Virus record (IMG/VR): IMGVR_UViG_3300027798_000036
Source: an uncultured virus (IMG/VR IMGVR_UViG_3300027798_000036)
Lineage: Duplodnaviria > Heunggongvirae > Uroviricota > Caudoviricetes
Strand: one strand, 5' to 3'
Length of the DNA: 64,000 nucleotides
This document shows positions 1-64,000 of the stretch, piece after piece (within the stretch, counting starts at the first letter, position 1; each line of letters opens with the position of its first letter). A model generated the notes under the pieces. It was not told the origin of the DNA. It ran no database searches and saw nothing but the letters and a program-made list of their open reading frames with translations. Position numbers and translations under genes: made by a program.

Positions 1-338
1 TTATATTTTGGATTGATTTTTATTCTTGATATAATTTTTGACAGGGGATTTGCGTATTTTTCGGTAAACTTTTCTTCAGGTCTGAATGTTTCAAATTCAA
101 TGGCACCTTTTTGAATAAGTTGTTGGGTAAGTGGAATAATTCTATTTGGTGAATACCTTGAAGTATCTAATTCGTATTTTTCAATAATTTCATCTCTAAG
201 ACCTTTATCCAAGTAACTAATTGGTAATTTCTTTGAGAAGTTCTTTCCAGTCTCATCGGCATAAAATCTTAAAAACTGATTCCAATAATCTTGATAATCT
301 TCAGTTGTTAAATTTGAAAAGTCTATTTCGTTAGCCAT
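1..338 (-). CDS. hypothetical protein, runs off the window start (MANEIDFSNLTTEDYQDYW...)
   Basis: ATG at 338 preceded by TATTTAT-N5; frame appears open to the window edge. Confidence 0.6.
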   Translation of the reverse strand, partial: MANEIDFSNLTTEDYQDYWNQFLRFYADETGKNFSKKLPISYLDKGLRDEIIEKYELDTSRYSPNRIIPLTQQLIQKGAIEFETFRPEEKFTEKYANPLSKIISRIKINPKY

Positions 339-418
339 TAGTTATAAATACAAAGATAAACAAAAAGAATGTTTGTGGTTACAAATTATTTATGTACCTT
401 TGTATAAAGGAACTAAAT

Positions 419-1117
419 ATGAAAACAATCAAAAAAATATCCCTTATTTTTGTCTTGATGACTACTTTGGTTTTTTTATCAATTCGTGTTGTTGGTTTGA
501 AACCTTCTTTGGTTGTAAGTGAAAAATCATTCACCATGAAAGGTATTGACATTTCTCACCACAACAAAATTACCGATTGGTCCAAAGTTAAGAATAGTGT
601 TAATTTTTGTTTTGTAAAATCCACTGAAGGTTCTAAATACAAAGACCCAAACTTCAAAAAAAATTGGTCTTGTGCAAAAAAACAAAACATTATCAAAGGG
701 GCATATCACTTCTTTACTCCCGGTGTATCTGCTGAAAAACAATTTGAAAACTTCAAAAAAACTGTAAAATTATCACATGGTGATTTACCACCTGTGTTGG
801 ATGTTGAACTTAAAGGTGCTGATATGAATGAAGTTAACAAATGGTTGGAATTGGCTACCGATTACTACAAAGTAAAACCTATCGTATATACTGAATTTGT
901 TTTCTTTAAAGTTTTTATTGAAGGTAAACTTGATACTCAATACCCACTATGGATTTACATCAACAAGGATTTCGGTGTACAACCATCATTCAGTGATTAC
1001 AACTGCGTAATTTGGCAATACAATCAGAAAGGAAAAGTTGAAGGTATTGATGGTGATGTTGACTTGGACAGTTTTATTTGCAACTCATCACAGTTTCAAT
1101 CTTTAATTTTAAAATAA
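419..1117 (+). CDS. GH25 family lysozyme/muramidase with N-terminal hydrophobic anchor (endolysin candidate)
   Basis: GIDISHHN, KSTEG, GAYHFF, PPVLDVE, WQY and VDLD motifs; start moved to 419 because the upstream 'MYLC' is a TACCTTTG promoter. Confidence 0.9.
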   Translation: MKTIKKISLIFVLMTTLVFLSIRVVGLKPSLVVSEKSFTMKGIDISHHNKITDWSKVKNSVNFCFVKSTEGSKYKDPNFKKNWSCAKKQNIIKGAYHFFTPGVSAEKQFENFKKTVKLSHGDLPPVLDVELKGADMNEVNKWLELATDYYKVKPIVYTEFVFFKVFIEGKLDTQYPLWIYINKDFGVQPSFSDYNCVIWQYNQKGKVEGIDGDVDLDSFICNSSQFQSLILK

Positions 1118-1120
1118 CAA

Positions 1121-2044
1121 TTATTTTTTAACGGTTTTTTTTGGTGGGGTATTGGCTGCGTTAATTGTATTGATTAAATTTGGAACACCACTCAAACTGT
1201 TATAGTATTTTTTGAATTGTGGCATGTATTTGTGAACACCACCTATGTTGGGAAAATAGTTTAATATTTTTTTATTTGGATTTGTAATTGCAACAATATT
1301 TTTATTGTTTTTATCGGGAGTTCTACTTTTCACATTACATTTATTTGCAATATTTTTTATATTTGTTTCACACCAATCTCCTATAATACCAGGACCAGCA
1401 TTGTGTGAAGCGATTGCCATGTGTAATGCGGCGTCGTTTCCTATAGCTGGTTTTTGAACCAATTTACCATTTTCAAACACAGTAACGATTGAACCGTTAT
1501 AATATTTCTGAGCATTGAGATAATCATTCATTACCATTTTATACGCAGCATCTAAAGAACCTGCATATGTATACAATGATTTCATTGATATGTTATATCT
1601 TTTGGCGGTACTTGGTTTAATTTGAGCAAATCCTTGAGAATGGTCTCCACCGAATATGTTTGACAAAAACCCAAGTATTTCTTTTGGTTGTAAAAATACC
1701 ATGGCTGGAGATGCTTTACTCTCTCTAAATAAAGTGGTCAAAGCGGCTTTCAATATTTTTGGGTCATAACTTGTGTTTTTTAATGCCCATGTTATCAAAG
1801 TAGTTGCAACATCCACAAGGTCCCTAGATGAATTAAATAAAGTTTTTGCAGCACCTGAACCCCAACCTGAAGACCTTGAATTAGATAAAACACTCACAAG
1901 TTGTTGAAATCCTTTTCTCATGTCTGGTTTAGGATAAATTACATTTGACAATTCTGACGTTTGAAACTGTGGTGAAAACCCACCGCCCATACTTTGTTCA
2001 TTAACAATGACTTTAAGTTGTGATTCTGTAATTAAATAATCCAT
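1121..2044 (-). CDS. lysozyme-like/SLT-type transglycosylase with ITESQ leader
   Basis: RES...SQGFAQIKPSTA...ASHNAGPG resembles lytic transglycosylase motifs. Confidence 0.6.
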   Translation of the reverse strand: MDYLITESQLKVIVNEQSMGGGFSPQFQTSELSNVIYPKPDMRKGFQQLVSVLSNSRSSGWGSGAAKTLFNSSRDLVDVATTLITWALKNTSYDPKILKAALTTLFRESKASPAMVFLQPKEILGFLSNIFGGDHSQGFAQIKPSTAKRYNISMKSLYTYAGSLDAAYKMVMNDYLNAQKYYNGSIVTVFENGKLVQKPAIGNDAALHMAIASHNAGPGIIGDWCETNIKNIANKCNVKSRTPDKNNKNIVAITNPNKKILNYFPNIGGVHKYMPQFKKYYNSLSGVPNLINTINAANTPPKKTVKK

Positions 2045-2070
2045 TAGTAATAAATATAAGAATAATTAGT

Positions 2071-2358
2071 TTATTGGTTCTCTTCCCAAAACTCACGAAT
2101 CTTATCACCAAGAAGATGTATTAATATTTTCTCGTATGTTGGAATCTCTTCGTAATCCGTGTGAGGAAAAATATCATACATCATTATGTCAATCACATAA
2201 TTAACAAAATCTTCCACATCATTGTATTCATCGGCTTCCAAACTCATACCGTTATTCATCATAACATCATACATGAGTTCCTGTAGACCATCCAACCTTC
2301 TTTTCAAAGGTGTAGGGATAATCATATCAAGTTGTGATTCACTAATTATGTATCTCAT
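2071..2358 (-). CDS. small acidic protein, ISESQ leader, 'RR' paralog family
   Basis: MRYIISESQL start; follows the upstream gene by 1 nt. Confidence 0.75.
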   Translation of the reverse strand: MRYIISESQLDMIIPTPLKRRLDGLQELMYDVMMNNGMSLEADEYNDVEDFVNYVIDIMMYDIFPHTDYEEIPTYEKILIHLLGDKIREFWEENQ

Positions 2359-2359
2359 A

Positions 2360-2653
2360 TTATTGGCAATTTCTGTTATTATATTTTTCAGTTAAATCAA
2401 CATAAACCATATCAAAGATAACATTATACAATAAATCAACATAAAAATTATTATTTAAATAATATTCAGGATGAAGACCATCCGTAGTGTAATGTATCAC
2501 CATGTTGATATACCTTTCACTGTCATCATAATTACAAGGATTAATTTCTCTAAGTGACTGATTATATTCATTCATGAACAACTCTTGTCTTCTTAAGAGC
2601 CATTGTTTCATTTTTAATTTATTATGTTGCGATTCCGTTACAATAATCTTCAT
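2360..2653 (-). CDS. small protein, VTESQ leader, 'RR' paralog family
   Basis: MKIIVTESQH start; TATTTAT-N5-ATG. Confidence 0.75.
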   Translation of the reverse strand: MKIIVTESQHNKLKMKQWLLRRQELFMNEYNQSLREINPCNYDDSERYINMVIHYTTDGLHPEYYLNNNFYVDLLYNVIFDMVYVDLTEKYNNRNCQ

Positions 2654-2676
2654 TACTTATAAATACAAAGATAAAT

Positions 2677-2706
2677 AAAAAACCCCCAACATAAGATGGG
2701 GGTTTA
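2677..2706 (-). terminator. intrinsic terminator
   Basis: AAACCCCCATC..GTTGGGGGTTTTTT hairpin plus U tract on the minus strand. Confidence 0.75.
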
Positions 2707-2710
2707 AAAA

Positions 2711-2824
2711 TTACTTGTTAGATTCTTTGGCCTTATTCAGAACCTCGTTGTTCTGTTTAATTCTTAAGGCAAATTTCTTACTCATTTTTCTACATCTTGA
2801 ATACGTACATTTTGAACTTTTCAT
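2711..2824 (-). CDS. 37-aa basic peptide (MKSSKCTYSRCRKMSKKFALRIK...)
   Basis: TATTTAT-N5-ATG upstream, terminator downstream; absent from the ORF track. Confidence 0.5.
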   Translation of the reverse strand: MKSSKCTYSRCRKMSKKFALRIKQNNEVLNKAKESNK

Positions 2825-2836
2825 AATGAATAAATA

Positions 2837-3802
2837 CTATATTTTTGATATTTGTTTTTGTAAGTTCATTATGGGTTCAATTACTTTTGTATCTACAAAT
2901 TGTTCTTGCCAAGATTTTATGTGTCCTTCACCTATAAAATAAATTCCACAAACTAAATTGTTTTTAATGTATTCTCTTCTTCTTTTTGTTGCGGTTTCCG
3001 CCATGTTAGTCAATAAATTTTTACCATCTTGGTAACCAAAATTGTCTTTCTTTGAATCAAAATTTCCCCACATAATATCAAACCCACTTTGAATAAATTT
3101 TCTTATATTTTCAGGTGTTGGCTCACTTTGTAGTAATGACATTATATTTTGTGTGTTGGGTGTATTTTTTATTTGTTCAATAAACCATTTTTTATCATTA
3201 TCATTAAAAGATAAACTACCATCCCAAAATAACTTTGACCCATCACCAAAAATAATTAAGTCATAAATTGAATTTATTTTCTGACCATTATTTTTTAATA
3301 TGGAAAGTTGGTCTAATAAAATTTTATCTTGGTTGATTCCATCTAACTTTGCTTTAGTTTTTTCATCTACCGCATTCCCATTAGAAAAAAAAGTATACAT
3401 AAAATACTTTTTGTCGGGTTGGTCATTATTTATCTTTGGTTCGTAACTTCCCTTCTCCTCAATACCATTTAACTTTAATTCTTCTTTGAAAAATCTCTCG
3501 ATGTTCTTCAGGTCGTCTCCGCCTACACCCTCATAATAATACCCACAGTTTGTTGCAACTTCTTTTATATCATTAATAATTGAAGGGTCTATATCATCAA
3601 GTTCTAAGTATACAGGGTTTTTTTCATCAAAATGTGTGACACCAATTATAAAACTATTAAGTTTTTTTCCTTCTTGTCCTTCTTGATAAGGTTGTTTAAT
3701 CACAACTCCGTGATTAGTTCCTTTTACTGCAGGTTCATTTTCATCTTCTATAAGAAGACCCATCATTTCTTTAATCCTATGTATATTTTCTTGTAAGTTC
3801 AT
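2837..3802 (-). CDS. hypothetical protein, MNLQE leader
   Basis: 321-aa ORF starting MNLQENIHRIKEMMGL. Confidence 0.8.
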   Translation of the reverse strand: MNLQENIHRIKEMMGLLIEDENEPAVKGTNHGVVIKQPYQEGQEGKKLNSFIIGVTHFDEKNPVYLELDDIDPSIINDIKEVATNCGYYYEGVGGDDLKNIERFFKEELKLNGIEEKGSYEPKINNDQPDKKYFMYTFFSNGNAVDEKTKAKLDGINQDKILLDQLSILKNNGQKINSIYDLIIFGDGSKLFWDGSLSFNDNDKKWFIEQIKNTPNTQNIMSLLQSEPTPENIRKFIQSGFDIMWGNFDSKKDNFGYQDGKNLLTNMAETATKRRREYIKNNLVCGIYFIGEGHIKSWQEQFVDTKVIEPIMNLQKQISKI

Positions 3803-4308
3803 ATTAAATTTCTGTGGTAATCTATTAATTCTTTATATGTACGCGGAAATAAATCTTTAAAGTCATCAAAACCATCTGTAACATCAACCCAATTATTTTT
3901 ATTACCGTATATATGTTTAATTATTTTTTTATCATCTTTATTTTGTAAATCAAAAACACTTCTATTAAAATTCGTTTTAATGTTATAATCCTGGTAATTA
4001 TTATACATCCACGGGTCAATAATGTATCTATCGTTCATTATCGCAAAATGATGTCCTTCATCACCTTCTTCATCTGAAAAGTATACTGTATCAGGATTTT
4101 TATCTATACTAAAACCATAAATTTTAACATCATCCCCCTCTAACATTTTTACAGCAGATGCAACATATGAACAAATAAACGAACTTCCATCTTTTTCTAT
4201 CGCATTTTCAATCTCTTTAACAAATTTGGGGTCATCATAGATATATGGATTTTTACTACCTATCCCCATCATTTCTTTAATCCTATATATGTTCTCTTGT
4301 AAGTTCAT
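3799..4308 (-). CDS. hypothetical protein, MNLQE leader; possible Cys-His-Asp papain/transglutaminase-like fold
   Basis: FICSYVA...GHHFAI...YIIDPW ordering of C, H and D. Confidence 0.6.
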   Translation of the reverse strand: MNLQENIYRIKEMMGIGSKNPYIYDDPKFVKEIENAIEKDGSSFICSYVASAVKMLEGDDVKIYGFSIDKNPDTVYFSDEEGDEGHHFAIMNDRYIIDPWMYNNYQDYNIKTNFNRSVFDLQNKDDKKIIKHIYGNKNNWVDVTDGFDDFKDLFPRTYKELIDYHRNLI

Positions 4309-4733
4309 TGTTCAAAATAAATATCACCACCAACTTTATTTATCATTTGTTTTATTTGAAGCCATTTATTGGACATTGGAGTGTTAGTTAAAAACAAATC
4401 ACCGCCAACGTAAGTTAAATTTTCAAGGGATTCAACTGGAGTTCCATCCAAATCCAAATTACCACCAACTGAAGTTAGACTACCAAGTGATTTGAGTGGT
4501 GTATCATAGGCGTATATATCACCTTCTACTGAAACAAGGTTTCCAAGAGATTCAACTTTTAGACCAACCAAATTTAAGTTTCCACCTAAAGAATATGGTG
4601 GGTTTCCTTTTGATTCCAAAAATTTCTGCAATCCATCCCAGTCACCAAATAATTTTACACCAGGAATTTGAAGAACCTTTTGTTCCTCCTCAAATAATCT
4701 TTTGTGTTGAGATTCAGATATTATAATCTTCAT
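4305..4733 (-). CDS. LRR-like repeat protein (SLGxLxxVGGxLxL), ISESQ leader
   Basis: 22-aa repeats; tandem paralog of 4737-5189. Confidence 0.8.
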   Translation of the reverse strand: MKIIISESQHKRLFEEEQKVLQIPGVKLFGDWDGLQKFLESKGNPPYSLGGNLNLVGLKVESLGNLVSVEGDIYAYDTPLKSLGSLTSVGGNLDLDGTPVESLENLTYVGGDLFLTNTPMSNKWLQIKQMINKVGGDIYFEQ

Positions 4734-4736
4734 ATA

Positions 4737-5189
4737 TTAATATAAAATGTTTCCTTGAACATAAACCTTATGGCTTATCGTATCTTCCATCCTTTGCTTT
4801 GAACGTGGGGATGCATCTTTAGGAAAGAGTGGAGTACCTTTCAAAACCAAACTACCACCAACAAAAGATAAGTTCCCAAGGGATTCAATTTGAGTATTAC
4901 TTATATCCATTAAACCACCAACTGAAGTTAGACTACCAAGAGATTTAAGTGGAGTATCATAAGCATATAAATCATGTTGGACTGAAACAAGGTTTCCAAG
5001 AGATTCAACTTCCAAACCAACCAAATTTAAGTTTCCACCCAAAGAATATAATGGATTTCCTTTTGATTCCAAAAACCTTTGCAGATTATCCCAGTCATCA
5101 CCAAATATTCTAATATCAGGAATGTGAAGAACCTTTTGTTCTTCCTCAAATAATCGTCTATGCTGAGATTCAGATATAATAATCTTCAT
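4737..5189 (-). CDS. LRR-like repeat protein, ISESQ leader
   Basis: 22-aa repeats; tandem paralog of 4305-4733; TATTTAT-N5-ATG. Confidence 0.8.
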   Translation of the reverse strand: MKIIISESQHRRLFEEEQKVLHIPDIRIFGDDWDNLQRFLESKGNPLYSLGGNLNLVGLEVESLGNLVSVQHDLYAYDTPLKSLGSLTSVGGLMDISNTQIESLGNLSFVGGSLVLKGTPLFPKDASPRSKQRMEDTISHKVYVQGNILY

Positions 5190-5345
5190 TACAAATAAAT
5201 ATAACCAAACCCACCTTTTTTAAGATGGATATAATTAGGGGGACAATATAACACCCGAAGGGTTCGGGAGGTCAGAGAACCGTCCGAAGGACGGGTGGAC
5301 GGGGTCAGAAAAAGGGGGTGGGGGGATTTTATTTGGTTTCCGGCA

Positions 5346-5870
5346 TCATTCATATATTCCAACAAACAAACAATGATAAGCGGTAATACCATAATTAAAA
5401 TAAATTGTGTTATTTAACATATTCTCAACGCAACCCTCAATTTGTCCATATAAAGTTTCAAGGTCTTCGTAGTCATTCAAATCAACAGAGCCATGATATT
5501 CATTATTAAATACAGGTGAATCATTTTTGATGGAAAAATTTACATCATAACTATACCATTCCTCTACATCACCAGAACCATCAACAAGAACGATTTTACG
5601 AGGAACAAAAACAATACTATCAAGTCTTAAAGTAAACTCATCACCATCACATTCATGGTAGTTTTCAATCAAAGTCCTAACTTGTTCTTCAACTTCATCA
5701 AAGTTAAAATTACGATATTCAAAAAGATATTTGGCAGTTTCATATTCAGATAAAGAAAAGTATTTTCCCATCTCAATAGATGGACCATTTTTATCCCAAT
5801 ACTTAAACAAGTAATCTTTTACAGAATTTTTTGATTCTTCCCTTAAGACCCTTTTGATTAGTTCCTTCAT
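5346..5870 (-). CDS. acidic hypothetical protein, MKELIKRVLREE leader
   Basis: ORF; TATTTAT-N4-ATG. Confidence 0.75.
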   Translation of the reverse strand: MKELIKRVLREESKNSVKDYLFKYWDKNGPSIEMGKYFSLSEYETAKYLFEYRNFNFDEVEEQVRTLIENYHECDGDEFTLRLDSIVFVPRKIVLVDGSGDVEEWYSYDVNFSIKNDSPVFNNEYHGSVDLNDYEDLETLYGQIEGCVENMLNNTIYFNYGITAYHCLFVGIYE

Positions 5871-5883
5871 ATCAATAAATACC

Positions 5884-6057
5884 TTACATTACAAAACTAT
5901 CTTCCAATAATTTAGTTACCCGTTTAATATGTCCCAAATGAACACCCCTATCTCCACCCATACGTTCCCTCATTTTCTTTTCAACATACATCTTCTCAAT
6001 TTTGTCTGTATATACACGATACTCCGACATCATCTGAATTACGGTCTTTGTTTCCAT
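5884..6057 (-). CDS. 57-aa hypothetical protein (METKTVIQMMSEYRVY...)
   Basis: TATCTTTG-N4-ATG; fills the gap; absent from the ORF track. Confidence 0.6.
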   Translation of the reverse strand: METKTVIQMMSEYRVYTDKIEKMYVEKKMRERMGGDRGVHLGHIKRVTKLLEDSFVM

Positions 6058-6114
6058 ATTACAAAGATACTAAATTAATGGGAAATAAAAAACCCCTCGG
6101 TAATGGAGGGGTTG

Positions 6115-6387
6115 TTAACAATCTTCTTGGGAATTAATATAATATTGAATGATATAATCTTTTAGGTTTTGTTTTACAAAATCAATAACCTCTTCAGGTT
6201 GAATCCTTTTAATACCCTCTAAATCTAAAAAGGTTTCCAATTCATAAATTACCCCAATATAAAAATAAGATTCATTTGAATAATCACAGGGGTACATATT
6301 ATCCAATACAACATCCAATACTTTTTTAATATAATAAAACCTTCTTCTTAATGACGTGTTCTGTTCCTCAGTGATAATGATTTTCAT
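6115..6387 (-). CDS. small protein, ITEEQ leader, 'RR' paralog family
   Basis: TATTTAT-N5-ATG; terminator at about 6086-6113. Confidence 0.75.
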   Translation of the reverse strand: MKIIITEEQNTSLRRRFYYIKKVLDVVLDNMYPCDYSNESYFYIGVIYELETFLDLEGIKRIQPEEVIDFVKQNLKDYIIQYYINSQEDC

Positions 6388-6418
6388 ATTCCATAAATAT
6401 ACGGGAGGGTAAAATAGG

Positions 6419-6480
6419 AAAATTTTCCCAAAAATTCTATTTCACATATAGGGTATCTTCATAAGAAGGGGGGTCATGTT
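6419..6480. repeat. ~60-bp intergenic direct repeat, copy 1
   Basis: AAAATTTTCC..AAAAATTCTATTTCACATATAGGG..CTTCATAAGAAGGGGGGTCATGTT also at 7291-7353. Confidence 0.9.
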
Positions 6481-6537
6481 TATAGGAAATAAAAAACCCC
6501 TCTGTTGGGAGGGGTTCCAAGTATTTTTTTAAATGTA

Positions 6538-7236
6538 TTACCCACAAGGTACTACACTATCTTTAACCGTACTGGCAAACCAGTTAATTTGTAATGTATC
6601 ATCTTTACGTTGAATTATTTTATCAAAAGGAATTTTTACACAAACGTTATAAAGAAACTTTTGTTGAGGATATTTTTCGGTGCCTGCTTCATAAGAGTCC
6701 ACATCATAATACTCTATTGATTCTGCTTTGATAATAATACCATCTTTGTCTTTACGGATAACTTTAGCACCCTCGATGTCTACGAACAACTCTCTTTTAT
6801 CTCCCATTGTACTTGAATAAGTATATGACCTACCAATAATCATTTGTCTATTAGTGATAAGACGAATTACCGTACCAGGATTGTACATTGAATTTTGTTT
6901 CTGAGACTCATCTTCTTGTTGATTAACCAATTTCATTATCAAATTATAATCAATATGATATTCATTCTGTAACCATTGGTCCAAGTTTTGACCATCTTGA
7001 ACACCAAATGCTTTTTTAACCCCTTCCCAATCCTGCTTGTTATTAATTCTGTTTACTATAGTTTGTTGAATGTTTTTTGCGGCGTCGCTTGTAACATTTA
7101 ACCCCGTCATCAATTCTTTGAAATAATCAGCAATTTCTTTGTAGTCTTGTGGGGTAAGTTTTTTGGCTTGTTCACTAATTACTCTTCTAACAATTCTTGT
7201 TAAATCTGATTCTGTTAATCTTATAATTTTTTTCAT
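6538..7236 (-). CDS. hypothetical protein, long LTESDLTRIVRRVISEQ leader
   Basis: 232-aa ORF; TATTTAT upstream; terminator at about 6491-6516. Confidence 0.8.
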   Translation of the reverse strand: MKKIIRLTESDLTRIVRRVISEQAKKLTPQDYKEIADYFKELMTGLNVTSDAAKNIQQTIVNRINNKQDWEGVKKAFGVQDGQNLDQWLQNEYHIDYNLIMKLVNQQEDESQKQNSMYNPGTVIRLITNRQMIIGRSYTYSSTMGDKRELFVDIEGAKVIRKDKDGIIIKAESIEYYDVDSYEAGTEKYPQQKFLYNVCVKIPFDKIIQRKDDTLQINWFASTVKDSVVPCG

Positions 7237-7290
7237 ATTAATTTTCTTTAGTTATAAATATATTAAAAAGAGAAAAGGAGTATTTTTCCC

Positions 7291-7353
7291 AAAATTTTCC
7301 AAAAATTCTATTTCACATATAGGGGGTACCTTCATAAGAAGGGGGGTCATGTT
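7291..7353. repeat. ~60-bp intergenic direct repeat, copy 2
   Basis: near-identical to 6419-6480. Confidence 0.9.
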
Positions 7354-7478
7354 CCCGAACGGTATTTTTTATAACCATATGTCCCCCACCCATATAATAT
7401 ATTCCCGAACGGGAAACAATTCAGGGATGGGCAATAAAAAACCCCTCTTTATGGGAGGGGGTCTTTAAATTAGTTTTA

Positions 7479-7838
7479 TTAATTATCAGGAGTAATCGGC
7501 ATCGGTAAATCAATTCCGATTTTTTTATCAGGAAGTACCTCACCCACCTTACTAAAGAATTTAGATGATGCCTTTTGAAAGTCTTGGTCATATACTTGAG
7601 CCAATATCTTCCCTGTTGTAATGTCAGTTAATTTAACGTAGGTTGCAAATACGTCTTTCCAAACACAAACCATGTATGGGGTTTTAGTCCCCGTCCCACC
7701 TGTTCCTGTATTACTATTACATAAAGGATTCTCAGATGTTCCTTGTTGTTTTTGAGGTGTAGACTGTTCCACTAAGTATCTACCCTCTAATCTCTTGTTT
7801 GCGTCTTCCATAGAAGACAATTTTCTATATGTACTCAT
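7479..7838 (-). CDS. hypothetical protein
   Basis: 119-aa ORF; N-terminal segment ends LVEQ; terminator at about 7436-7464. Confidence 0.7.
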   Translation of the reverse strand: MSTYRKLSSMEDANKRLEGRYLVEQSTPQKQQGTSENPLCNSNTGTGGTGTKTPYMVCVWKDVFATYVKLTDITTGKILAQVYDQDFQKASSKFFSKVGEVLPDKKIGIDLPMPITPDN

Positions 7839-7850
7839 ATTTTTTTATTA

Positions 7851-8237
7851 TTACCAAGTTCTACATGCCCAATATCTTGGTTTCCATCTTGGACCAGGAG
7901 TATCACAATTATGTCTTGCTCTAAAGTTCTTTCTTCTTTCAGGATTATTCTTTTTAATCCTCATTATTTTACCTTTGGCTGATTTTCCACCAAAACCAAA
8001 GTTTACCTTAACAACCTTACCTTTATCGTTCTTAACATATACTTTGGACTTTTTAATGTCACCCTGCATTATCTTACCCAACTGAACTTTTCTTCCCTGA
8101 TATTCTGCTTCGGTTAATAAATCACCAATAACAAAATTGGTCTCTTCTACCGAACCATATCCATCTTCATATAAAAATGAATTCTCATTTTCTAATACTA
8201 ATCTTTTATACTGAGACTCACTAATGATTATTTCCAT
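7851..8237 (-). CDS. conserved phage basic protein (VNFG...NPERRKNFRARHNC...YWAC, DUF6321-like) with ISESQ leader
   Basis: motif recalled from T4-like phage proteins; TATTTAT-N5-ATG at 8237. Confidence 0.75.
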   Translation of the reverse strand: MEIIISESQYKRLVLENENSFLYEDGYGSVEETNFVIGDLLTEAEYQGRKVQLGKIMQGDIKKSKVYVKNDKGKVVKVNFGFGGKSAKGKIMRIKKNNPERRKNFRARHNCDTPGPRWKPRYWACRTW

Positions 8238-8667
8238 ATTCAATAAATACCTCTTTCCCTAAAAAATTTCCAGAAAATTTCATCGTTAGTATTGTACCCC
8301 CAAAACCACCTGTCAGAATGTCATATAGGGGGGGATACGGGAGGGGGGACCCCCACCATGGGGGGTGTGCCGTACTACAGGGGGGGAGTATAGTGTGGAT
8401 AACTTATGTCCCCCTCCCCATGTGTCATAGTGTCATGTGGATAAGTAATGTCCCCGACTGATAAGGAGGTGGATAACTCCCCCCCTAAAAAAAAGGTGGG
8501 GGTTTGGTAGTGTCAAATAGATTACCTATCTTTGTATTATGATTCAGTTGTATACTGAACTTGGGCGTGGGGGCTTTCAGTGGTCACGGGAGAGTAGACT
8601 CCAACCTGCCTTATATTTTTTTTATAAGGTATTAGGAAATGTCAAAGGTATGTTGTACCTTTGTATT

Positions 8668-9045
8668 ATGATGAAGTTAATGGAATCCCCCACTCAGATT
8701 AAAAGACTTAATAAGATTATGAAGGATAGGATTATTACCTGTGGTGTTGTATCCTATTACTATGAGAACCTTAAGGGTTACTACTCCCTTCATGCTAACA
8801 AGGGGGACAATTATACAACCCCCCATTTATACCTTAAGTTTAATATCACTGAGTGTACGGGTAAAAGACAATATGGTGATAAAGGAACATACCCCATCTT
8901 TAGGGGTCATCGTAGAGTTAGGGGTATTAACTCTTCCATCATATATAACATTACCCAAGACGGTGTTAAACTATTCCTTAAACACTTTGGGGTTAAGTAC
9001 TATGAACTTGGTAAGACTATGTTTGTTTGGCCCATTCAGAAATAG
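8668..9045 (+). CDS. hypothetical basic protein (alternative in-frame start 8539)
   Basis: TACCTTTG-TATT-ATG at 8668 and TATCTTTG-TATT-ATG at 8539. Confidence 0.6.
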   Translation: MMKLMESPTQIKRLNKIMKDRIITCGVVSYYYENLKGYYSLHANKGDNYTTPHLYLKFNITECTGKRQYGDKGTYPIFRGHRRVRGINSSIIYNITQDGVKLFLKHFGVKYYELGKTMFVWPIQK

Positions 9046-9400
9046 TCTCATAGGCTATTGATGATAGAGTTGTTCTTGTAATGTTGAAATCCCCCTCGTT
9101 AAGATGGAAGTGTTTGTGAAGTAATTCATGTAATGGTCTTAAGTCACAGTCCACCATCATCCATACATTCTGACTGAGGGGTTTATTTACAAATCCTTTC
9201 TTACCCTTCTCGAACCATACTATTGCCTCAGGTAATACATTCCCCCTATTTGGAACAAACCTAAGTATAATCCCCTTGGAACTTTCATCTACTTGGGGGG
9301 TATAATACTTCTGTACAATTAATCTTATGTTATGGTCCGTAACATTGGATGGTTCCATCTGTCTTTCGTATATCGGTTGGTCTTCACTCATATTGTTCAT
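9017..9400 (-). CDS. hypothetical protein
   Basis: ORF; TATTTAT near 9400 suggests a start at 9400 or 9391. Confidence 0.6.
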   Translation of the reverse strand: MNNMSEDQPIYERQMEPSNVTDHNIRLIVQKYYTPQVDESSKGIILRFVPNRGNVLPEAIVWFEKGKKGFVNKPLSQNVWMMVDCDLRPLHELLHKHFHLNEGDFNITRTTLSSIAYETISEWAKQT

Positions 9401-10081
9401 AAATATATACTTATCCACACTTTTGTCCATACCTGACACCCTGTCAGTTCATAAAAAAATATGGGTTTGTGGATAACTTTGGGGGTAAAAATTTGGAATT
9501 GTCAAAATGTCAGTCCCCTCTTTCGCATGGGGATAATGCCTTCACAAGGTTTTAGTTTCCCCCACTTTCTCCCACAGGTGTATATTACCATAGTGTTATT
9601 CCCCCTGACGCTATTGTAAGGACCAATTTATCCCCTCTGTTGACCCCTACAGAACCACTTTTTTCTATAGTGTTAAACCCCAGAGAATAATAGTTGTTAT
9701 GGTCTACGAGGGCGGGAGACCCTTTAGGGTCCTTTAATCCCCCTTCAACGAGGGATGAAGTCCTTTTTTAAGATGACAACTAATGGACAACTTAAGTGGG
9801 TAATCTATTCCTGTCCCCTTAGTTCTATGGATATTATATATGGTGGTAAAAAGTGGGACATTATGTTTTGTATCTCATTCATCAGGTGAAACCTGACATT
9901 TACGATACAACTAATCAGTCCCCCACTATTATCTATTCTATATGACATTACATATAATTGGTCGTAGACCAATACTTTTATATGTCATTACATATACGAA
10001 GATAACATATCACCATCTCATTGTATCCATCTCCTTTAGTGGGGGACAAACTATAAGTGGGGGGTTCTTATTGTGGGGGAA

Positions 10082-10534
10082 TTACTTTTCCGTAATGGCC
10101 GTTACGGTAATCGGTGTTACCATAGGTTCTAAGAAATTACAGAGGTCAGTAAGATATTTCATACACTCAGGGTCTTTCATACTACAATCTATAAGTTCTA
10201 TCCTCTTAGGGTCTTCTAAGTACCATAGAGCAAGTTTGATTGACTTAACCTTAGTATCATATACATCACCGAACTCATGGTCATCATTATACCATCCTGT
10301 TTGGGTTTTTTGTTTAGTAAACTCTATAGAGAAGTTTAGGTTTGAACCATCGGTATAATGTTCAGGAACGTAATGAATATATACACCATTATCTTCTAAT
10401 GTCTTATATGTGTTTAATGTTACATCACCTATTAATTCCATAATCTGTCTTGTAAGATGACCTGCAGTTTTATAACCATCTAAATTCCATTGTATAATAA
10501 GATGTTCTATTGTTGAATGTAATTCTTTATCCAT
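10082..10534 (-). CDS. hypothetical protein
   Basis: ORF from MDKELHSTIEH. Confidence 0.6.
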   Translation of the reverse strand: MDKELHSTIEHLIIQWNLDGYKTAGHLTRQIMELIGDVTLNTYKTLEDNGVYIHYVPEHYTDGSNLNFSIEFTKQKTQTGWYNDDHEFGDVYDTKVKSIKLALWYLEDPKRIELIDCSMKDPECMKYLTDLCNFLEPMVTPITVTAITEK

Positions 10535-10747
10535 AGTGTTAATAATAATATATTCCCCCTGTTTAATCAAATCATATACGCATTTATCCGTATATATACG
10601 AATGAATATCCGATTGGTTTATAGTTGTTAGTTTACTATAAACAGAATGAAGTAAAATTATGAATGAATGTGTGGAACGGAGTGAAACACCATGAGTGAG
10701 TAAATTTACTTTATGATGTATCAAATCTTAATGATGCCGGGAACTGA

Positions 10748-11371
10748 TTATTCCCCCACCCTTTTTTCTTCTTTTTTTGGAACAATTACCGCATATTGTC
10801 CATTCCATTCAGATGCTGGTGGAATGTTTGGATTACCAGGGAATGCGGTTAACAATGAATAAACATTTCCGTTTTTAATACCTTGTAATATTTCATCATC
10901 TTCTTTAACATCATCAGGAAGATATTCTGGATTTGATTTTCTTATAATTAATGTTAATGTATCGGTCTTAAAATTATCTGAAGATTTGCTAGTATAAATT
11001 AAAGGGACTTCAATATCATTACCTCGTTCTTTTTTTGTTGTGGTAGTTTCTTTTGCGTCTTCATAATTTATTGCTTCATCATATGGTTTAACCAAATCAT
11101 AACCAATATTAGGAACGTTAACTTCAAACGCTCCACCTTCACCCAATTCATTATTTTCCAATGCCATATTAATAAAATTATTAATATCTTCATCAGTTAT
11201 TCCTTCTTTAAAGGTTGAACCTGTTCCAAATTGATTGTGAGTTTTTATATGGTTTTTTGTATAATCGGCAACTAAAACAACATTTCCATCGTTTGATTGA
11301 ATTTTATCTGTGGCTTCAATGATTAATCCCATCATTGATTTAATTCTGTCTATGTTTTCTTGCAATTTCAT
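10748..11371 (-). CDS. hypothetical protein, MKLQE leader; possible EndoU-like nuclease fold
   Basis: HIKTH...GSTF...LLTAFPG pattern; TATTTAT-N5-ATG. Confidence 0.6.
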   Translation of the reverse strand: MKLQENIDRIKSMMGLIIEATDKIQSNDGNVVLVADYTKNHIKTHNQFGTGSTFKEGITDEDINNFINMALENNELGEGGAFEVNVPNIGYDLVKPYDEAINYEDAKETTTTKKERGNDIEVPLIYTSKSSDNFKTDTLTLIIRKSNPEYLPDDVKEDDEILQGIKNGNVYSLLTAFPGNPNIPPASEWNGQYAVIVPKKEEKRVGE

Positions 11372-11433
11372 AATTAATAAATATGACACCCTACCCCTTT
11401 TTATTATATTTACTTTTACCTATATTTATAGTT

Positions 11434-11739
11434 ATGGAAGCATCCACCGAAATGATTAAAAGAGTATTAGAACACTTGGTTTCACCTAAGTGGAATGGTA
11501 TTGTGGAATATGAGATTGAACCTTCTACACACGATGATACAGGTGTAGAATACTACATGATAGATGTTATATTTGATATTGCTGGATATTGGGCGAAATA
11601 TCACGCAGGTGAATATGATTATTCAGACCAAATGGATGCAGAGATTGAAGCTGATGTTAGAAATGCGGTGAAGTATTTGGGTATTAACACAACATTTGTA
11701 ACAATATATGTTAGGGATGAAGATGGAAATAATAAATAG
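11434..11739 (+). CDS. acidic protein of the 'KYLGI' paralog family
   Basis: TATTTAT-N4-ATG; similar to 15201-15764 and 15905-16177. Confidence 0.7.
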   Translation: MEASTEMIKRVLEHLVSPKWNGIVEYEIEPSTHDDTGVEYYMIDVIFDIAGYWAKYHAGEYDYSDQMDAEIEADVRNAVKYLGINTTFVTIYVRDEDGNNK

Positions 11740-11747
11740 AATTACTA

Positions 11748-12086
11748 TTATGGACAAACATATTGATGCATAAGACGTAATCTTTCACCATATTTGTCTT
11801 TAGCATATTTCTCCATCATCCTATACGCTTTACCCCACTCAGGTGAACTATCATCCACACTTTCAAAGTAATCCCAATATATTGTGTTTAATGTTTTAGA
11901 AATTGTTGCCTCAATAAATTCATCCTCATCAATTTTACATATAGAATATTGGACATTGACTTCATCTGCAGATAGAAAGATTAAATCATCAACATTACTT
12001 ATTCTTCTTTGTACGGCAGCCAAAAGATTGGACTCATTTAATCCCATCATCTCTTGTATTCTATTTACCTGTTCCTGTAAGTTCAT
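11748..12086 (-). CDS. small protein, MNLQE leader, 'RR' paralog family
   Basis: MNLQEQVNRIQEMMGL start; 4-nt overlap with the upstream gene. Confidence 0.75.
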   Translation of the reverse strand: MNLQEQVNRIQEMMGLNESNLLAAVQRRISNVDDLIFLSADEVNVQYSICKIDEDEFIEATISKTLNTIYWDYFESVDDSSPEWGKAYRMMEKYAKDKYGERLRLMHQYVCP

Positions 12087-12562
12087 TTCTTCTTCTTTAC
12101 ACAGTTAGGATATCTTTTACCAAACATTGTCTTCATACCTTTTTGAGTATAACCTGCCCAACATCTTTCAGTTAATTCCCCCTCTTTCATCTCTTGGGTT
12201 TTCTTTTTAGATTGTTCTTTCTTAGACTCAATATATTCAAACGCAGTCTTTAATCTTTTTTTAACTTCAGGGTCTTTTGCTCTTTCTAAGGCAACTCTTA
12301 ATCTTTGATGAATCAGATTAATAATCTGAGATTGTCTGGCATGTGATTTTGACTTGAAACTTTCTTTGTTTAATGTGTCAACAATATCTTGTTTTGTTCT
12401 AAACTTTACAGATACAGTATCACTTGGATTTTCATCCGTATATAATCTTCTGTCAGAACCTTCAGGTTTTTTACCTGTTCCTGATTTTGGGTCATTTTCA
12501 CTAATAACACGTTTTACTAATGATATTAATTCTGATTCTGTTAATCTAACTATTTTTTTCAT
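12083..12562 (-). CDS. basic protein with long LTESEL leader and C-terminal CWxGY...PNCV motif
   Basis: GRRLYTDENP-like and CWAGY..PNCVK motifs recalled from T4-like phage proteins. Confidence 0.75.
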   Translation of the reverse strand: MKKIVRLTESELISLVKRVISENDPKSGTGKKPEGSDRRLYTDENPSDTVSVKFRTKQDIVDTLNKESFKSKSHARQSQIINLIHQRLRVALERAKDPEVKKRLKTAFEYIESKKEQSKKKTQEMKEGELTERCWAGYTQKGMKTMFGKRYPNCVKKKK

Positions 12563-12563
12563 A

Positions 12564-13343
12564 TTACTTTCTGTTGTAAGGTCTAAATCTCAATGGATTT
12601 GCTTTTATTGCTGACTTAGGAAATCTTAATCCTACTCCTTGTCGTCTTGCGTTTTTTAATGTTCTTGCGTATTCATCAAGTTCATCATTGTTTTCTTCTG
12701 CTTGAATACCTTTAGTCTTATCTAAATTATCCTTTGGTATTTGTTTAATAATTGAAAAGTTATATCCCCAATAGTTTCCTTCATCACCAATACTTGATAT
12801 TCTTAATGGACGGCTATTCATTGTATCGGCAAATGTTGTCTCAGGATAATCATTTATTTTATCCAATTTATTTTTTATTTCATCCCAATCAACATCAACA
12901 TAATCACCATACTTTGTTAACATTTCATCAAACGAATCAAAACCATCTGCGAATCCTCTCCATCCACTATTGTAATAAGGTTTGTCATGTTTAACAAAGA
13001 TATATTTAATTCCTAATGGGTTTTTATCTTCATCCACATCCCTTCGTCTCTTCTCAAAGTATTGTCTTAGTTCTTCACCATAGTTGTCGTTTAGATACTC
13101 TTTTATTTCATCCCAAGCCTTATGATAATCATCACCATACTCCTCAAATTCTCTTGGCATGATATCATACATGGCTTTGTGAATTGTTCTGAGTGTGGCC
13201 ATATCTAATTCTGTTGGTTCCTCTTTCTGAAACGCACCTATTCTATGTTTTTTAATTATACTGTCAATATTGCTGAAATCTATTCTGCGTTTTATTGACG
13301 GTGTAAGTTCTTCTTTTAATATTTTTCTAATTAAATCTTTCAT
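12564..13343 (-). CDS. hypothetical protein, MKDLIRKILKEE leader
   Basis: 259-aa ORF in a tightly packed operon. Confidence 0.8.
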   Translation of the reverse strand: MKDLIRKILKEELTPSIKRRIDFSNIDSIIKKHRIGAFQKEEPTELDMATLRTIHKAMYDIMPREFEEYGDDYHKAWDEIKEYLNDNYGEELRQYFEKRRRDVDEDKNPLGIKYIFVKHDKPYYNSGWRGFADGFDSFDEMLTKYGDYVDVDWDEIKNKLDKINDYPETTFADTMNSRPLRISSIGDEGNYWGYNFSIIKQIPKDNLDKTKGIQAEENNDELDEYARTLKNARRQGVGLRFPKSAIKANPLRFRPYNRK

Positions 13344-13345
13344 AA

Positions 13346-13879
13346 TTAATAAAAAGTTTTTACACCCATGTATTTTGATAAATCATATTTATCTATTATC
13401 TGTTTGAAGATTTGTTGTCTATATCTTACACCTAATGTATTTTTTTTAGTAAGGAATGTATAACCAAATCCAGAATCTCCACTTGTTCCCAAAACTTTGT
13501 AATATGTTTGGTCATGAAGTCTTTGTGGTCTCAATCTGGCATTAAAATTAAATTCGTGACCGTTTTTTGAACCAAATATGAATTTCCCCAATTCTTTTTC
13601 ATCCGAATGCCAAGATTTACTTTCGTCTATTCCAAGTTCATCAACTAACGCCTTATGTAAATATAAATTCATTCTATCCAAAGACATATAAGCAAGTGGT
13701 GTAGTTGTATCTTCACTAAACTTAATAATGTCACCGTCATAAAGAATTTTAATTAAATTTTCAACTCCACCCATAACTCTGGCAGCAGTTTCTAATCCTG
13801 ATTTTTTTATCAGGGATTTAATGGCATCTTTTTTAGATTCAGTTTGTTCTCTTAATATTTTTCTAATTAAATCTTTCAT
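13346..13879 (-). CDS. hypothetical protein, MKDLIRKILREQ leader
   Basis: start moved to the leader Met. Confidence 0.8.
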   Translation of the reverse strand: MKDLIRKILREQTESKKDAIKSLIKKSGLETAARVMGGVENLIKILYDGDIIKFSEDTTTPLAYMSLDRMNLYLHKALVDELGIDESKSWHSDEKELGKFIFGSKNGHEFNFNARLRPQRLHDQTYYKVLGTSGDSGFGYTFLTKKNTLGVRYRQQIFKQIIDKYDLSKYMGVKTFY

Positions 13880-13880
13880 A

Positions 13881-14246
13881 TTAGCAAAGGTGGTCATCTT
13901 TAATGTCCTGTATTAAATTACCGCCAGTAAATTTATCGGAATACTTATCGTTAAAATATTTAATTATTGCCTTATTAATTTCTTTTTTAGACACACCAAA
14001 AGACCTTCCATATTGTGTTAATCTTTTCCAATTATCACAATCTGTTGAAACCCAAAGATTCCCAAATATATTCTTATGAAAAGATAAAAATTTACTATCA
14101 GGTTGGTAAAATCTGACATAACCATTACCATCATTTATAACAACAAAGTCTTTTAATACTCTATCAAAGAAATGACTTAAGACATTATAGTAATTGTCCT
14201 CGGTCATTAAATTGGAAAGTTGACTCTCCGTGATAATAATTTTCAT
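13881..14246 (-). CDS. hypothetical protein, ITESQ leader
   Basis: TATTTAT-N4-ATG; heads the operon running to 11748. Confidence 0.8.
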   Translation of the reverse strand: MKIIITESQLSNLMTEDNYYNVLSHFFDRVLKDFVVINDGNGYVRFYQPDSKFLSFHKNIFGNLWVSTDCDNWKRLTQYGRSFGVSKKEINKAIIKYFNDKYSDKFTGGNLIQDIKDDHLC

Positions 14247-14260
14247 ATCTATAAATATAA

Positions 14261-14542
14261 CTACATAGATTTAAGGATTACTTCCAACATCTGAATTTTA
14301 TCCTTATCTTCTTTTGTCTTCCTTGGTTTACTCTTGAGGTAACCAATCGCGTCCATTATTTCTTTTTGCTTAGCGTTAACCACAGGTGCAGTTTCTTTTG
14401 TAGTCACAGGTTTTCTTACACTCTTAGTCTTAGTTACGGTTGTCTTTGGTTTCTCATTATATAGGACATCCATCAACATTTTGGCTTTCCTTTCATCTTT
14501 GGTGATTGCTAGTATCAACAGGTATGTAAGTATCTTATCCAT
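14261..14542 (-). CDS. small basic protein; C-terminus similar to 33691-34011
   Basis: TATCTTTG-N4-ATG; LKSKPRKTKEDKDKIQML vs LVSKRNKTQRDKDNLDLL. Confidence 0.7.
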   Translation of the reverse strand: MDKILTYLLILAITKDERKAKMLMDVLYNEKPKTTVTKTKSVRKPVTTKETAPVVNAKQKEIMDAIGYLKSKPRKTKEDKDKIQMLEVILKSM

Positions 14543-14611
14543 ACAACAAAGATACGAAAAAACCCCCACGTTGCCATGAGGGTTCAATATTATATTCATC
14601 AAGACTTTTTC

Positions 14612-15157
14612 TTATTTTGCTTGTTCAATGTTATAACTCTCAAGCATTTTGGCATATTCATCGGTATCTCTCCTCCTTATACTTTCTCTCTTTGCTAATT
14701 CTTGAATTTTTATAAGTCCATCTATGATTTGTTCTGGACGTGGAGGACAACCCGGTACATACACATCAACGGGAATTATGTTATCAATACCTTGAAGAAC
14801 GCTATATGTATCAAATATTCCACCAGAACAAGCACAAGCACCAACCGACAATACCCATTTAGGTTCAGCCATTTGGTCATATACCTGTTTGAGCACAGGA
14901 CCCATCTTTTTTGATATAGTACCCATGACCATCAATAAATCTGTTTGTCGTGGAGTAAAAGACAAACGTTCAGAGCCAAATCTAGCCAAATCATAATTGG
15001 CTCCCATTGTCGCCATAAACTCAATTCCGCAACAGGATGTGGCAAAAGGCAAAGGCCAAAGAGAATTTGCTCGAGCCAATCCAATAACTTTATCAAATGA
15101 AGTGGCAAAGAAACCTTGTCCTTCTACTCCTTCGGGTGAATCAACGATTTTTACCAT
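14612..15157 (-). CDS. nuoB: NADH-quinone oxidoreductase subunit B
   Basis: [27 protein letters not shown] and [14 protein letters not shown]2 cluster ligands intact. Confidence 0.97.
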
Positions 15158-15200
15158 ACTTTATTATTTTTTATATAGTTACAAAGATACGAAAAACTCC

Positions 15201-15764
15201 TTATACTAAATGAACAAACATCTCACTTATAGGTAATTTTTTGTGAAGTGTGTTCCATAAAGCTGTATAGTCTTTTTCATGTAATTGTTTTTTTAATCCA
15301 ATATATAGTGAGAATTCAGGATAAGAATCACTTCTTGGATATATTGTTATCTCATCAAGTTCTGGTAATGTTTTACCCGTTTCAATTTGATATTCCATTT
15401 CAACATCTTCCCACTTATCATAAATTATTTTCTCCATCATTTTGATGAACTCTTGTTTATCATCAATTATGAATTTACTTAAAACTTCAAAATCATCTAT
15501 ACCAATATACTTTATATTATTAGATATTACATCTTCAGCATTACTCATAAAATTATAGTAATCTTCGTTAAAGTCAGAAGTAACATTGTTGTACCTATAT
15601 GGGTCAACGTGAATGTTTGCAATATATTTACGCCAAGTTGGATATTCTCCACTTTTATGTTGACTATCTGAAACAGGTTCAACACTTATTTTTACACCTT
15701 TTTTTTCAAATAGTAACTTTGATAATAATTTTTCAATTTGGGTTGCAACTTGACTACGGTCCAT
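15201..15764 (-). CDS. hypothetical protein, 'KYLGI' paralog family
   Basis: IEKLLSKLL...NNIKYIGI. Confidence 0.7.
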   Translation of the reverse strand: MDRSQVATQIEKLLSKLLFEKKGVKISVEPVSDSQHKSGEYPTWRKYIANIHVDPYRYNNVTSDFNEDYYNFMSNAEDVISNNIKYIGIDDFEVLSKFIIDDKQEFIKMMEKIIYDKWEDVEMEYQIETGKTLPELDEITIYPRSDSYPEFSLYIGLKKQLHEKDYTALWNTLHKKLPISEMFVHLV

Positions 15765-15904
15765 TACTATTAAATATCATTACTTACCCCATTTTGTTTT
15801 GAATATCATATAATAAAGTACAAGTGGTAATGCTAATACCAACCATAACAGACAATTTAATCTTTCTTTATTTGACATTATCTTAATATACAATATTTAT
15901 CAGT

Positions 15905-16177
15905 ATGTATCAATCAAATGAAATGATATCAGTTAAAAAACTGTTAGATAAATTAATCAAACCAAAACATCCAAACATAATTAGATTTGATGTTCGTGCT
16001 TATGATACTGACAGAGTGGGTTCAATCCCACATGTTTATGTTTATTTAAAAGACCATGATGATGAAGATGAACTTAACATAGATTGGGAAATTAAAGATG
16101 TTTTAAGATATTTATCAATCAAAAATCACATGATAAGATTCACACTTGGTGATGATGATGATTCAGCCTCCCTGTAA
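15905..16177 (+). CDS. small protein, 'KYLGI' paralog family
   Basis: TATTTAT-N4-ATG; VKKLLDKLIKPK...DVLRYLSI. Confidence 0.7.
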   Translation: MYQSNEMISVKKLLDKLIKPKHPNIIRFDVRAYDTDRVGSIPHVYVYLKDHDDEDELNIDWEIKDVLRYLSIKNHMIRFTLGDDDDSASL

Positions 16178-16287
16178 TCAGGGTGTTTTAGGACCGTTAC
16201 CGTTTCGGTAACAAAAAAAAGAGGAATTCGCTACTCCTCTTTTTTATTTTGATACGGTATGATACGCAAATATACGAGAGTGATACT

Positions 16288-16722
16288 TTAGATGTAAATA
16301 TTATATTTGGATTCTATTGTGTAGTAATAATGATTTTGTTGCAGGTATTGAAGTGTTGGATGTGGGTCAAAGTGCGGTAAAAATGTTCCATTTTCATTTT
16401 TAAAGATGCAACAATGTGGTTTTCCTCGTTGGGATGCACCTCTCATAATTACATATTCTTCTTTTGTCTCATCATCTAATGAATGTTTTTTAATACATTT
16501 TTGATGTTTTAAGTCTAACCATAAATTCATAACTTTAAACCACGCATGGTCCTCAGTTGTTTTGTCTTTTTCATCTAACCCATAAAATGTGTAGACATTA
16601 GGAACTTCATCAATTGGTTCATCCAACAATGAAGCAACACAGGCAATTAAACAATTACCATATGTAAGCCTTTTACCATCTGAATAAAACAGAGAGTATT
16701 TTGTTTGGTTTGTAAGTTTCAT
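16288..16722 (-). CDS. conserved phage protein with papain/C39-like Cys-His-Asp motifs
   Basis: GNCLIACVASLL...PHCC...HFDPHP. Confidence 0.65.
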   Translation of the reverse strand: MKLTNQTKYSLFYSDGKRLTYGNCLIACVASLLDEPIDEVPNVYTFYGLDEKDKTTEDHAWFKVMNLWLDLKHQKCIKKHSLDDETKEEYVIMRGASQRGKPHCCIFKNENGTFLPHFDPHPTLQYLQQNHYYYTIESKYNIYI

Positions 16723-17642
16723 TATTTATTTTTTTTCATAAATTTGTAATCAAAGTCAACATCTAAGTTGAATGATTTTACAAATGGTCGTATTTTTTTA
16801 AATACTGAGGGATTAAAATCATCTTCCCAAATATAATCAGGTAAATCAAAATATCCAACATCTTCCCATGTATCATCCTCTTCATTACCTACCATTAATC
16901 TATTGATTAATAAATAAATTGTACCTTCATATTGAATTGGTTCATCATCTTCTTGGACATCCGTTTTCCAAAAATGAGTACTTTCTTCATCAAAACTATA
17001 TTCCATATAAACATCCACTCGTTCATTATCATCATATGGTGTTGAAAACCAAGTTTCAAACGTTGAGTTATCAGGAATGTATTTTTTTAATAATGAATTA
17101 AACATTTGAGTTGCTTTACCGTCAATATTATCTCTATGTGATTCTTGAATAAATTCTTTTGAGAATTTCTCTTTACTGTAATCAGTAAAATATCTAATCA
17201 TTTTATAGTAATCAGATAATAAATCTAATTTATCAAATTCATTTTCTACTTGAGATTGAGATAAAATACTATTATTATCACCATACATCATAATTCCTGA
17301 AGGTGCTGCGTATTTACCACCCAAGTAATTATCATCTGGTTTATTAATGAATAACCCATATTTGGTATTACCTAATCTTTGAGCAATCTCAGGGTTTTTA
17401 ATTACAAGATATGCCAATGAACCCATTTCATTATGTTTATTAAACATGGTGTCATCACATCTAGTTGTTGTACACCATTTAGCGTTGGCTCCATATTTTT
17501 TACTTGCTTCAAATGTCAGTGGAACAACCAATTCAAAATTATTATTTTTGAATAGTTTAATGTACTCATCAGAACTTACTTTAAATTTTTCAGTAATCTG
17601 ATGAGTCTCTTCTTTTAATACTTGAAGAATTAGTTGTTTCAT
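16722..17642 (-). CDS. protein with MKQLILQVLKEE leader and 'YGxxxKWCT' domain
   Basis: VVPLTFEASKKYGANAKWCTT; TATTTAT-N5-ATG. Confidence 0.8.
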   Translation of the reverse strand: MKQLILQVLKEETHQITEKFKVSSDEYIKLFKNNNFELVVPLTFEASKKYGANAKWCTTTRCDDTMFNKHNEMGSLAYLVIKNPEIAQRLGNTKYGLFINKPDDNYLGGKYAAPSGIMMYGDNNSILSQSQVENEFDKLDLLSDYYKMIRYFTDYSKEKFSKEFIQESHRDNIDGKATQMFNSLLKKYIPDNSTFETWFSTPYDDNERVDVYMEYSFDEESTHFWKTDVQEDDEPIQYEGTIYLLINRLMVGNEEDDTWEDVGYFDLPDYIWEDDFNPSVFKKIRPFVKSFNLDVDFDYKFMKKNK

Positions 17643-17723
17643 TAGTAATAAATAGTTGGTAAATAAAAAAACCCTCACGATTAGTGAGAGTTCATTATGT
17701 TATATGTTATTGTTTGATTAAGA

Positions 17724-18026
17724 TTAATCAACAACTTCAGTGTTTGTTTCACCATCCTCAGGTTCAGGACCTAATTGAACAAATCCTCCTTCAGGAATAT
17801 CTTGTTCACATGGTGCTATATGCACTTGGTTTTCTTTTTTAAACACAATAACTTTATTCACGTCATCTTGACCTTCAATTTTTGTCATTTCAGTTAAGTT
17901 AATAACAACGCCTTCATTTTCTTGTAATAAAAACCCTAAAGTTTTTGCAAATATTAATGACGCTTTAAACCAGTCTCTTTGGTTAATTTGATTTTCGTTT
18001 TCTTCTGGGTTCGTATTATTTTCCAT
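17724..18026 (-). CDS. acidic hypothetical protein
   Basis: ORF followed by a terminator at about 17664-17692. Confidence 0.7.
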   Translation of the reverse strand: MENNTNPEENENQINQRDWFKASLIFAKTLGFLLQENEGVVINLTEMTKIEGQDDVNKVIVFKKENQVHIAPCEQDIPEGGFVQLGPEPEDGETNTEVVD

Positions 18027-18216
18027 AAATGTAATTATACTATTTTTAATTTTATTTATCAAGTTAAAATACTTATTATTATGTTTAAAATGTTATGGAA
18101 TAAAATGTTACTTTTTTTTGGTTTAAAATCAAAACCTAAAAAAGAGTTATTAAATGAAGTTGTAAAAACTGATGAACCAAAAGTTAAACGTTTAGTATAT
18201 CAAAAAAGAACTTAAT

Positions 18217-18531
18217 ATGAATTTATTAGAAGAGTCATTACGAATTAAAAAAATGATGGTTATTGAACAATCATCATCAGACAATTATTTTAAAGAATTC
18301 TCTGAAGGTAATTTTAATAATTTAAAAGAGTTTTTATCAAATAATTCAGAATTTGTAAATAAATTAAAAATAATATTACATCAAGATTCAATTGATTCTA
18401 TTGAATCATCTTTAGTTAAATCAAATAAAACAAATTTAATGAGAGGTATGTCTGACGCTAAAAAATCAAAAGACATGGACTTATATAAGTTTTTAGAAAT
18501 CTTTCTAAAAAATGCCGATGTTTTATATTAA
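18217..18531 (+). CDS. hypothetical protein, MNLLEESLRIKKMM leader
   Basis: leader variant; follows a 44-aa ORF (18081-18215) that has TACTTAT-N4-ATG. Confidence 0.7.
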   Translation: MNLLEESLRIKKMMVIEQSSSDNYFKEFSEGNFNNLKEFLSNNSEFVNKLKIILHQDSIDSIESSLVKSNKTNLMRGMSDAKKSKDMDLYKFLEIFLKNADVLY

Positions 18532-19079
18532 AAGCCTAACTCTGTCTCAATATCAGCCAACTTTGGAAGGACTCTGTCTTTGTCTGACATTATTAATTGG
18601 CTAACATCTACACCCCAATCTATATTAATTTCAGGGTCATTATATATAATACCACCGTCTGCTGATGTCATATATAACTCATCACATTTATAATGGAATA
18701 CAGCAACATCTGAAAGTGTAACAAACCCATGAGCAAATCCTTTTGGAACCAACATCATTTTCATATTGTCTTCAGATAATTTAACACCAAACCATTGTTT
18801 GTAGGTGTCTGATGATTTTCTAAGGTCAACCACAACATCATATACTTCACCTACAATACATCTAACAAGTTTTGCTTGTGGTGCTATCTTTTGAAAGTGA
18901 AGTCCTCTTAAAACTCCTTTAACACTAATTGATTGGTTATCTTGTACAAAGTTTGTATAGATACCTTGTTCCCTGAAAAAACGTTGGTTATAAGTTTCAA
19001 AAAAATACCCTCTGTTATCTTCGTGAACTGTAGGACTAATAACATACAAATCTTTAATTGGTGTTTGTTCTATTTTCAT
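18528..19079 (-). CDS. rmlC: dTDP-4-dehydrorhamnose 3,5-epimerase
   Basis: DNRGYFFETY, QDNQS, GVLRGLHFQ, PKGFAHGF and YKCD motifs. Confidence 0.96.
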   Translation of the reverse strand: MKIEQTPIKDLYVISPTVHEDNRGYFFETYNQRFFREQGIYTNFVQDNQSISVKGVLRGLHFQKIAPQAKLVRCIVGEVYDVVVDLRKSSDTYKQWFGVKLSEDNMKMMLVPKGFAHGFVTLSDVAVFHYKCDELYMTSADGGIIYNDPEINIDWGVDVSQLIMSDKDRVLPKLADIETELGF

Positions 19080-21478
19080 ATTTTACTTAGTGTTTTTAAT
19101 GTTTTTAACAAAGAATCTGGTGTAACAGAAATACTATCAATACCTTCACTAACTAAAAATTCTGCAAAATCAGGAAAATCAGATGGTCCTTGTCCACAAA
19201 TTCCTACCTTAGTGTTAGTTTTTTTTCCAACCTTAATAAGGTGTGATATTGCTCGTTTTACCGCAAGATTTCTCTCATCGTAAATTGAGGATACAAGTGC
19301 TGAATCTCGGTCCAATCCTAAAATCAATTGTGTTAAATCATTGGAACCAATTGAGAATCCATCAATATGTTCTGAAAATTCTTCAGCCATAAAAATATTT
19401 GATGGTAATTCTGCCATCAAATAAACCTCAAGACCTTTTTCACCTCTTTTTAATCCATAAGATTCCATGACTTTATAAACTTTTAATAACTCGTCTATTG
19501 TTCTACAAAAAGGAATCATAACTACAACATTACTAAATCCCATTTTTTCTCTAACTCTTTTGATTGCTTTAATTTCCATACCAAAAGCATCTTTATATTT
19601 TTCAGAATAATATCTTGAGGCACCCCTCCAACCAATCATTGGATTTTCTTCATCTGGTTCAAAATAAATCCCACCCAATAAATTTTTATATTCATTAGAT
19701 TTAAAATCGGAAAGTCTAACAATAACTTTATTGGGATAAAATGCCGCAGCAATTCTTGCAATACCATAACTTAATTTTTTTACAAAGAATGTTTCTTCAT
19801 CTTCATAACCTTTGGTTATTGTATTTATTTGCTCACTTAATTTTTTATCACCAATCTGTTTGTGTTGTAATAATGCCATTGGGTGAACTTTAATGTAATT
19901 ATTAATTATAAATTCTTCTCGTGCTAAACCAACTCCGGCATTTGGTAAACTTGAAAATTTAAATGCTATTTCAGGAGATGCAACATTTAACATTATGGGT
20001 GTTGATATTTTTGGTAATTCTTCCAAATTCGTTTCAATTTTTTCATAATCAATAAAACCATCATAAACAAATCCAACATCTCCTTCTCCACAAGAGACCG
20101 TAACTTTTTGGTGATTTTTTAATATGTCGGTTGCGTTCATTGTTCCAACAATTGCTGGTAATCCCATTTCTCGTGCAACAATTGCTGCGTGACAGGTTCT
20201 ACCACCTTTATTTGTAATGATTGCGGATGCTTTTTTCATTATGGGTTCCCAATCAGGGTCAGTCATATCGGTAACTAAAACACTACCTTCAACAAAGTCA
20301 GAGACATCAAACGTACCGTCACGACCATCTAATGAATACATTATTGTAACTTCTCCATTTGCAATTTTATCTCCGACTGCTCCACCTTTAACAATTGGCG
20401 TTAAATTTTCGGTATTGATTTTATATTCAACAAGTGTATCAGTTTTTTTTCTTGAATGTATTGTTTCGGGTCTGGCTTGAACAATATATAATTCATTGGT
20501 TAAACCATCAATTGCCCATTCCACATCCATAGGACACCAATATCCTTTTAAATCGGAATAATATTTTTCAATTGATGTAACCCATTTTGAGATTTCTAAT
20601 ACTTGATTATCATTGATACAAAAATTGTTTTTATGTTCCTCATCAATATTAATAATTTTGGTTAATTTACCTTGACCCTCACCATAAACCATTTTTTTAT
20701 CTTTGTTACCCAATTTTTTTTCAATAATACAAGAAAATCCTTCTTCCAATAATGGTTTGAATACAATAAATTCGTCAGGAGATACTGAACCTTGAACAAC
20801 CATCTCACCCAACCCATAACTTCCATTTATAATTACAACATCTTTGAATCCACTTTCAGTATCTAATGAAAATGCAACACCAGAAGATGATAAATCAGAA
20901 CGAACCATTTTTTGAACACAAACAGACAATCCAACATCAAAATGGTCATATCCAAAAGATGTTCTATAAGATATTGCTCTATCGGTAAACAGGGAAGCAA
21001 AACAATTTCTTACAGATTCTAAAATGGATTCTGTACCTCTAACGTTTAAAAAAGTTTCTTGTTGACCAGCAAAACTGGCATCAGGTAAATCTTCGGCGGT
21101 TGCAGATGACCTTACAGCAACGTCAGTCATTGTTTGACCATATGTTTCCGATAACTCAAGATACTTTAATTGTATTTCATTTTTTAGTTTTTCAGGAAAA
21201 ACTCCATTTCTGATTAATTCCCTAATTGCAAGACCAGTCTTACGAAGTGCGATTATGTCATTTGGGTTTAAATCTAAGATTAGTTTTCTGATAGATTTAT
21301 CTAATTTATTATGATTAATAAAATCATAATATCCTTTTACGGTTATAGCAAAACCATTTGGAACTTTAATTTTTAAAGTATTAAGATGTTGCAACATTTC
21401 ACCCAAAGATGCATTTTTTCCACCGACTACATGAATGTCTTTTAAAGACACATTGTTTAAATCAAGAATATATTTCAT
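19076..21478 (-). CDS. ppsA: phosphoenolpyruvate synthase (pyruvate, water dikinase)
   Basis: VGGKNASLGEM, RSSATAEDL, GGRTCHAAI (phospho-His), NPMIGWRGASRY, GSNDLTQ, GICGQ. Confidence 0.97.
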   Translation of the reverse strand: MKYILDLNNVSLKDIHVVGGKNASLGEMLQHLNTLKIKVPNGFAITVKGYYDFINHNKLDKSIRKLILDLNPNDIIALRKTGLAIRELIRNGVFPEKLKNEIQLKYLELSETYGQTMTDVAVRSSATAEDLPDASFAGQQETFLNVRGTESILESVRNCFASLFTDRAISYRTSFGYDHFDVGLSVCVQKMVRSDLSSSGVAFSLDTESGFKDVVIINGSYGLGEMVVQGSVSPDEFIVFKPLLEEGFSCIIEKKLGNKDKKMVYGEGQGKLTKIINIDEEHKNNFCINDNQVLEISKWVTSIEKYYSDLKGYWCPMDVEWAIDGLTNELYIVQARPETIHSRKKTDTLVEYKINTENLTPIVKGGAVGDKIANGEVTIMYSLDGRDGTFDVSDFVEGSVLVTDMTDPDWEPIMKKASAIITNKGGRTCHAAIVAREMGLPAIVGTMNATDILKNHQKVTVSCGEGDVGFVYDGFIDYEKIETNLEELPKISTPIMLNVASPEIAFKFSSLPNAGVGLAREEFIINNYIKVHPMALLQHKQIGDKKLSEQINTITKGYEDEETFFVKKLSYGIARIAAAFYPNKVIVRLSDFKSNEYKNLLGGIYFEPDEENPMIGWRGASRYYSEKYKDAFGMEIKAIKRVREKMGFSNVVVMIPFCRTIDELLKVYKVMESYGLKRGEKGLEVYLMAELPSNIFMAEEFSEHIDGFSIGSNDLTQLILGLDRDSALVSSIYDERNLAVKRAISHLIKVGKKTNTKVGICGQGPSDFPDFAEFLVSEGIDSISVTPDSLLKTLKTLSKI

Positions 21479-21500
21479 ACGTATTATTTTTTTTATTGTT

Positions 21501-21692
21501 TTAATCTTGTTTTGTTCCTAAAGCCCATACTGAATTTGGGAATAACTCTTGTCGTAATTTTAATATAATATCTCTGTGTCCCTGAAATTTATCTCCCATA
21601 ACAGATTTGTGTCCGTTTAAAACCGCTTTAGTTATTTCATAATCTAATTTGGAAATCAATGCTGATTTTTCAATATCACTCATGTTTTCCAT
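21501..21692 (-). CDS. hypothetical protein
   Basis: 63-aa ORF, translationally coupled to the upstream gene. Confidence 0.6.
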   Translation of the reverse strand: MENMSDIEKSALISKLDYEITKAVLNGHKSVMGDKFQGHRDIILKLRQELFPNSVWALGTKQD

Positions 21693-22054
21693 TATTCAAA
21701 TATTTGTATTTTAGCATCAACCTCTTTTAATTCTGTCCATGTTCCCAAATATGTAACCGCTCTAACTTTTCTATTATCAATCCACACATATTCCTGACCA
21801 TCCTTAATTCGTGGTTTATCCATAACTAATCCATGATACTTAAAACCTTTTTCTTTTAACCACAATTCTGTCACCTCTTTGTCTTTACCTTCCCTTGCGG
21901 TGAAGAATGTAATTATATTACCTTCATCATACCATTTATTAATAATCAGTAACGCAGGCTCATAGTGATTTGCCGTTGAGTACAGATGACTTTCTTCATT
22001 TTTGATGTCATCGCATATAGTACCATCAATATCAATTAGAAATACTTTGTTCAT
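21692..22054 (-). CDS. capless HAD-superfamily phosphatase
   Basis: DIDGT, FFTAR, KPR and IDN motifs. Confidence 0.85.
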   Translation of the reverse strand: MNKVFLIDIDGTICDDIKNEESHLYSTANHYEPALLIINKWYDEGNIITFFTAREGKDKEVTELWLKEKGFKYHGLVMDKPRIKDGQEYVWIDNRKVRAVTYLGTWTELKEVDAKIQIFE

Positions 22055-22235
22055 TTAATTCAATCTCCTCTTCGTATTGTCGTTTTAATTCTATATATGC
22101 CAATTCGGCACATTCAACTGTATTTAAATTAGGATGTTTTTTTCTACATTCATTAACTTTGTCATGCATCTCATTGTATTTACCAATCTCATTTGATAAA
22201 TGATACAATTCCTCAATCCATTCTTCGTTTGTCAT
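22032..22235 (-). CDS. hypothetical protein
   Basis: short ORF in an operon. Confidence 0.55.
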   Translation of the reverse strand: MTNEEWIEELYHLSNEIGKYNEMHDKVNECRKKHPNLNTVECAELAYIELKRQYEEEIELNEQSISN

Positions 22236-22786
22236 ATTAACCAATTGTCTTTTTTATTGTTTCTTATAAACCGCATGATTATCGGTGCTGGTATTAAACA
22301 TAATAAAAAAATAACAATATTGTCTAATATTTTTTTCATTTTATGATTTTTTTTTGAAATTAAAAATTGCATGTCCAACCAATGTTCCTGACATAAAACA
22401 ACATAAGATTGATAGTAAAAAATTAGACATGTTAAATGAAACCAACAAACATGCAATCGTAAATAATAAAAAAGTGAACCTATTCAAAAAATCTGTTAGG
22501 TTCATTTTTTTTTTACCATTTCTTTGATTTCCGACAATACTCCAAGTAAAATAAAACTCAAAAATAAAGTTAAAAATGGGTGTTCACTCATTACTTCAAA
22601 CGCTTCTCTCATGCCAATAAAATTAACCTTGTTGAGTTTGAGACTCTTTTAACTTAACTGCTTCAGCAATCATGTTTTCATTACTACCACCATACTTACA
22701 TGAGCATGTTGGTTTACCGTGTTGTTTCAAAATTTCTTTTGCTTCTTCTAAGTTCATAATAAAATAAGTATAATTGTTTTTTGTTT

Positions 22787-23437
22787 TTAAATCAATCTTT
22801 TTTCGTGATGGTCTTTTGGAAGTGTTAGTTTAGCAATTGGTCTATTTCTTAACAATGAAATAACTTCTTCAACGTTCATTGGGTATAGATTATTTCCATC
22901 ACAACCAACATCCATAGCACGACCTTCAGCTATTCTCAAATGAGGTGGTAAGTGAACGTGACCGTGTAAGTGCATTACATCAGCGTTCATACCATCCCAA
23001 GAACAAATTGGATAGTGCATACACACAAAAGTATATTTACGAGTTCCTGAACCATTTGGAATACGTAAGTCAAGGTGAATATAATCACTACAGGTTGTAA
23101 AAATGTCTTGAATATCACCTTTGTTTCTACGGATGTGATGGTCGTGATTTCCATGAATCAAGTGAAGATTTTTACAAACAATCCTACTCCTGAATTCTTG
23201 AATATTTTCAAACCCACCAAAACTGAAATCACCTAAGTGAATCAAAATATCATTCTCACCAACAGTTTCATTGATTCTATTAACCAACGTGTCATTCATG
23301 TGTTCAAGTGATTTAAAATCTCTTGTCGCTGAATCTGAATCGGCCCATTTTGTAGTTGCGCTACAAATATTAGAGTGACCGTAGTGGGTATCACTCGTAA
23401 AAAATAACCGTTGACCTTTTTCTAATACAACTTTCAT
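22787..23437 (-). CDS. calcineurin-like metallophosphoesterase
   Basis: SDTHYGH, HLGDF, GNHD, HYP and HGHVH motifs. Confidence 0.92.
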   Translation of the reverse strand: MKVVLEKGQRLFFTSDTHYGHSNICSATTKWADSDSATRDFKSLEHMNDTLVNRINETVGENDILIHLGDFSFGGFENIQEFRSRIVCKNLHLIHGNHDHHIRRNKGDIQDIFTTCSDYIHLDLRIPNGSGTRKYTFVCMHYPICSWDGMNADVMHLHGHVHLPPHLRIAEGRAMDVGCDGNNLYPMNVEEVISLLRNRPIAKLTLPKDHHEKRLI

Positions 23438-23582
23438 AACTTATTTACTTTGCATATAAAATGAAAAACATATAACCAAAATAAAGTAAAAACACCACAA
23501 ATATAACGGTATTAATTTCTTTTGGAATTTCATATTACAAAGATAAACAAAAAACCCAAGATTCTCATCTCGGGTTTCAATT

Positions 23583-24308
23583 TTATTTCCTTTTGTAGTT
23601 ATGTTTGTGACACTCCATCCATTTCTTATATCTTGATTTACCAAGTATATCTAACACCTTATGTAGATACTCTTTTTCACAATCTTTTATTTTACCACAC
23701 GCAGTCGCTCTATCCAAACTTGTTTTGATTTTCTCTTTTACCTGATTATTTAAATAGTGCATTTTACTTGCCCATGTTTTTTCTAAAGCGGTAAGTTTTT
23801 CTTTGTATTGAGATTCAGTTATTACACCCATTTTTAAATCATAATCTAATTTTGATTTTTCAGGCATGAACCAATTTAAGTAGTAGTTGTATTTCTGTGT
23901 TTTAGCCCAACCTTCAATTTCTCTATTAATTCTTGCGACAATTATTTTGTTTTGTTTTTGACATTCAACTTTATTTAAATGAGCCTTATTTAAAAGTTCT
24001 TTTTCAGCCTTTGTAACTTCAATACCTTTTACACAAGAATCAATTTTACCTGTTCTTGATGTAACCATTGTAAATGGGTTGTAATCCAAAAATAATGGAT
24101 AATCTATTATTGTTGCATCAGTTATTGGTGTTATGTCAGATGTCATTGGGTTATCAAAGATAACGGTACCCATAGAATCTACTACAGCGTTTGGTTCTTC
24201 ATCTACCAAAAGATTAACTGTTGGGTTTGGAGTTGGTATAGGTTCTTTTTCACAACCCATAAAACCAATCATACCAACTAAAACGAGCGATAATATTATT
24301 TTTTTCAT
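23583..24308 (-). CDS. putative lipoprotein
   Basis: MKKIILSLVLVGMIGFMG-C-EKE lipobox-like signal. Confidence 0.7.
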   Translation of the reverse strand: MKKIILSLVLVGMIGFMGCEKEPIPTPNPTVNLLVDEEPNAVVDSMGTVIFDNPMTSDITPITDATIIDYPLFLDYNPFTMVTSRTGKIDSCVKGIEVTKAEKELLNKAHLNKVECQKQNKIIVARINREIEGWAKTQKYNYYLNWFMPEKSKLDYDLKMGVITESQYKEKLTALEKTWASKMHYLNNQVKEKIKTSLDRATACGKIKDCEKEYLHKVLDILGKSRYKKWMECHKHNYKRK

Positions 24309-24421
24309 GTTTTTATTTATAAATAGTTTTTATTTTTTTAAAATTTTTGGAATACGGAATGTTCTCTTACCCATTCTATACTTTTTTGGATTAATGTTAA
24401 AAATTGTTTTAATTTCATTTT

Positions 24422-26311
24422 TTATCTTATTAATGTAAAAGTTCCGTTGTATTGAGTGGATTTATTTTCTTTTGATATTATTTCTATTTTGTAGGTGTAT
24501 ACACTACTTGGTGACATTTTACCTAAGTAGGTACCGTCCCATCCTGTATTAATATCAACAGTTTCATACAACTTCTCTCCCCACCTGTTGTAAATTTCCA
24601 TTCTAAAAGAATAACAATTTGAAATAAAGGGTTGAAAAGTGTTGTTGATAGCCGGGCCTTCTGGATTTGGGGTAAAAACATCGGGTATATACACCTGTAA
24701 ATCACAAAGGGAATCTAAAATAGTAAATTTTCTAATAACTGAATCGCATCCGTTTATATTTTGAATAGTATCTTTAAACACCCCTGATATTTTAAATGTT
24801 AAATTTTCATAAGAAAATTCCTCATCATCACATTTGCTAAATGTTTTATTAATATACTGTACTGTGGATTTGTAAAAATGAATAAATACATAAATGTTTG
24901 AGTCACATCCAGAGGTAGTTTGATTCCACTTGGTGAATTGTGTGTCATTACTGTACTTTTGTCCATCAAAAATAATCGGGTCATTACATGAATATAATTT
25001 AACTGTATCAAAATATGATAATCTATAGAGAGTGTCTATAAAGTAATTTACACACAAATTCTCTGTTTCTGTTTTATAAACAAAAGATTTTTTAGATGGG
25101 GGTTCGATGCTAATGCATTTAACATGTGGATTTAAATAGTAATTCACAGTATCTTTTGTTACTATTGTTAGATACAAAGGGTTTAAGGTGTTATCTAACT
25201 TATATGTACCATCTTGACTATAGTATTTTTCATTTACATTTATAGAATCCCCTTTACATAAGGTCCTTATCTTAAAAGATATATCTTGAGTTTCTATACA
25301 GGTATTGTTATTCAAATCAACCCAAAAATCGATGCCTGGATCTGGGTAGAAGTATTTTTGTTGAAATTTTTTATCTGAGGTTATGTAGTAATCGTGAACC
25401 TCCCCCGCCATAATGTCGATAACATTCGAGTCGATAAACGTAAGATAACTTACAGCCCATGAATTTGGGTCTCTATAACAATATCCATTTTCACATAAAT
25501 ACAAAAAATGTAAGCCGTCACATTGTCCTGAAATAGCAACTGCTGGGAAAGGTAAGTTAATCTTTCTCAGGACACGAATTGAATCAACTGAATAATTAAA
25601 AGTAAAAACATTTCCATCCTTATCTAGGGCTGATACAAATGCAGTTGTTGCTTTGATATCTACAATAGATTTTAATGCTAATCTGGATATTTTTGGATTT
25701 TTAATGAATTCACCCCACCCTCCTACATTTATAAAATCAATGTACCCATTAGAATTTAAAGCAAAAAACTTCCCACCCGCTCCCATAGCAACACGTTTTA
25801 CGTTATTAACCCCGGTGATTTGTACAACCTCTTTTATGTAACTTGTGGAATTTGTCGGAGATGTCACCCATAGACTACCATCTTTTTTCACAAAAGCCAC
25901 CCCGTTTATTGCGGCATCACAAAATGATACATTACTTATCACTCCGATAGGGTATTGAATTTCACCCCACACATATCCACTGTCATTTGTTTTAATTATT
26001 CCCATAAAGTATCCACCAGAATGGTATTTTACTTCTGAAAGGTTATATGTCCATGTAGGTGATGTAATCACCGAACGCCAACCCCTTTTTATTAAACCTG
26101 TCATACTGTATCCCCACCCGTAAAGTTTTCTTTCGGATCCACATATCATAAATCCACCGTAGGAGTACGAACTTAAATTTGTTGGTTTATACCACAAACG
26201 CCCTCCGAAACCATCACCAACAATACTATTTTGAGACCAACAAACATTTGTAAAAAATATTAAAATATAAGGTATGATATATTTTGTCATAATTTGTTTA
26301 TTGTTGCTCAT
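24422..26311 (-). CDS. secreted protein with RCC1-like propeller and gliding-motility-associated C-terminal domain (T9SS type B CTD); start may be 26290
   Basis: signal peptide; C-terminal YIPDVFTPN...IYNRWGEKLY...WDGT...YTYKI...GTFTLIR. Confidence 0.85.
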   Translation of the reverse strand: MSNNKQIMTKYIIPYILIFFTNVCWSQNSIVGDGFGGRLWYKPTNLSSYSYGGFMICGSERKLYGWGYSMTGLIKRGWRSVITSPTWTYNLSEVKYHSGGYFMGIIKTNDSGYVWGEIQYPIGVISNVSFCDAAINGVAFVKKDGSLWVTSPTNSTSYIKEVVQITGVNNVKRVAMGAGGKFFALNSNGYIDFINVGGWGEFIKNPKISRLALKSIVDIKATTAFVSALDKDGNVFTFNYSVDSIRVLRKINLPFPAVAISGQCDGLHFLYLCENGYCYRDPNSWAVSYLTFIDSNVIDIMAGEVHDYYITSDKKFQQKYFYPDPGIDFWVDLNNNTCIETQDISFKIRTLCKGDSINVNEKYYSQDGTYKLDNTLNPLYLTIVTKDTVNYYLNPHVKCISIEPPSKKSFVYKTETENLCVNYFIDTLYRLSYFDTVKLYSCNDPIIFDGQKYSNDTQFTKWNQTTSGCDSNIYVFIHFYKSTVQYINKTFSKCDDEEFSYENLTFKISGVFKDTIQNINGCDSVIRKFTILDSLCDLQVYIPDVFTPNPEGPAINNTFQPFISNCYSFRMEIYNRWGEKLYETVDINTGWDGTYLGKMSPSSVYTYKIEIISKENKSTQYNGTFTLIR

Positions 26312-26570
26312 AGTTTTTAATCTCTCGTTTTACTGCATCCCAATATCTATGCTCTGATTCCAAATTTTGAACTTCCATCCAATCAAAATCAATTGCTTCA
26401 ATTATTTTATTAATTGCAATCATTGCACATTGCTTGGCGTTCCATAATTTCATTCTTTGGGAATAAAATAAACCATCTTCCCTTATTGCTTCATTGGATG
26501 TAAATTCAATAAATGATTCTATTAATTCCTCGGCTTGTTCTTTCGGTGTCTGTTGTTTATTGTTTGTCAT
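26298..26570 (-). CDS. small phage protein, MTNNKQ cassette array
   Basis: TPKEQAEEL...AKQCAMIA...YWDAVKREI. Confidence 0.75.
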   Translation of the reverse strand: MTNNKQQTPKEQAEELIESFIEFTSNEAIREDGLFYSQRMKLWNAKQCAMIAINKIIEAIDFDWMEVQNLESEHRYWDAVKREIKNYEQQ

Positions 26571-26952
26571 CTTCTTTATATTTAATTCCTTTTATTTGAT
26601 ATGATTTTAGACTTGGTACAAGTATTTCAAAAAATAGATTAGAGTCTATAAAATAACCGTAGCTGTAACCAATTCTTAAACCAACTAACCAAGCATCAAG
26701 TTCATAGTGAAATTGGTGCGGAAATGAGTAATTCTCTTTATCTTGAAGCAGGTGTCCTAATTCATGAAAAAAAATTGCTTTTTGTATTTCCTTATTGTCG
26801 CACTTACTTATATAAATCTCCGCATTACACAGACTATTTCCACGAGATGAAAACCCAGTGTTATCTTCACCTTTGGCGTTCAAATACAAAGCAATGTTGT
26901 TTTGCTTGGCTATTTGTTCAATAGTGTAAGTTTGTTGTTTATTGTTTGTCAT
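26557..26952 (-). CDS. HExxH zinc metallopeptidase-like (ImmA/IrrE-like) protein, MTNNKQ cassette array
   Basis: FFHELGHL...ELDAW. Confidence 0.7.
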   Translation of the reverse strand: MTNNKQQTYTIEQIAKQNNIALYLNAKGEDNTGFSSRGNSLCNAEIYISKCDNKEIQKAIFFHELGHLLQDKENYSFPHQFHYELDAWLVGLRIGYSYGYFIDSNLFFEILVPSLKSYQIKGIKYKEDDKQ

Positions 26953-27001
26953 TGCTTAGATTTTGTTTTTAATTGTCCGTACCATTCTGAAAATTTCTTG
27001 T

Positions 27002-27172
27002 TCATATTATTTTTTTATTGTTTGTCATTGTTTTATCTTTTTCCATAAGTTCTTTAAGTTCTTTTTTTCTTTGTTCTCTTAGTTGTTCTCGGTTTTCAAT
27101 ACGCCATTTATTTTTTGCTATTGAATCGGTTTTATACGCAGTAGACAATAAGTGTTTGATTTTGTCATTCAT
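27002..27172 (-). CDS. small basic protein, cassette array
   Basis: GGAGGTAACAATG start; C-terminus encodes MTNNKK. Confidence 0.55.
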   Translation of the reverse strand: MNDKIKHLLSTAYKTDSIAKNKWRIENREQLREQRKKELKELMEKDKTMTNNKKII

Positions 27173-27431
27173 TGTTACCTCCGAATGTTTCGTTGTAGTA
27201 TTGTTGTGAAAAATCTTCTGCACTTTGTCGTTTTTCAAGATATTCTAAACCATAAGGCAAATTATTAAGATGAATAAACATATCCATTTGAGCATTTTTA
27301 ATTTCATCCTTTCGCATTGCTTCGGCTTGTTCAAGTGCTTTGTCAATATCAAATCCTCTCAATCTCAAATTGATGTCTTTTTTGATTTGTTCAACCAACC
27401 ACTCTACGCTACTCTGTTTATTGTTGCTCAT
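27165..27431 (-). CDS. small protein, MSNNKQ cassette array (VEWL...YYNETFGG)
   Basis: paralog of 28036-28293. Confidence 0.75.
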   Translation of the reverse strand: MSNNKQSSVEWLVEQIKKDINLRLRGFDIDKALEQAEAMRKDEIKNAQMDMFIHLNNLPYGLEYLEKRQSAEDFSQQYYNETFGGNNE

Positions 27432-27664
27432 TTGTTACCTCCTTTCTCCCTTGCAAAAATCTTAAATGTGTTTCCATTGCCATCACTAAATACAATGTTT
27501 GAAGTACTAGTATCACCAATTGTAAGGTTCATTTCTCTTTTTCCATTAATGTATTCAGCAATCATTACTGGTACATCATTATTAAATTGAAATGCCCATT
27601 CTAAGTTATCAATTTTATGGTTTACAATTGTAACTGTTCCCAAGTTTTGTTTATTGTTGCTCAT
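27428..27664 (-). CDS. small protein, MSNNKQ cassette array
   Basis: start moved to GGAGGTAACAATGAGCAAC. Confidence 0.7.
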   Translation of the reverse strand: MSNNKQNLGTVTIVNHKIDNLEWAFQFNNDVPVMIAEYINGKREMNLTIGDTSTSNIVFSDGNGNTFKIFAREKGGNK

Positions 27665-27905
27665 TGTTACCTCCTTGTATTTTATCACGCATCCAAGTTG
27701 CACCACCTAAATAAGATACATCGTAAGGGTCAAATTCGTCAAACTCCATACCATCCAACTCCATCATTTTTTTAATCTCCTCATCACTTGGTAGTTCAAT
27801 GGGTGTATATTTCATTTCTTCTAATAATTCTTGAGGAGTTACAAAATACTCTCTGTTTAAATTACCGATTATTTGTAACACTTGTTCTTCCGTGTATAGT
27901 TTCAT
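27651..27905 (-). CDS. small phage protein (MKLYTEEQV...PIELPSDEEI)
   Basis: ATGA coupling; GGAGG upstream. Confidence 0.7.
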   Translation of the reverse strand: MKLYTEEQVLQIIGNLNREYFVTPQELLEEMKYTPIELPSDEEIKKMMELDGMEFDEFDPYDVSYLGGATWMRDKIQGGNNEQQ

Positions 27906-28039
27906 TGCTCACCTCCTCCGTCTGTTTTGCTTTTTGCATTTTTGCTCATTTTGTTGAATACTTCAACATACATTCTAATTGTTGGAGATACAATATAACT
28001 TGCTACTGCACCTACCGTAAACCATATTAAATCATTCAT
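27902..28039 (-). CDS. 45-aa membrane peptide (MNDLIWFTVGAVASYIV...GGGEQ)
   Basis: ATGA overlaps at both ends; absent from the ORF track. Confidence 0.65.
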   Translation of the reverse strand: MNDLIWFTVGAVASYIVSPTIRMYVEVFNKMSKNAKSKTDGGGEQ

Positions 28040-28293
28040 TGCTTGCCTCCTCCGTAGGTTTCGTTGTAGTATTGTTCAGCTGGTATTATTTCTCTATTAA
28101 TTACCGAGTTTCTTCCCTCAATGTAATCATTTATTGTTCTTTCCTTGTCCATTTCTTTGGCTTGTTGATATGCTTTTGTTAGTTCTTCTGCATATTCAAT
28201 TGGAGAAAGTTTGCCTAACCTTACTTCGATTTCTAGAATATCTCTTCTAACCGAAAACCATTCCACTGCTGTTTGTTGTTTATTCTTTGTCAT
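28036..28293 (-). CDS. small protein, first of the cassette array (MTKNKQQTAVEW...YYNETYGG)
   Basis: paralog of 27165-27431. Confidence 0.75.
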   Translation of the reverse strand: MTKNKQQTAVEWFSVRRDILEIEVRLGKLSPIEYAEELTKAYQQAKEMDKERTINDYIEGRNSVINREIIPAEQYYNETYGGGKQ

Positions 28294-28381
28294 AACTTTT
28301 ATTTTTTAAATATTTTTCTATGTCGTTAATATACGAACAATCTTTCATAAAGCCAAATTTATTTTGAATAATTTTTTTTCT

Positions 28382-31300
28382 TTACCTTAGTAATGTAAAA
28401 GTTCCGTTGTATTGAAATACTTTATCTTCAAGTGACGTTACTATCATTTTATATACATATACACCATCTGGTGCAGGTTGTCCTTTATAATTACCATCCC
28501 ATCCTTTTGTAAGGTCGGTTGTTTCATACATTTTTTCACCCCAACGATTAAAGATTAACATTTCATATGTTTTGTTATTAATAACATACGGTCTGAATGT
28601 ATTGTTTTCATTTGGTCCAGCACCATCAGGTGTAAATGCGTCAGGTACAAAGATAATGATATCAGGACCAATAACAACCTTTTTCATTGAAGAATCTTTA
28701 CATCCTTTATCTGTGGTAACAATTAACTTAATCCAATATGTCCCTGTATCCTTTCCAAATACAATGTTTGAGTTCTTAAGTGTATCACTACCAATCTTAT
28801 ATGATTTACCCCAAGTCCAATTGTGTTTCATGTTGGTGACAAATGGATTCTGACTAACACTTGATGTGTTAATAGTTTTGAACTTAGGTAATGCCACCGT
28901 TGTTTTGTACAATGGGTCGGTATTAAACACAACACTTGGTTTTGGATAAACATTAACGGTTTGTGTTATTGTTCTATTACATTGTTTTTTACCTTCTACG
29001 TTTGTAATTGATAAAGTTATTTGGTATTGTCCTTGTGTTGAGAACAAGTAAGGAACTGAACTGTTATTAGTGGAGATACTATTAGTATTTACATACCAAT
29101 TATATGTTAACAAAGAAGGGTTAATTCCTTTTCTTTCGGTGGGTGTAAAAGTGGTATTCAGTGGTTCACATCCATTTTGATATGTAAACATTGGGTCGGG
29201 ATATTGGTGAATATAAACTCTTACGGTATCAAAAGGGTTTGGACATACATTTTTTGCAACACTCCAATCAACTCTAACATCAACATAACCTAACGCAGTA
29301 TCAGTAATTGTTGGGACATACTTTTTATTCATGGTTGGTCCAAATGTTGCCATTGGTGTCCAATTAAATGTTCCACCATTTAAGTATTGGGTATCAATTT
29401 TTAATGTAACTGTGTCAAACTCACATACTTCAATTGGTTTAACAAATTTAACTTTTGGTATATTAACAATTGTGATTTTAGCGTATTCAGTATCTTGACA
29501 GTTATATGGTGTAAGACCAATCATCATCCATTTGTATGGACCTGGTACATAACCTGTTAGAGTTGTTGTTCCGTTGAAGAATCTACCATCAGGATAACTC
29601 ACAATGGTTCCACCTTTATTACTTACAGCTAATGTTAACACATCCAAAGGAATTGCGGATGCACATATTGTAGTATCTCTAACTCTCAAGTCCGATGTAT
29701 CATGAACTATGATATTAAAACTATCTATTTTTACACAACCAAATTGTGAACTTACATATTTTATGTTATACACACCAGGTCCTGTAGATGTTTTGAATAA
29801 TCCTGTAGAAATGTTTGTAGTTACTTTTGGATGACTCCTATCACCATTTACATCTTGAACGTAAATTGTTCCTCCTGTTGGTTTAACACCATTAACGGTT
29901 ATGTAGTCAAACATATTAACATTAATACCTGAGTTCACACAATAATCAGGAATTGTTTTAATAATAACTGTTGGTTCTGCAATTATATTTACGTCAACAG
30001 TATCGGTACTTTGACATCCTGTAACTAAATCTCTAACAATAAGTTTGAATGTGTATTTTCCTTGATATTCATCTTGAAACGATAAACCAAAGTTAAATTT
30101 GATGTTTGGTGTTACACCACCTGAAATGTCATACAATAATTTTGATGTATCAATTCCTGATGGAGCTCTTACCACATCCCATCTCATATAAACACCTGAT
30201 TTGGTTGCTGGTTTAGTTCTTAACACGTCCATCATCATTGACCCAATATCCTGACAAATAGTTTTTGGAACTAATGTAATCATTGGTGTACCATAAATTG
30301 TTTGTGTTGTTGAATCCATGTTGGAACAACTATTTGTGTCTGTGAACTTCACATACATTTTGGTGGTATAATTGTTTCCACCTTGTAATTTACTATTGTC
30401 AAGTAAAGTTGTGTTGAACAAAAATCTTCCATTATAAGGAATATATCCGTAAGTTATATTACCTGATTTTTTTAACTTATCTCCATTCCAAACATCATAC
30501 GTTCCAAGATTATGAGGTTTAACTAAGAATAGTTCCGACCATATACTACCATAAGAATAACATTGAGGTTTTAGTGGTTTTGGACTCCAACTAATTTTTG
30601 GTAATGGTTTAACCCTCACAAACATTGTATCCATATCTTCACAAGAACGTCCATTTTGAGTTAGAACAGTCTTTAATGTAAACATATAGGTTAATTTTGT
30701 TATATCAGATTTTAGCTTATAGGTTGATAAATTACCCAATCCGCCCCAAGTATATGTAGGACTTAATAGTGGTGGTCTATGACTGGCAGTCAAGGTGAAT
30801 GTGTCTTTATCGCATATTGCTTGGTTTAGTCCTGCATTTGTTATTACAGTATCGTTTACAAAAACTGTTGCGGTATCATATTTTACACACTTCCACTTTG
30901 TTTCCATTACCTGTACCCAATAGATGCCTTTTAAATTGGTTTTAAATATTCGTGTTGTATCACCAGTGCTCCACATATATTTAACCGTGTCTGAATTTTG
31001 AGCATCAAATGTAGCAATTTCATAAGTACATATTTGTTGGTCAATTCCAATTCCCACCACTGGTAATGGTTTCTTATAAATTGTAGTTGTATCATAGAAA
31101 ATACATCCATCCCCATCAGTAATTTTTAGACGAACTGTAGAGTCACGATTAATATTAGGAATACTTAAAGTTTGAAAAGTATCTCCTAAAATATGCTCTT
31201 CAGATTTCCAAGCCGCTTTAGACCCTGTATCTTTCACTACTCTGGTCCAATAGTATTTGAATGGTGAATTACCAAACAATATGTTAGCATTTAACTTCAT

Positions 31301-32923
31301 TGTAGTACCAAAACACGCAAAAGTGTCAGCATCAGCCATAACAACCTGAGGTGGATTTGGAATAATAACAGTATCCCTATATATGGTAGGACAGTTATCT
31401 GAGTTGTTTACAGTATGTACAATAATGTATTTTCCACCACGGTAAAATGTCATAGTATCTGATTTTTTTGTACTATAAAATATCTCAGACTTGCCCAAGC
31501 TATCTCTTACACTCCACTTAAATTGAGGAGCACCTTTAAAGGATAAACTAACAGATGCCGCCATGGCGAATTTACCACATTTTAAATTTGTGTATTTGCG
31601 AATACTAAATGCTCGTGGATTTACTTTAACCTTAAAACCACGAATGGCTTGAGAAGGTTTTGGACAGTGTTCATCTGTTACTGTTACCGTGAAAGCATAA
31701 GAAATATCTGACGCCATACCCACAGAAGGTGTCCATTCAAAATAAGCCCATGCTTTTCTTTTTTCGGGCCAATCCTTCCTATTTGCCAAGGTAAACTTAG
31801 CGCCAGGAATACCTTTATTCCATTTTAAATTTGTTGTATCTGGAATTGTTTGATTCGGAGTAAATGTTTCATCATCCGATTCTACCTTGAATTTTAGTGT
31901 TTCACCTTCACAGACTTTCCAATTAAACGGACCTAACAATGTTGGTGCTTTGTTGTAACCACAATCATCTTTCACCCACAATTGCATATCTCTACGTGTT
32001 TTACCAACAATGATATAACTGCCTGTGGCACTGTCTTTTCGCCATTCTGTAATTACAATCACCGCAATTGCAACTTCATCACATTTCGTGGGTGTTAAGA
32101 TAATATCACCAGAACTTGTATCAAAGAATAATCCTCTTGGAGGGTTCAGTCCGGGTTTAGGAGCACAGTTAATTGAAGTTGGTGGAATGCAATATGGCGT
32201 CATGAAATAACGAGGAGTAAATGGCGAAGAATAAGATACAGAATTGTTGGGCAAAGTGTTAATACCATTTGTTAAACTGTATGAAAAAGAATCATAATCA
32301 ACAGTATCAATTGCACCATTATTAAAATAATATGCCTGATTACAACAAAGAAAGGCGATGGGAGCATTACTTAGTGTTGGAGAAGAGTTACACTTGTTTG
32401 TAGTCTTCTTTATATTACAGATGTTAATCATACAGGTAGTATAAAAACCTTGACTGGCGGGTCCAGTAGTAATGGCACCATTTCTACAACACTGTCCAAT
32501 GTAAAATGTCACTTCACAACATGTAGATTTATTGAGATAACCACTTAATGGACTTGTATTAAAATCTACCGTAACTTCATAGGTATGTTCTTCAATTCCC
32601 TCACCAGTACCATAAGTATTTTGAGGAGAACAAGGCGAACTCGCTGTTGAACATCGTGGCGTAACGTCTTTAATTCCCGTTCTGGTAATAGATAAAAGAC
32701 TACTTCCGCATCCATTTCCACCATTGGTTCCTGCAAATACACCAAATTCAGGAGAATTGAATGGGACACCTCTACAATCTCTATAAATTTTTGCTGTGAT
32801 TTTATATTTTCCGTTACCCAAACATTTATAAGACATATCTCCACCCATCATGTGAGTGGATGTGGAAATGTTTGATAACAAAAACGTTAGAATAAAAAGT
32901 AATAATGGTAAAAGTTTTTTCAT
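28382..32923 (-). CDS. large secreted adhesin-like protein with Ig/PKD-like repeats and T9SS type B CTD
   Basis: signal peptide, THMMGGDMSY...YRDC N-terminus; C-terminal FVPDAFTPD...FNRWGE...WDG...DGVYVY...GTFTLLR. Confidence 0.9.
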   Translation of the reverse strand: MKKLLPLLLFILTFLLSNISTSTHMMGGDMSYKCLGNGKYKITAKIYRDCRGVPFNSPEFGVFAGTNGGNGCGSSLLSITRTGIKDVTPRCSTASSPCSPQNTYGTGEGIEEHTYEVTVDFNTSPLSGYLNKSTCCEVTFYIGQCCRNGAITTGPASQGFYTTCMINICNIKKTTNKCNSSPTLSNAPIAFLCCNQAYYFNNGAIDTVDYDSFSYSLTNGINTLPNNSVSYSSPFTPRYFMTPYCIPPTSINCAPKPGLNPPRGLFFDTSSGDIILTPTKCDEVAIAVIVITEWRKDSATGSYIIVGKTRRDMQLWVKDDCGYNKAPTLLGPFNWKVCEGETLKFKVESDDETFTPNQTIPDTTNLKWNKGIPGAKFTLANRKDWPEKRKAWAYFEWTPSVGMASDISYAFTVTVTDEHCPKPSQAIRGFKVKVNPRAFSIRKYTNLKCGKFAMAASVSLSFKGAPQFKWSVRDSLGKSEIFYSTKKSDTMTFYRGGKYIIVHTVNNSDNCPTIYRDTVIIPNPPQVVMADADTFACFGTTMKLNANILFGNSPFKYYWTRVVKDTGSKAAWKSEEHILGDTFQTLSIPNINRDSTVRLKITDGDGCIFYDTTTIYKKPLPVVGIGIDQQICTYEIATFDAQNSDTVKYMWSTGDTTRIFKTNLKGIYWVQVMETKWKCVKYDTATVFVNDTVITNAGLNQAICDKDTFTLTASHRPPLLSPTYTWGGLGNLSTYKLKSDITKLTYMFTLKTVLTQNGRSCEDMDTMFVRVKPLPKISWSPKPLKPQCYSYGSIWSELFLVKPHNLGTYDVWNGDKLKKSGNITYGYIPYNGRFLFNTTLLDNSKLQGGNNYTTKMYVKFTDTNSCSNMDSTTQTIYGTPMITLVPKTICQDIGSMMMDVLRTKPATKSGVYMRWDVVRAPSGIDTSKLLYDISGGVTPNIKFNFGLSFQDEYQGKYTFKLIVRDLVTGCQSTDTVDVNIIAEPTVIIKTIPDYCVNSGINVNMFDYITVNGVKPTGGTIYVQDVNGDRSHPKVTTNISTGLFKTSTGPGVYNIKYVSSQFGCVKIDSFNIIVHDTSDLRVRDTTICASAIPLDVLTLAVSNKGGTIVSYPDGRFFNGTTTLTGYVPGPYKWMMIGLTPYNCQDTEYAKITIVNIPKVKFVKPIEVCEFDTVTLKIDTQYLNGGTFNWTPMATFGPTMNKKYVPTITDTALGYVDVRVDWSVAKNVCPNPFDTVRVYIHQYPDPMFTYQNGCEPLNTTFTPTERKGINPSLLTYNWYVNTNSISTNNSSVPYLFSTQGQYQITLSITNVEGKKQCNRTITQTVNVYPKPSVVFNTDPLYKTTVALPKFKTINTSSVSQNPFVTNMKHNWTWGKSYKIGSDTLKNSNIVFGKDTGTYWIKLIVTTDKGCKDSSMKKVVIGPDIIIFVPDAFTPDGAGPNENNTFRPYVINNKTYEMLIFNRWGEKMYETTDLTKGWDGNYKGQPAPDGVYVYKMIVTSLEDKVFQYNGTFTLLR

Positions 32924-32977
32924 CTCTATAAGTATAGACAATATTAATGATAAAAAGTATTCTTGCTGTAAAAAAAT

Positions 32978-33005
32978 AAAAAACCCCCAACTTTCGCTGA
33001 GGGTT
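32978..33005 (-). terminator. conserved terminator AACCCTCAGCGAAAGTTGGGGGTTTTT
   Basis: identical at 36077-36104 and one substitution at 37955-37983; G-U pairs favour the minus strand. Confidence 0.85.
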
Positions 33006-33030
33006 CTATTATTACTGAGTAGTATTCTTC

Positions 33031-33315
33031 TTAGTAATTTGTTTCTCCTTCGTGTCTTGGGTCTAATTTTTCGTACATGTACGATTTGAACGCTGATGTT
33101 ACACTTTGTTCTGCCTGAGCAATTTTAGAATTCATCCAATCTTCAAGTTCTTCATTTTCTTCCATCGCTTCCCACATTTTGTATGCGGTTACAGCAATTG
33201 TAAACAATTGTTGTTTTGCCATGTAGTTTCCATCAGAACCTTCAGTTGTTTCTGTTTTCATATCCTCAACTAATCTCTTAAGTTGGTCTTCAGTAATCAT
33301 AAAATTTTTACTCAT
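33031..33315 (-). CDS. small protein with ITEDQ leader (MAKQQL...LEDWMNSKIAQA motif)
   Basis: motif recalled from T4-like phage proteins; TATTTAT-N6-ATG. Confidence 0.75.
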   Translation of the reverse strand: MSKNFMITEDQLKRLVEDMKTETTEGSDGNYMAKQQLFTIAVTAYKMWEAMEENEELEDWMNSKIAQAEQSVTSAFKSYMYEKLDPRHEGETNY

Positions 33316-33389
33316 ATTAATATAAATACTTTAAAAGTAAAAAAGGTCAGACGAATCTGACCTTTTATTGGGATTGACCGAATTCTCGG

Positions 33390-33701
33390 TCAATCAGCTC
33401 CACCACCCTCTTTTTTAGGAGAAGGGACTCCTGTAAAGATATTTAAAATATCTTCCACTTCTTCACCTGAACGGTAACTCATAACATCTGCACCACCACA
33501 GAACAGTTTTGTTACGAAATTACCACTACCGTTTTCTATTATAGCAATTTCAAATGTAGTTTCAAAATCACCATAAAGACCTTGTTTACCACCAACAATT
33601 GACACAACATATTTACCAAAATCAAACAAACTTTGATAACCACCAAATTCTTTTAGTTTTTTCCTATCTTGTACGTCTTGTATGGTTAATTTAGTTTTCA
33701 C
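33390..33701 (-). CDS. hypothetical phage protein
   Basis: GLYGDFETTFEIAI; operon context. Confidence 0.7.
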   Translation of the reverse strand: MKTKLTIQDVQDRKKLKEFGGYQSLFDFGKYVVSIVGGKQGLYGDFETTFEIAIIENGSGNFVTKLFCGGADVMSYRSGEEVEDILNIFTGVPSPKKEGGGAD

Positions 33702-34011
33702 GTAATTGTCTTAGTTTAATCCTTAGTAAATCTAAATTGTCTTTATCTCTTTGCGTCTTATTTCGTTTTGATACCAACTCATCAATTAAATCTTCAACCA
33801 TCATAGTTTCACGTTCAAGGGTTAATTCTTTTTGAGTTTTTGCTGGTTCTATATTGGGTTGTTTTTCTTCAAGTTCCCTTTCTATTCTTTTTTTCTCATT
33901 CATATTGTGAATTGTTTTGACAACAATTGCACCTAAAACAACTCCACCAACAAATGGCCAAAATCCACCACGTTTCTGTTCTTTAACAACAACTATTCTT
34001 TCGTATCCCAT
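33691..34011 (-). CDS. membrane-anchored hypothetical protein
   Basis: GGFWPFVGGVVLGAIVV hydrophobic segment. Confidence 0.7.
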   Translation of the reverse strand: MGYERIVVVKEQKRGGFWPFVGGVVLGAIVVKTIHNMNEKKRIERELEEKQPNIEPAKTQKELTLERETMMVEDLIDELVSKRNKTQRDKDNLDLLRIKLRQLREN

Positions 34012-34012
34012 A

Positions 34013-34285
34013 TTATTTAGTAATTAATGCTTCAATTTTAGACTTAACCAACTCGGTCATAGATACCTCAGTTACATTGGTCATAATAACTGAATCTTTC
34101 AAGATACGAAAAGGGATGTGACTCAAGAAGTCTTCACCGTTGAAGAAGTCAAAGTCTGACTTATGAGCAAGACAACCATCCATTAAACGAAGGAACAACT
34201 TGAATTGTTCACCACTTGAAAATGTCTCACTTAATAATACACCCATTGACTCGTGTACAATCTTGATGTTAAATCCCTTATTCAT
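34013..34285 (-). CDS. hypothetical protein
   Basis: TATCTTTG-N4-ATG. Confidence 0.7.
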   Translation of the reverse strand: MNKGFNIKIVHESMGVLLSETFSSGEQFKLFLRLMDGCLAHKSDFDFFNGEDFLSHIPFRILKDSVIMTNVTEVSMTELVKSKIEALITK

Positions 34286-34322
34286 AATACAAAGATACAA
34301 TTAGTTTTTGAATTACCAAACT

Positions 34323-35348
34323 TTATTTTTCAGATAACAAGAATTTATTTGATATTGCTTTGAAAGAAATTGTGTTATCCAAAGAACGAACCACAACACC
34401 TTCACGTTCTGCAAGTTTGTTTAAACGAGATTTGTCTTCAGCCAATTTTACCATCCCTTCAACCGTTTCAGGTAATAAGAATGCTACATCTAAAATTGGT
34501 ACAGATAATAATTCTAACTCATCCAATAAGATTAAGAAGTCATTAATGGTCATTCTTGTTTGTGTATCAATATCAAACCCATTGAAGAAATGAACTGTTT
34601 GTCCTTTGATTTTGTATGGGTTACCTTGGATACCTTCACCAATCAACTCACCTTGTAAACAAATGTTTCCTTTGATTTTGAATTTGTTTTCCAAGTCAAG
34701 TTCACGGGCAACTTTCCAAAAAGTATTTCCTTCAGTTTCAAGTAATTCCAAATTACGAGAACATACACCAAACTCACCCTCATTCATATAAAATGTTGCA
34801 GATGAACCATCCAACTTTTCAGTCATGTAAAACTGATGCTCAGATGTTAGTTTATATTCTTCATACTCCTTAACCAAGTTCTGAACCCTTTCTTCATCTG
34901 TCTTACGTAAGAAAGATGGGAACCCACCTTTTACTTTACCAGATAGTTCGGCAGGAATTGGTGGTTCGTATTTCACAATACCCAACATTTCAGTTACATC
35001 CAAACCTTCAGGTAAATCGTGTCCTGTTGCAAATTGTGTGATTGGAACAACACTGATTGGAAGAATAAGTCCTTGAGATAATTGACCACGAAGTCTAATT
35101 GTCTTCAATCTGAAACCTTCTTGGTCACCCATTTTCTTGTAAGATGATTTACGTAAAAACTCAAACTCTTCCTTGATAGGTAAGAATGAATCAATCTCAC
35201 AATACACCACACTGTTTCCCACTTTATGTTCAACATCTTTGGCCACAACAACATTCCAACCACCTACAATGGCTATTTCAATTTTGTCTGCACCTTCAAT
35301 AGGTCGGATGTCAGTAATTTTTCTAATAGTTGCTAATTTTCTTTCCAT
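34323..35348 (-). CDS. RNA ligase, DRB0094/Rnl2-like family
   Basis: RKLATIRKI..IEGADKIE, KTDEERVQN, TEKLDGSS, GELIG, EGVVV and FKAIS. Confidence 0.92.
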   Translation of the reverse strand: MERKLATIRKITDIRPIEGADKIEIAIVGGWNVVVAKDVEHKVGNSVVYCEIDSFLPIKEEFEFLRKSSYKKMGDQEGFRLKTIRLRGQLSQGLILPISVVPITQFATGHDLPEGLDVTEMLGIVKYEPPIPAELSGKVKGGFPSFLRKTDEERVQNLVKEYEEYKLTSEHQFYMTEKLDGSSATFYMNEGEFGVCSRNLELLETEGNTFWKVARELDLENKFKIKGNICLQGELIGEGIQGNPYKIKGQTVHFFNGFDIDTQTRMTINDFLILLDELELLSVPILDVAFLLPETVEGMVKLAEDKSRLNKLAEREGVVVRSLDNTISFKAISNKFLLSEK

Positions 35349-35352
35349 ATTT

Positions 35353-35535
35353 TTAATCTTTTCCAAAAGTATAACCAATCATAAATCCGTGTATCCAATA
35401 TGTCTTTTCATTGTCATCACCTTGATTATCCATCTCATCCCAAGTTTGTTCCGCCAATTTTTGAACTTTGAACTTTGTGTCCTTTCTTTCTTCTACGGCT
35501 TCGGGACTCAAATCAACTAACGGTTTATTTTTCAT
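35353..35535 (-). CDS. hypothetical protein
   Basis: TATCTTTG-N4-ATG. Confidence 0.6.
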   Translation of the reverse strand: MKNKPLVDLSPEAVEERKDTKFKVQKLAEQTWDEMDNQGDDNEKTYWIHGFMIGYTFGKD

Positions 35536-35583
35536 GAAACAAAGATACAAAAAATATTTCTAATTGACAAGGTATTTATTGAT

Positions 35584-36078
35584 ATGATTGGTATCACACC
35601 TAAAGAAAAAATGTTAGTTAGTGTTTTGGTAAAAATATATTCCAAAGAACAACTTGAGGAGGAACTAAATGATATTTTAGAAACTATTGACAGTTCAAAG
35701 TTAGTTCGTGGAGCCGCAAAGTTAATCGGTATTAATGCAAATGAAATTAGTAGAATTGGATTACAATATCTTAATTATGCCGTTGATAATTACGAAAAAA
35801 TTAAAAACAAAGAATATCCTGAAGATATTGAAAGGGTACAACAAGTTTATTTTTATGCTGATGAAAGTGAAAATGTAGTAATGTTTAGTAGAAAAAGAGT
35901 TAGTATTAATACTTTACCAAAATATATAGACCAAGTTGAGGACCATGTATATAATAATTTTTATGAATACGACCCAGATACTTTAGATGTTGATTACGGT
36001 GATGGTGACCTTATAAGTTTTGAACCTGACAAAGAAATGATAACCATATTGGATATTTCTAATAACGTGTTAAATTAA
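35584..36078 (+). CDS. acidic hypothetical protein
   Basis: TATTTAT-N4-ATG. Confidence 0.75.
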   Translation: MIGITPKEKMLVSVLVKIYSKEQLEEELNDILETIDSSKLVRGAAKLIGINANEISRIGLQYLNYAVDNYEKIKNKEYPEDIERVQQVYFYADESENVVMFSRKRVSINTLPKYIDQVEDHVYNNFYEYDPDTLDVDYGDGDLISFEPDKEMITILDISNNVLN

Positions 36079-36126
36079 AAACCCCCAACTTTCGCTGAGG
36101 GTTTCATTATCAAAGTTTTATTAAGT

Positions 36127-37878
36127 TTATTTAGTTACCACAACTTGGTAAACAATATTGTTATTACCACCTTGTATGTGGAAGAAATACAATCCACTAT
36201 TCAAATCTGATAAGTTTACATTTACAAAGTTATTGCCTGAAATAACACTCATTGTTGTCATTTTTCTAACCATTCTGCCGTTTAAATCCGTCACGAATAC
36301 ATCAGCGTTGAATGATTGTGTTGATGTGAATTCAACTGTATATTCACCGTTTGTTGGGTTAGGATAAGCACTTACTGATTTAACTTTACCAACTACTTTA
36401 ACTTGAGTTACACCATAAAAACCTAAAACACCATATTCAAAGTTTGGTAGTATGTTTAAATCTGCTGGTCTAAAATCAGGTGCTGTAAAGTTATTTGTAT
36501 TAACTAAGAAACCTGGTTTGAAAGTATTTGTATCAATTGTATTATTGTTTATTGAATTACGAATCCAACTATCCAATACGGTTACATTACTACCTGAACT
36601 AACCTCAGCCAAACCTGTATTGGTTGTTCCGACAGGTGCGGATGCTTTAACACCATAGATGTAGTTGTTTCTAAACAAATTATTTTTGTCTGAAATTGTT
36701 TTTGATTTAACACCTGAGTTAACCAATACTGAATCACCATCAAACATCACAAAGTTTCTATAACCCATAAAGATTGAGTTAACAATACTCAAACGAGAGT
36801 TTCTACGAATTCTTATTCCACGTCTGAACGCTCCTTTTTGTGTTATTGATAATTGAGACCAAGTCATACCTGCAGGTATTGGACCAACACAAGTCATGTT
36901 TGAAAATACTGCTGTTGTTAAAGGTAATCTTCCCGAACCTGATGCGTCATTGTCCGACTCAAATGTTTCTGAAGTTGATGCTCCTGATGATGAGTTCCAA
37001 GACAAATCATAGTAAGATGAATCTTTAAAAGAAATACCGAACTGAACTGCTCCACGATATCCAAAGTCAGTATCAAAATCGTCATCAGTTGTTTTGAATG
37101 AAATCAAATGTTTACAATTAACTGTTCCACCAAACCATTCATATGAATCATCACCTGAGAATGATACCTGTACATTATTGATAGTTGTGTTTCTTCCAAC
37201 AGAACAAAATGTTAATCCGTTGATTTCTTTGTTTGGTTCAAATGCAACACCACCAAATTCAATTCTTAAATTATTAATTGAACCGCTGTTGTCATCATCA
37301 TTGATTCCACCGTGTTTTGCTAATGTGTTATCCAAAGCCACGTTATTGAAACCTTCCATTTGAATGTCAGTTCCCTGATTGTTAATTGCTTTACCACACA
37401 ACACTAATCCACCCCAATCCCCTCTGTCACGAGAACCAATTGGTTTTGCTGATGTTAAAACAACTGGATTAGTTACCGTTCCATCAATCTGAATGTAACC
37501 ACCTCTTTCAACAACAATTGTTGCGTATTGTTTTGGTGATGATTGTGAGTTTGATTGTCCACGAATAATTGTACCAGCAGGGATAATTAATTTACCACCG
37601 TTTCTAACCACAACCAAACTACGTAACAAATAAACCTTTGATGGGTCCAATGTAATAGTTGCTGTGATGTTAACTTCACCTGTTGGATTAGTCAAAGTGT
37701 TTGTATCACTTACAGTTCCATAGGTTGTATTTTTAGGGTCCCATTGGGTCCAACTCTTTGTCCAATCTTTTGATGAGTTTGATTCAAGAGCTCCGATGTG
37801 ATTTACTTTCTCAAAGAATTGAGCGTTTGCCGTTAAACACATAACAGCCGATAATAGAATGAATACTATTTTTTTCAT
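36127..37878 (-). CDS. secreted beta-helix-type protein with T9SS type A C-terminal sorting domain
   Basis: signal peptide ANA-Q; GDWGGL...EINGLT...DDSYEWFGG...DDDFDTDFGY; C-terminal AYPNPT...DLNGR...LNSGLYF. Confidence 0.88.
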   Translation of the reverse strand: MKKIVFILLSAVMCLTANAQFFEKVNHIGALESNSSKDWTKSWTQWDPKNTTYGTVSDTNTLTNPTGEVNITATITLDPSKVYLLRSLVVVRNGGKLIIPAGTIIRGQSNSQSSPKQYATIVVERGGYIQIDGTVTNPVVLTSAKPIGSRDRGDWGGLVLCGKAINNQGTDIQMEGFNNVALDNTLAKHGGINDDDNSGSINNLRIEFGGVAFEPNKEINGLTFCSVGRNTTINNVQVSFSGDDSYEWFGGTVNCKHLISFKTTDDDFDTDFGYRGAVQFGISFKDSSYYDLSWNSSSGASTSETFESDNDASGSGRLPLTTAVFSNMTCVGPIPAGMTWSQLSITQKGAFRRGIRIRRNSRLSIVNSIFMGYRNFVMFDGDSVLVNSGVKSKTISDKNNLFRNNYIYGVKASAPVGTTNTGLAEVSSGSNVTVLDSWIRNSINNNTIDTNTFKPGFLVNTNNFTAPDFRPADLNILPNFEYGVLGFYGVTQVKVVGKVKSVSAYPNPTNGEYTVEFTSTQSFNADVFVTDLNGRMVRKMTTMSVISGNNFVNVNLSDLNSGLYFFHIQGGNNNIVYQVVVTK

Positions 37879-38159
37879 ATTTTTTATTTTGTTCCCAATA
37901 AGTAGTAAATTTTGGTCAGATAGTTGTTAATACAATATTAAGGTTAAGTTAAATAAAAAACCCCCAACTTTCGATGAGGGTTTATGTGAATGTCCGTGTA
38001 ATTAAATCTTTAAATAAGTTTTAACAGTTAAGTTTTGTTCCGTTTGACAAGTTGAACTTCTGAGTCTGTTGAGTTCTAATCAGTTTCAATTATCGGTTTT
38101 CAGTTGTGTAAAGTAGGATACCCTACCCAATTTAATCCACTGACAACAAACACAATATC

Positions 38160-38624
38160 TTAATTAGCCAATAGAGTGACTACGTTATGCGTATCCAACT
38201 CAGATTGAAGTGCATCAATCGCTGACTCATAATGTTCAATCATTTGGTCTCTTTGAACCTCAGTAATAACTGTGGTCAGTTGACGGTTTGATACATCACC
38301 GTAACGACTAAGAACAACAGTTCCTTCAGTACAGTTCATATTTTTCAACCACTTAACAAATGATTTGTATTCTGCCATACGGAAAATCTTATCATAAACT
38401 TTTATGTTTGCGGTATGAATTGATGTTTTCAATGAAATCAATTGTTCCATCACATCAATTGCTTGATTCAAACTTTCTTCAGGATTATATGAGCGAACAG
38501 CTCCATTATCCACTGAGTTATACTTTTCAGTTCTTACCATCAAATCGGTTATTTTCTTCGCCAATTTGTTCTTTTCTTTAAGTCCGTCCTTAATAGTCAT
38601 TTTGAGTGCTTCTTTAATGTTCAT
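38160..38624 (-). CDS. DIP1984/DUF6847-like coiled-coil protein
   Basis: MNIKEAL...LKTSIHTAN...IDALQSELDTHN. Confidence 0.65.
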   Translation of the reverse strand: MNIKEALKMTIKDGLKEKNKLAKKITDLMVRTEKYNSVDNGAVRSYNPEESLNQAIDVMEQLISLKTSIHTANIKVYDKIFRMAEYKSFVKWLKNMNCTEGTVVLSRYGDVSNRQLTTVITEVQRDQMIEHYESAIDALQSELDTHNVVTLLAN

Positions 38625-38661
38625 ATGTTAAATTATATTATATATTTTTTGTATTGTCAAA

Positions 38662-38856
38662 TTACCAACTATCTATATCTGTAAAATCTTTTTCTACTTT
38701 AGCCGCATGACTATAAACTCTTATCCCTACACCAATACCATTTGGTGTGAACGTAAAGTCAAATAAACCATATTCACCATAAACCTTTTTGATGGCATCT
38801 TGCCACTCTTTGATTTCGGTTTCTTCTTTTTCATTTAATTCAAATTTTGTAATCAT
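38662..38856 (-). CDS. small phage protein
   Basis: FTFTPNGIG...DFTDIDSW. Confidence 0.7.
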   Translation of the reverse strand: MITKFELNEKEETEIKEWQDAIKKVYGEYGLFDFTFTPNGIGVGIRVYSHAAKVEKDFTDIDSW

Positions 38857-39257
38857 AATTTTACCTCAAACCTATCTTTCATTATTTGTAATTTATCCTC
38901 AGGGACATTGTGTTGATTAACACCACCGTGTCTGTTCTCCACTATGATACTGAACACACGATAACCGTATTGGTTTGCCAATTCATAATAAGCATCCATT
39001 TCCCATGCTTGAGTGAATGTATTAGATACAACAATGTCTGAGTTATCCAAACCAGCTGTAACATGGTTGTTAATCATTGCAAGTTCAATTTGTGATTGAC
39101 ACCATTCATGAGCCTTTCTTAATTTGGTTGGGTCAAACTTGTATTCACCTTCAACCATGAAAAAGGTATCGGTCTCAAAGTGAGAATCACCAAGTTGTTT
39201 TGCCAATGTGGACTTACCTGCGCCAGGGATTCCACGTAATAGATATAAATTTTTCAT
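38853..39257 (-). CDS. P-loop kinase (AAA_33, polynucleotide-kinase-like)
   Basis: RGIPGAGKST, VVSNTFT and HNVP. Confidence 0.88.
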   Translation of the reverse strand: MKNLYLLRGIPGAGKSTLAKQLGDSHFETDTFFMVEGEYKFDPTKLRKAHEWCQSQIELAMINNHVTAGLDNSDIVVSNTFTQAWEMDAYYELANQYGYRVFSIIVENRHGGVNQHNVPEDKLQIMKDRFEVKL

Positions 39258-39431
39258 ATTAGTCCATGTCTTTTTCTTGGGAACCATTGGTTGTTGGACC
39301 AACTAACCCAGCCTTAATACAATCATGCATACCCTCTTCAAGGTCTTTGATTTTCTTTTCCATTGGTCTGTACCACTCAAAATAAGTTAGCACTATACCA
39401 ATCCACGTACCGATTACTATATATAATAATG

Positions 39432-40472
39432 TCATAATTTTTTAAATTCAGGTTTTAATATATTCCATATCAATTTATCATAAGGTTTTCCATCCCACAT
39501 TGCAAACATGACCGCTCTATAAGGTGGATGTCCGTTTTCCATAACATGTTGAGCAAACTCTTTCTTGGTTGGTTCAACTTCTCTATCACTATACTTTCCA
39601 TATCGGAAGTTATAGTGAGCCTTTCCACAATATTCATCTACTTGAAGGTATCCATAACTCAAATTACCAGCATATCCTTTTACTTTAGCATAGAACTCAT
39701 CAGGTACATCCTTCAAGAACTCATTGATGTCACCACCATTAGCCAAGAACTCCCATACACCAGTGGTAGATACATTTGTCATTATCTTATGAAGACGCAA
39801 ATATTCCTCACCTTTGATTTTCATTCGGTCTCCGTTAGAGAAACGAACAACGAACCCTTCAGTGTTCTGTTCAACTTTACCCTTTAATTCGGAATAATCC
39901 CTAATTCCATCGTATTTTTTAACAATATCAAACCCTTCATACAATTCATTGTGTGGGAGTTCTTCACCAGTCTCAGTGTTGATTACACCAAGTAAAACCA
40001 AACGCTCCTCACCATTGTAGTCAACCACGATTCTGTTCTCAGGATAGATTATTTCAAACAAATAAGTGAACCTATCTACTATGATGTCTTGGTAGTTGTG
40101 CTTTATAGCAAAGTCGGTCATCCACTTTGATTGGTCAGAAGTAAATGAACCACGAGTGGCACATATCATCTCACCATTGTACTTGAACATGATTCCCAAT
40201 GAACCATCCATCTTATCAAATACCTCAAACTCAGATGTTGCTACGTGTTTGTTCTCCTCTAAGTTGAAGAACTTTTTGAATGGTCGGGCAACAACATTAC
40301 CTCTGTTGTCTGTAACCAATCCACGACATGTCAATGTAACATCATCCCATAACTCACCGAACTGAACGTTAGGTGTATAGTTCCATATGGATAATGGCAA
40401 ACTACGGTGTGTCTGTTTGAACAACAAACCCCTCTTTGTGTAGTCGTCTAATGTAACCATTGGAAATTTCAT
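39432..40472 (-). CDS. T4 Rnl1-like RNA ligase
   Basis: CRGLV, RPFKKFFN, KMDGSL, TRGSF, EGFVV and KIKGEEY. Confidence 0.92.
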   Translation of the reverse strand: MKFPMVTLDDYTKRGLLFKQTHRSLPLSIWNYTPNVQFGELWDDVTLTCRGLVTDNRGNVVARPFKKFFNLEENKHVATSEFEVFDKMDGSLGIMFKYNGEMICATRGSFTSDQSKWMTDFAIKHNYQDIIVDRFTYLFEIIYPENRIVVDYNGEERLVLLGVINTETGEELPHNELYEGFDIVKKYDGIRDYSELKGKVEQNTEGFVVRFSNGDRMKIKGEEYLRLHKIMTNVSTTGVWEFLANGGDINEFLKDVPDEFYAKVKGYAGNLSYGYLQVDEYCGKAHYNFRYGKYSDREVEPTKKEFAQHVMENGHPPYRAVMFAMWDGKPYDKLIWNILKPEFKKL

Positions 40473-40514
40473 AGTACAAAGATACAATTAATTTTTGATT
40501 ATTTCATTTTTATT

Positions 40515-41060
40515 TTAATCTTTCACTCTAAATTGAATTGTAATCCTGTGATATCCTTTCCAAGCACTCTTGATAACTGTAGTCCTAAACTCAAGGTTCT
40601 CAATCGGAATAAAACCATCTAAAGTAACAATACCAATACTATTCTCAGTCATCTTCTTGATAATGGTATCAAACGTACCGTTCTTACAATTCAACTCGTA
40701 AAACTCATCAACAAACCTATTGTACTCCTGAAGACCAATCTTGTTAAGGTTACTCCTTGTTGCAACCTTAAAATAAGGTTCAGAATACAATGTCCACGTT
40801 GATAACTTCTTCTTAATATATCTCTTAGCATCTGCGGTCTTGGTACTGTCCATCTTAGAAATCAAATCCCACTTCTTGAATGTAGAATTCTCCATCAAAT
40901 AGAACTTATGTACATCAAACCCAACACTCTTAATCCTCTCATAAACATTCCTACCCTCACCTGTCCAAACAAACGATGGTTTGGTTGGGTTCTTAACCCA
41001 TTCCACATCGGAAATACTATCTTCAAATTCTTGACCTGTCCTTACACGAGTCTGTTTCAT
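40515..41060 (-). CDS. putative PD-(D/E)xK nuclease (restriction-endonuclease-like)
   Basis: GQEFE...KWD...DAK motif spacing; adjacent to a methyltransferase. Confidence 0.45.
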   Translation of the reverse strand: MKQTRVRTGQEFEDSISDVEWVKNPTKPSFVWTGEGRNVYERIKSVGFDVHKFYLMENSTFKKWDLISKMDSTKTADAKRYIKKKLSTWTLYSEPYFKVATRSNLNKIGLQEYNRFVDEFYELNCKNGTFDTIIKKMTENSIGIVTLDGFIPIENLEFRTTVIKSAWKGYHRITIQFRVKD

Positions 41061-41083
41061 AATTCAAATATAAAAATAAAAAT

Positions 41084-41881
41084 TTAAAATATTTTAATTT
41101 GACTATTTTTTTTATCGTAATCTTCAAGTCTTTTTATTGACATATCAATATACTCCTGATGTAATTCAATACCCAAACAATCTCTATTTAATTTTTTTGC
41201 CGATAACAATGTAGTACCAGAACCTAAAAAAGGGTCCAATATCATATCACCAACAAAAGAATAATATTTAACAATTTTATCTGAAAGTTCTTCAGGATAT
41301 GGTGCTAAATGTTTTGAATGAGTTTCAGGGTTTATATACCAAACATTACTTCTTTCATATTCTTCAGTTACTAACGATTCTTTTAAAGTATCACCTGAGT
41401 ATGAACGAACTATTTTATCAATTAAAAAATTTGCCGGCTTTTGAAAGACAAATATTGTTTCTGACACTAAATTTGGTTTATAAGCAACAGGTTTTCTGTG
41501 TTGGAAAAAACCACCATTTCTATTTATTGCCGAACCTTCTGGTTTAACCCACACGATATCTTCAAGATATTTCCAACCAATTTTTTCCATTATTGAAAAA
41601 AAATGAAACGGTATTGGTAGTCTTTTACTTTCTGAGTTTCTATTGGCTCTTTGTACTATTACTGGTGATAAATTTACCACACACATACGACCATCTTTAG
41701 TTACTCTAAAAACTTCTAAGAAGACTTTTTCTAAAAAAATTAAATATTCATCGTATGTTGGCCATTGAGAATATGATTTTGCATTATAATATGGTGGTGA
41801 TGTCCATGTTAAATGGATTGATGAATCTAATATTTCTTTTAACTTTAATTCACAATCACCTAAAATTATTTCATATTTCAT
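41084..41881 (-). CDS. beta-class N4-C/N6-A DNA methyltransferase
   Basis: TSPPY, HLAPYP and DPFLGSGTT. Confidence 0.93.
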   Translation of the reverse strand: MKYEIILGDCELKLKEILDSSIHLTWTSPPYYNAKSYSQWPTYDEYLIFLEKVFLEVFRVTKDGRMCVVNLSPVIVQRANRNSESKRLPIPFHFFSIMEKIGWKYLEDIVWVKPEGSAINRNGGFFQHRKPVAYKPNLVSETIFVFQKPANFLIDKIVRSYSGDTLKESLVTEEYERSNVWYINPETHSKHLAPYPEELSDKIVKYYSFVGDMILDPFLGSGTTLLSAKKLNRDCLGIELHQEYIDMSIKRLEDYDKKNSQIKIF

Positions 41882-42306
41882 TAATTAAATTTTCTACCTG
41901 TTGGTTTAGTATTTGAACAGTCACCTTTTTCAATACTTTTACGATTATGACAAAGTTTACAATATGTTCTTACATTGTAAATATCATTATTGTTATGATT
42001 ACCATCTATATGGTCTAAATCCAAACATCCTATTTCAAATCCAAACCAACTTTCTTTATTAGGTACTGGACATTTAAAACCTAAATGACCATCAATGTTC
42101 TCACAATATTTTTTCTTATGAATTGTAATTCCTTCTCGGATTATACCTTTTTTTCTATCATTTTGACATTTAGAACATTCCGTTTTAAATGACCAATTAG
42201 ACCAACTTCTTACAGCAACTTTATTTTCACAACCAACATTAATACATTTTGGTAATGTATTACCCATTTCATAAAATTTACGTTTTTGAATCTCAGAAAT
42301 TTTCAT
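41881..42306 (-). CDS. HNH endonuclease-like protein
   Basis: Cys pairs; LDHIDGNHNNN...CKLCH. Confidence 0.8.
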   Translation of the reverse strand: MKISEIQKRKFYEMGNTLPKCINVGCENKVAVRSWSNWSFKTECSKCQNDRKKGIIREGITIHKKKYCENIDGHLGFKCPVPNKESWFGFEIGCLDLDHIDGNHNNNDIYNVRTYCKLCHNRKSIEKGDCSNTKPTGRKFN

Positions 42307-42379
42307 ACATCAAAGATACAAATAAAAAGTAACATAAAAAAGAACCCCCCAACTTTTTATTGTTAGGGGAGTTACTTAA

Positions 42380-43117
42380 TTAGTTTTCCACATAAAATTC
42401 AAAACCTTGTAAACCAAAGTATTTAATGTGATTATTTATTCTTCTTACTTTTTCAACATTACTAGTGTTTGTCCAAACAACATAATTTCCAACCCAAACA
42501 CTACAATTGTTCATTTTATTCTCTTCATAATCAAATCCAAGTTCTTCAATTGAAGTTGATATGTGTGGTTCACGAGTATCCAAATTATCCCATCCAACAA
42601 TTTCAGCAATCTTTGTCATACCCAAAACAAAAGTTTCTTTAGCATTTTCTTGAGTCATGTCTTCACCATTTAATTTAAAAACTACTCTTGACGGACTGTT
42701 ACGTTTAATAACACTAGTCATCTCACCTTTATCATTTTGTGAAATTGTTTTGTCCTCAGCGATTTTTTGAATCATATCAATTTCAACGGCCCCCATTAAC
42801 TTGGTCAATTTGCTAACACGACTATTTAATATTTCAATATCTGAAACATCAAACCATTCTGTAGTAATATTACGTCTATAATCGTACTGTTTTTCTACTC
42901 TATAATCTTCAAAACAAGTATGTAAAATACTTTCCAATTGTGACATTTCTTCAGTTTCAAAAACACGAACAAATGTTACATCAAAAGGTAAATGGGTAGA
43001 ATTTAATTGGGTCTCTCTCAATTTATATTGAATTGATTTACCAATTTTGTGATACCCGTTTACAAACTTACCACCATGGTCAATAATTCGTGCGATGTAT
43101 ACATATCCTTTATCCAT
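42380..43117 (-). CDS. GIY-YIG/T5orf172-like nuclease domain protein
   Basis: GYVYI...KIGKS...RETQL...LESILH...EWF. Confidence 0.8.
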   Translation of the reverse strand: MDKGYVYIARIIDHGGKFVNGYHKIGKSIQYKLRETQLNSTHLPFDVTFVRVFETEEMSQLESILHTCFEDYRVEKQYDYRRNITTEWFDVSDIEILNSRVSKLTKLMGAVEIDMIQKIAEDKTISQNDKGEMTSVIKRNSPSRVVFKLNGEDMTQENAKETFVLGMTKIAEIVGWDNLDTREPHISTSIEELGFDYEENKMNNCSVWVGNYVVWTNTSNVEKVRRINNHIKYFGLQGFEFYVEN

Positions 43118-43156
43118 ATAACAAAGATATGGAATAGTTTTAAAACCACCAAATAT

Positions 43157-43193
43157 AAAAAAAAGAAACCCCAAATAATTTCTTATTCGGGGT
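43157..43193 (-). terminator. intrinsic terminator ending the large ncRNA
   Basis: GACCCCGAATAA-GAAA-TTATTTGGGGTT followed by a U tract. Confidence 0.8.
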
Positions 43194-43224
43194 CGGACAT
43201 AGGATACTATCCTATGTGGGGTTT

Positions 43225-44057
43225 TGGCTAAAACGATGAGATTACTCGTTTAGTTGACCTGTCTTTTGTAGAGATTATACCCGACTAAGGTTTCCTCTCG
43301 TATCCACTAATGTTGCCATCAGTATCAAGTCATCACCGATTGTTTACGACAATCACACGTTTCGGTCAAACTTACTCAACTATTACTTGCCTCTATAGAA
43401 TCTTGCGAACTCTCTAAACCCGTGCCCAGGTACTAGGACTTTCTTAGTCAAAACTGAAGGACTTGGGGTCCTGTCAATTTCCTTGTTGGTATTTCTACCC
43501 AAGGAATTAGGTGACTTTCAGTTTAACCGCTCAGAGACTTTTCCTTTTCTGTAGTTTATTTTTTCATAATAAATCAACATAGTGAGTGTGATGAAAGATG
43601 AGCTCTGAGGTGGATAGCTTCTCTTTTGAAGAAGTAAATACCACTCACCTTTCTGTAATCCGCCAAGACTACGACTTATCTTGATATCGTTGTGTCACCA
43701 CTTGGATACCTGTGATAAATTGGTGACCTAGCCCTACATCCACTTGGCGGCGGAGTCGAACCATTCCCTTTACCTTTTCCTATTGATGTCTCCATCTCAA
43801 CCCTGACACCTCACGTGGTCAAAATAAATAACTTCTCTCAGCTGTTGCCCATAAGAAATCATTCGTAGGTAATTTGTTTAGTTGTGAGCCACTTTCGTGA
43901 CACCGAGATATTTGTACCGTTGAGTACTTTCTCCCCTATAGTCCCGTTACCGGGGTTATCTTAATCGACGCTAAACCGCCGAATACAAACCAAACTTCAA
44001 TTTAAGGGGGTGAAGTTGGCGTTTCAAAGAACGTTTTGAGATGTTATTCTCAATTGT
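43225..44057 (-). ncRNA. large structured ncRNA, GOLLD-like
   Basis: ~800 nt without an ORF, GC-elevated, many hairpins with GNRA loops; 3' part (GUUGAGUAAG, UAGUGGAUA, AUAAUC, GUAAUCUCA) resembles GOLLD as recalled. Confidence 0.7.
44022..44032 (-). promoter_or_regulatory. boxA-like antitermination element GTTCTTTGAAA
   Basis: rrn-type boxA sequence about 25 nt after the predicted start, preceded by a small hairpin. Confidence 0.6.
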
Positions 44058-44061
44058 TTCA

Positions 44062-44093
44062 CAAAGTTAAGACTATTTTTTCAAACTGTCAAA
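44062..44093 (-). promoter_or_regulatory. Bacteroidota primary-sigma promoter (-33 TTTG / -7 TAACTTTG)
   Basis: TTTG-N20-TAACTTTG facing the ncRNA. Confidence 0.75.
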
Positions 44094-44184
44094 TAAACTT
44101 TGTTTTTTTTATTTGGTAAGTAATAAATATATCCTTATTTACCAAAGTTATAAAAACATAACATCTTTTTTTTCAGTTGTCAAA

Positions 44185-44592
44185 TCATTTTAGAACATTT
44201 TTTAAATATTCTTTCAAATTCTCACCGAGTGGTTCAGGTAACTCATCAATTGAAAAGTATCCACACTCTGAATGTTCTTCCCCGTACTCAGCATTTTCCA
44301 AGTCAGGGTGAATAGGCTTGTCAACCTCATTTAAGAATACATACATTACTGAAGATTGTTTTGTTCCTTTACGGTTCATTCTACTCATCACCCCAAGGAA
44401 TTCTAAGTCACCCGTTAATTCTTTACCAGTCTCTTCATAGAACTCACGATGTGCCGTGTCAATGATTTCTTCATCTGGTTCTACTTTACCACCAGGAATA
44501 CTCCATTCCCCTGAGTAAGTTTCAACATTACTCCTTTTACACAAAAGACATTTGTTTCCTGATTTAACGATTACTCCGGCTGATTTCTTCAT
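44185..44592 (-). CDS. NUDIX hydrolase
   Basis: PGGKVEPDEEIIDTAHREFYEETG Nudix box. Confidence 0.93.
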   Translation of the reverse strand: MKKSAGVIVKSGNKCLLCKRSNVETYSGEWSIPGGKVEPDEEIIDTAHREFYEETGKELTGDLEFLGVMSRMNRKGTKQSSVMYVFLNEVDKPIHPDLENAEYGEEHSECGYFSIDELPEPLGENLKEYLKNVLK

Positions 44593-44611
44593 ATCTTATA
44601 TTTATCACTAT

Positions 44612-44956
44612 ATGTATATTTCAATCAATAATAATAAATTTAATTGTAAAGTGGTATCCACACCCGAAAAAATTCGTTTGGGTATGATGGGTCAGAGTTT
44701 CAGTAACTTTGATGGGATGCTATTTGTAATGCCTGAAGATACAACACAGAGTTTTTGGATGAAAAATTGTGTGGTTCCTTTAGATATTGTCTTTATTAAA
44801 AAAAATATTATTAATGATATTTCCCCTAACTGCCCACCATGTGATACAGAAGAATGTGAAACGTATGAAGGTGACGGTGGTTTTGTATTGGAACTGCCTG
44901 CTAATTCATGCAGGAGTCTTGGTATCAAAATCGGAGACAGGGTTGATTATCAGTAA
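44612..44956 (+). CDS. DUF192 family protein
   Basis: GMLF...FWMKN..PLDIVF...VLEL; TATTTAT-N6-ATG. Confidence 0.85.
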   Translation: MYISINNNKFNCKVVSTPEKIRLGMMGQSFSNFDGMLFVMPEDTTQSFWMKNCVVPLDIVFIKKNIINDISPNCPPCDTEECETYEGDGGFVLELPANSCRSLGIKIGDRVDYQ

Positions 44957-44977
44957 TTTTAGCCATACCTTTGGGTT

Positions 44978-45325
44978 ATGGAAAACAAATTAAAAGTTTA
45001 TTGGACCAAAACATCAGAACAAATTAAGAAGTTCTTTAGTCATGTTTTTTGGGTTGTATTAGTACTTGGCGGAATTGGCATAGGATTTGGAGTAGGGTTC
45101 TACTATAAACAAATCAAGACCGTTGAAATGCCATCTAAGATGGTTGTCGTAGAAAAACAAGACATTATATTAGCGGTTGATGAAAACCAACGTCTAATGT
45201 TGATTGATAAAAATACCGGGAACTATACCATCTATGATAATGAGATTGGTAAAACTATCTTTACCCTTTATGCTCGTAATATTTGGGGTCAACACAATCC
45301 AAATCAAGCACCACCTGTAAAATAA
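44978..45325 (+). CDS. membrane protein with one TM segment
   Basis: TACCTTTG-N4-ATG; hydrophobic stretch. Confidence 0.7.
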   Translation: MENKLKVYWTKTSEQIKKFFSHVFWVVLVLGGIGIGFGVGFYYKQIKTVEMPSKMVVVEKQDIILAVDENQRLMLIDKNTGNYTIYDNEIGKTIFTLYARNIWGQHNPNQAPPVK

Positions 45326-45327
45326 TT

Positions 45328-45888
45328 ATGAAAAATGTAGATTTTAAAACCGCGATATTCCTTTGGTTCTTTGTAATCTTTGGAGCTCTTGGAGTGGCAA
45401 TCTACAGTATTGAAAAAATACAGGAACAAGCTGAAGAAGAATATTTGGAGTTGTTGGGTTCTGAACCTACATCTCCAAATTGTCTTAGGATGTATAACTC
45501 AATTGAGAAATACTCTAAGATGTATCGTGTACCTAAGTACATTGCTTACAATGTGGCTTATAAGGAAACACATTATCAAGGACCTTTTCATTGGTCTTAT
45601 GACCCATACCAAACATCATATGCAAACGCTGTGGGTCCAATGCAAATCATTACCAAATATGCTCACCCTTATGCTGGTAGACATGTTAGTCAAAAAGAAC
45701 TTACTAGAAACATTGAATTGAATGTTATGGTTAGTATGAAGATGTTAAGAGCCCGATATAACACTTACCATAGTTGGGCACTCTCTTGTGGTGGTTATAA
45801 CACTGGTAGTCCAATAGTTAATGAGTACGCAAGTTATTGTGCATCAAACAAGAACTATAAAAAGAATTGGGTTACTTACTCTCGTTAA
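45328..45888 (+). CDS. membrane-anchored SLT-domain lytic transglycosylase
   Basis: KET...SYANAVGPMQI...GYNTG. Confidence 0.8.
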   Translation: MKNVDFKTAIFLWFFVIFGALGVAIYSIEKIQEQAEEEYLELLGSEPTSPNCLRMYNSIEKYSKMYRVPKYIAYNVAYKETHYQGPFHWSYDPYQTSYANAVGPMQIITKYAHPYAGRHVSQKELTRNIELNVMVSMKMLRARYNTYHSWALSCGGYNTGSPIVNEYASYCASNKNYKKNWVTYSR

Positions 45889-47275
45889 TCTTTTCCTGAA
45901 GTTTGTTTACAAATTCGGTTTGTAATTTCTTCAATACATTAATGTATGCCGCTCCACTTCTTTCAGGGTCGTATTTGTATTGTCCACTTGGTGGTCTATT
46001 ACTCCTACCAAGATAGTTAATACCTGAAATATTTGTGATACATTTATGTCCTCCTGAATTGGCTTGGATTAAATCCCACGCACTTACACCAAACTTATCA
46101 AGGACTTCAAATTCCTTGTCAGTTAAGTTGTTTGTAGGTTTATCCATCAACCTATCAATAATCTGAAGATACTCATCGCCATTCTCCATTCTACTAAATT
46201 TTTCACCATAAAGAGCTTTAAAATCTTTAAATGTAAATCCAACAGACTCTGGTCCTATGGAAACCTCAGAAATATATTTGATAGTTGATAATGGAATCAT
46301 TCTACCTTTAAGTTGGTCTTCGTGTTTTGCTAACACTTCTTGAGCGATATCTCCCAAGTTAACCCCTTTAAGTTCACGTTCCTTTTTAAATGGATTACAC
46401 GATGCTTGTAGTAATCCAAGTGGCCAAGCTATTACCAAGAAATCCGCTTCAGGGTTGTTCTTAAATGGCGTGTATCTATCGTATGAACCCGGATTGAACA
46501 TACTACCTCCTCCATATTGTACAATGATGTTATCAACCACCTTAACGTTTGGTGATGTCTCCATCTGTTTAACATACTCTGATTTATTCTTTTCTAATGT
46601 TTGTGTACCTGGTAATTTTCTTTCATCCATTTCTTTCTTAACTTGCATTAAGATTGAATATAAAGATGGTTCAGAATTCATTACCAAATTCTCCATAAAG
46701 CCTGGCTTATTCTTAAATGCCAAGATTAGTTTGTTTAAAACCAATCCCATAGCAAATTTGTTTTGTAAAAAACTTTTGTCCTTATCAAGTTTAAACATAT
46801 AGTTCATTACTTGTTCAGGTGTAATATCATATTTTGCATAATCCGCAGAGTCAACAGTTGAAATTAATCTCAAATCTGTTTCAGGGAATATGTCTTTTGG
46901 TGATACTATTTGTGATATTGTTTCCACGTTTGAACGTGATGACCTAAATGATGTCGCTCCTGTTTCATCAGCACCTGCTTGTTTATCGTGGTGGTCAGTA
47001 TGGATAATAAACATTGGTTTACCGTGTGCAAAGTCAACAAGAACTGGCATTGTATCACCATTAGCATCAAGTTTTTTAACCGAGAATTCTTTATCACCAT
47101 ATTGAATTATTTCAGTATCAACTACATTGATACCGTTATCCTCCAAATATTTCTTCATAGCAATTGCTGTTGTAACACCATCTAAATCTTGGTGAAAGTA
47201 TATTTTTGCTTTTGGATATCTTTTAGCCAAAGCTTTAATATCACGTAATCCCGATTCTTTAATTAACCTTTTCAT
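45872..47275 (-). CDS. DHH-family phosphoesterase-like protein
   Basis: HQDLDG, LVDF, TDHH and GGHK. Confidence 0.75.
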   Translation of the reverse strand: MKRLIKESGLRDIKALAKRYPKAKIYFHQDLDGVTTAIAMKKYLEDNGINVVDTEIIQYGDKEFSVKKLDANGDTMPVLVDFAHGKPMFIIHTDHHDKQAGADETGATSFRSSRSNVETISQIVSPKDIFPETDLRLISTVDSADYAKYDITPEQVMNYMFKLDKDKSFLQNKFAMGLVLNKLILAFKNKPGFMENLVMNSEPSLYSILMQVKKEMDERKLPGTQTLEKNKSEYVKQMETSPNVKVVDNIIVQYGGGSMFNPGSYDRYTPFKNNPEADFLVIAWPLGLLQASCNPFKKERELKGVNLGDIAQEVLAKHEDQLKGRMIPLSTIKYISEVSIGPESVGFTFKDFKALYGEKFSRMENGDEYLQIIDRLMDKPTNNLTDKEFEVLDKFGVSAWDLIQANSGGHKCITNISGINYLGRSNRPPSGQYKYDPERSGAAYINVLKKLQTEFVNKLQEKINESK

Positions 47276-48429
47276 TATACAACGTTAGATGTTATTGGAC
47301 CAAATAGTAAATTAGTTAAGAAGTTTTTACCTTGTTCTTCATAATTAGTTGATGATTTAGATGGTTGACTATTATCATCACCATCAAAATTAGGTTCAGT
47401 ATACAATCCTTCCTCTTCGGGAACGTCTTTAAAATCATTTTCCCAATTCTTTTTGGCTTCAGCTGTTTTAGCGTATTCTTCCATTTTTTCATTAAACTCT
47501 TTTGGTCCCATGCGTCTAATTGTTTCATCAGGGCCAACGAAGTTTCCTACACCAATATAATCCAAGAAACCTGTCCAAAGTTTTGTTCTTCTCATTAAAC
47601 TTCTTGTTGCTTTATTTCCAAACAATCTTGGCATTCCTGACATTTTATAATTTTTCATACCAGATAACCCTTTTGCTGCCGTACCACCAAATTCTCTAAA
47701 TAATCTTGTGTCTGCCTTAACTGCTGATTTCATATCAGTTAATACTTTAATGGCATCTGTTTTAGTTAATCCTCTAAATGTTTTTGCCAATCCAACAGCT
47801 TTTGCCGAACCAGCTCCGGCCTTTGAAAATAATCTCAACCAATCTTTTACAGTATTTTTTAGTGGTTGTCCCAATTTACCTAATGGAATATTATCAATAA
47901 TGTCAATTAATTTTGGTACCCATTGTCTTACAGTTCCCAATAATTTAGCCATTAAACCACTTTCTTTACCAATATCTTCTATCATCTTAGTGGCCTGACT
48001 TATCGCTTCAGGTGTACCTTTATTAGCAAGTTTCAAAGCGGCGTCTGTTGATTTAACAACTTTAGAACCTCTTCCTGCTAACATAACTCCTTTACCAATT
48101 GCATCTCCAACATAAGGTACCGCAGATATAAAAGATAACATTGCGTAAAATTTATCCCCTTGTTTTAAATATGAAATACCATTTAATGTATCAACTATTG
48201 GTGTTGGGTCTACAACACCCAAAATGTCTAATACTGTATTATACCATTCAGCCTCATTTAATTGTAGTTTAAGGTGTGGATTAAAATATTCAATCAATGA
48301 AACACACAATTCTTTATCATCGTCTGACATATTAGAATATCTTTCTTTTAATTCAGTAATGGCATGTTCTTCTGAATTAATCGTATTGATTACTTTTTTT
48401 AAATCAGATTCGTTAATAACAATTTTCAT
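47275..48429 (-). CDS. protein with INESD leader and pre-toxin (PT-TG-like) helical region
   Basis: LDILGVVDPTPIVDTLNGISY..GD...AMLSFISAVPYVGD. Confidence 0.6.
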   Translation of the reverse strand: MKIVINESDLKKVINTINSEEHAITELKERYSNMSDDDKELCVSLIEYFNPHLKLQLNEAEWYNTVLDILGVVDPTPIVDTLNGISYLKQGDKFYAMLSFISAVPYVGDAIGKGVMLAGRGSKVVKSTDAALKLANKGTPEAISQATKMIEDIGKESGLMAKLLGTVRQWVPKLIDIIDNIPLGKLGQPLKNTVKDWLRLFSKAGAGSAKAVGLAKTFRGLTKTDAIKVLTDMKSAVKADTRLFREFGGTAAKGLSGMKNYKMSGMPRLFGNKATRSLMRRTKLWTGFLDYIGVGNFVGPDETIRRMGPKEFNEKMEEYAKTAEAKKNWENDFKDVPEEEGLYTEPNFDGDDNSQPSKSSTNYEEQGKNFLTNLLFGPITSNVV

Positions 48430-48479
48430 ATTATATTTCTATATAAATATCAAGTAATATAAAAAATAAACCCCCACTA

Positions 48480-49352
48480 TTAAGTGAGGGTTGTAGTTTC
48501 TTCAAAATCTAATACTTGTTGTCGTCTACCTTCAACAAATACGTTGACTCGTTTCTTGGCAATCTCTGAATAATTTGGACTGAGTTCCACTCCAATCCAT
48601 CTGCGACCCAAGGTTTCTGCGGCAACTAAACTAGTCCCGCTACCAGCGAATGGGTCCAAAACAATATCATTCTTATATGTAAGAATCTTAATTGCCTTTG
48701 TTGGGATGTCCATTGAAAATGTTGCTTTGGTCATACTCTTTGTGTCTGCAAAGTAATGCCATTGACCAAATACCAAATCAATAAAATCACGTTTTTGGGT
48801 GTCGGTGTACATCATTTTGTTTTTCATAACACCGTTCTTATCTTCAACCTCACCCATTTCACCAACCCATTCAGGAACTCCCTTTACAATCTTAATGTGT
48901 TTCTTCTTGTAAGCTAATATAACACACTCTTTTGGATTATAGATGTATGGAGCTGATGGAGACATCCAAGAACCCCAGGCGGTTGTTCTGCTCCTGTGTG
49001 GTGATTCTTCTTCAAGGTCAACAACCCCAAAGAATTTATAACCAATCTTCTTCATTATTTGCCATACTTCACTCACCATGAATATACGTCCACCTTTTGC
49101 TTGACGGTTGGTTTCATAAGGAACGTTAATAGCGATACGACCATCATCCTTCAAAACTCTGAATGCTTCGGTCATCCACTCTTCAGTGAACTTTAAATAA
49201 TCCTCAACAAACATATCATCATCGTGAACATCATATTCAATTCCAACTCCGTATGGTGGGCTGGTTACAATCAGGTCAATACAACCTTCTTCCATAGTTT
49301 TCATCACCTCACGACAATCACCGTTTACTACTTTTCCTATAAAATTCTCCAT
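48480..49352 (-). CDS. beta-class N4-C/N6-A DNA methyltransferase
   Basis: TSPPY and DPFAGSGTS. Confidence 0.92.
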   Translation of the reverse strand: MENFIGKVVNGDCREVMKTMEEGCIDLIVTSPPYGVGIEYDVHDDDMFVEDYLKFTEEWMTEAFRVLKDDGRIAINVPYETNRQAKGGRIFMVSEVWQIMKKIGYKFFGVVDLEEESPHRSRTTAWGSWMSPSAPYIYNPKECVILAYKKKHIKIVKGVPEWVGEMGEVEDKNGVMKNKMMYTDTQKRDFIDLVFGQWHYFADTKSMTKATFSMDIPTKAIKILTYKNDIVLDPFAGSGTSLVAAETLGRRWIGVELSPNYSEIAKKRVNVFVEGRRQQVLDFEETTTLT

Positions 49353-49837
49353 TAAAAATCTTCGTTTGTTATTCTTAAATCATAATCATTAAAGTCTGTA
49401 AAGTCCAACTCATCAGCTTCAATTCTTCTTGTTAATGTATCACCTGGCATTTTTCTGTCAGCCAATCTTTTCTTTCTAATAAACAAGTAAATGTCTACAT
49501 ATATAATAAATGAACTTACCCTGTCTTCAGGTTTGATATGTGATATACCTGCTGGTGTCATAATGAATAGGTCATCAGTAAAAAATTGGTTTACCGTAGT
49601 TCCATACAACCAACCATTAAAATAAACATGTTCATAAAACATATTGGATTCAATCATTTTGGTGGCCTCTTCATCTGTGATAAATAAATAATCTTTACCA
49701 TCAATCTCACCTTCTCTTGGTGGTCTTGTGGTATAAGTAACCGCATATTTGAATCCACGTGATTCAAACTTTTTTCTCAAGTGGTCTTTACCTGAGGCTG
49801 CCTTACCGACAAGGATAATCCTTTTATGGTTTCTCAT
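49352..49837 (-). CDS. guanylate kinase-like P-loop kinase
   Basis: GKAASGKD, TTRPPREGEIDGKDY and YGT. Confidence 0.85.
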   Translation of the reverse strand: MRNHKRIILVGKAASGKDHLRKKFESRGFKYAVTYTTRPPREGEIDGKDYLFITDEEATKMIESNMFYEHVYFNGWLYGTTVNQFFTDDLFIMTPAGISHIKPEDRVSSFIIYVDIYLFIRKKRLADRKMPGDTLTRRIEADELDFTDFNDYDLRITNEDF

Positions 49838-50006
49838 CAGTGTCAACATCTTTCTTATGCACTTTGCGATATACTTCCTTGAAACATTCGGAACATAATT
49901 GTCCCGCACCTTCTACATAAGTCTTGCGGGAATCAACATGGTCATTGATTGAATGACCAGTCTCACATCCACAACTTATACATTTCTCAATATTAATTTT
50001 GTCCAT
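49824..50006 (-). CDS. small zinc-finger-like protein
   Basis: CISC...YVEGAGQLCSEC. Confidence 0.7.
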   Translation of the reverse strand: MDKINIEKCISCGCETGHSINDHVDSRKTYVEGAGQLCSECFKEVYRKVHKKDVDTDEKP

Positions 50007-51024
50007 CATAAAAGTTTGCAAGTTTTAAACTATCCAAAATTACTTTAACAATTCTGTATGGGTCAGCGTTTGAACCTGGTCTTCTATCTTCCAAATAACC
50101 AGTCCAATTAGTTGCGGTAGACAAAGGAACTCTAATTGACGCTCCACGGTCAGCAATACCCCAAGAGAATTTATCCATTGATTGTGTCTCGTGTTTACCT
50201 GTTAATCTAAACTCATTACCCGAACCATAATTTTTAATATGAACATCATGTCTTGATTCAAATGCATTAAAAATAGATTTGAAGTATTCTTCTCCGCCTT
50301 CACTTCTCATTCTTTCATTGGAGAAATTACAGTGCATCCCTGAACCATTCCAATCACCATGTCTTATTGGTTTTGGGTTCAAATCAATAATCAAGTCATA
50401 ATACTCAGCAGTTTTGTACAACAAATAACGAGAAATCCATAAGTCATCAGATGATTTAATAGCCCCTTTGGAAAATAGTTGGTATTCCCATTGACCTAAT
50501 AACACTTCAGCATTTACGCCAGTAATATCCAATCCAGCATTTAGACATAATTGTAAGTGAGTATCCACAAATTCTCTTTGTGCAACATTTTTTGTACCTA
50601 TACCACAATAATACTCACCCTGTGGTGCTGGAAATCCATACTTGGGGAATCCAGCGATGTTACCATCTTTAGTCTTTAAGACATACTCTTGTTCAAATCC
50701 AAACCATACTGAATCATCATCTAAACCTATTTCAGCTCTTAAATTAGATTTATGTTCATTACCAGTCATTGGGTCCATTACTTCACACAAAACATATGTG
50801 GTTGGGTATTGAGTAATGTCAAATGAAGGATAAAGTCTTACAGGTCTAAGAATACAATCTGAAAAATTACCTTCCGCTTGTTTAGTTGATGAACCATCAA
50901 AAGACCACAATGGTAAATCTTCTAATTGAAATTCCATTGGGAGGTCAAGGATTTTAATCTTGCTTCTCAAGTTTGGTTCAGGTGTATACCCGTCTAACCA
51001 AATATATTCTAATTTTGTTTTCAT
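49993..51024 (-). CDS. glnII: glutamine synthetase type II
   Basis: EYIWLDG, FDGSST, GFEQEY, NAEV..GQWEYQ, WNGSGMH, RLTGKHET, DRGASIR and EDRRP. Confidence 0.95.
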   Translation of the reverse strand: MKTKLEYIWLDGYTPEPNLRSKIKILDLPMEFQLEDLPLWSFDGSSTKQAEGNFSDCILRPVRLYPSFDITQYPTTYVLCEVMDPMTGNEHKSNLRAEIGLDDDSVWFGFEQEYVLKTKDGNIAGFPKYGFPAPQGEYYCGIGTKNVAQREFVDTHLQLCLNAGLDITGVNAEVLLGQWEYQLFSKGAIKSSDDLWISRYLLYKTAEYYDLIIDLNPKPIRHGDWNGSGMHCNFSNERMRSEGGEEYFKSIFNAFESRHDVHIKNYGSGNEFRLTGKHETQSMDKFSWGIADRGASIRVPLSTATNWTGYLEDRRPGSNADPYRIVKVILDSLKLANFYDGQN

Positions 51025-51206
51025 TATTTGTTCCCGTAATAACCAGATGATAATGAAGACTCTTCAATCACTCCTTCATCAATTAATTTATCCAATATCT
51101 TTTTTGTTTCTTTTTCAGTCAACTTCAAAATGTATTTTGAAATATAACTGATGTGTACTGGTTGTCTTAATTTTGTGTTAAGTAATTTTTTAGTCTTGTC
51201 ATCCAT
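51024..51206 (-). CDS. small winged-helix-like protein
   Basis: 60-aa ORF coupled to the glutamine synthetase gene. Confidence 0.6.
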   Translation of the reverse strand: MDDKTKKLLNTKLRQPVHISYISKYILKLTEKETKKILDKLIDEGVIEESSLSSGYYGNK

Positions 51207-51263
51207 GTTGTTTTATGTTTTTTTAAACTCCATAATTTTTTTCTTACAAGTTCACCCAAGACA

Positions 51264-51500
51264 TTATCGTTTGGATTTTCTAGAACTTCTTTTTCCGTAA
51301 GACACACTTTTTTGTCCTTCATCATTAGATTGTTTTGTCTTTTTATCCGGCATCTCTACAGTCACCACAGACTTATCTTTTTTCCATTCAGACTTGGGTG
51401 TGTATACCCAACCTAAGAAAGTTTGCAATACTAATTTGTGAGCGGCTTGGTCGTGTAATCGTTTGATTTCACCTGACTTTGAGTTTTTTAGTGTTTTCAT
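51264..51500 (-). CDS. small basic protein
   Basis: GWVYTPKSEWK. Confidence 0.65.
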   Translation of the reverse strand: MKTLKNSKSGEIKRLHDQAAHKLVLQTFLGWVYTPKSEWKKDKSVVTVEMPDKKTKQSNDEGQKSVSYGKRSSRKSKR

Positions 51501-51518
51501 AGTATAAAATATATGTTT

Positions 51519-51731
51519 TTAATTTTGTTCAATCAAGGGTGCTGAATTTTTTAAAATAAATTCTTTTATTTCTTGGTCAGAAACACCTTCATTATGTAAT
51601 TGATATGCTTGATGTGACACTTCATCTGTAAATATACATATGTCAGAAGCAAAATAATTCTTCAGTGGATAATCTTTGTTTATCTCACGTAAAATTAACT
51701 CTTTGGAAAAGTACCGTCTATTAAAACCCAT
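51519..51731 (-). CDS. hypothetical protein
   Basis: 70-aa ORF in an operon. Confidence 0.6.
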   Translation of the reverse strand: MGFNRRYFSKELILREINKDYPLKNYFASDICIFTDEVSHQAYQLHNEGVSDQEIKEFILKNSAPLIEQN

Positions 51732-52096
51732 TGACCTTCAGTATTTAGTTTAACACTACAAATATACAAAAATTTACATTCATGTGGAGCAATCATTGAT
51801 AAAAAATTTATAGTTTTTTCATTCTGATACACATAATAAGTGTCGCCTACTATTGGTTCAAATTTAAGGTCAATACTAAAGATAAATTCATTGAGTTTAT
51901 AAGCATCAACCAATTTTTCCATTTCGGATTTTAGTTCACTAAATCTTTTGTCAACAAAATTATTGAACTTAGTGACTTGTTTTCTTTTAAAATGGTCTGT
52001 GTCTTCAACAACAATAACTGGTGACCCTACATTACTTGCGTAAGGTAATAAGTTAAACTTTGTCTCAGCCTTTTCATAGTGAGATGGTGTACTCAT
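51695..52096 (-). CDS. DUF2452-like protein
   Basis: LPYASNVGSP...FEPIVGDTYYVY...LSMIAP. Confidence 0.75.
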   Translation of the reverse strand: MSTPSHYEKAETKFNLLPYASNVGSPVIVVEDTDHFKRKQVTKFNNFVDKRFSELKSEMEKLVDAYKLNEFIFSIDLKFEPIVGDTYYVYQNEKTINFLSMIAPHECKFLYICSVKLNTEGQWVLIDGTFPKS

Positions 52097-52821
52097 ACTA
52101 ACTGAGTGAAGTAAGATTGTACTTTCCTCTTGAATAAAGGTAATAATGTATGTTCCAACGGTAGGTTCTGTGTTGAAAATGCTTCAAAGATTGGATACGC
52201 TAAACTTTTTGTGTCTGAATACTCACGGATAACTTCTGTGAATTTTTTATCGTGACCCTTGTATATTAAATTGAAATCTATTTTAGTATCGTGTTTTTTA
52301 TTGGATAGTTGTTCAAACTTTCCTTCCCACACATAAACCTCTTTGTTAAACAAATCTTGATATACCACATATGAATTGTTAAGTAATAGATTCTTTTTGT
52401 TCTTTCTTAATTTAATTGATGTTGACTGGTAAGATAATTCCCATATTCCTTTACAGATTGTAAAATATTGAAGTAGTTTTTCTTGTGAGTACTCAAGTAT
52501 TTGTTTAATCTCATCTAACTCAGTGGTTGTAAATTTCTTTCTTGTCTTTTTTGATTTGAGTTCATATAACATAATCTCATCATCAATGGAATTTAATTCC
52601 TTATTAATAAAAACATATTTGTTTGATTTAAGAAAACTTCCAATGGATGCCATGTGAAGCGATATCTCAGTAAAGAACGGATAAATTTCACCTCTTGATA
52701 AAGCATCCTCCACTTTCATCAAAAACGAATTTAATACATATTCCTTGTGCTCAAAATCAATTGGGTCTTTTAAAAACCAATCTGAGGGGAGTATAAATTT
52801 TATTTGTTTTTTGTCTTCCAT
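52093..52821 (-). CDS. conserved hypothetical protein
   Basis: DWF..PIDFEHKEYVL...PLEHTLLP. Confidence 0.75.
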   Translation of the reverse strand: MEDKKQIKFILPSDWFLKDPIDFEHKEYVLNSFLMKVEDALSRGEIYPFFTEISLHMASIGSFLKSNKYVFINKELNSIDDEIMLYELKSKKTRKKFTTTELDEIKQILEYSQEKLLQYFTICKGIWELSYQSTSIKLRKNKKNLLLNNSYVVYQDLFNKEVYVWEGKFEQLSNKKHDTKIDFNLIYKGHDKKFTEVIREYSDTKSLAYPIFEAFSTQNLPLEHTLLPLFKRKVQSYFTQLV

Positions 52822-52864
52822 AAACTAATAATAAAAAAGGTTTATGGATTATGAATACTAAAGA

Positions 52865-54649
52865 TTAATGAAAGTCGCCATCATAGAAAATGTAGTACGT
52901 TTCACCTTCAAAAGATACACTTTCTTCACTTCCGTCATAGTTATTCAAAATTGTACCATATCCATCAGCATCAACAACCGCTTGAGCAAAATCATCTTCA
53001 TCAATAAAACCATTACTTGTTGCCCATTCACTAAAGTCATTACCACCCAAATAATTTTCATAAAAATCTTTAGCGTCATATCTATGTTCAGATATTTTAT
53101 CTGCAACTATAGAATCTAACTTATACTCATCATACTCACCATCTGGGTCATCTTCAATTTCTTCAATTTCATTATTTGCCTCATCAATCTCATCACCCAT
53201 TCTGTCATATTCATCACTATAATCTTCATCTTCATCATCTAAACTATCCCTTTCAGACTCTAAATTTAAAACCATTTGTTTTAATTCTACAATTCTGGCT
53301 TCTTGACTACGGCTCAATTCTTTATCACTATCATCTAAATAAACTTCAGGATTATTGTAAACATCCTCTTCAAAAAAATCTTTTAAATATACCCTAAAAC
53401 TATCATCATCAAAATGTTCCATTACAAATGATTCATTATAACCATCATATCCTACATCATCCAACATATCTTTTACATATCTCACGGCTTCTCTTTCAGT
53501 ATCATCAGAATCACCAACTTTCCATCTACCTTGAAATTCTGTTGTTGTAAATTCTTTTAAAACATAATCACCAGTAGGTAACATATTATACACATCCATC
53601 TTGGCGTCTAATTCGGTTAACTCATCTTCCAACTCACTTATTTCATCCAACAAATCTCCTCTAACTTCTTCGTCATTATCATATTCCGCTTGAAGTCTGG
53701 TAATTTCATTTTCAATTCTTGCAATTTCACTTTTATCTTCAGGTGTTTTTTCTTCAATTGTTCCTTCACTAATTAAAAAGTTAAAAAGAGCGTGAGCACA
53801 AGAACCCATATCACCTTGAGATAAATTATCTAAACTCCACTCATCATCTTCTCTTCTTTGATTAGCAGATTCAATTAAACCATTTTCAACTCTTTGTTGT
53901 TCTACTCTTGCTAATCTTTTTCTTTCAATCGCAAGCGTTTCTTTATCACCCCAAATTTCAAGTTCCTTGGCATATTTCTCTCTGATATATAAATCAATGT
54001 ATTGTTTTATACGAGCAAGTTCATTTGTTCCCATAATCCAACCACTGGTGAATTTATCGTCAGGAGCATCAAAATAAGATTCATCACCATCAAACTTTTT
54101 CAATAACGCAACTTTGTAGAATCTATCAGATGTTGCTTTTGTTTTATCTAAGATATAAAACAATTTCCCATCCTTCATATAGTTGTTAAAGTGTGTATTG
54201 TCAGCACTTGATGCTGTACACCATTTGGTACCAGCACCATAATAACAAGACGCTGTGGTTGTAAGTGGTGCGACAACGGTAAATTGGTCATTTTCAAAAA
54301 CAATGTCCGCACCTTCAATAGATTTTACCGTTCTTCTTATTCTAGTTTCATATTCTTCAATCGCAGAATATAACTCAGCAAATGTTTTGTATTGATTAAT
54401 ATCTTTGATTTGTAAATTGGGACCGATAGATACAAACTTCTTTAAAGTGTCTTTTATTTTTTCATCTAATAATCCACCAGCAATTGTTGGAGGTAATGCT
54501 CTACCTAAGAAAGTCAAAAACTTTGAACCATTTGGAATTTCATTAACCATCTTAATAATGGCATCTAACTTTTCAGGAGAAAACTTTTTCCCGTAAGTTG
54601 TTTTGAAGTCTTCTTCTCTTCCCTCTAATAACAAATTAATAAATTTCAT
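52865..54649 (-). CDS. large acidic protein with 'YGxxxKWCT' domain and coiled coils
   Basis: ASCYYGAGTKWCTAS; MKFINLLLE start. Confidence 0.8.
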   Translation of the reverse strand: MKFINLLLEGREEDFKTTYGKKFSPEKLDAIIKMVNEIPNGSKFLTFLGRALPPTIAGGLLDEKIKDTLKKFVSIGPNLQIKDINQYKTFAELYSAIEEYETRIRRTVKSIEGADIVFENDQFTVVAPLTTTASCYYGAGTKWCTASSADNTHFNNYMKDGKLFYILDKTKATSDRFYKVALLKKFDGDESYFDAPDDKFTSGWIMGTNELARIKQYIDLYIREKYAKELEIWGDKETLAIERKRLARVEQQRVENGLIESANQRREDDEWSLDNLSQGDMGSCAHALFNFLISEGTIEEKTPEDKSEIARIENEITRLQAEYDNDEEVRGDLLDEISELEDELTELDAKMDVYNMLPTGDYVLKEFTTTEFQGRWKVGDSDDTEREAVRYVKDMLDDVGYDGYNESFVMEHFDDDSFRVYLKDFFEEDVYNNPEVYLDDSDKELSRSQEARIVELKQMVLNLESERDSLDDEDEDYSDEYDRMGDEIDEANNEIEEIEDDPDGEYDEYKLDSIVADKISEHRYDAKDFYENYLGGNDFSEWATSNGFIDEDDFAQAVVDADGYGTILNNYDGSEESVSFEGETYYIFYDGDFH

Positions 54650-54758
54650 TATTCAATTTACTATAAATATTAATAAACTTGTAATATACACACAAACTTA
54701 ATAAACAGATTGTATTAAACAACTATTTATGTATAATAAACCTTAATAATATAAAACC

Positions 54759-54908
54759 ATGGGATGCGGATGTAAAAACAACGGTATAGTGCAACAACCA
54801 CAAGCACAACCACAGGGTCAACCAATTAACAGAACACAGAACCAAAGTCAAACGATTCAACAGTCAATTAAAAAGACGGTTCAAAAGTATTACAATCAAA
54901 AAAAATAA
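54759..54908 (+). CDS. 49-aa MGCGCK peptide, Gln-rich
   Basis: clean ORF with TATTTAT upstream; absent from the ORF track. Confidence 0.7.
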   Translation: MGCGCKNNGIVQQPQAQPQGQPINRTQNQSQTIQQSIKKTVQKYYNQKK

Positions 54909-54962
54909 TACTCTTTAATATGGGAAGTGAAAACTTCCCATTTTTTTTGTATTTATATTACT

Positions 54963-55988
54963 ATGGAAGATAAAATATCAGCCTTAATAGATAAATTTTA
55001 TGATAATCCGTCTGGTGTTGCCAAAAACTTTGGTGGACCAGAACAATTCATAAAATTTGTTTTAACAAAAGGTAATCCTGAAGAACATTATTTGGACCCA
55101 AAAAATCAATTCTTCTATGATGAAGGATTACAAGACTTATTGATTTGGGAACAATACCAATCCACACCTAATAAACTTGAGTATCTTAAACGTTTTATTA
55201 GTGATTTTTTAGAAAGTGATTTGGTTGTTGAAAATGATAGAATTATTTGGTTAATAGATAAAGATGATTTATTGATGGTTTTTGATGATAGGGGTAGAGA
55301 TGGTACCGCTAAATATGCTGCTGAAATGGTATTTAACGAGGATTATAATGAACATTTTAATGATGTTATAGATGATTTTTATAATGATTGTGTAAGAACA
55401 TTAAACGACAAAAATGAAATTTTATTGGCAAATAAAATTGTTTCTGAATTACCACCATTAACTTCAGAGGATATTGAACAAACATCATTTTTAGAAGAGC
55501 TTTGGGAGATTGAAGGTCAAAGTGGTTTTTTAAGTATTACTTCCGATAATATTTCAGAATTATTGGGGGACAATGAAACAACCGACTATATTATAACTAA
55601 TTTTTTTCCTGATTTAAAAAATGATATGATGAATGCTTACCATAACGCATTTAACACAGCATATGAAGATGAATTATCCAAAGAAGTTTATAGCAATTTA
55701 GAAGGGTTTTTTGGTGATTCAGGTAAGATGGTTAATGTAGGTACCAATCGTGCCGGAAATGATATTTGGACTTACGCAATTGATGTAACCAACACATTTG
55801 ATTATTTATTCAAAGAATTTTTTATGAATTGGAGCAACCATTACAACCCAATTGAATATTATGGTTCTTTCAAGGAAATGTTAAACCAATTATTTGATGA
55901 TGGTCTTAACAAAATTGACTTTACCATTCCTGATTATCCAGATTCAGATGAAATTGAAAGTGCGTATAACGAATACGTTGAAATTTAA
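54963..55988 (+). CDS. acidic hypothetical protein
   Basis: TATTTAT-N6-ATG. Confidence 0.8.
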   Translation: MEDKISALIDKFYDNPSGVAKNFGGPEQFIKFVLTKGNPEEHYLDPKNQFFYDEGLQDLLIWEQYQSTPNKLEYLKRFISDFLESDLVVENDRIIWLIDKDDLLMVFDDRGRDGTAKYAAEMVFNEDYNEHFNDVIDDFYNDCVRTLNDKNEILLANKIVSELPPLTSEDIEQTSFLEELWEIEGQSGFLSITSDNISELLGDNETTDYIITNFFPDLKNDMMNAYHNAFNTAYEDELSKEVYSNLEGFFGDSGKMVNVGTNRAGNDIWTYAIDVTNTFDYLFKEFFMNWSNHYNPIEYYGSFKEMLNQLFDDGLNKIDFTIPDYPDSDEIESAYNEYVEI

Positions 55989-56033
55989 TTAACCCTTTAT
56001 ACTATCAAATTAAATTCATAAGTTTTAACCAAT

Positions 56034-56849
56034 ATGAATTTAATCAACCCCGATTCTATAGAAGGAATTATTAATCATTTTGCAAATCATTTATTAGAAC
56101 AAGTTGGTGATAACTTAATTAACGAGAACACCTTCCAAGTATCATATTATTTTCCATCCATTATGGTTGTGTCAGGTTCAATTACATCTGATAATGAATT
56201 CTTTAATCTACCAAAACAATTTGAAATCTTTAAGGAAAAATACAAATATGAATTTCCAAGTACGAAATTAAGATTCATTGATAATATCAGATACAACACA
56301 TCATCATCATACAATCAAAATTGGCACAGGTTCTACAATACCCCAAGACCGTTGTATAATGAATATCAACTCAGTACATACATTGAGAAAGATTATAGGT
56401 CAATGAAGTCAAGTGCTATTGTTAGTATTGGTGAAGACTATTCAAACGTATCCACATTCTTTTTTGATGATAATCGTTTAACATATCTTTCAAATTCCAC
56501 ACATCATAGTCAATACCCACACGGTTATTCAAAAGAATTAAGAAAGAAATTATACTCAATGGAGTTTATTGCCTACAACATGTTCAGGGTATCTAAATCA
56601 AAAGTGATGGACATCCATACTTGGGGTGAAACACCTGAAACATTTACAATGAATGATAATATGTTCAAAATAAGAACAAACTCAAGATGGAGCAATGAAA
56701 AATTGTCATCAGTTGCACTTGATGTTTTATGTGATTATAACATCAATGAAGCAATTGAAGACTACGATATTAATGATGATTTGTTTCTACCAATAGCCGA
56801 CAAGCCATGGAATGAACATTATAAGATGGATGAATTAATTCTATTTTAA
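56034..56849 (+). CDS. hypothetical protein, possibly a highly diverged MetK-fold protein
   Basis: weak pattern similarity only. Confidence 0.5.
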   Translation: MNLINPDSIEGIINHFANHLLEQVGDNLINENTFQVSYYFPSIMVVSGSITSDNEFFNLPKQFEIFKEKYKYEFPSTKLRFIDNIRYNTSSSYNQNWHRFYNTPRPLYNEYQLSTYIEKDYRSMKSSAIVSIGEDYSNVSTFFFDDNRLTYLSNSTHHSQYPHGYSKELRKKLYSMEFIAYNMFRVSKSKVMDIHTWGETPETFTMNDNMFKIRTNSRWSNEKLSSVALDVLCDYNINEAIEDYDINDDLFLPIADKPWNEHYKMDELILF

Positions 56850-56852
56850 TAA

Positions 56853-56890
56853 GTTTCGTAACAAATACTATATACTATTTGTTACGAAAT
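56853..56890. terminator. inverted repeat between convergent genes
   Basis: TTTCGTAACAAATA-N8-TATTTGTTACGAAA. Confidence 0.65.
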
Positions 56891-56910
56891 CCCTTCAACT
56901 GAATGACCAG

Positions 56911-57183
56911 TTAAGCAATTTGTTCCTGAATAAGAGTAATCGCTTCTTCCAACTCTTGAAAGTCCCTGTCAGGTGCATAAAACTTAGCATCTGTTGTACC
57001 TTCCTCAATAATCATTATTGCCGGTACATATTCATTATCAGTTACTTTAACAAACAAACTATATTCTTCTTCGTTTTCATTAATATCCGCTTCAATATAT
57101 TCAATACCCTCTTTGGTTAACATATCTTTGAAGTCAGTACAATGTGGACATCCATCCATCGTGAAAACTAAAACGTGTTTCAT
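56911..57183 (-). CDS. glutaredoxin-like protein
   Basis: CPHC motif and YVP. Confidence 0.88.
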   Translation of the reverse strand: MKHVLVFTMDGCPHCTDFKDMLTKEGIEYIEADINENEEEYSLFVKVTDNEYVPAIMIIEEGTTDAKFYAPDRDFQELEEAITLIQEQIA

Positions 57184-57479
57184 TAATTTAAGAAACTATC
57201 AAATTCAGATTCTTGTAGGATACCTGTATGAGATTTAACTACTGAAGAACCTTCATAAAGTTTAAGTGTTGGTACACTACGGACGTTTTGTTCTAATGTA
57301 AATTTAATGTCAGAATCTACATCAAATTTGTAAATTGGAACACCCAATTTGTCACCACTTGTTTCCAAGATACGACCTAACATTTTGCATGGTCCACACC
57401 ATTTGGCAAAATAATCAATTATGAATCTCTCACCAGATTCCATCTTCTCTCTTAGTTGTTCAACTGTTAGTTCTTGCAT
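57183..57479 (-). CDS. trxA: thioredoxin
   Basis: WCGPCK and VRSVPT. Confidence 0.92.
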   Translation of the reverse strand: MQELTVEQLREKMESGERFIIDYFAKWCGPCKMLGRILETSGDKLGVPIYKFDVDSDIKFTLEQNVRSVPTLKLYEGSSVVKSHTGILQESEFDSFLN

Positions 57480-57780
57480 TTTGTTTTTTCTTTAGTCTTG
57501 TTATAAAAAATACAACCTCGTCATATTGTTCAGGTTTAAAGTGTATCTTTAAACTATAAAATGATGGGTTAATTTGTTTTATATAAATATAGAAAGATGC
57601 ACTTGTTTCGTAAATACCTTTGACAATATTTCCAGTGGATGTAACGTCAAAGTATATTGGTTTCATTTTGAAAATTTCATCCACAACGGTAAGTTCCCCC
57701 ACCTCAATTTCGGATAGGGGAACTCCATTTTCTTTTTCAAGATGTAGGATTACTCTTTCTATTTTATTGGGGTAATCCAT
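57460..57780 (-). CDS. hypothetical protein
   Basis: 106-aa ORF in an operon. Confidence 0.7.
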   Translation of the reverse strand: MDYPNKIERVILHLEKENGVPLSEIEVGELTVVDEIFKMKPIYFDVTSTGNIVKGIYETSASFYIYIKQINPSFYSLKIHFKPEQYDEVVFFITRLKKKQNARTNS

Positions 57781-57932
57781 TAACCTTGACCGCGATACGC
57801 TTTTTTATAATTTTTGGATTGTTTGTGTTTGGATGTCTTTGTTTTTGCTTGGACACCAGGACGAGACACTTTTGCCTTTTCTTTGTACTTCAATGAGTAA
57901 CTTGAGGTTGATTTTACGGGTTTCTTAGCCAT
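57780..57932 (-). CDS. 50-aa very basic peptide ending YRGQG
   Basis: MAKKPVKSTSSYSLKYKEKAKVSRPGVQAKTKTSKHKQSKNYKKAYRGQG; TAATG coupling; absent from the ORF track. Confidence 0.75.
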   Translation of the reverse strand: MAKKPVKSTSSYSLKYKEKAKVSRPGVQAKTKTSKHKQSKNYKKAYRGQG

Positions 57933-57983
57933 TTCTTATATGTTTTATATTGTTAGATTGTTATACAAAGATACTGATAATTT

Positions 57984-59663
57984 TTAGAAATCCAAATCAA
58001 ACATCAGAATATTTTGTAAATATTCTTCATTGGTTATTTCTGAATTGTCATTTGTGTCTGTAATACCATCCTGTAGTATTCTATATTCACTCATAGAATT
58101 TTTAACCACATTATATTTGATGGTTTCTGTTTGTGTTGTTTTTGTCATTTTGAAATCTTCAAACTTAAAATGTTTGACAGCCAACATAACTTGATTATCA
58201 AGTTCTTCAAGTGCGAAGTTCCATTTGGAATCCAAATTTTTATTAAACCTTCCAAGACTTTGTTTTCTTTCAAATTTTGAATTAGAGTAATTCCATCGGT
58301 ATTCAATAGTTGCTCTTTCTTTTGATTCAGAACTACCTTCCCTTAACGATATAATAAAACAGTGTATGTTTTTATGATAAGTTTTAACACAATTTGATTG
58401 ATATTCTGATTCGTCAAAATATTCGTATTGTTTTGTAAACAAAATTGGATAATATACACCACCTTGAGGTGTGGCTATTTCTTTACCTATACCATCGAAG
58501 AATCGTTGTGAGTATATTCTATTCCATTCACCATCTTTATGAAGAGATATTTTATTTGAAAATTCTATGTGTTCAACTGTAAACTCATTATTAGTTTTAC
58601 TTTTCCATACAACATCTTCATTATATCGTAATTTCAATGTAAGATAAAATTTAATGTGGTCCATAAAGGTATAGACACTACCACCATTCATAATAGAATT
58701 AACAAGACATGTATAAAGATTAATTCTTTCTTTATTAGTAATGTGTTTGTTTAAAAGTCTGGTATAATTTCTTACATCAAAATAATCTTTGTACTGAAAC
58801 AATTCTAAAATTTCATTATCAGGTCGTGATTTAAGATATTTTGGTGGAACAATATTTTGAACAAAATTAATAACATTTGAATTAATAGTATTCACCAAAT
58901 GTAAAACACGATGGAATTTTTTACCACTTAAATCATATTTTTTTTCCGCAGCCTCAATCAAGTTAAAATGTGATTTTCTTAACTGTTTCATTGTCATACT
59001 TTCCCCATTGTTAAAAAATGCCAAATAATTGTTGGGTACTACAACATTGTGTAATGTAAGATAGTTTGTTATAAGTAAGTTGTTGGGACTAAATTTTCCA
59101 TCTTTAGTTATGTCAATGTCATGACCAAAAACTTTATTAAAAAAAGTACTGGAATAATTTATAAATAACCTTTCACCATCATCAGGGAAATGTGTCTTAC
59201 ATAGGGCAGATAATCTACTAAAAAAATCAGTAATCATACCATTCCAAGCGTTAGACCTGACATATGATTGATTACCCTTGTTGTATTTTGTACCAACATA
59301 TACAATTTTAGTTTTTTTATTAAAAGTTAAGAACTCAACTCTTTTATTGGTAACAAAATAATGTTTCCCTTCATTTCTATACTTCACATAGTAATACGCC
59401 TTTAAACTTACTTTATCTTCACTATCTTCTAATACTAATGTAACTCTATTAAGATGAATATGCCATAACTTATTTCCATAGTTCTCTAAATAAGTTTCTT
59501 TTTCAATTGTATTTACACGACCATCAGGTCTAAAAAAATAACGTTTTTTCTTACCATCACGATTCATACTCTGAGCCAATTCAAAATCTCTTTGTATATC
59601 ACAATGGTCATGGAATTTTCTACCATGAAATTCTTCAAACACATTTTTTAATAGTGGTTCCAT
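57984..59663 (-). CDS. PcfJ-like domain protein
   Basis: C-terminal ESEYQSNCVKTY...IISLR...ATIEY...QSLGRFN. Confidence 0.75.
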   Translation of the reverse strand: MEPLLKNVFEEFHGRKFHDHCDIQRDFELAQSMNRDGKKKRYFFRPDGRVNTIEKETYLENYGNKLWHIHLNRVTLVLEDSEDKVSLKAYYYVKYRNEGKHYFVTNKRVEFLTFNKKTKIVYVGTKYNKGNQSYVRSNAWNGMITDFFSRLSALCKTHFPDDGERLFINYSSTFFNKVFGHDIDITKDGKFSPNNLLITNYLTLHNVVVPNNYLAFFNNGESMTMKQLRKSHFNLIEAAEKKYDLSGKKFHRVLHLVNTINSNVINFVQNIVPPKYLKSRPDNEILELFQYKDYFDVRNYTRLLNKHITNKERINLYTCLVNSIMNGGSVYTFMDHIKFYLTLKLRYNEDVVWKSKTNNEFTVEHIEFSNKISLHKDGEWNRIYSQRFFDGIGKEIATPQGGVYYPILFTKQYEYFDESEYQSNCVKTYHKNIHCFIISLREGSSESKERATIEYRWNYSNSKFERKQSLGRFNKNLDSKWNFALEELDNQVMLAVKHFKFEDFKMTKTTQTETIKYNVVKNSMSEYRILQDGITDTNDNSEITNEEYLQNILMFDLDF

Positions 59664-59685
59664 ATTCACAAAGATAATAAAAAAA

Positions 59686-59970
59686 TTAGTTTAAACCAAC
59701 CAAACCAAAGCCAGTTTCCATAAATGGTGACTTTTTTACTTTAACATCAATTTTGTGTGTTTCATTGAATAATTCAAAAATTAAATCCACCATTTCTTTT
59801 CGGGTCAATTCAACTTCATCACCCTTGTCAGCATGTTCATAAACCTTGACTTTAATCTTGTCATAGAATTTGTCTTTGCTCATTTCACCAATCAATATTT
59901 TTAATTGGTCAGGATTGACATCAAAGAAATGAAAAATTTGTTTTAAATAGATTTCAACATCTACATTCAT
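59686..59970 (-). CDS. hypothetical protein
   Basis: ORF in an operon. Confidence 0.7.
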   Translation of the reverse strand: MNVDVEIYLKQIFHFFDVNPDQLKILIGEMSKDKFYDKIKVKVYEHADKGDEVELTRKEMVDLIFELFNETHKIDVKVKKSPFMETGFGLVGLN

Positions 59971-59975
59971 AAACA

Positions 59976-61352
59976 TTAATTTTGAACGAACCAAACATCA
60001 CCACCATTTTCAACAAAACGTTGTTGAAGTCTTTCAGGTATTTTCAAATCGGAGTTACTTCCTTTAACAGACAACGCAATCAAATTTGGAAGGTCAGCAA
60101 TCCATTCAGGAAGTTCTTTCAAATTAGGGTTGTTTGGAAGTGATAAGAACTCAAGGTTCTTAAGGTCTTTCAATTCATCAGGAACTTTACTCAAACCGTT
60201 TTCAACGTAGAACGTTTGAAGGTTTTTCAAGTTAGCCAACTCTTTAGGGAATAATAAATCCAAAGACTCTCTTGAAGTGTTTGTGAAATCTATTCTTTCA
60301 GTTTGTGGGTCAATGTTCTTGAATAATTCATCCCAACCATACAAGGCAACATACTTAGATGAAGCATCTCTTGGGTAATCAATAACCAATTCTTTACCTG
60401 ACTTGGCGTCTTTAGATAAACCTTTTACAAATTCAGGTTTGAAGTAATTTTTCAACTCTTTCATTGGTCCGTTCAATAATTGAACCAAATCTTGTTGACG
60501 GTCATGAACATCCATAAACTGATTAGATGGGAAGTGGAACTGATATCTTTCAGCAGGAAGACCAGATACATCACCACGTTTTCCTTCAGTAGTATTAGGA
60601 ATAATAACATATAAAGGACCATCTTTAATGTAACGGTCAAACCAACTTAAACCAGGTGCTGATGTACACCATCTTGTTTCACCTTTACTTGGTTCCAACT
60701 GGTTACCACCATAGAAACAAGCCGCGTCTTTACCCAACTGACCTTTGTCTTCAACTTTAGCAATTGTCCATTCAGGTCCACGGAATACAATCTCTCCACC
60801 TGGATGCTCATAAGTTTGAGAAGCAATTTTCTTTTCCTCCTTTGATGCTTTGGTTTTTTCCATTGAGAAATCTTTAACCAAATCGTAAAGTTTTTCAGGT
60901 GTTAATTTATTAATATCTCTTAATTCTGAAGGTATTTTACCCTTATGTCTGTCGAACTTTTGTAAGTCACCAGTAATTTTATAAAGGTCTTCCATGAATT
61001 GAGATTTCATCATTTTTGCAGCATTTGCAGCCACTTTATCTGATAAATCAAGGAATTGACCTTCCTCATCTTTTGGACGTTGGTTAAGGTAAGTTTTGAT
61101 TATCCATTGAGCGTATGGTCCAACTTTTTTAACAACAGAAAAGTCACCACTAAAACTGTCTACATCAACACCTTCAGTAACTTTTGTCTGTGGGTCAGCT
61201 ATAACCAACGCAAATAACTCCTGAGGAGTTAACAAAGGTTTCTTACCCTTTTCGGCTTTAGTAAGCTTGTCCGCCAAGACATCCATTCTTGACTGTTCAA
61301 CAATAACCCTTCTTAATAAATCTTGAAATCTCATTTCGGTATCTTTTGTCAT
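59976..61352 (-). CDS. protein with 'YG..WCT' domain and C-terminal leucine-rich repeats (start 61352 or 61334)
   Basis: AACFYGG...TRWCTS; LxxLPxxxxxLxNLxxLxL repeats. Confidence 0.8.
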   Translation of the reverse strand: MTKDTEMRFQDLLRRVIVEQSRMDVLADKLTKAEKGKKPLLTPQELFALVIADPQTKVTEGVDVDSFSGDFSVVKKVGPYAQWIIKTYLNQRPKDEEGQFLDLSDKVAANAAKMMKSQFMEDLYKITGDLQKFDRHKGKIPSELRDINKLTPEKLYDLVKDFSMEKTKASKEEKKIASQTYEHPGGEIVFRGPEWTIAKVEDKGQLGKDAACFYGGNQLEPSKGETRWCTSAPGLSWFDRYIKDGPLYVIIPNTTEGKRGDVSGLPAERYQFHFPSNQFMDVHDRQQDLVQLLNGPMKELKNYFKPEFVKGLSKDAKSGKELVIDYPRDASSKYVALYGWDELFKNIDPQTERIDFTNTSRESLDLLFPKELANLKNLQTFYVENGLSKVPDELKDLKNLEFLSLPNNPNLKELPEWIADLPNLIALSVKGSNSDLKIPERLQQRFVENGGDVWFVQN

Positions 61353-61378
61353 ATAAATATCTATAAATTGTGGTTTTT

Positions 61379-62218
61379 TTAATAATTCATTATTAAAAGT
61401 TCTTGACCCATGTTCTGTGTCTTACCTTTGGTCGCTGAAGCCGCCTTAGCGAACTCCTTCATTTCCCATTTGTAAGTTTCTTTTGGATACCACAAAGATA
61501 GTAAATCAAAGTCATAATATGACAAAGAAAATTTTCCACTTATTGATGTTAACTTGTCAGCAAGTCTTTTGTGGTCGTCCACATCAAAGTCGTGATTAGA
61601 ATAATAGTTCTCTGTTTTCCAATATGGAGGGTCAACATAGAAGTATGTTGTAGGACTATCAAACTCATCAATTACATTACCAAAGTCCCCCAACCTGAAA
61701 TGTGATATTCTATTGAAATGTTCAACCCAATCAGGTTTTGATAACTTATCCCTGAACGTCAAGAACTTTGATTTGTACTTACCCTTAAGGTCAATGAACC
61801 CTGATGTTTCAGGTCGTGAACCACTGAAGATTGATGTAAGAATGTAAGCATACTTGGCTGCCACATCATAGTCAGGATAGTTAATCGTAAACCCCGTAGC
61901 AAACAACTCTTTCTGAAACAAATTAAATTGTTCTTTATAGATACTCGGAGTGTCCTCAACACCCCTTTCCTGACATGGAATACTATTCACTGCGTTTAAT
62001 AGAACTGAAGGGTTCTGAAGACACAAGAATAGGTTGTAATTCAATGGATTGAAGTCATTGTATACCACTCGTTTAAGATTTGGGTATTTACTCAAATCCA
62101 TATTGAAGAAACACCAAAACATTCCACCGAATGTTTCAACATATGTTTCCATATCGGTTGGATAGTAATCCTTAATCCACTTACCGATTTTTGATTTTCC
62201 GCCTATGTAACTTAACAT
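61379..62218 (-). CDS. D12/Dam-class DNA adenine methyltransferase
   Basis: YIGGKS, YVETFGG, YNDFN and DPPY; specificity unknown. Confidence 0.9.
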   Translation of the reverse strand: MLSYIGGKSKIGKWIKDYYPTDMETYVETFGGMFWCFFNMDLSKYPNLKRVVYNDFNPLNYNLFLCLQNPSVLLNAVNSIPCQERGVEDTPSIYKEQFNLFQKELFATGFTINYPDYDVAAKYAYILTSIFSGSRPETSGFIDLKGKYKSKFLTFRDKLSKPDWVEHFNRISHFRLGDFGNVIDEFDSPTTYFYVDPPYWKTENYYSNHDFDVDDHKRLADKLTSISGKFSLSYYDFDLLSLWYPKETYKWEMKEFAKAASATKGKTQNMGQELLIMNY

Positions 62219-62291
62219 ACAACAAATATAAGAAAGTTTTACCTAAAAAGCAAATGTTTACAAGAAATATTTATTGTAATATATTAGAACT

Positions 62292-62423
62292 ATGGGATGT
62301 CAAACTTGTAAAGAAAAAGGTGAAAGTAAAATTAACTGGATGGTAGTACTTGCCGTTGAGGTATTAATTGTGTCAGTTTATGGACACGTTAAATTATTTG
62401 AGGTTCTTTCTACCCTCTTTTAA
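62292..62423 (+). CDS. 43-aa MGCQTCK membrane peptide
   Basis: CxxC plus hydrophobic segment; TATTTAT upstream; absent from the ORF track. Confidence 0.6.
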
Positions 62424-63354
62424 ATTTAACAATATTTTTCACATACATATCCCCAACTCTTTCTCTTCTAAAACCTTTTCCTCTAACCCTCATTGGTGTT
62501 GATGTATCAAACACTTCAGGGTATTTGATTGATATTTTTCCGTCAGGGTGTGGTATTTCAATACTTTCTTTTTGTAACCCTTCAAAATCAACAATATTAA
62601 TATAAATCAAATCATCACCAAGTTTCTCCCAATCGGGATGTTTAACCATATTGACTTTTATTAATAAGTTTCCGTAATTTCCATTATGGAAATCACCAGC
62701 GTTTTCCATTCTATAATATTCACCATCATCTATTCCGTGATTTAGATTAATTTTAAGATTTTTAAATTCACCTACTGTTGACCTTCCTCCACACTGAAAA
62801 CAAGCTTTAATTAACATGGTACCTTTACCTTGACATATGGGACAAACATTCCTAATGACTTGTGTAAATAAACCATTTCCAACCTGTTGTACAATCTGAC
62901 CAGTACCACGACAATTGGTACACGTGGTGCGGTCACCACCAGTTCCATTACAAGGTTGACACCCAATCTCTCGTCTGTAGTTTATTTCTTTCTCAGAACC
63001 CAAATAAGACTCAATTGGTGTAACATCAATTGATATGATTTTTTCAGGTGCTTTAGGTTTTCTTTGTTGTCCCTCAAAAGGATTTCCATTGAAACCCATT
63101 TGACTTAAGAAGTCTTCAAATCCCATTCCACCAGGTCCACCAGTACCAAACATGCTTGACATAGGGTTATCATACTTTTGTTTTTTGTCAGGACTACTTA
63201 AGGTATCGTAAGCCTCAGCAATCTCTTTAAACTTTTCCTCACCATCAGGGTTTACATCTGGATGAAATTGTTTACTTAATTTCCTATATGCTTTTTTGAT
63301 TTCGTCAGGGGATGCATTTTTATCAACACCTAATATACCGTAATAATCTTTCAT
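62410..63354 (-). CDS. dnaJ: DnaJ chaperone
   Basis: J domain with HPD, G/F region, CxxCxGxG repeats and C-terminal domain. Confidence 0.95.
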
Positions 63355-64000
63355 GAACTACCTTGTTGTTTTGTTTAAAAATAAGTCAAAGAAAAGGATA
63401 ATCAATAAATTTATGACTTCCAAAAAAGCGTCTGACTTTTATAAAAATTTATTGGATGAAAACGAAGATATAATCTTTGATACCAAAACACAAAATGGTA
63501 GTCCAGTTAAGTACGAATTGGCTCTCCTTGAAAAGAAAGGTAATCAACTATTTCCTATATACACCAAAGATGAATACGGTAGAAATGTTAAATTGGAATT
63601 TGATAATGATGAATATAACATCATTAAAATATCAGAATACAGGGAACCTGAACTCATTCACGATTACCAAACAAAAAACAAAATTAATGTTAATACGTTC
63701 TTAAGTAAGTATTTGTCTAAACAAGGTGTTAAGATGGTATCTAAATTGAATAACAAGATTATTGTTCAGAATGAAGAGGACATTAATTTGTTTGTTCTTA
63801 AATCTGATAATGACGCATTAAGATTCATTGAAAGTTTAACTGAAAGATTTGTTAAATTAAAAAGGGGTGACTGTATGTTTGTAAATGACTCATCAGGACC
63901 TCAAAAGAAATATTTGTATAATTTACTTGAAGAAAAAGGTTTCAATAAAGATTTCCTTTATAGAAAGGAAACCACTTATTCTGTGGGTTCTTCCAATTTA
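63353..64000 (+). CDS. hypothetical protein, truncated by the window end ([20 protein letters not shown]...)
   Basis: 216 codons open to the window edge; absent from the ORF track. Confidence 0.75.

Follow-up and report, generated by a model that had tools for sequence, protein, structure and literature searches.

The window examined here is a stretch of 64,000 nucleotides from an uncultured virus of the Caudoviricetes (IMG/VR record IMGVR_UViG_3300027798_000036), with a G+C content of 32%. Between a NUDIX gene and a gene with a T5orf172 domain it carries a non-coding RNA unit on the minus strand. The main promoter of this unit (44062..44093) consists of TTTG (44093-44090), a 20-nt spacer and TAACTTTG (44069-44062), a form (TTTG / 20 nt / TAnnTTTG) that we take to be the Bacteroidota -33/-7 consensus. 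A second, tandem promoter may lie upstream (44143..44184), where TTTG (44184-44181) and TAACTTTG (44150-44143) are 30 nt apart; the spacing is imperfect and the assignment uncertain, and an alternative -7 word with one mismatch and canonical spacing is present at 44160-44153. Tandem promoters are often found in homologues. Downstream of the main promoter there is a short hairpin in a boxB-like position (44036..44053), which is optional and variable and often absent in homologues, and then the boxA-like word GTTCTTTGAAA (44022..44032). The word GTTCTTTGA occurs only once in the 64-kb window.

The RNA that follows opens with a hairpin bearing a C-rich loop (43989..44020), shorter than in relatives, and continues through a 5' domain (43654..43981) outside the Rfam model and a 3' domain (43233..43653) that aligns to positions 1-416 of RF02032 and contains an AU-rich linker at about 43590-43545 with no embedded tRNA. 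An extra hairpin past the 3' end (43198..43216) is restricted to this sub-lineage, with a hairpin of the same shape and other sequence in L031/L058. The unit is closed by an intrinsic terminator (43157..43194), namely a hairpin with a 12-bp stem (43194-43167) followed by a U-tract, and a hairpin plus U-tract was seen after the GOLLD 3' end in all 14 homologues inspected by eye. The conserved core measures 749 nt (43981-43233) and the predicted primary transcript about 900 nt.

Our analysis revealed that the element belongs to the GOLLD family. RF02032 matches over its whole length at 43653-43233 (minus strand) with 309.6 bits against a cut-off of 150 (E 1e-87), and it is the sole Rfam match at cut-off in the window; between 43100 and 44250 eight further matches to other families were all far under cut-off. 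An earlier reading of this DNA, made from the letters alone, had named GOLLD and suggested an Rfam search, which bore the identity out; a new class of large RNA is ruled out by the same match. The promoter, short hairpin, boxA-like word and terminator that the sequence-only reading had pointed to were each located at the coordinates given above, and all features named in it proved, when checked by position, to be on the minus strand in the place it had assigned. The seven stems it listed are all present between 43955 and 43307. Its description of the region as ORF-free, structured sequence also holds, the longest ATG-started frame in 43157-44062 having 39 codons and the folding z-score being -4.19, with none of 20 shuffled sequences folding as well. 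Covariation, another check suggested there, was observed as two-sided changes at 80 of 169 predicted pairs among 24 full-length homologues, which are kin, so that these changes lend support short of a formal covariation test.

The 5' domain is variable but structured, being conserved and covarying in the 24 homologues with covarying stems in the 5' half, and the total length falls within the GOLLD range of about 700-850 nt. The C-rich loop (44012-44003) is complementary to a conserved AGGG segment after the third hairpin (43940-43931, minus strand), with which it likely pairs, and this probable pseudoknot would carry the fold farther upstream than its usual 5' start. By eye, the first two hairpins of the 5' domain resemble the start of the env-38 GOLLD in the available part of the supplement (PMC12286853). 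A tRNA T-arm-like GGTTCGA word (43762-43752, minus strand) is nearly invariant in the 5' domain of the 24 homologues. The locus is non-coding and phage-borne, and an identical locus is found in a 233-kb IMG/VR record. Based on family membership, the RNA should form a homo-oligomeric cage (PMC12990946, as far as available). Solved GOLLD cages contain 12-14 copies, the env-38 RNA forming a 14-mer (PDB 9MEE; PMC12286853) and that of S. agalactiae a 12-mer (PMC12990946).

As in known GOLLD RNAs, there is a full-length match to the conserved 3' domain, a variable 5' domain and a disordered AU-rich linker, and the RNA is phage-borne and lake-derived. In contrast to known examples, it stands alone as a unit, flanked by a promoter and a terminator of its own. 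No tRNA gene was found in the 64-kb window, so the tRNA adjacency that is typical of GOLLD, yet not obligatory, is not seen here; no tRNA is embedded and the nearest phage tRNA gene is about 68 kb away. The boxA-like leader is a further difference, as it goes unmentioned in the available parts of PMC12286853 and PMC12990946.

The carrier fits a bS21-encoding Bacteroidota jumbo phage of about 295 kb. The nearest record (G001, which served together with G002 as genomic context for the window phage) has 294,914 bp, 29 tRNA matches, a tmRNA and a bS21 gene, and the bS21 gene is present in all four related phage records. The bS21 Bacteroidetes phages described previously (PMC9723584) are alike in size (about 295 kb), G+C content (32%), bS21, many tRNAs and freshwater origin, while GOLLD, tmRNA, ncRNA and antitermination go unmentioned in the available main text of that study. 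A blastn search for cultured relatives of the window RNA in 50,697 phage records gave no match. None of the four phage records encodes NusB. A NusG-family gene exceeded the cut-off in only one of them (G005:C1:183263-183574, plus strand, 45.9 bits) and not in the nearest record.

Protein domains were assigned by scanning 84 of the 87 ORFs of the window. Two RNA ligases and an AAA_33 kinase-like gene (34323-35378, 38853-39302 and 39432-40487, minus strand), 3-9 kb downstream of GOLLD, likely constitute an RNA repair set. Three proteins (24425-26311, 28385-32941 and 36127-37878, minus strand) carry type IX secretion sorting tails (CHU_C, Por_Secre_tail) and are possibly exported by the host system. 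Metabolic genes on the minus strand comprise a NuoB-like Oxidored_q6 (14615-15157), a dTDP-sugar epimerase (18531-19079), a PEP synthase/PPDK-like enzyme (19079-21478) and a glutamine synthetase (49993-51024).

Conservation of the boxA-like word was assessed in GOLLD loci collected with a 16-nt 5' anchor. This yielded 103 viral loci, of which 98 remained after removal of four chance matches and one short locus, representing 51 distinct leaders. Behind the promoter, 40 of the 51 carry GTTCTTTGAAA exactly, 43 within one mismatch and 46 within two, and in the remaining five its place is taken by GTTCTTACA or GTTCTTTAC; a -7 word precedes the motif in 50/51. Exact matches occurred in 0.02% of shuffled leaders, and none of 44 upstream control stretches came within one mismatch. 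Among cluster representatives less than 80% alike the motif is exact in 12/19. Its flanks are poorly conserved, and among correctly placed motifs the distance from promoter to boxA ranges from 5 to 66 nt, as expected of a site acting at the RNA level.

A second set was retrieved through a 3' motif (73 loci, reduced to 41 distinct ones after dropping those with less than 1100 nt of upstream sequence); in the search of phage records the corresponding query matched only two uncultured records. Promoter and motif occur together in 33 of the 34 loci with a Bacteroidota-type promoter, and in the 34th the motif is present farther from the promoter. The seven remaining viral loci of this set, which are of other, non-Bacteroidota types, all lack the motif in their GOLLD leaders. 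Twenty loci were checked against Rfam and 19 matched at cut-off, the exception being L165. Likewise, no boxA-like word was found in the leaders of seven GOLLDs from cultured alphaproteobacterial and mycobacterial phages, nor in that of a 642-kb phage whose GOLLD has a Bacteroidota-type promoter. These motif-less leaders rule out boxA as a general GOLLD feature and indicate that GOLLD can be made without it; the boxA leader is a strategy of this lineage and not of the RNA family.

Previously unannotated GOLLDs were recorded in the cultured phages Phaeobacter MD18, Roseobacter DSS3P8, Sinorhizobium Phosso, Mesorhizobium Cp1R7A-A1 and Mycobacterium Estes and Bongo, with that of Erythrobacter L02 just under cut-off (L434-L440). 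Such cultured phages provide tractable systems for GOLLD function. In the Mesorhizobium phage a tRNA cluster is preceded at about 70 nt by a boxA-like word (L438:6-15, plus strand), which sits at the edge of the sequence retrieved for this locus.

Alternatively, the motif could belong to the GOLLD structure itself, with the conserved AAAGGGA segment or a CAAAAG loop as its pairing partner. In folds of single sequences the motif is often paired (mean unpaired 0.31-0.52), in some cases with AAAGGGA, but it is unpaired in the consensus fold, in which the window's own leader is misaligned, and its best duplex in the RNA body was no better than that of shuffled words in 12/12 loci. The motif also varies without compensating change, and in 47 of the 51 leaders the C-rich loop is the better partner of the AAAGGGA segment by energy comparison. 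Consensus fold, duplex energies and leader comparison thus give no support for base-pairing between motif and RNA body. Furthermore, the same motif heads tmRNA, tRNAs and another RNA (see below), and the solved env-38 construct has no such word at its start in the available parts of PMC12286853. We consider this explanation very improbable.

The same word is found in host rRNA operons. A 16S probe identified 121 genome loci, 64 of which had a leader of at least 200 nt (two labelled as non-Bacteroidota included). Exact GTTCTTTGA is located at -230..-60 in 19 of these 64, and most of the others have the close variants GTTCATTG, GTTCTTTA, GTTCATAG or GTTCATTA. Host 16S genes are preceded by the same promoter form as the GOLLD unit, and their boxA words sit downstream of it by tens of nucleotides or more. 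In addition, a boxA-like word directly precedes the nusB start codon in 11/13 Bacteroidota genomes, as well as in G006 (14 long-type NusB loci from 61 genomes, with the start found in 13; L349, L391-L404), and the variant GTTCTTACA is common to host nusB starts and four phage leaders. Words adjoining nusB starts are as expected for Nus autoregulation, judging from the available part of PMC5725501, and suggest that NusB may be autoregulated in Bacteroidota. The B. subtilis word AUGAUCUUUGAAA, similar to that of the phages, was reported to bind NusB by NMR (PMC13753749, in the part available). Our literature search on boxA and NusB found no description of boxA for the phylum Bacteroidota.

Within host genomes the promoter and motif lie within 32 nt of each other at ten sites in five genomes; one of these sites is before nusB, and no tRNA or tmRNA was called at any of them. 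The motif is missing from host tmRNA genes (0/5), which rules out boxA as a trait of host stable-RNA genes at large and implies that untranslated RNAs of this size need no such signal in the host.

Use of the motif by the phages was surveyed in G001, G003, G004 and G005, where each of 133 intergenic promoter-like sites was assigned to a class according to the feature following it, and four upstream tandem promoter sites were counted separately. The motif follows 11 of the 133 promoters, and all 11 are ahead of RNA genes, corresponding to 4/4 for GOLLD, 4/4 for tmRNA and 3/11 for tRNA units (11/19 RNA-gene promoters; eight of the 11 promoters leading tRNAs lack it). It was not found after any of the 81 promoters ahead of protein genes or the 29 ahead of unassigned features. 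Fisher's test of RNA against protein genes gave p = 5e-10, a value that overstates independence because the four phages are related and motif variants were chosen after viewing the leaders. One promoter-like site of G001 with GTTCTTTAA (126108) lies inside an ORF and was filtered from the survey. In the phage tmRNA genes (G001:127613-128021 and G003:135615-136024, both plus strand; G004 234432; G005 40136) the mature 5' end comes 6-7 nt after boxA, a site that host tmRNA genes lack. In G001 a cluster of 12 tRNAs likewise has the motif 28 nt ahead of it, with no promoter adjacent.

The combination of promoter and motif led to an uncatalogued conserved RNA of 120-160 nt, with a closing stem of varying sequence, at 26 viral loci in related phages (L442-L467). 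It has its own promoter and boxA in 21 of the 26, and in 22 a GOLLD starts within 600 nt; in L157, L158, L160, L164 and L205 some 1100-1200 nt separate it from the GOLLD 3' end downstream. No Rfam match at cut-off was obtained in the loci scanned, and the core motif of this RNA was not found in G001, G003, G004 or G005.

In many leaders just 5-7 nt separate the motif from the -7 word, so that the transcript practically begins with it. This placement would also suit a downstream promoter element acting in DNA, or a site bound by a transcription factor of the phage, with the likeness to boxA being secondary; one of the four records (G005) does encode a NusG-family protein. However, the 5-66 nt spacing with optional hairpins in between, the placement of the word tens of nucleotides or more downstream in host rrn leaders, and the presence of the motif within tRNA clusters, with no promoter next to it (G001 140107, G003 165528), all speak against such an element, and we regard it as improbable.

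Transcription of the unit in nature is supported by lake metatranscriptomes. Among the 22 runs listed, 18 are freshwater metatranscriptomes that hold 75-91% of the RNA's words, and contigs from all four runs examined cover GOLLD, so that the transcript looked for since the sequence-only reading is at hand as metatranscriptome contigs spanning 43224-44063. In run X1 a single contig corresponds to 43224-44063 with no differences, meeting adapter at 44063, and its 3' continuation belongs to a related strain. Pieces from X13 span 43225-44036 and those from X12 43227-43993, and X3 contigs cover the flanks too. Contigs of this kind report presence, while strand, level and true ends cannot be read from them; the end of the X1 contig at 44063 is a weak hint that agrees with the predicted promoter. 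In X1 and X13 the flanking genes are without RNA contigs, which was not counted as evidence of level, since the runs were found with the GOLLD gene.

On these grounds we propose that expression of this GOLLD resembles that of an rRNA operon. Host RNA polymerase would start near 44057-44062, and the nascent boxA, within the first 40 nt of the transcript, would bind host NusB:S10, taken to be the host's because the phage encodes no NusB. NusA, NusG and probably SuhB and S4 would then join to give an rrn-type elongation complex, whose known composition is NusA/B/E/G, SuhB and S4 (PMC10250234, PMC12360218, PMC13753749, in the parts available). Such a complex may shield about 850 untranslated bases from Rho, aid co-transcriptional folding and stop at the intrinsic terminator, and the same switch would serve the phage tmRNA and some tRNA units. 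We consider this sequence of events likely, with Nus binding and antitermination at the phage boxA inferred from sequence. The rrn-like expression put forward in the sequence-only reading thus stands as regards motif conservation, identity with host 16S leaders and restriction to RNA genes, whereas the signal turned out not to be general to GOLLD.

A different role for NusB:S10 has also to be weighed, in which the motif binds it mainly as an aid to folding or speed, or is retained as a sponge titrating NusB:S10 from host rRNA operons, and Rho protection is not the point. E. coli rRNA has been reported to be intrinsically Rho-resistant, with the Nus complex serving mainly for folding (PMC5725501, in the part available), and host tmRNA manages without the motif. 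Because the X1 contig includes the motif and reaches 44063, the accumulated RNA may retain it. However, X12 and X13 pieces of the window strain end lower, at 43993 and 44036. The motif is also placed before tmRNA and tRNA units. Leaders of tmRNA and tRNA are normally cut off, and a transcription signal therefore fits better than a lasting sponge. We see this role as unlikely, though less so than the promoter-element and structural explanations.

The proposed rRNA-like loading can be compared with several known systems. Bacterial rrn leaders share with the GOLLD leader strong, often tandem promoters, an optional 5' hairpin, the host boxA word and a long untranslated structured RNA (PMC10250234, PMC13753749, as far as available). 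They differ in that here a phage RNA gene is concerned, and the phage tmRNA too, while the tmRNA genes of five host genomes are without the site; moreover, no boxC or leader-trailer helix was identified in the phage unit, in which the end-to-end pairing of the MFE structure is absent from the centroid. With lambda nut (boxA-boxB plus N protein) it would share phage use of host NusB:S10 via boxA, but the hairpin here precedes boxA, as in the rrn order, and the targets are RNA genes and not protein operons. Since this hairpin is optional and not conserved, it does not constitute an N-type boxB. The boxA sites before CRISPR arrays and suhB (available parts of PMC13753749 and PMC5725501) are likewise outside rrn operons; those are host loci of gammaproteobacteria, whereas ours is viral and from Bacteroidota. 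Our literature search found no report of boxA on GOLLD or on phage RNA genes, the 2009 GOLLD paper, some supplements of PMC12286853 and most subscription journals being outside its reach. The RNA family is known, and the boxA leader is the new part.

Beyond this locus, we somewhat favor the view that bS21-type Bacteroidota jumbo phages have a genome-wide 'rRNA-mode', in which the host boxA marks their long ncRNA genes while protein genes go without it, and Nus factors would be recruited without an N-type protein. Genes so marked would be GOLLD, tmRNA, some of the tRNA units and at least one uncatalogued RNA of 120-160 nt. That the cage assists translation late in infection, by holding ribosomes or tRNA or by protecting them, is a tentative idea that we rate as rather less probable than not; it draws on context, namely bS21, tmRNA, about 29 tRNAs, a nearby pair of RNA ligases and the report of a ribosome pull-down.

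The job of GOLLD is a long-open question, and its structure came from protein-free RNA in vitro. The boxA signal leaves the function of the cage unrevealed, yet a loading signal of the host rRNA type offers a first handle on GOLLD production in the cell, for which a simple mutation is available. If the proposal is true, promoter plus boxA would be a marker for further phage RNAs, one uncatalogued RNA having already been exposed in this way, and abundant boxA RNA could divert NusB:S10 from host rRNA synthesis. Nus/boxA biology would then reach beyond rRNA, CRISPR arrays and lambda and take in a viral ncRNA programme, and our findings suggest that phages may borrow the host rRNA transcription machinery for long RNA genes.
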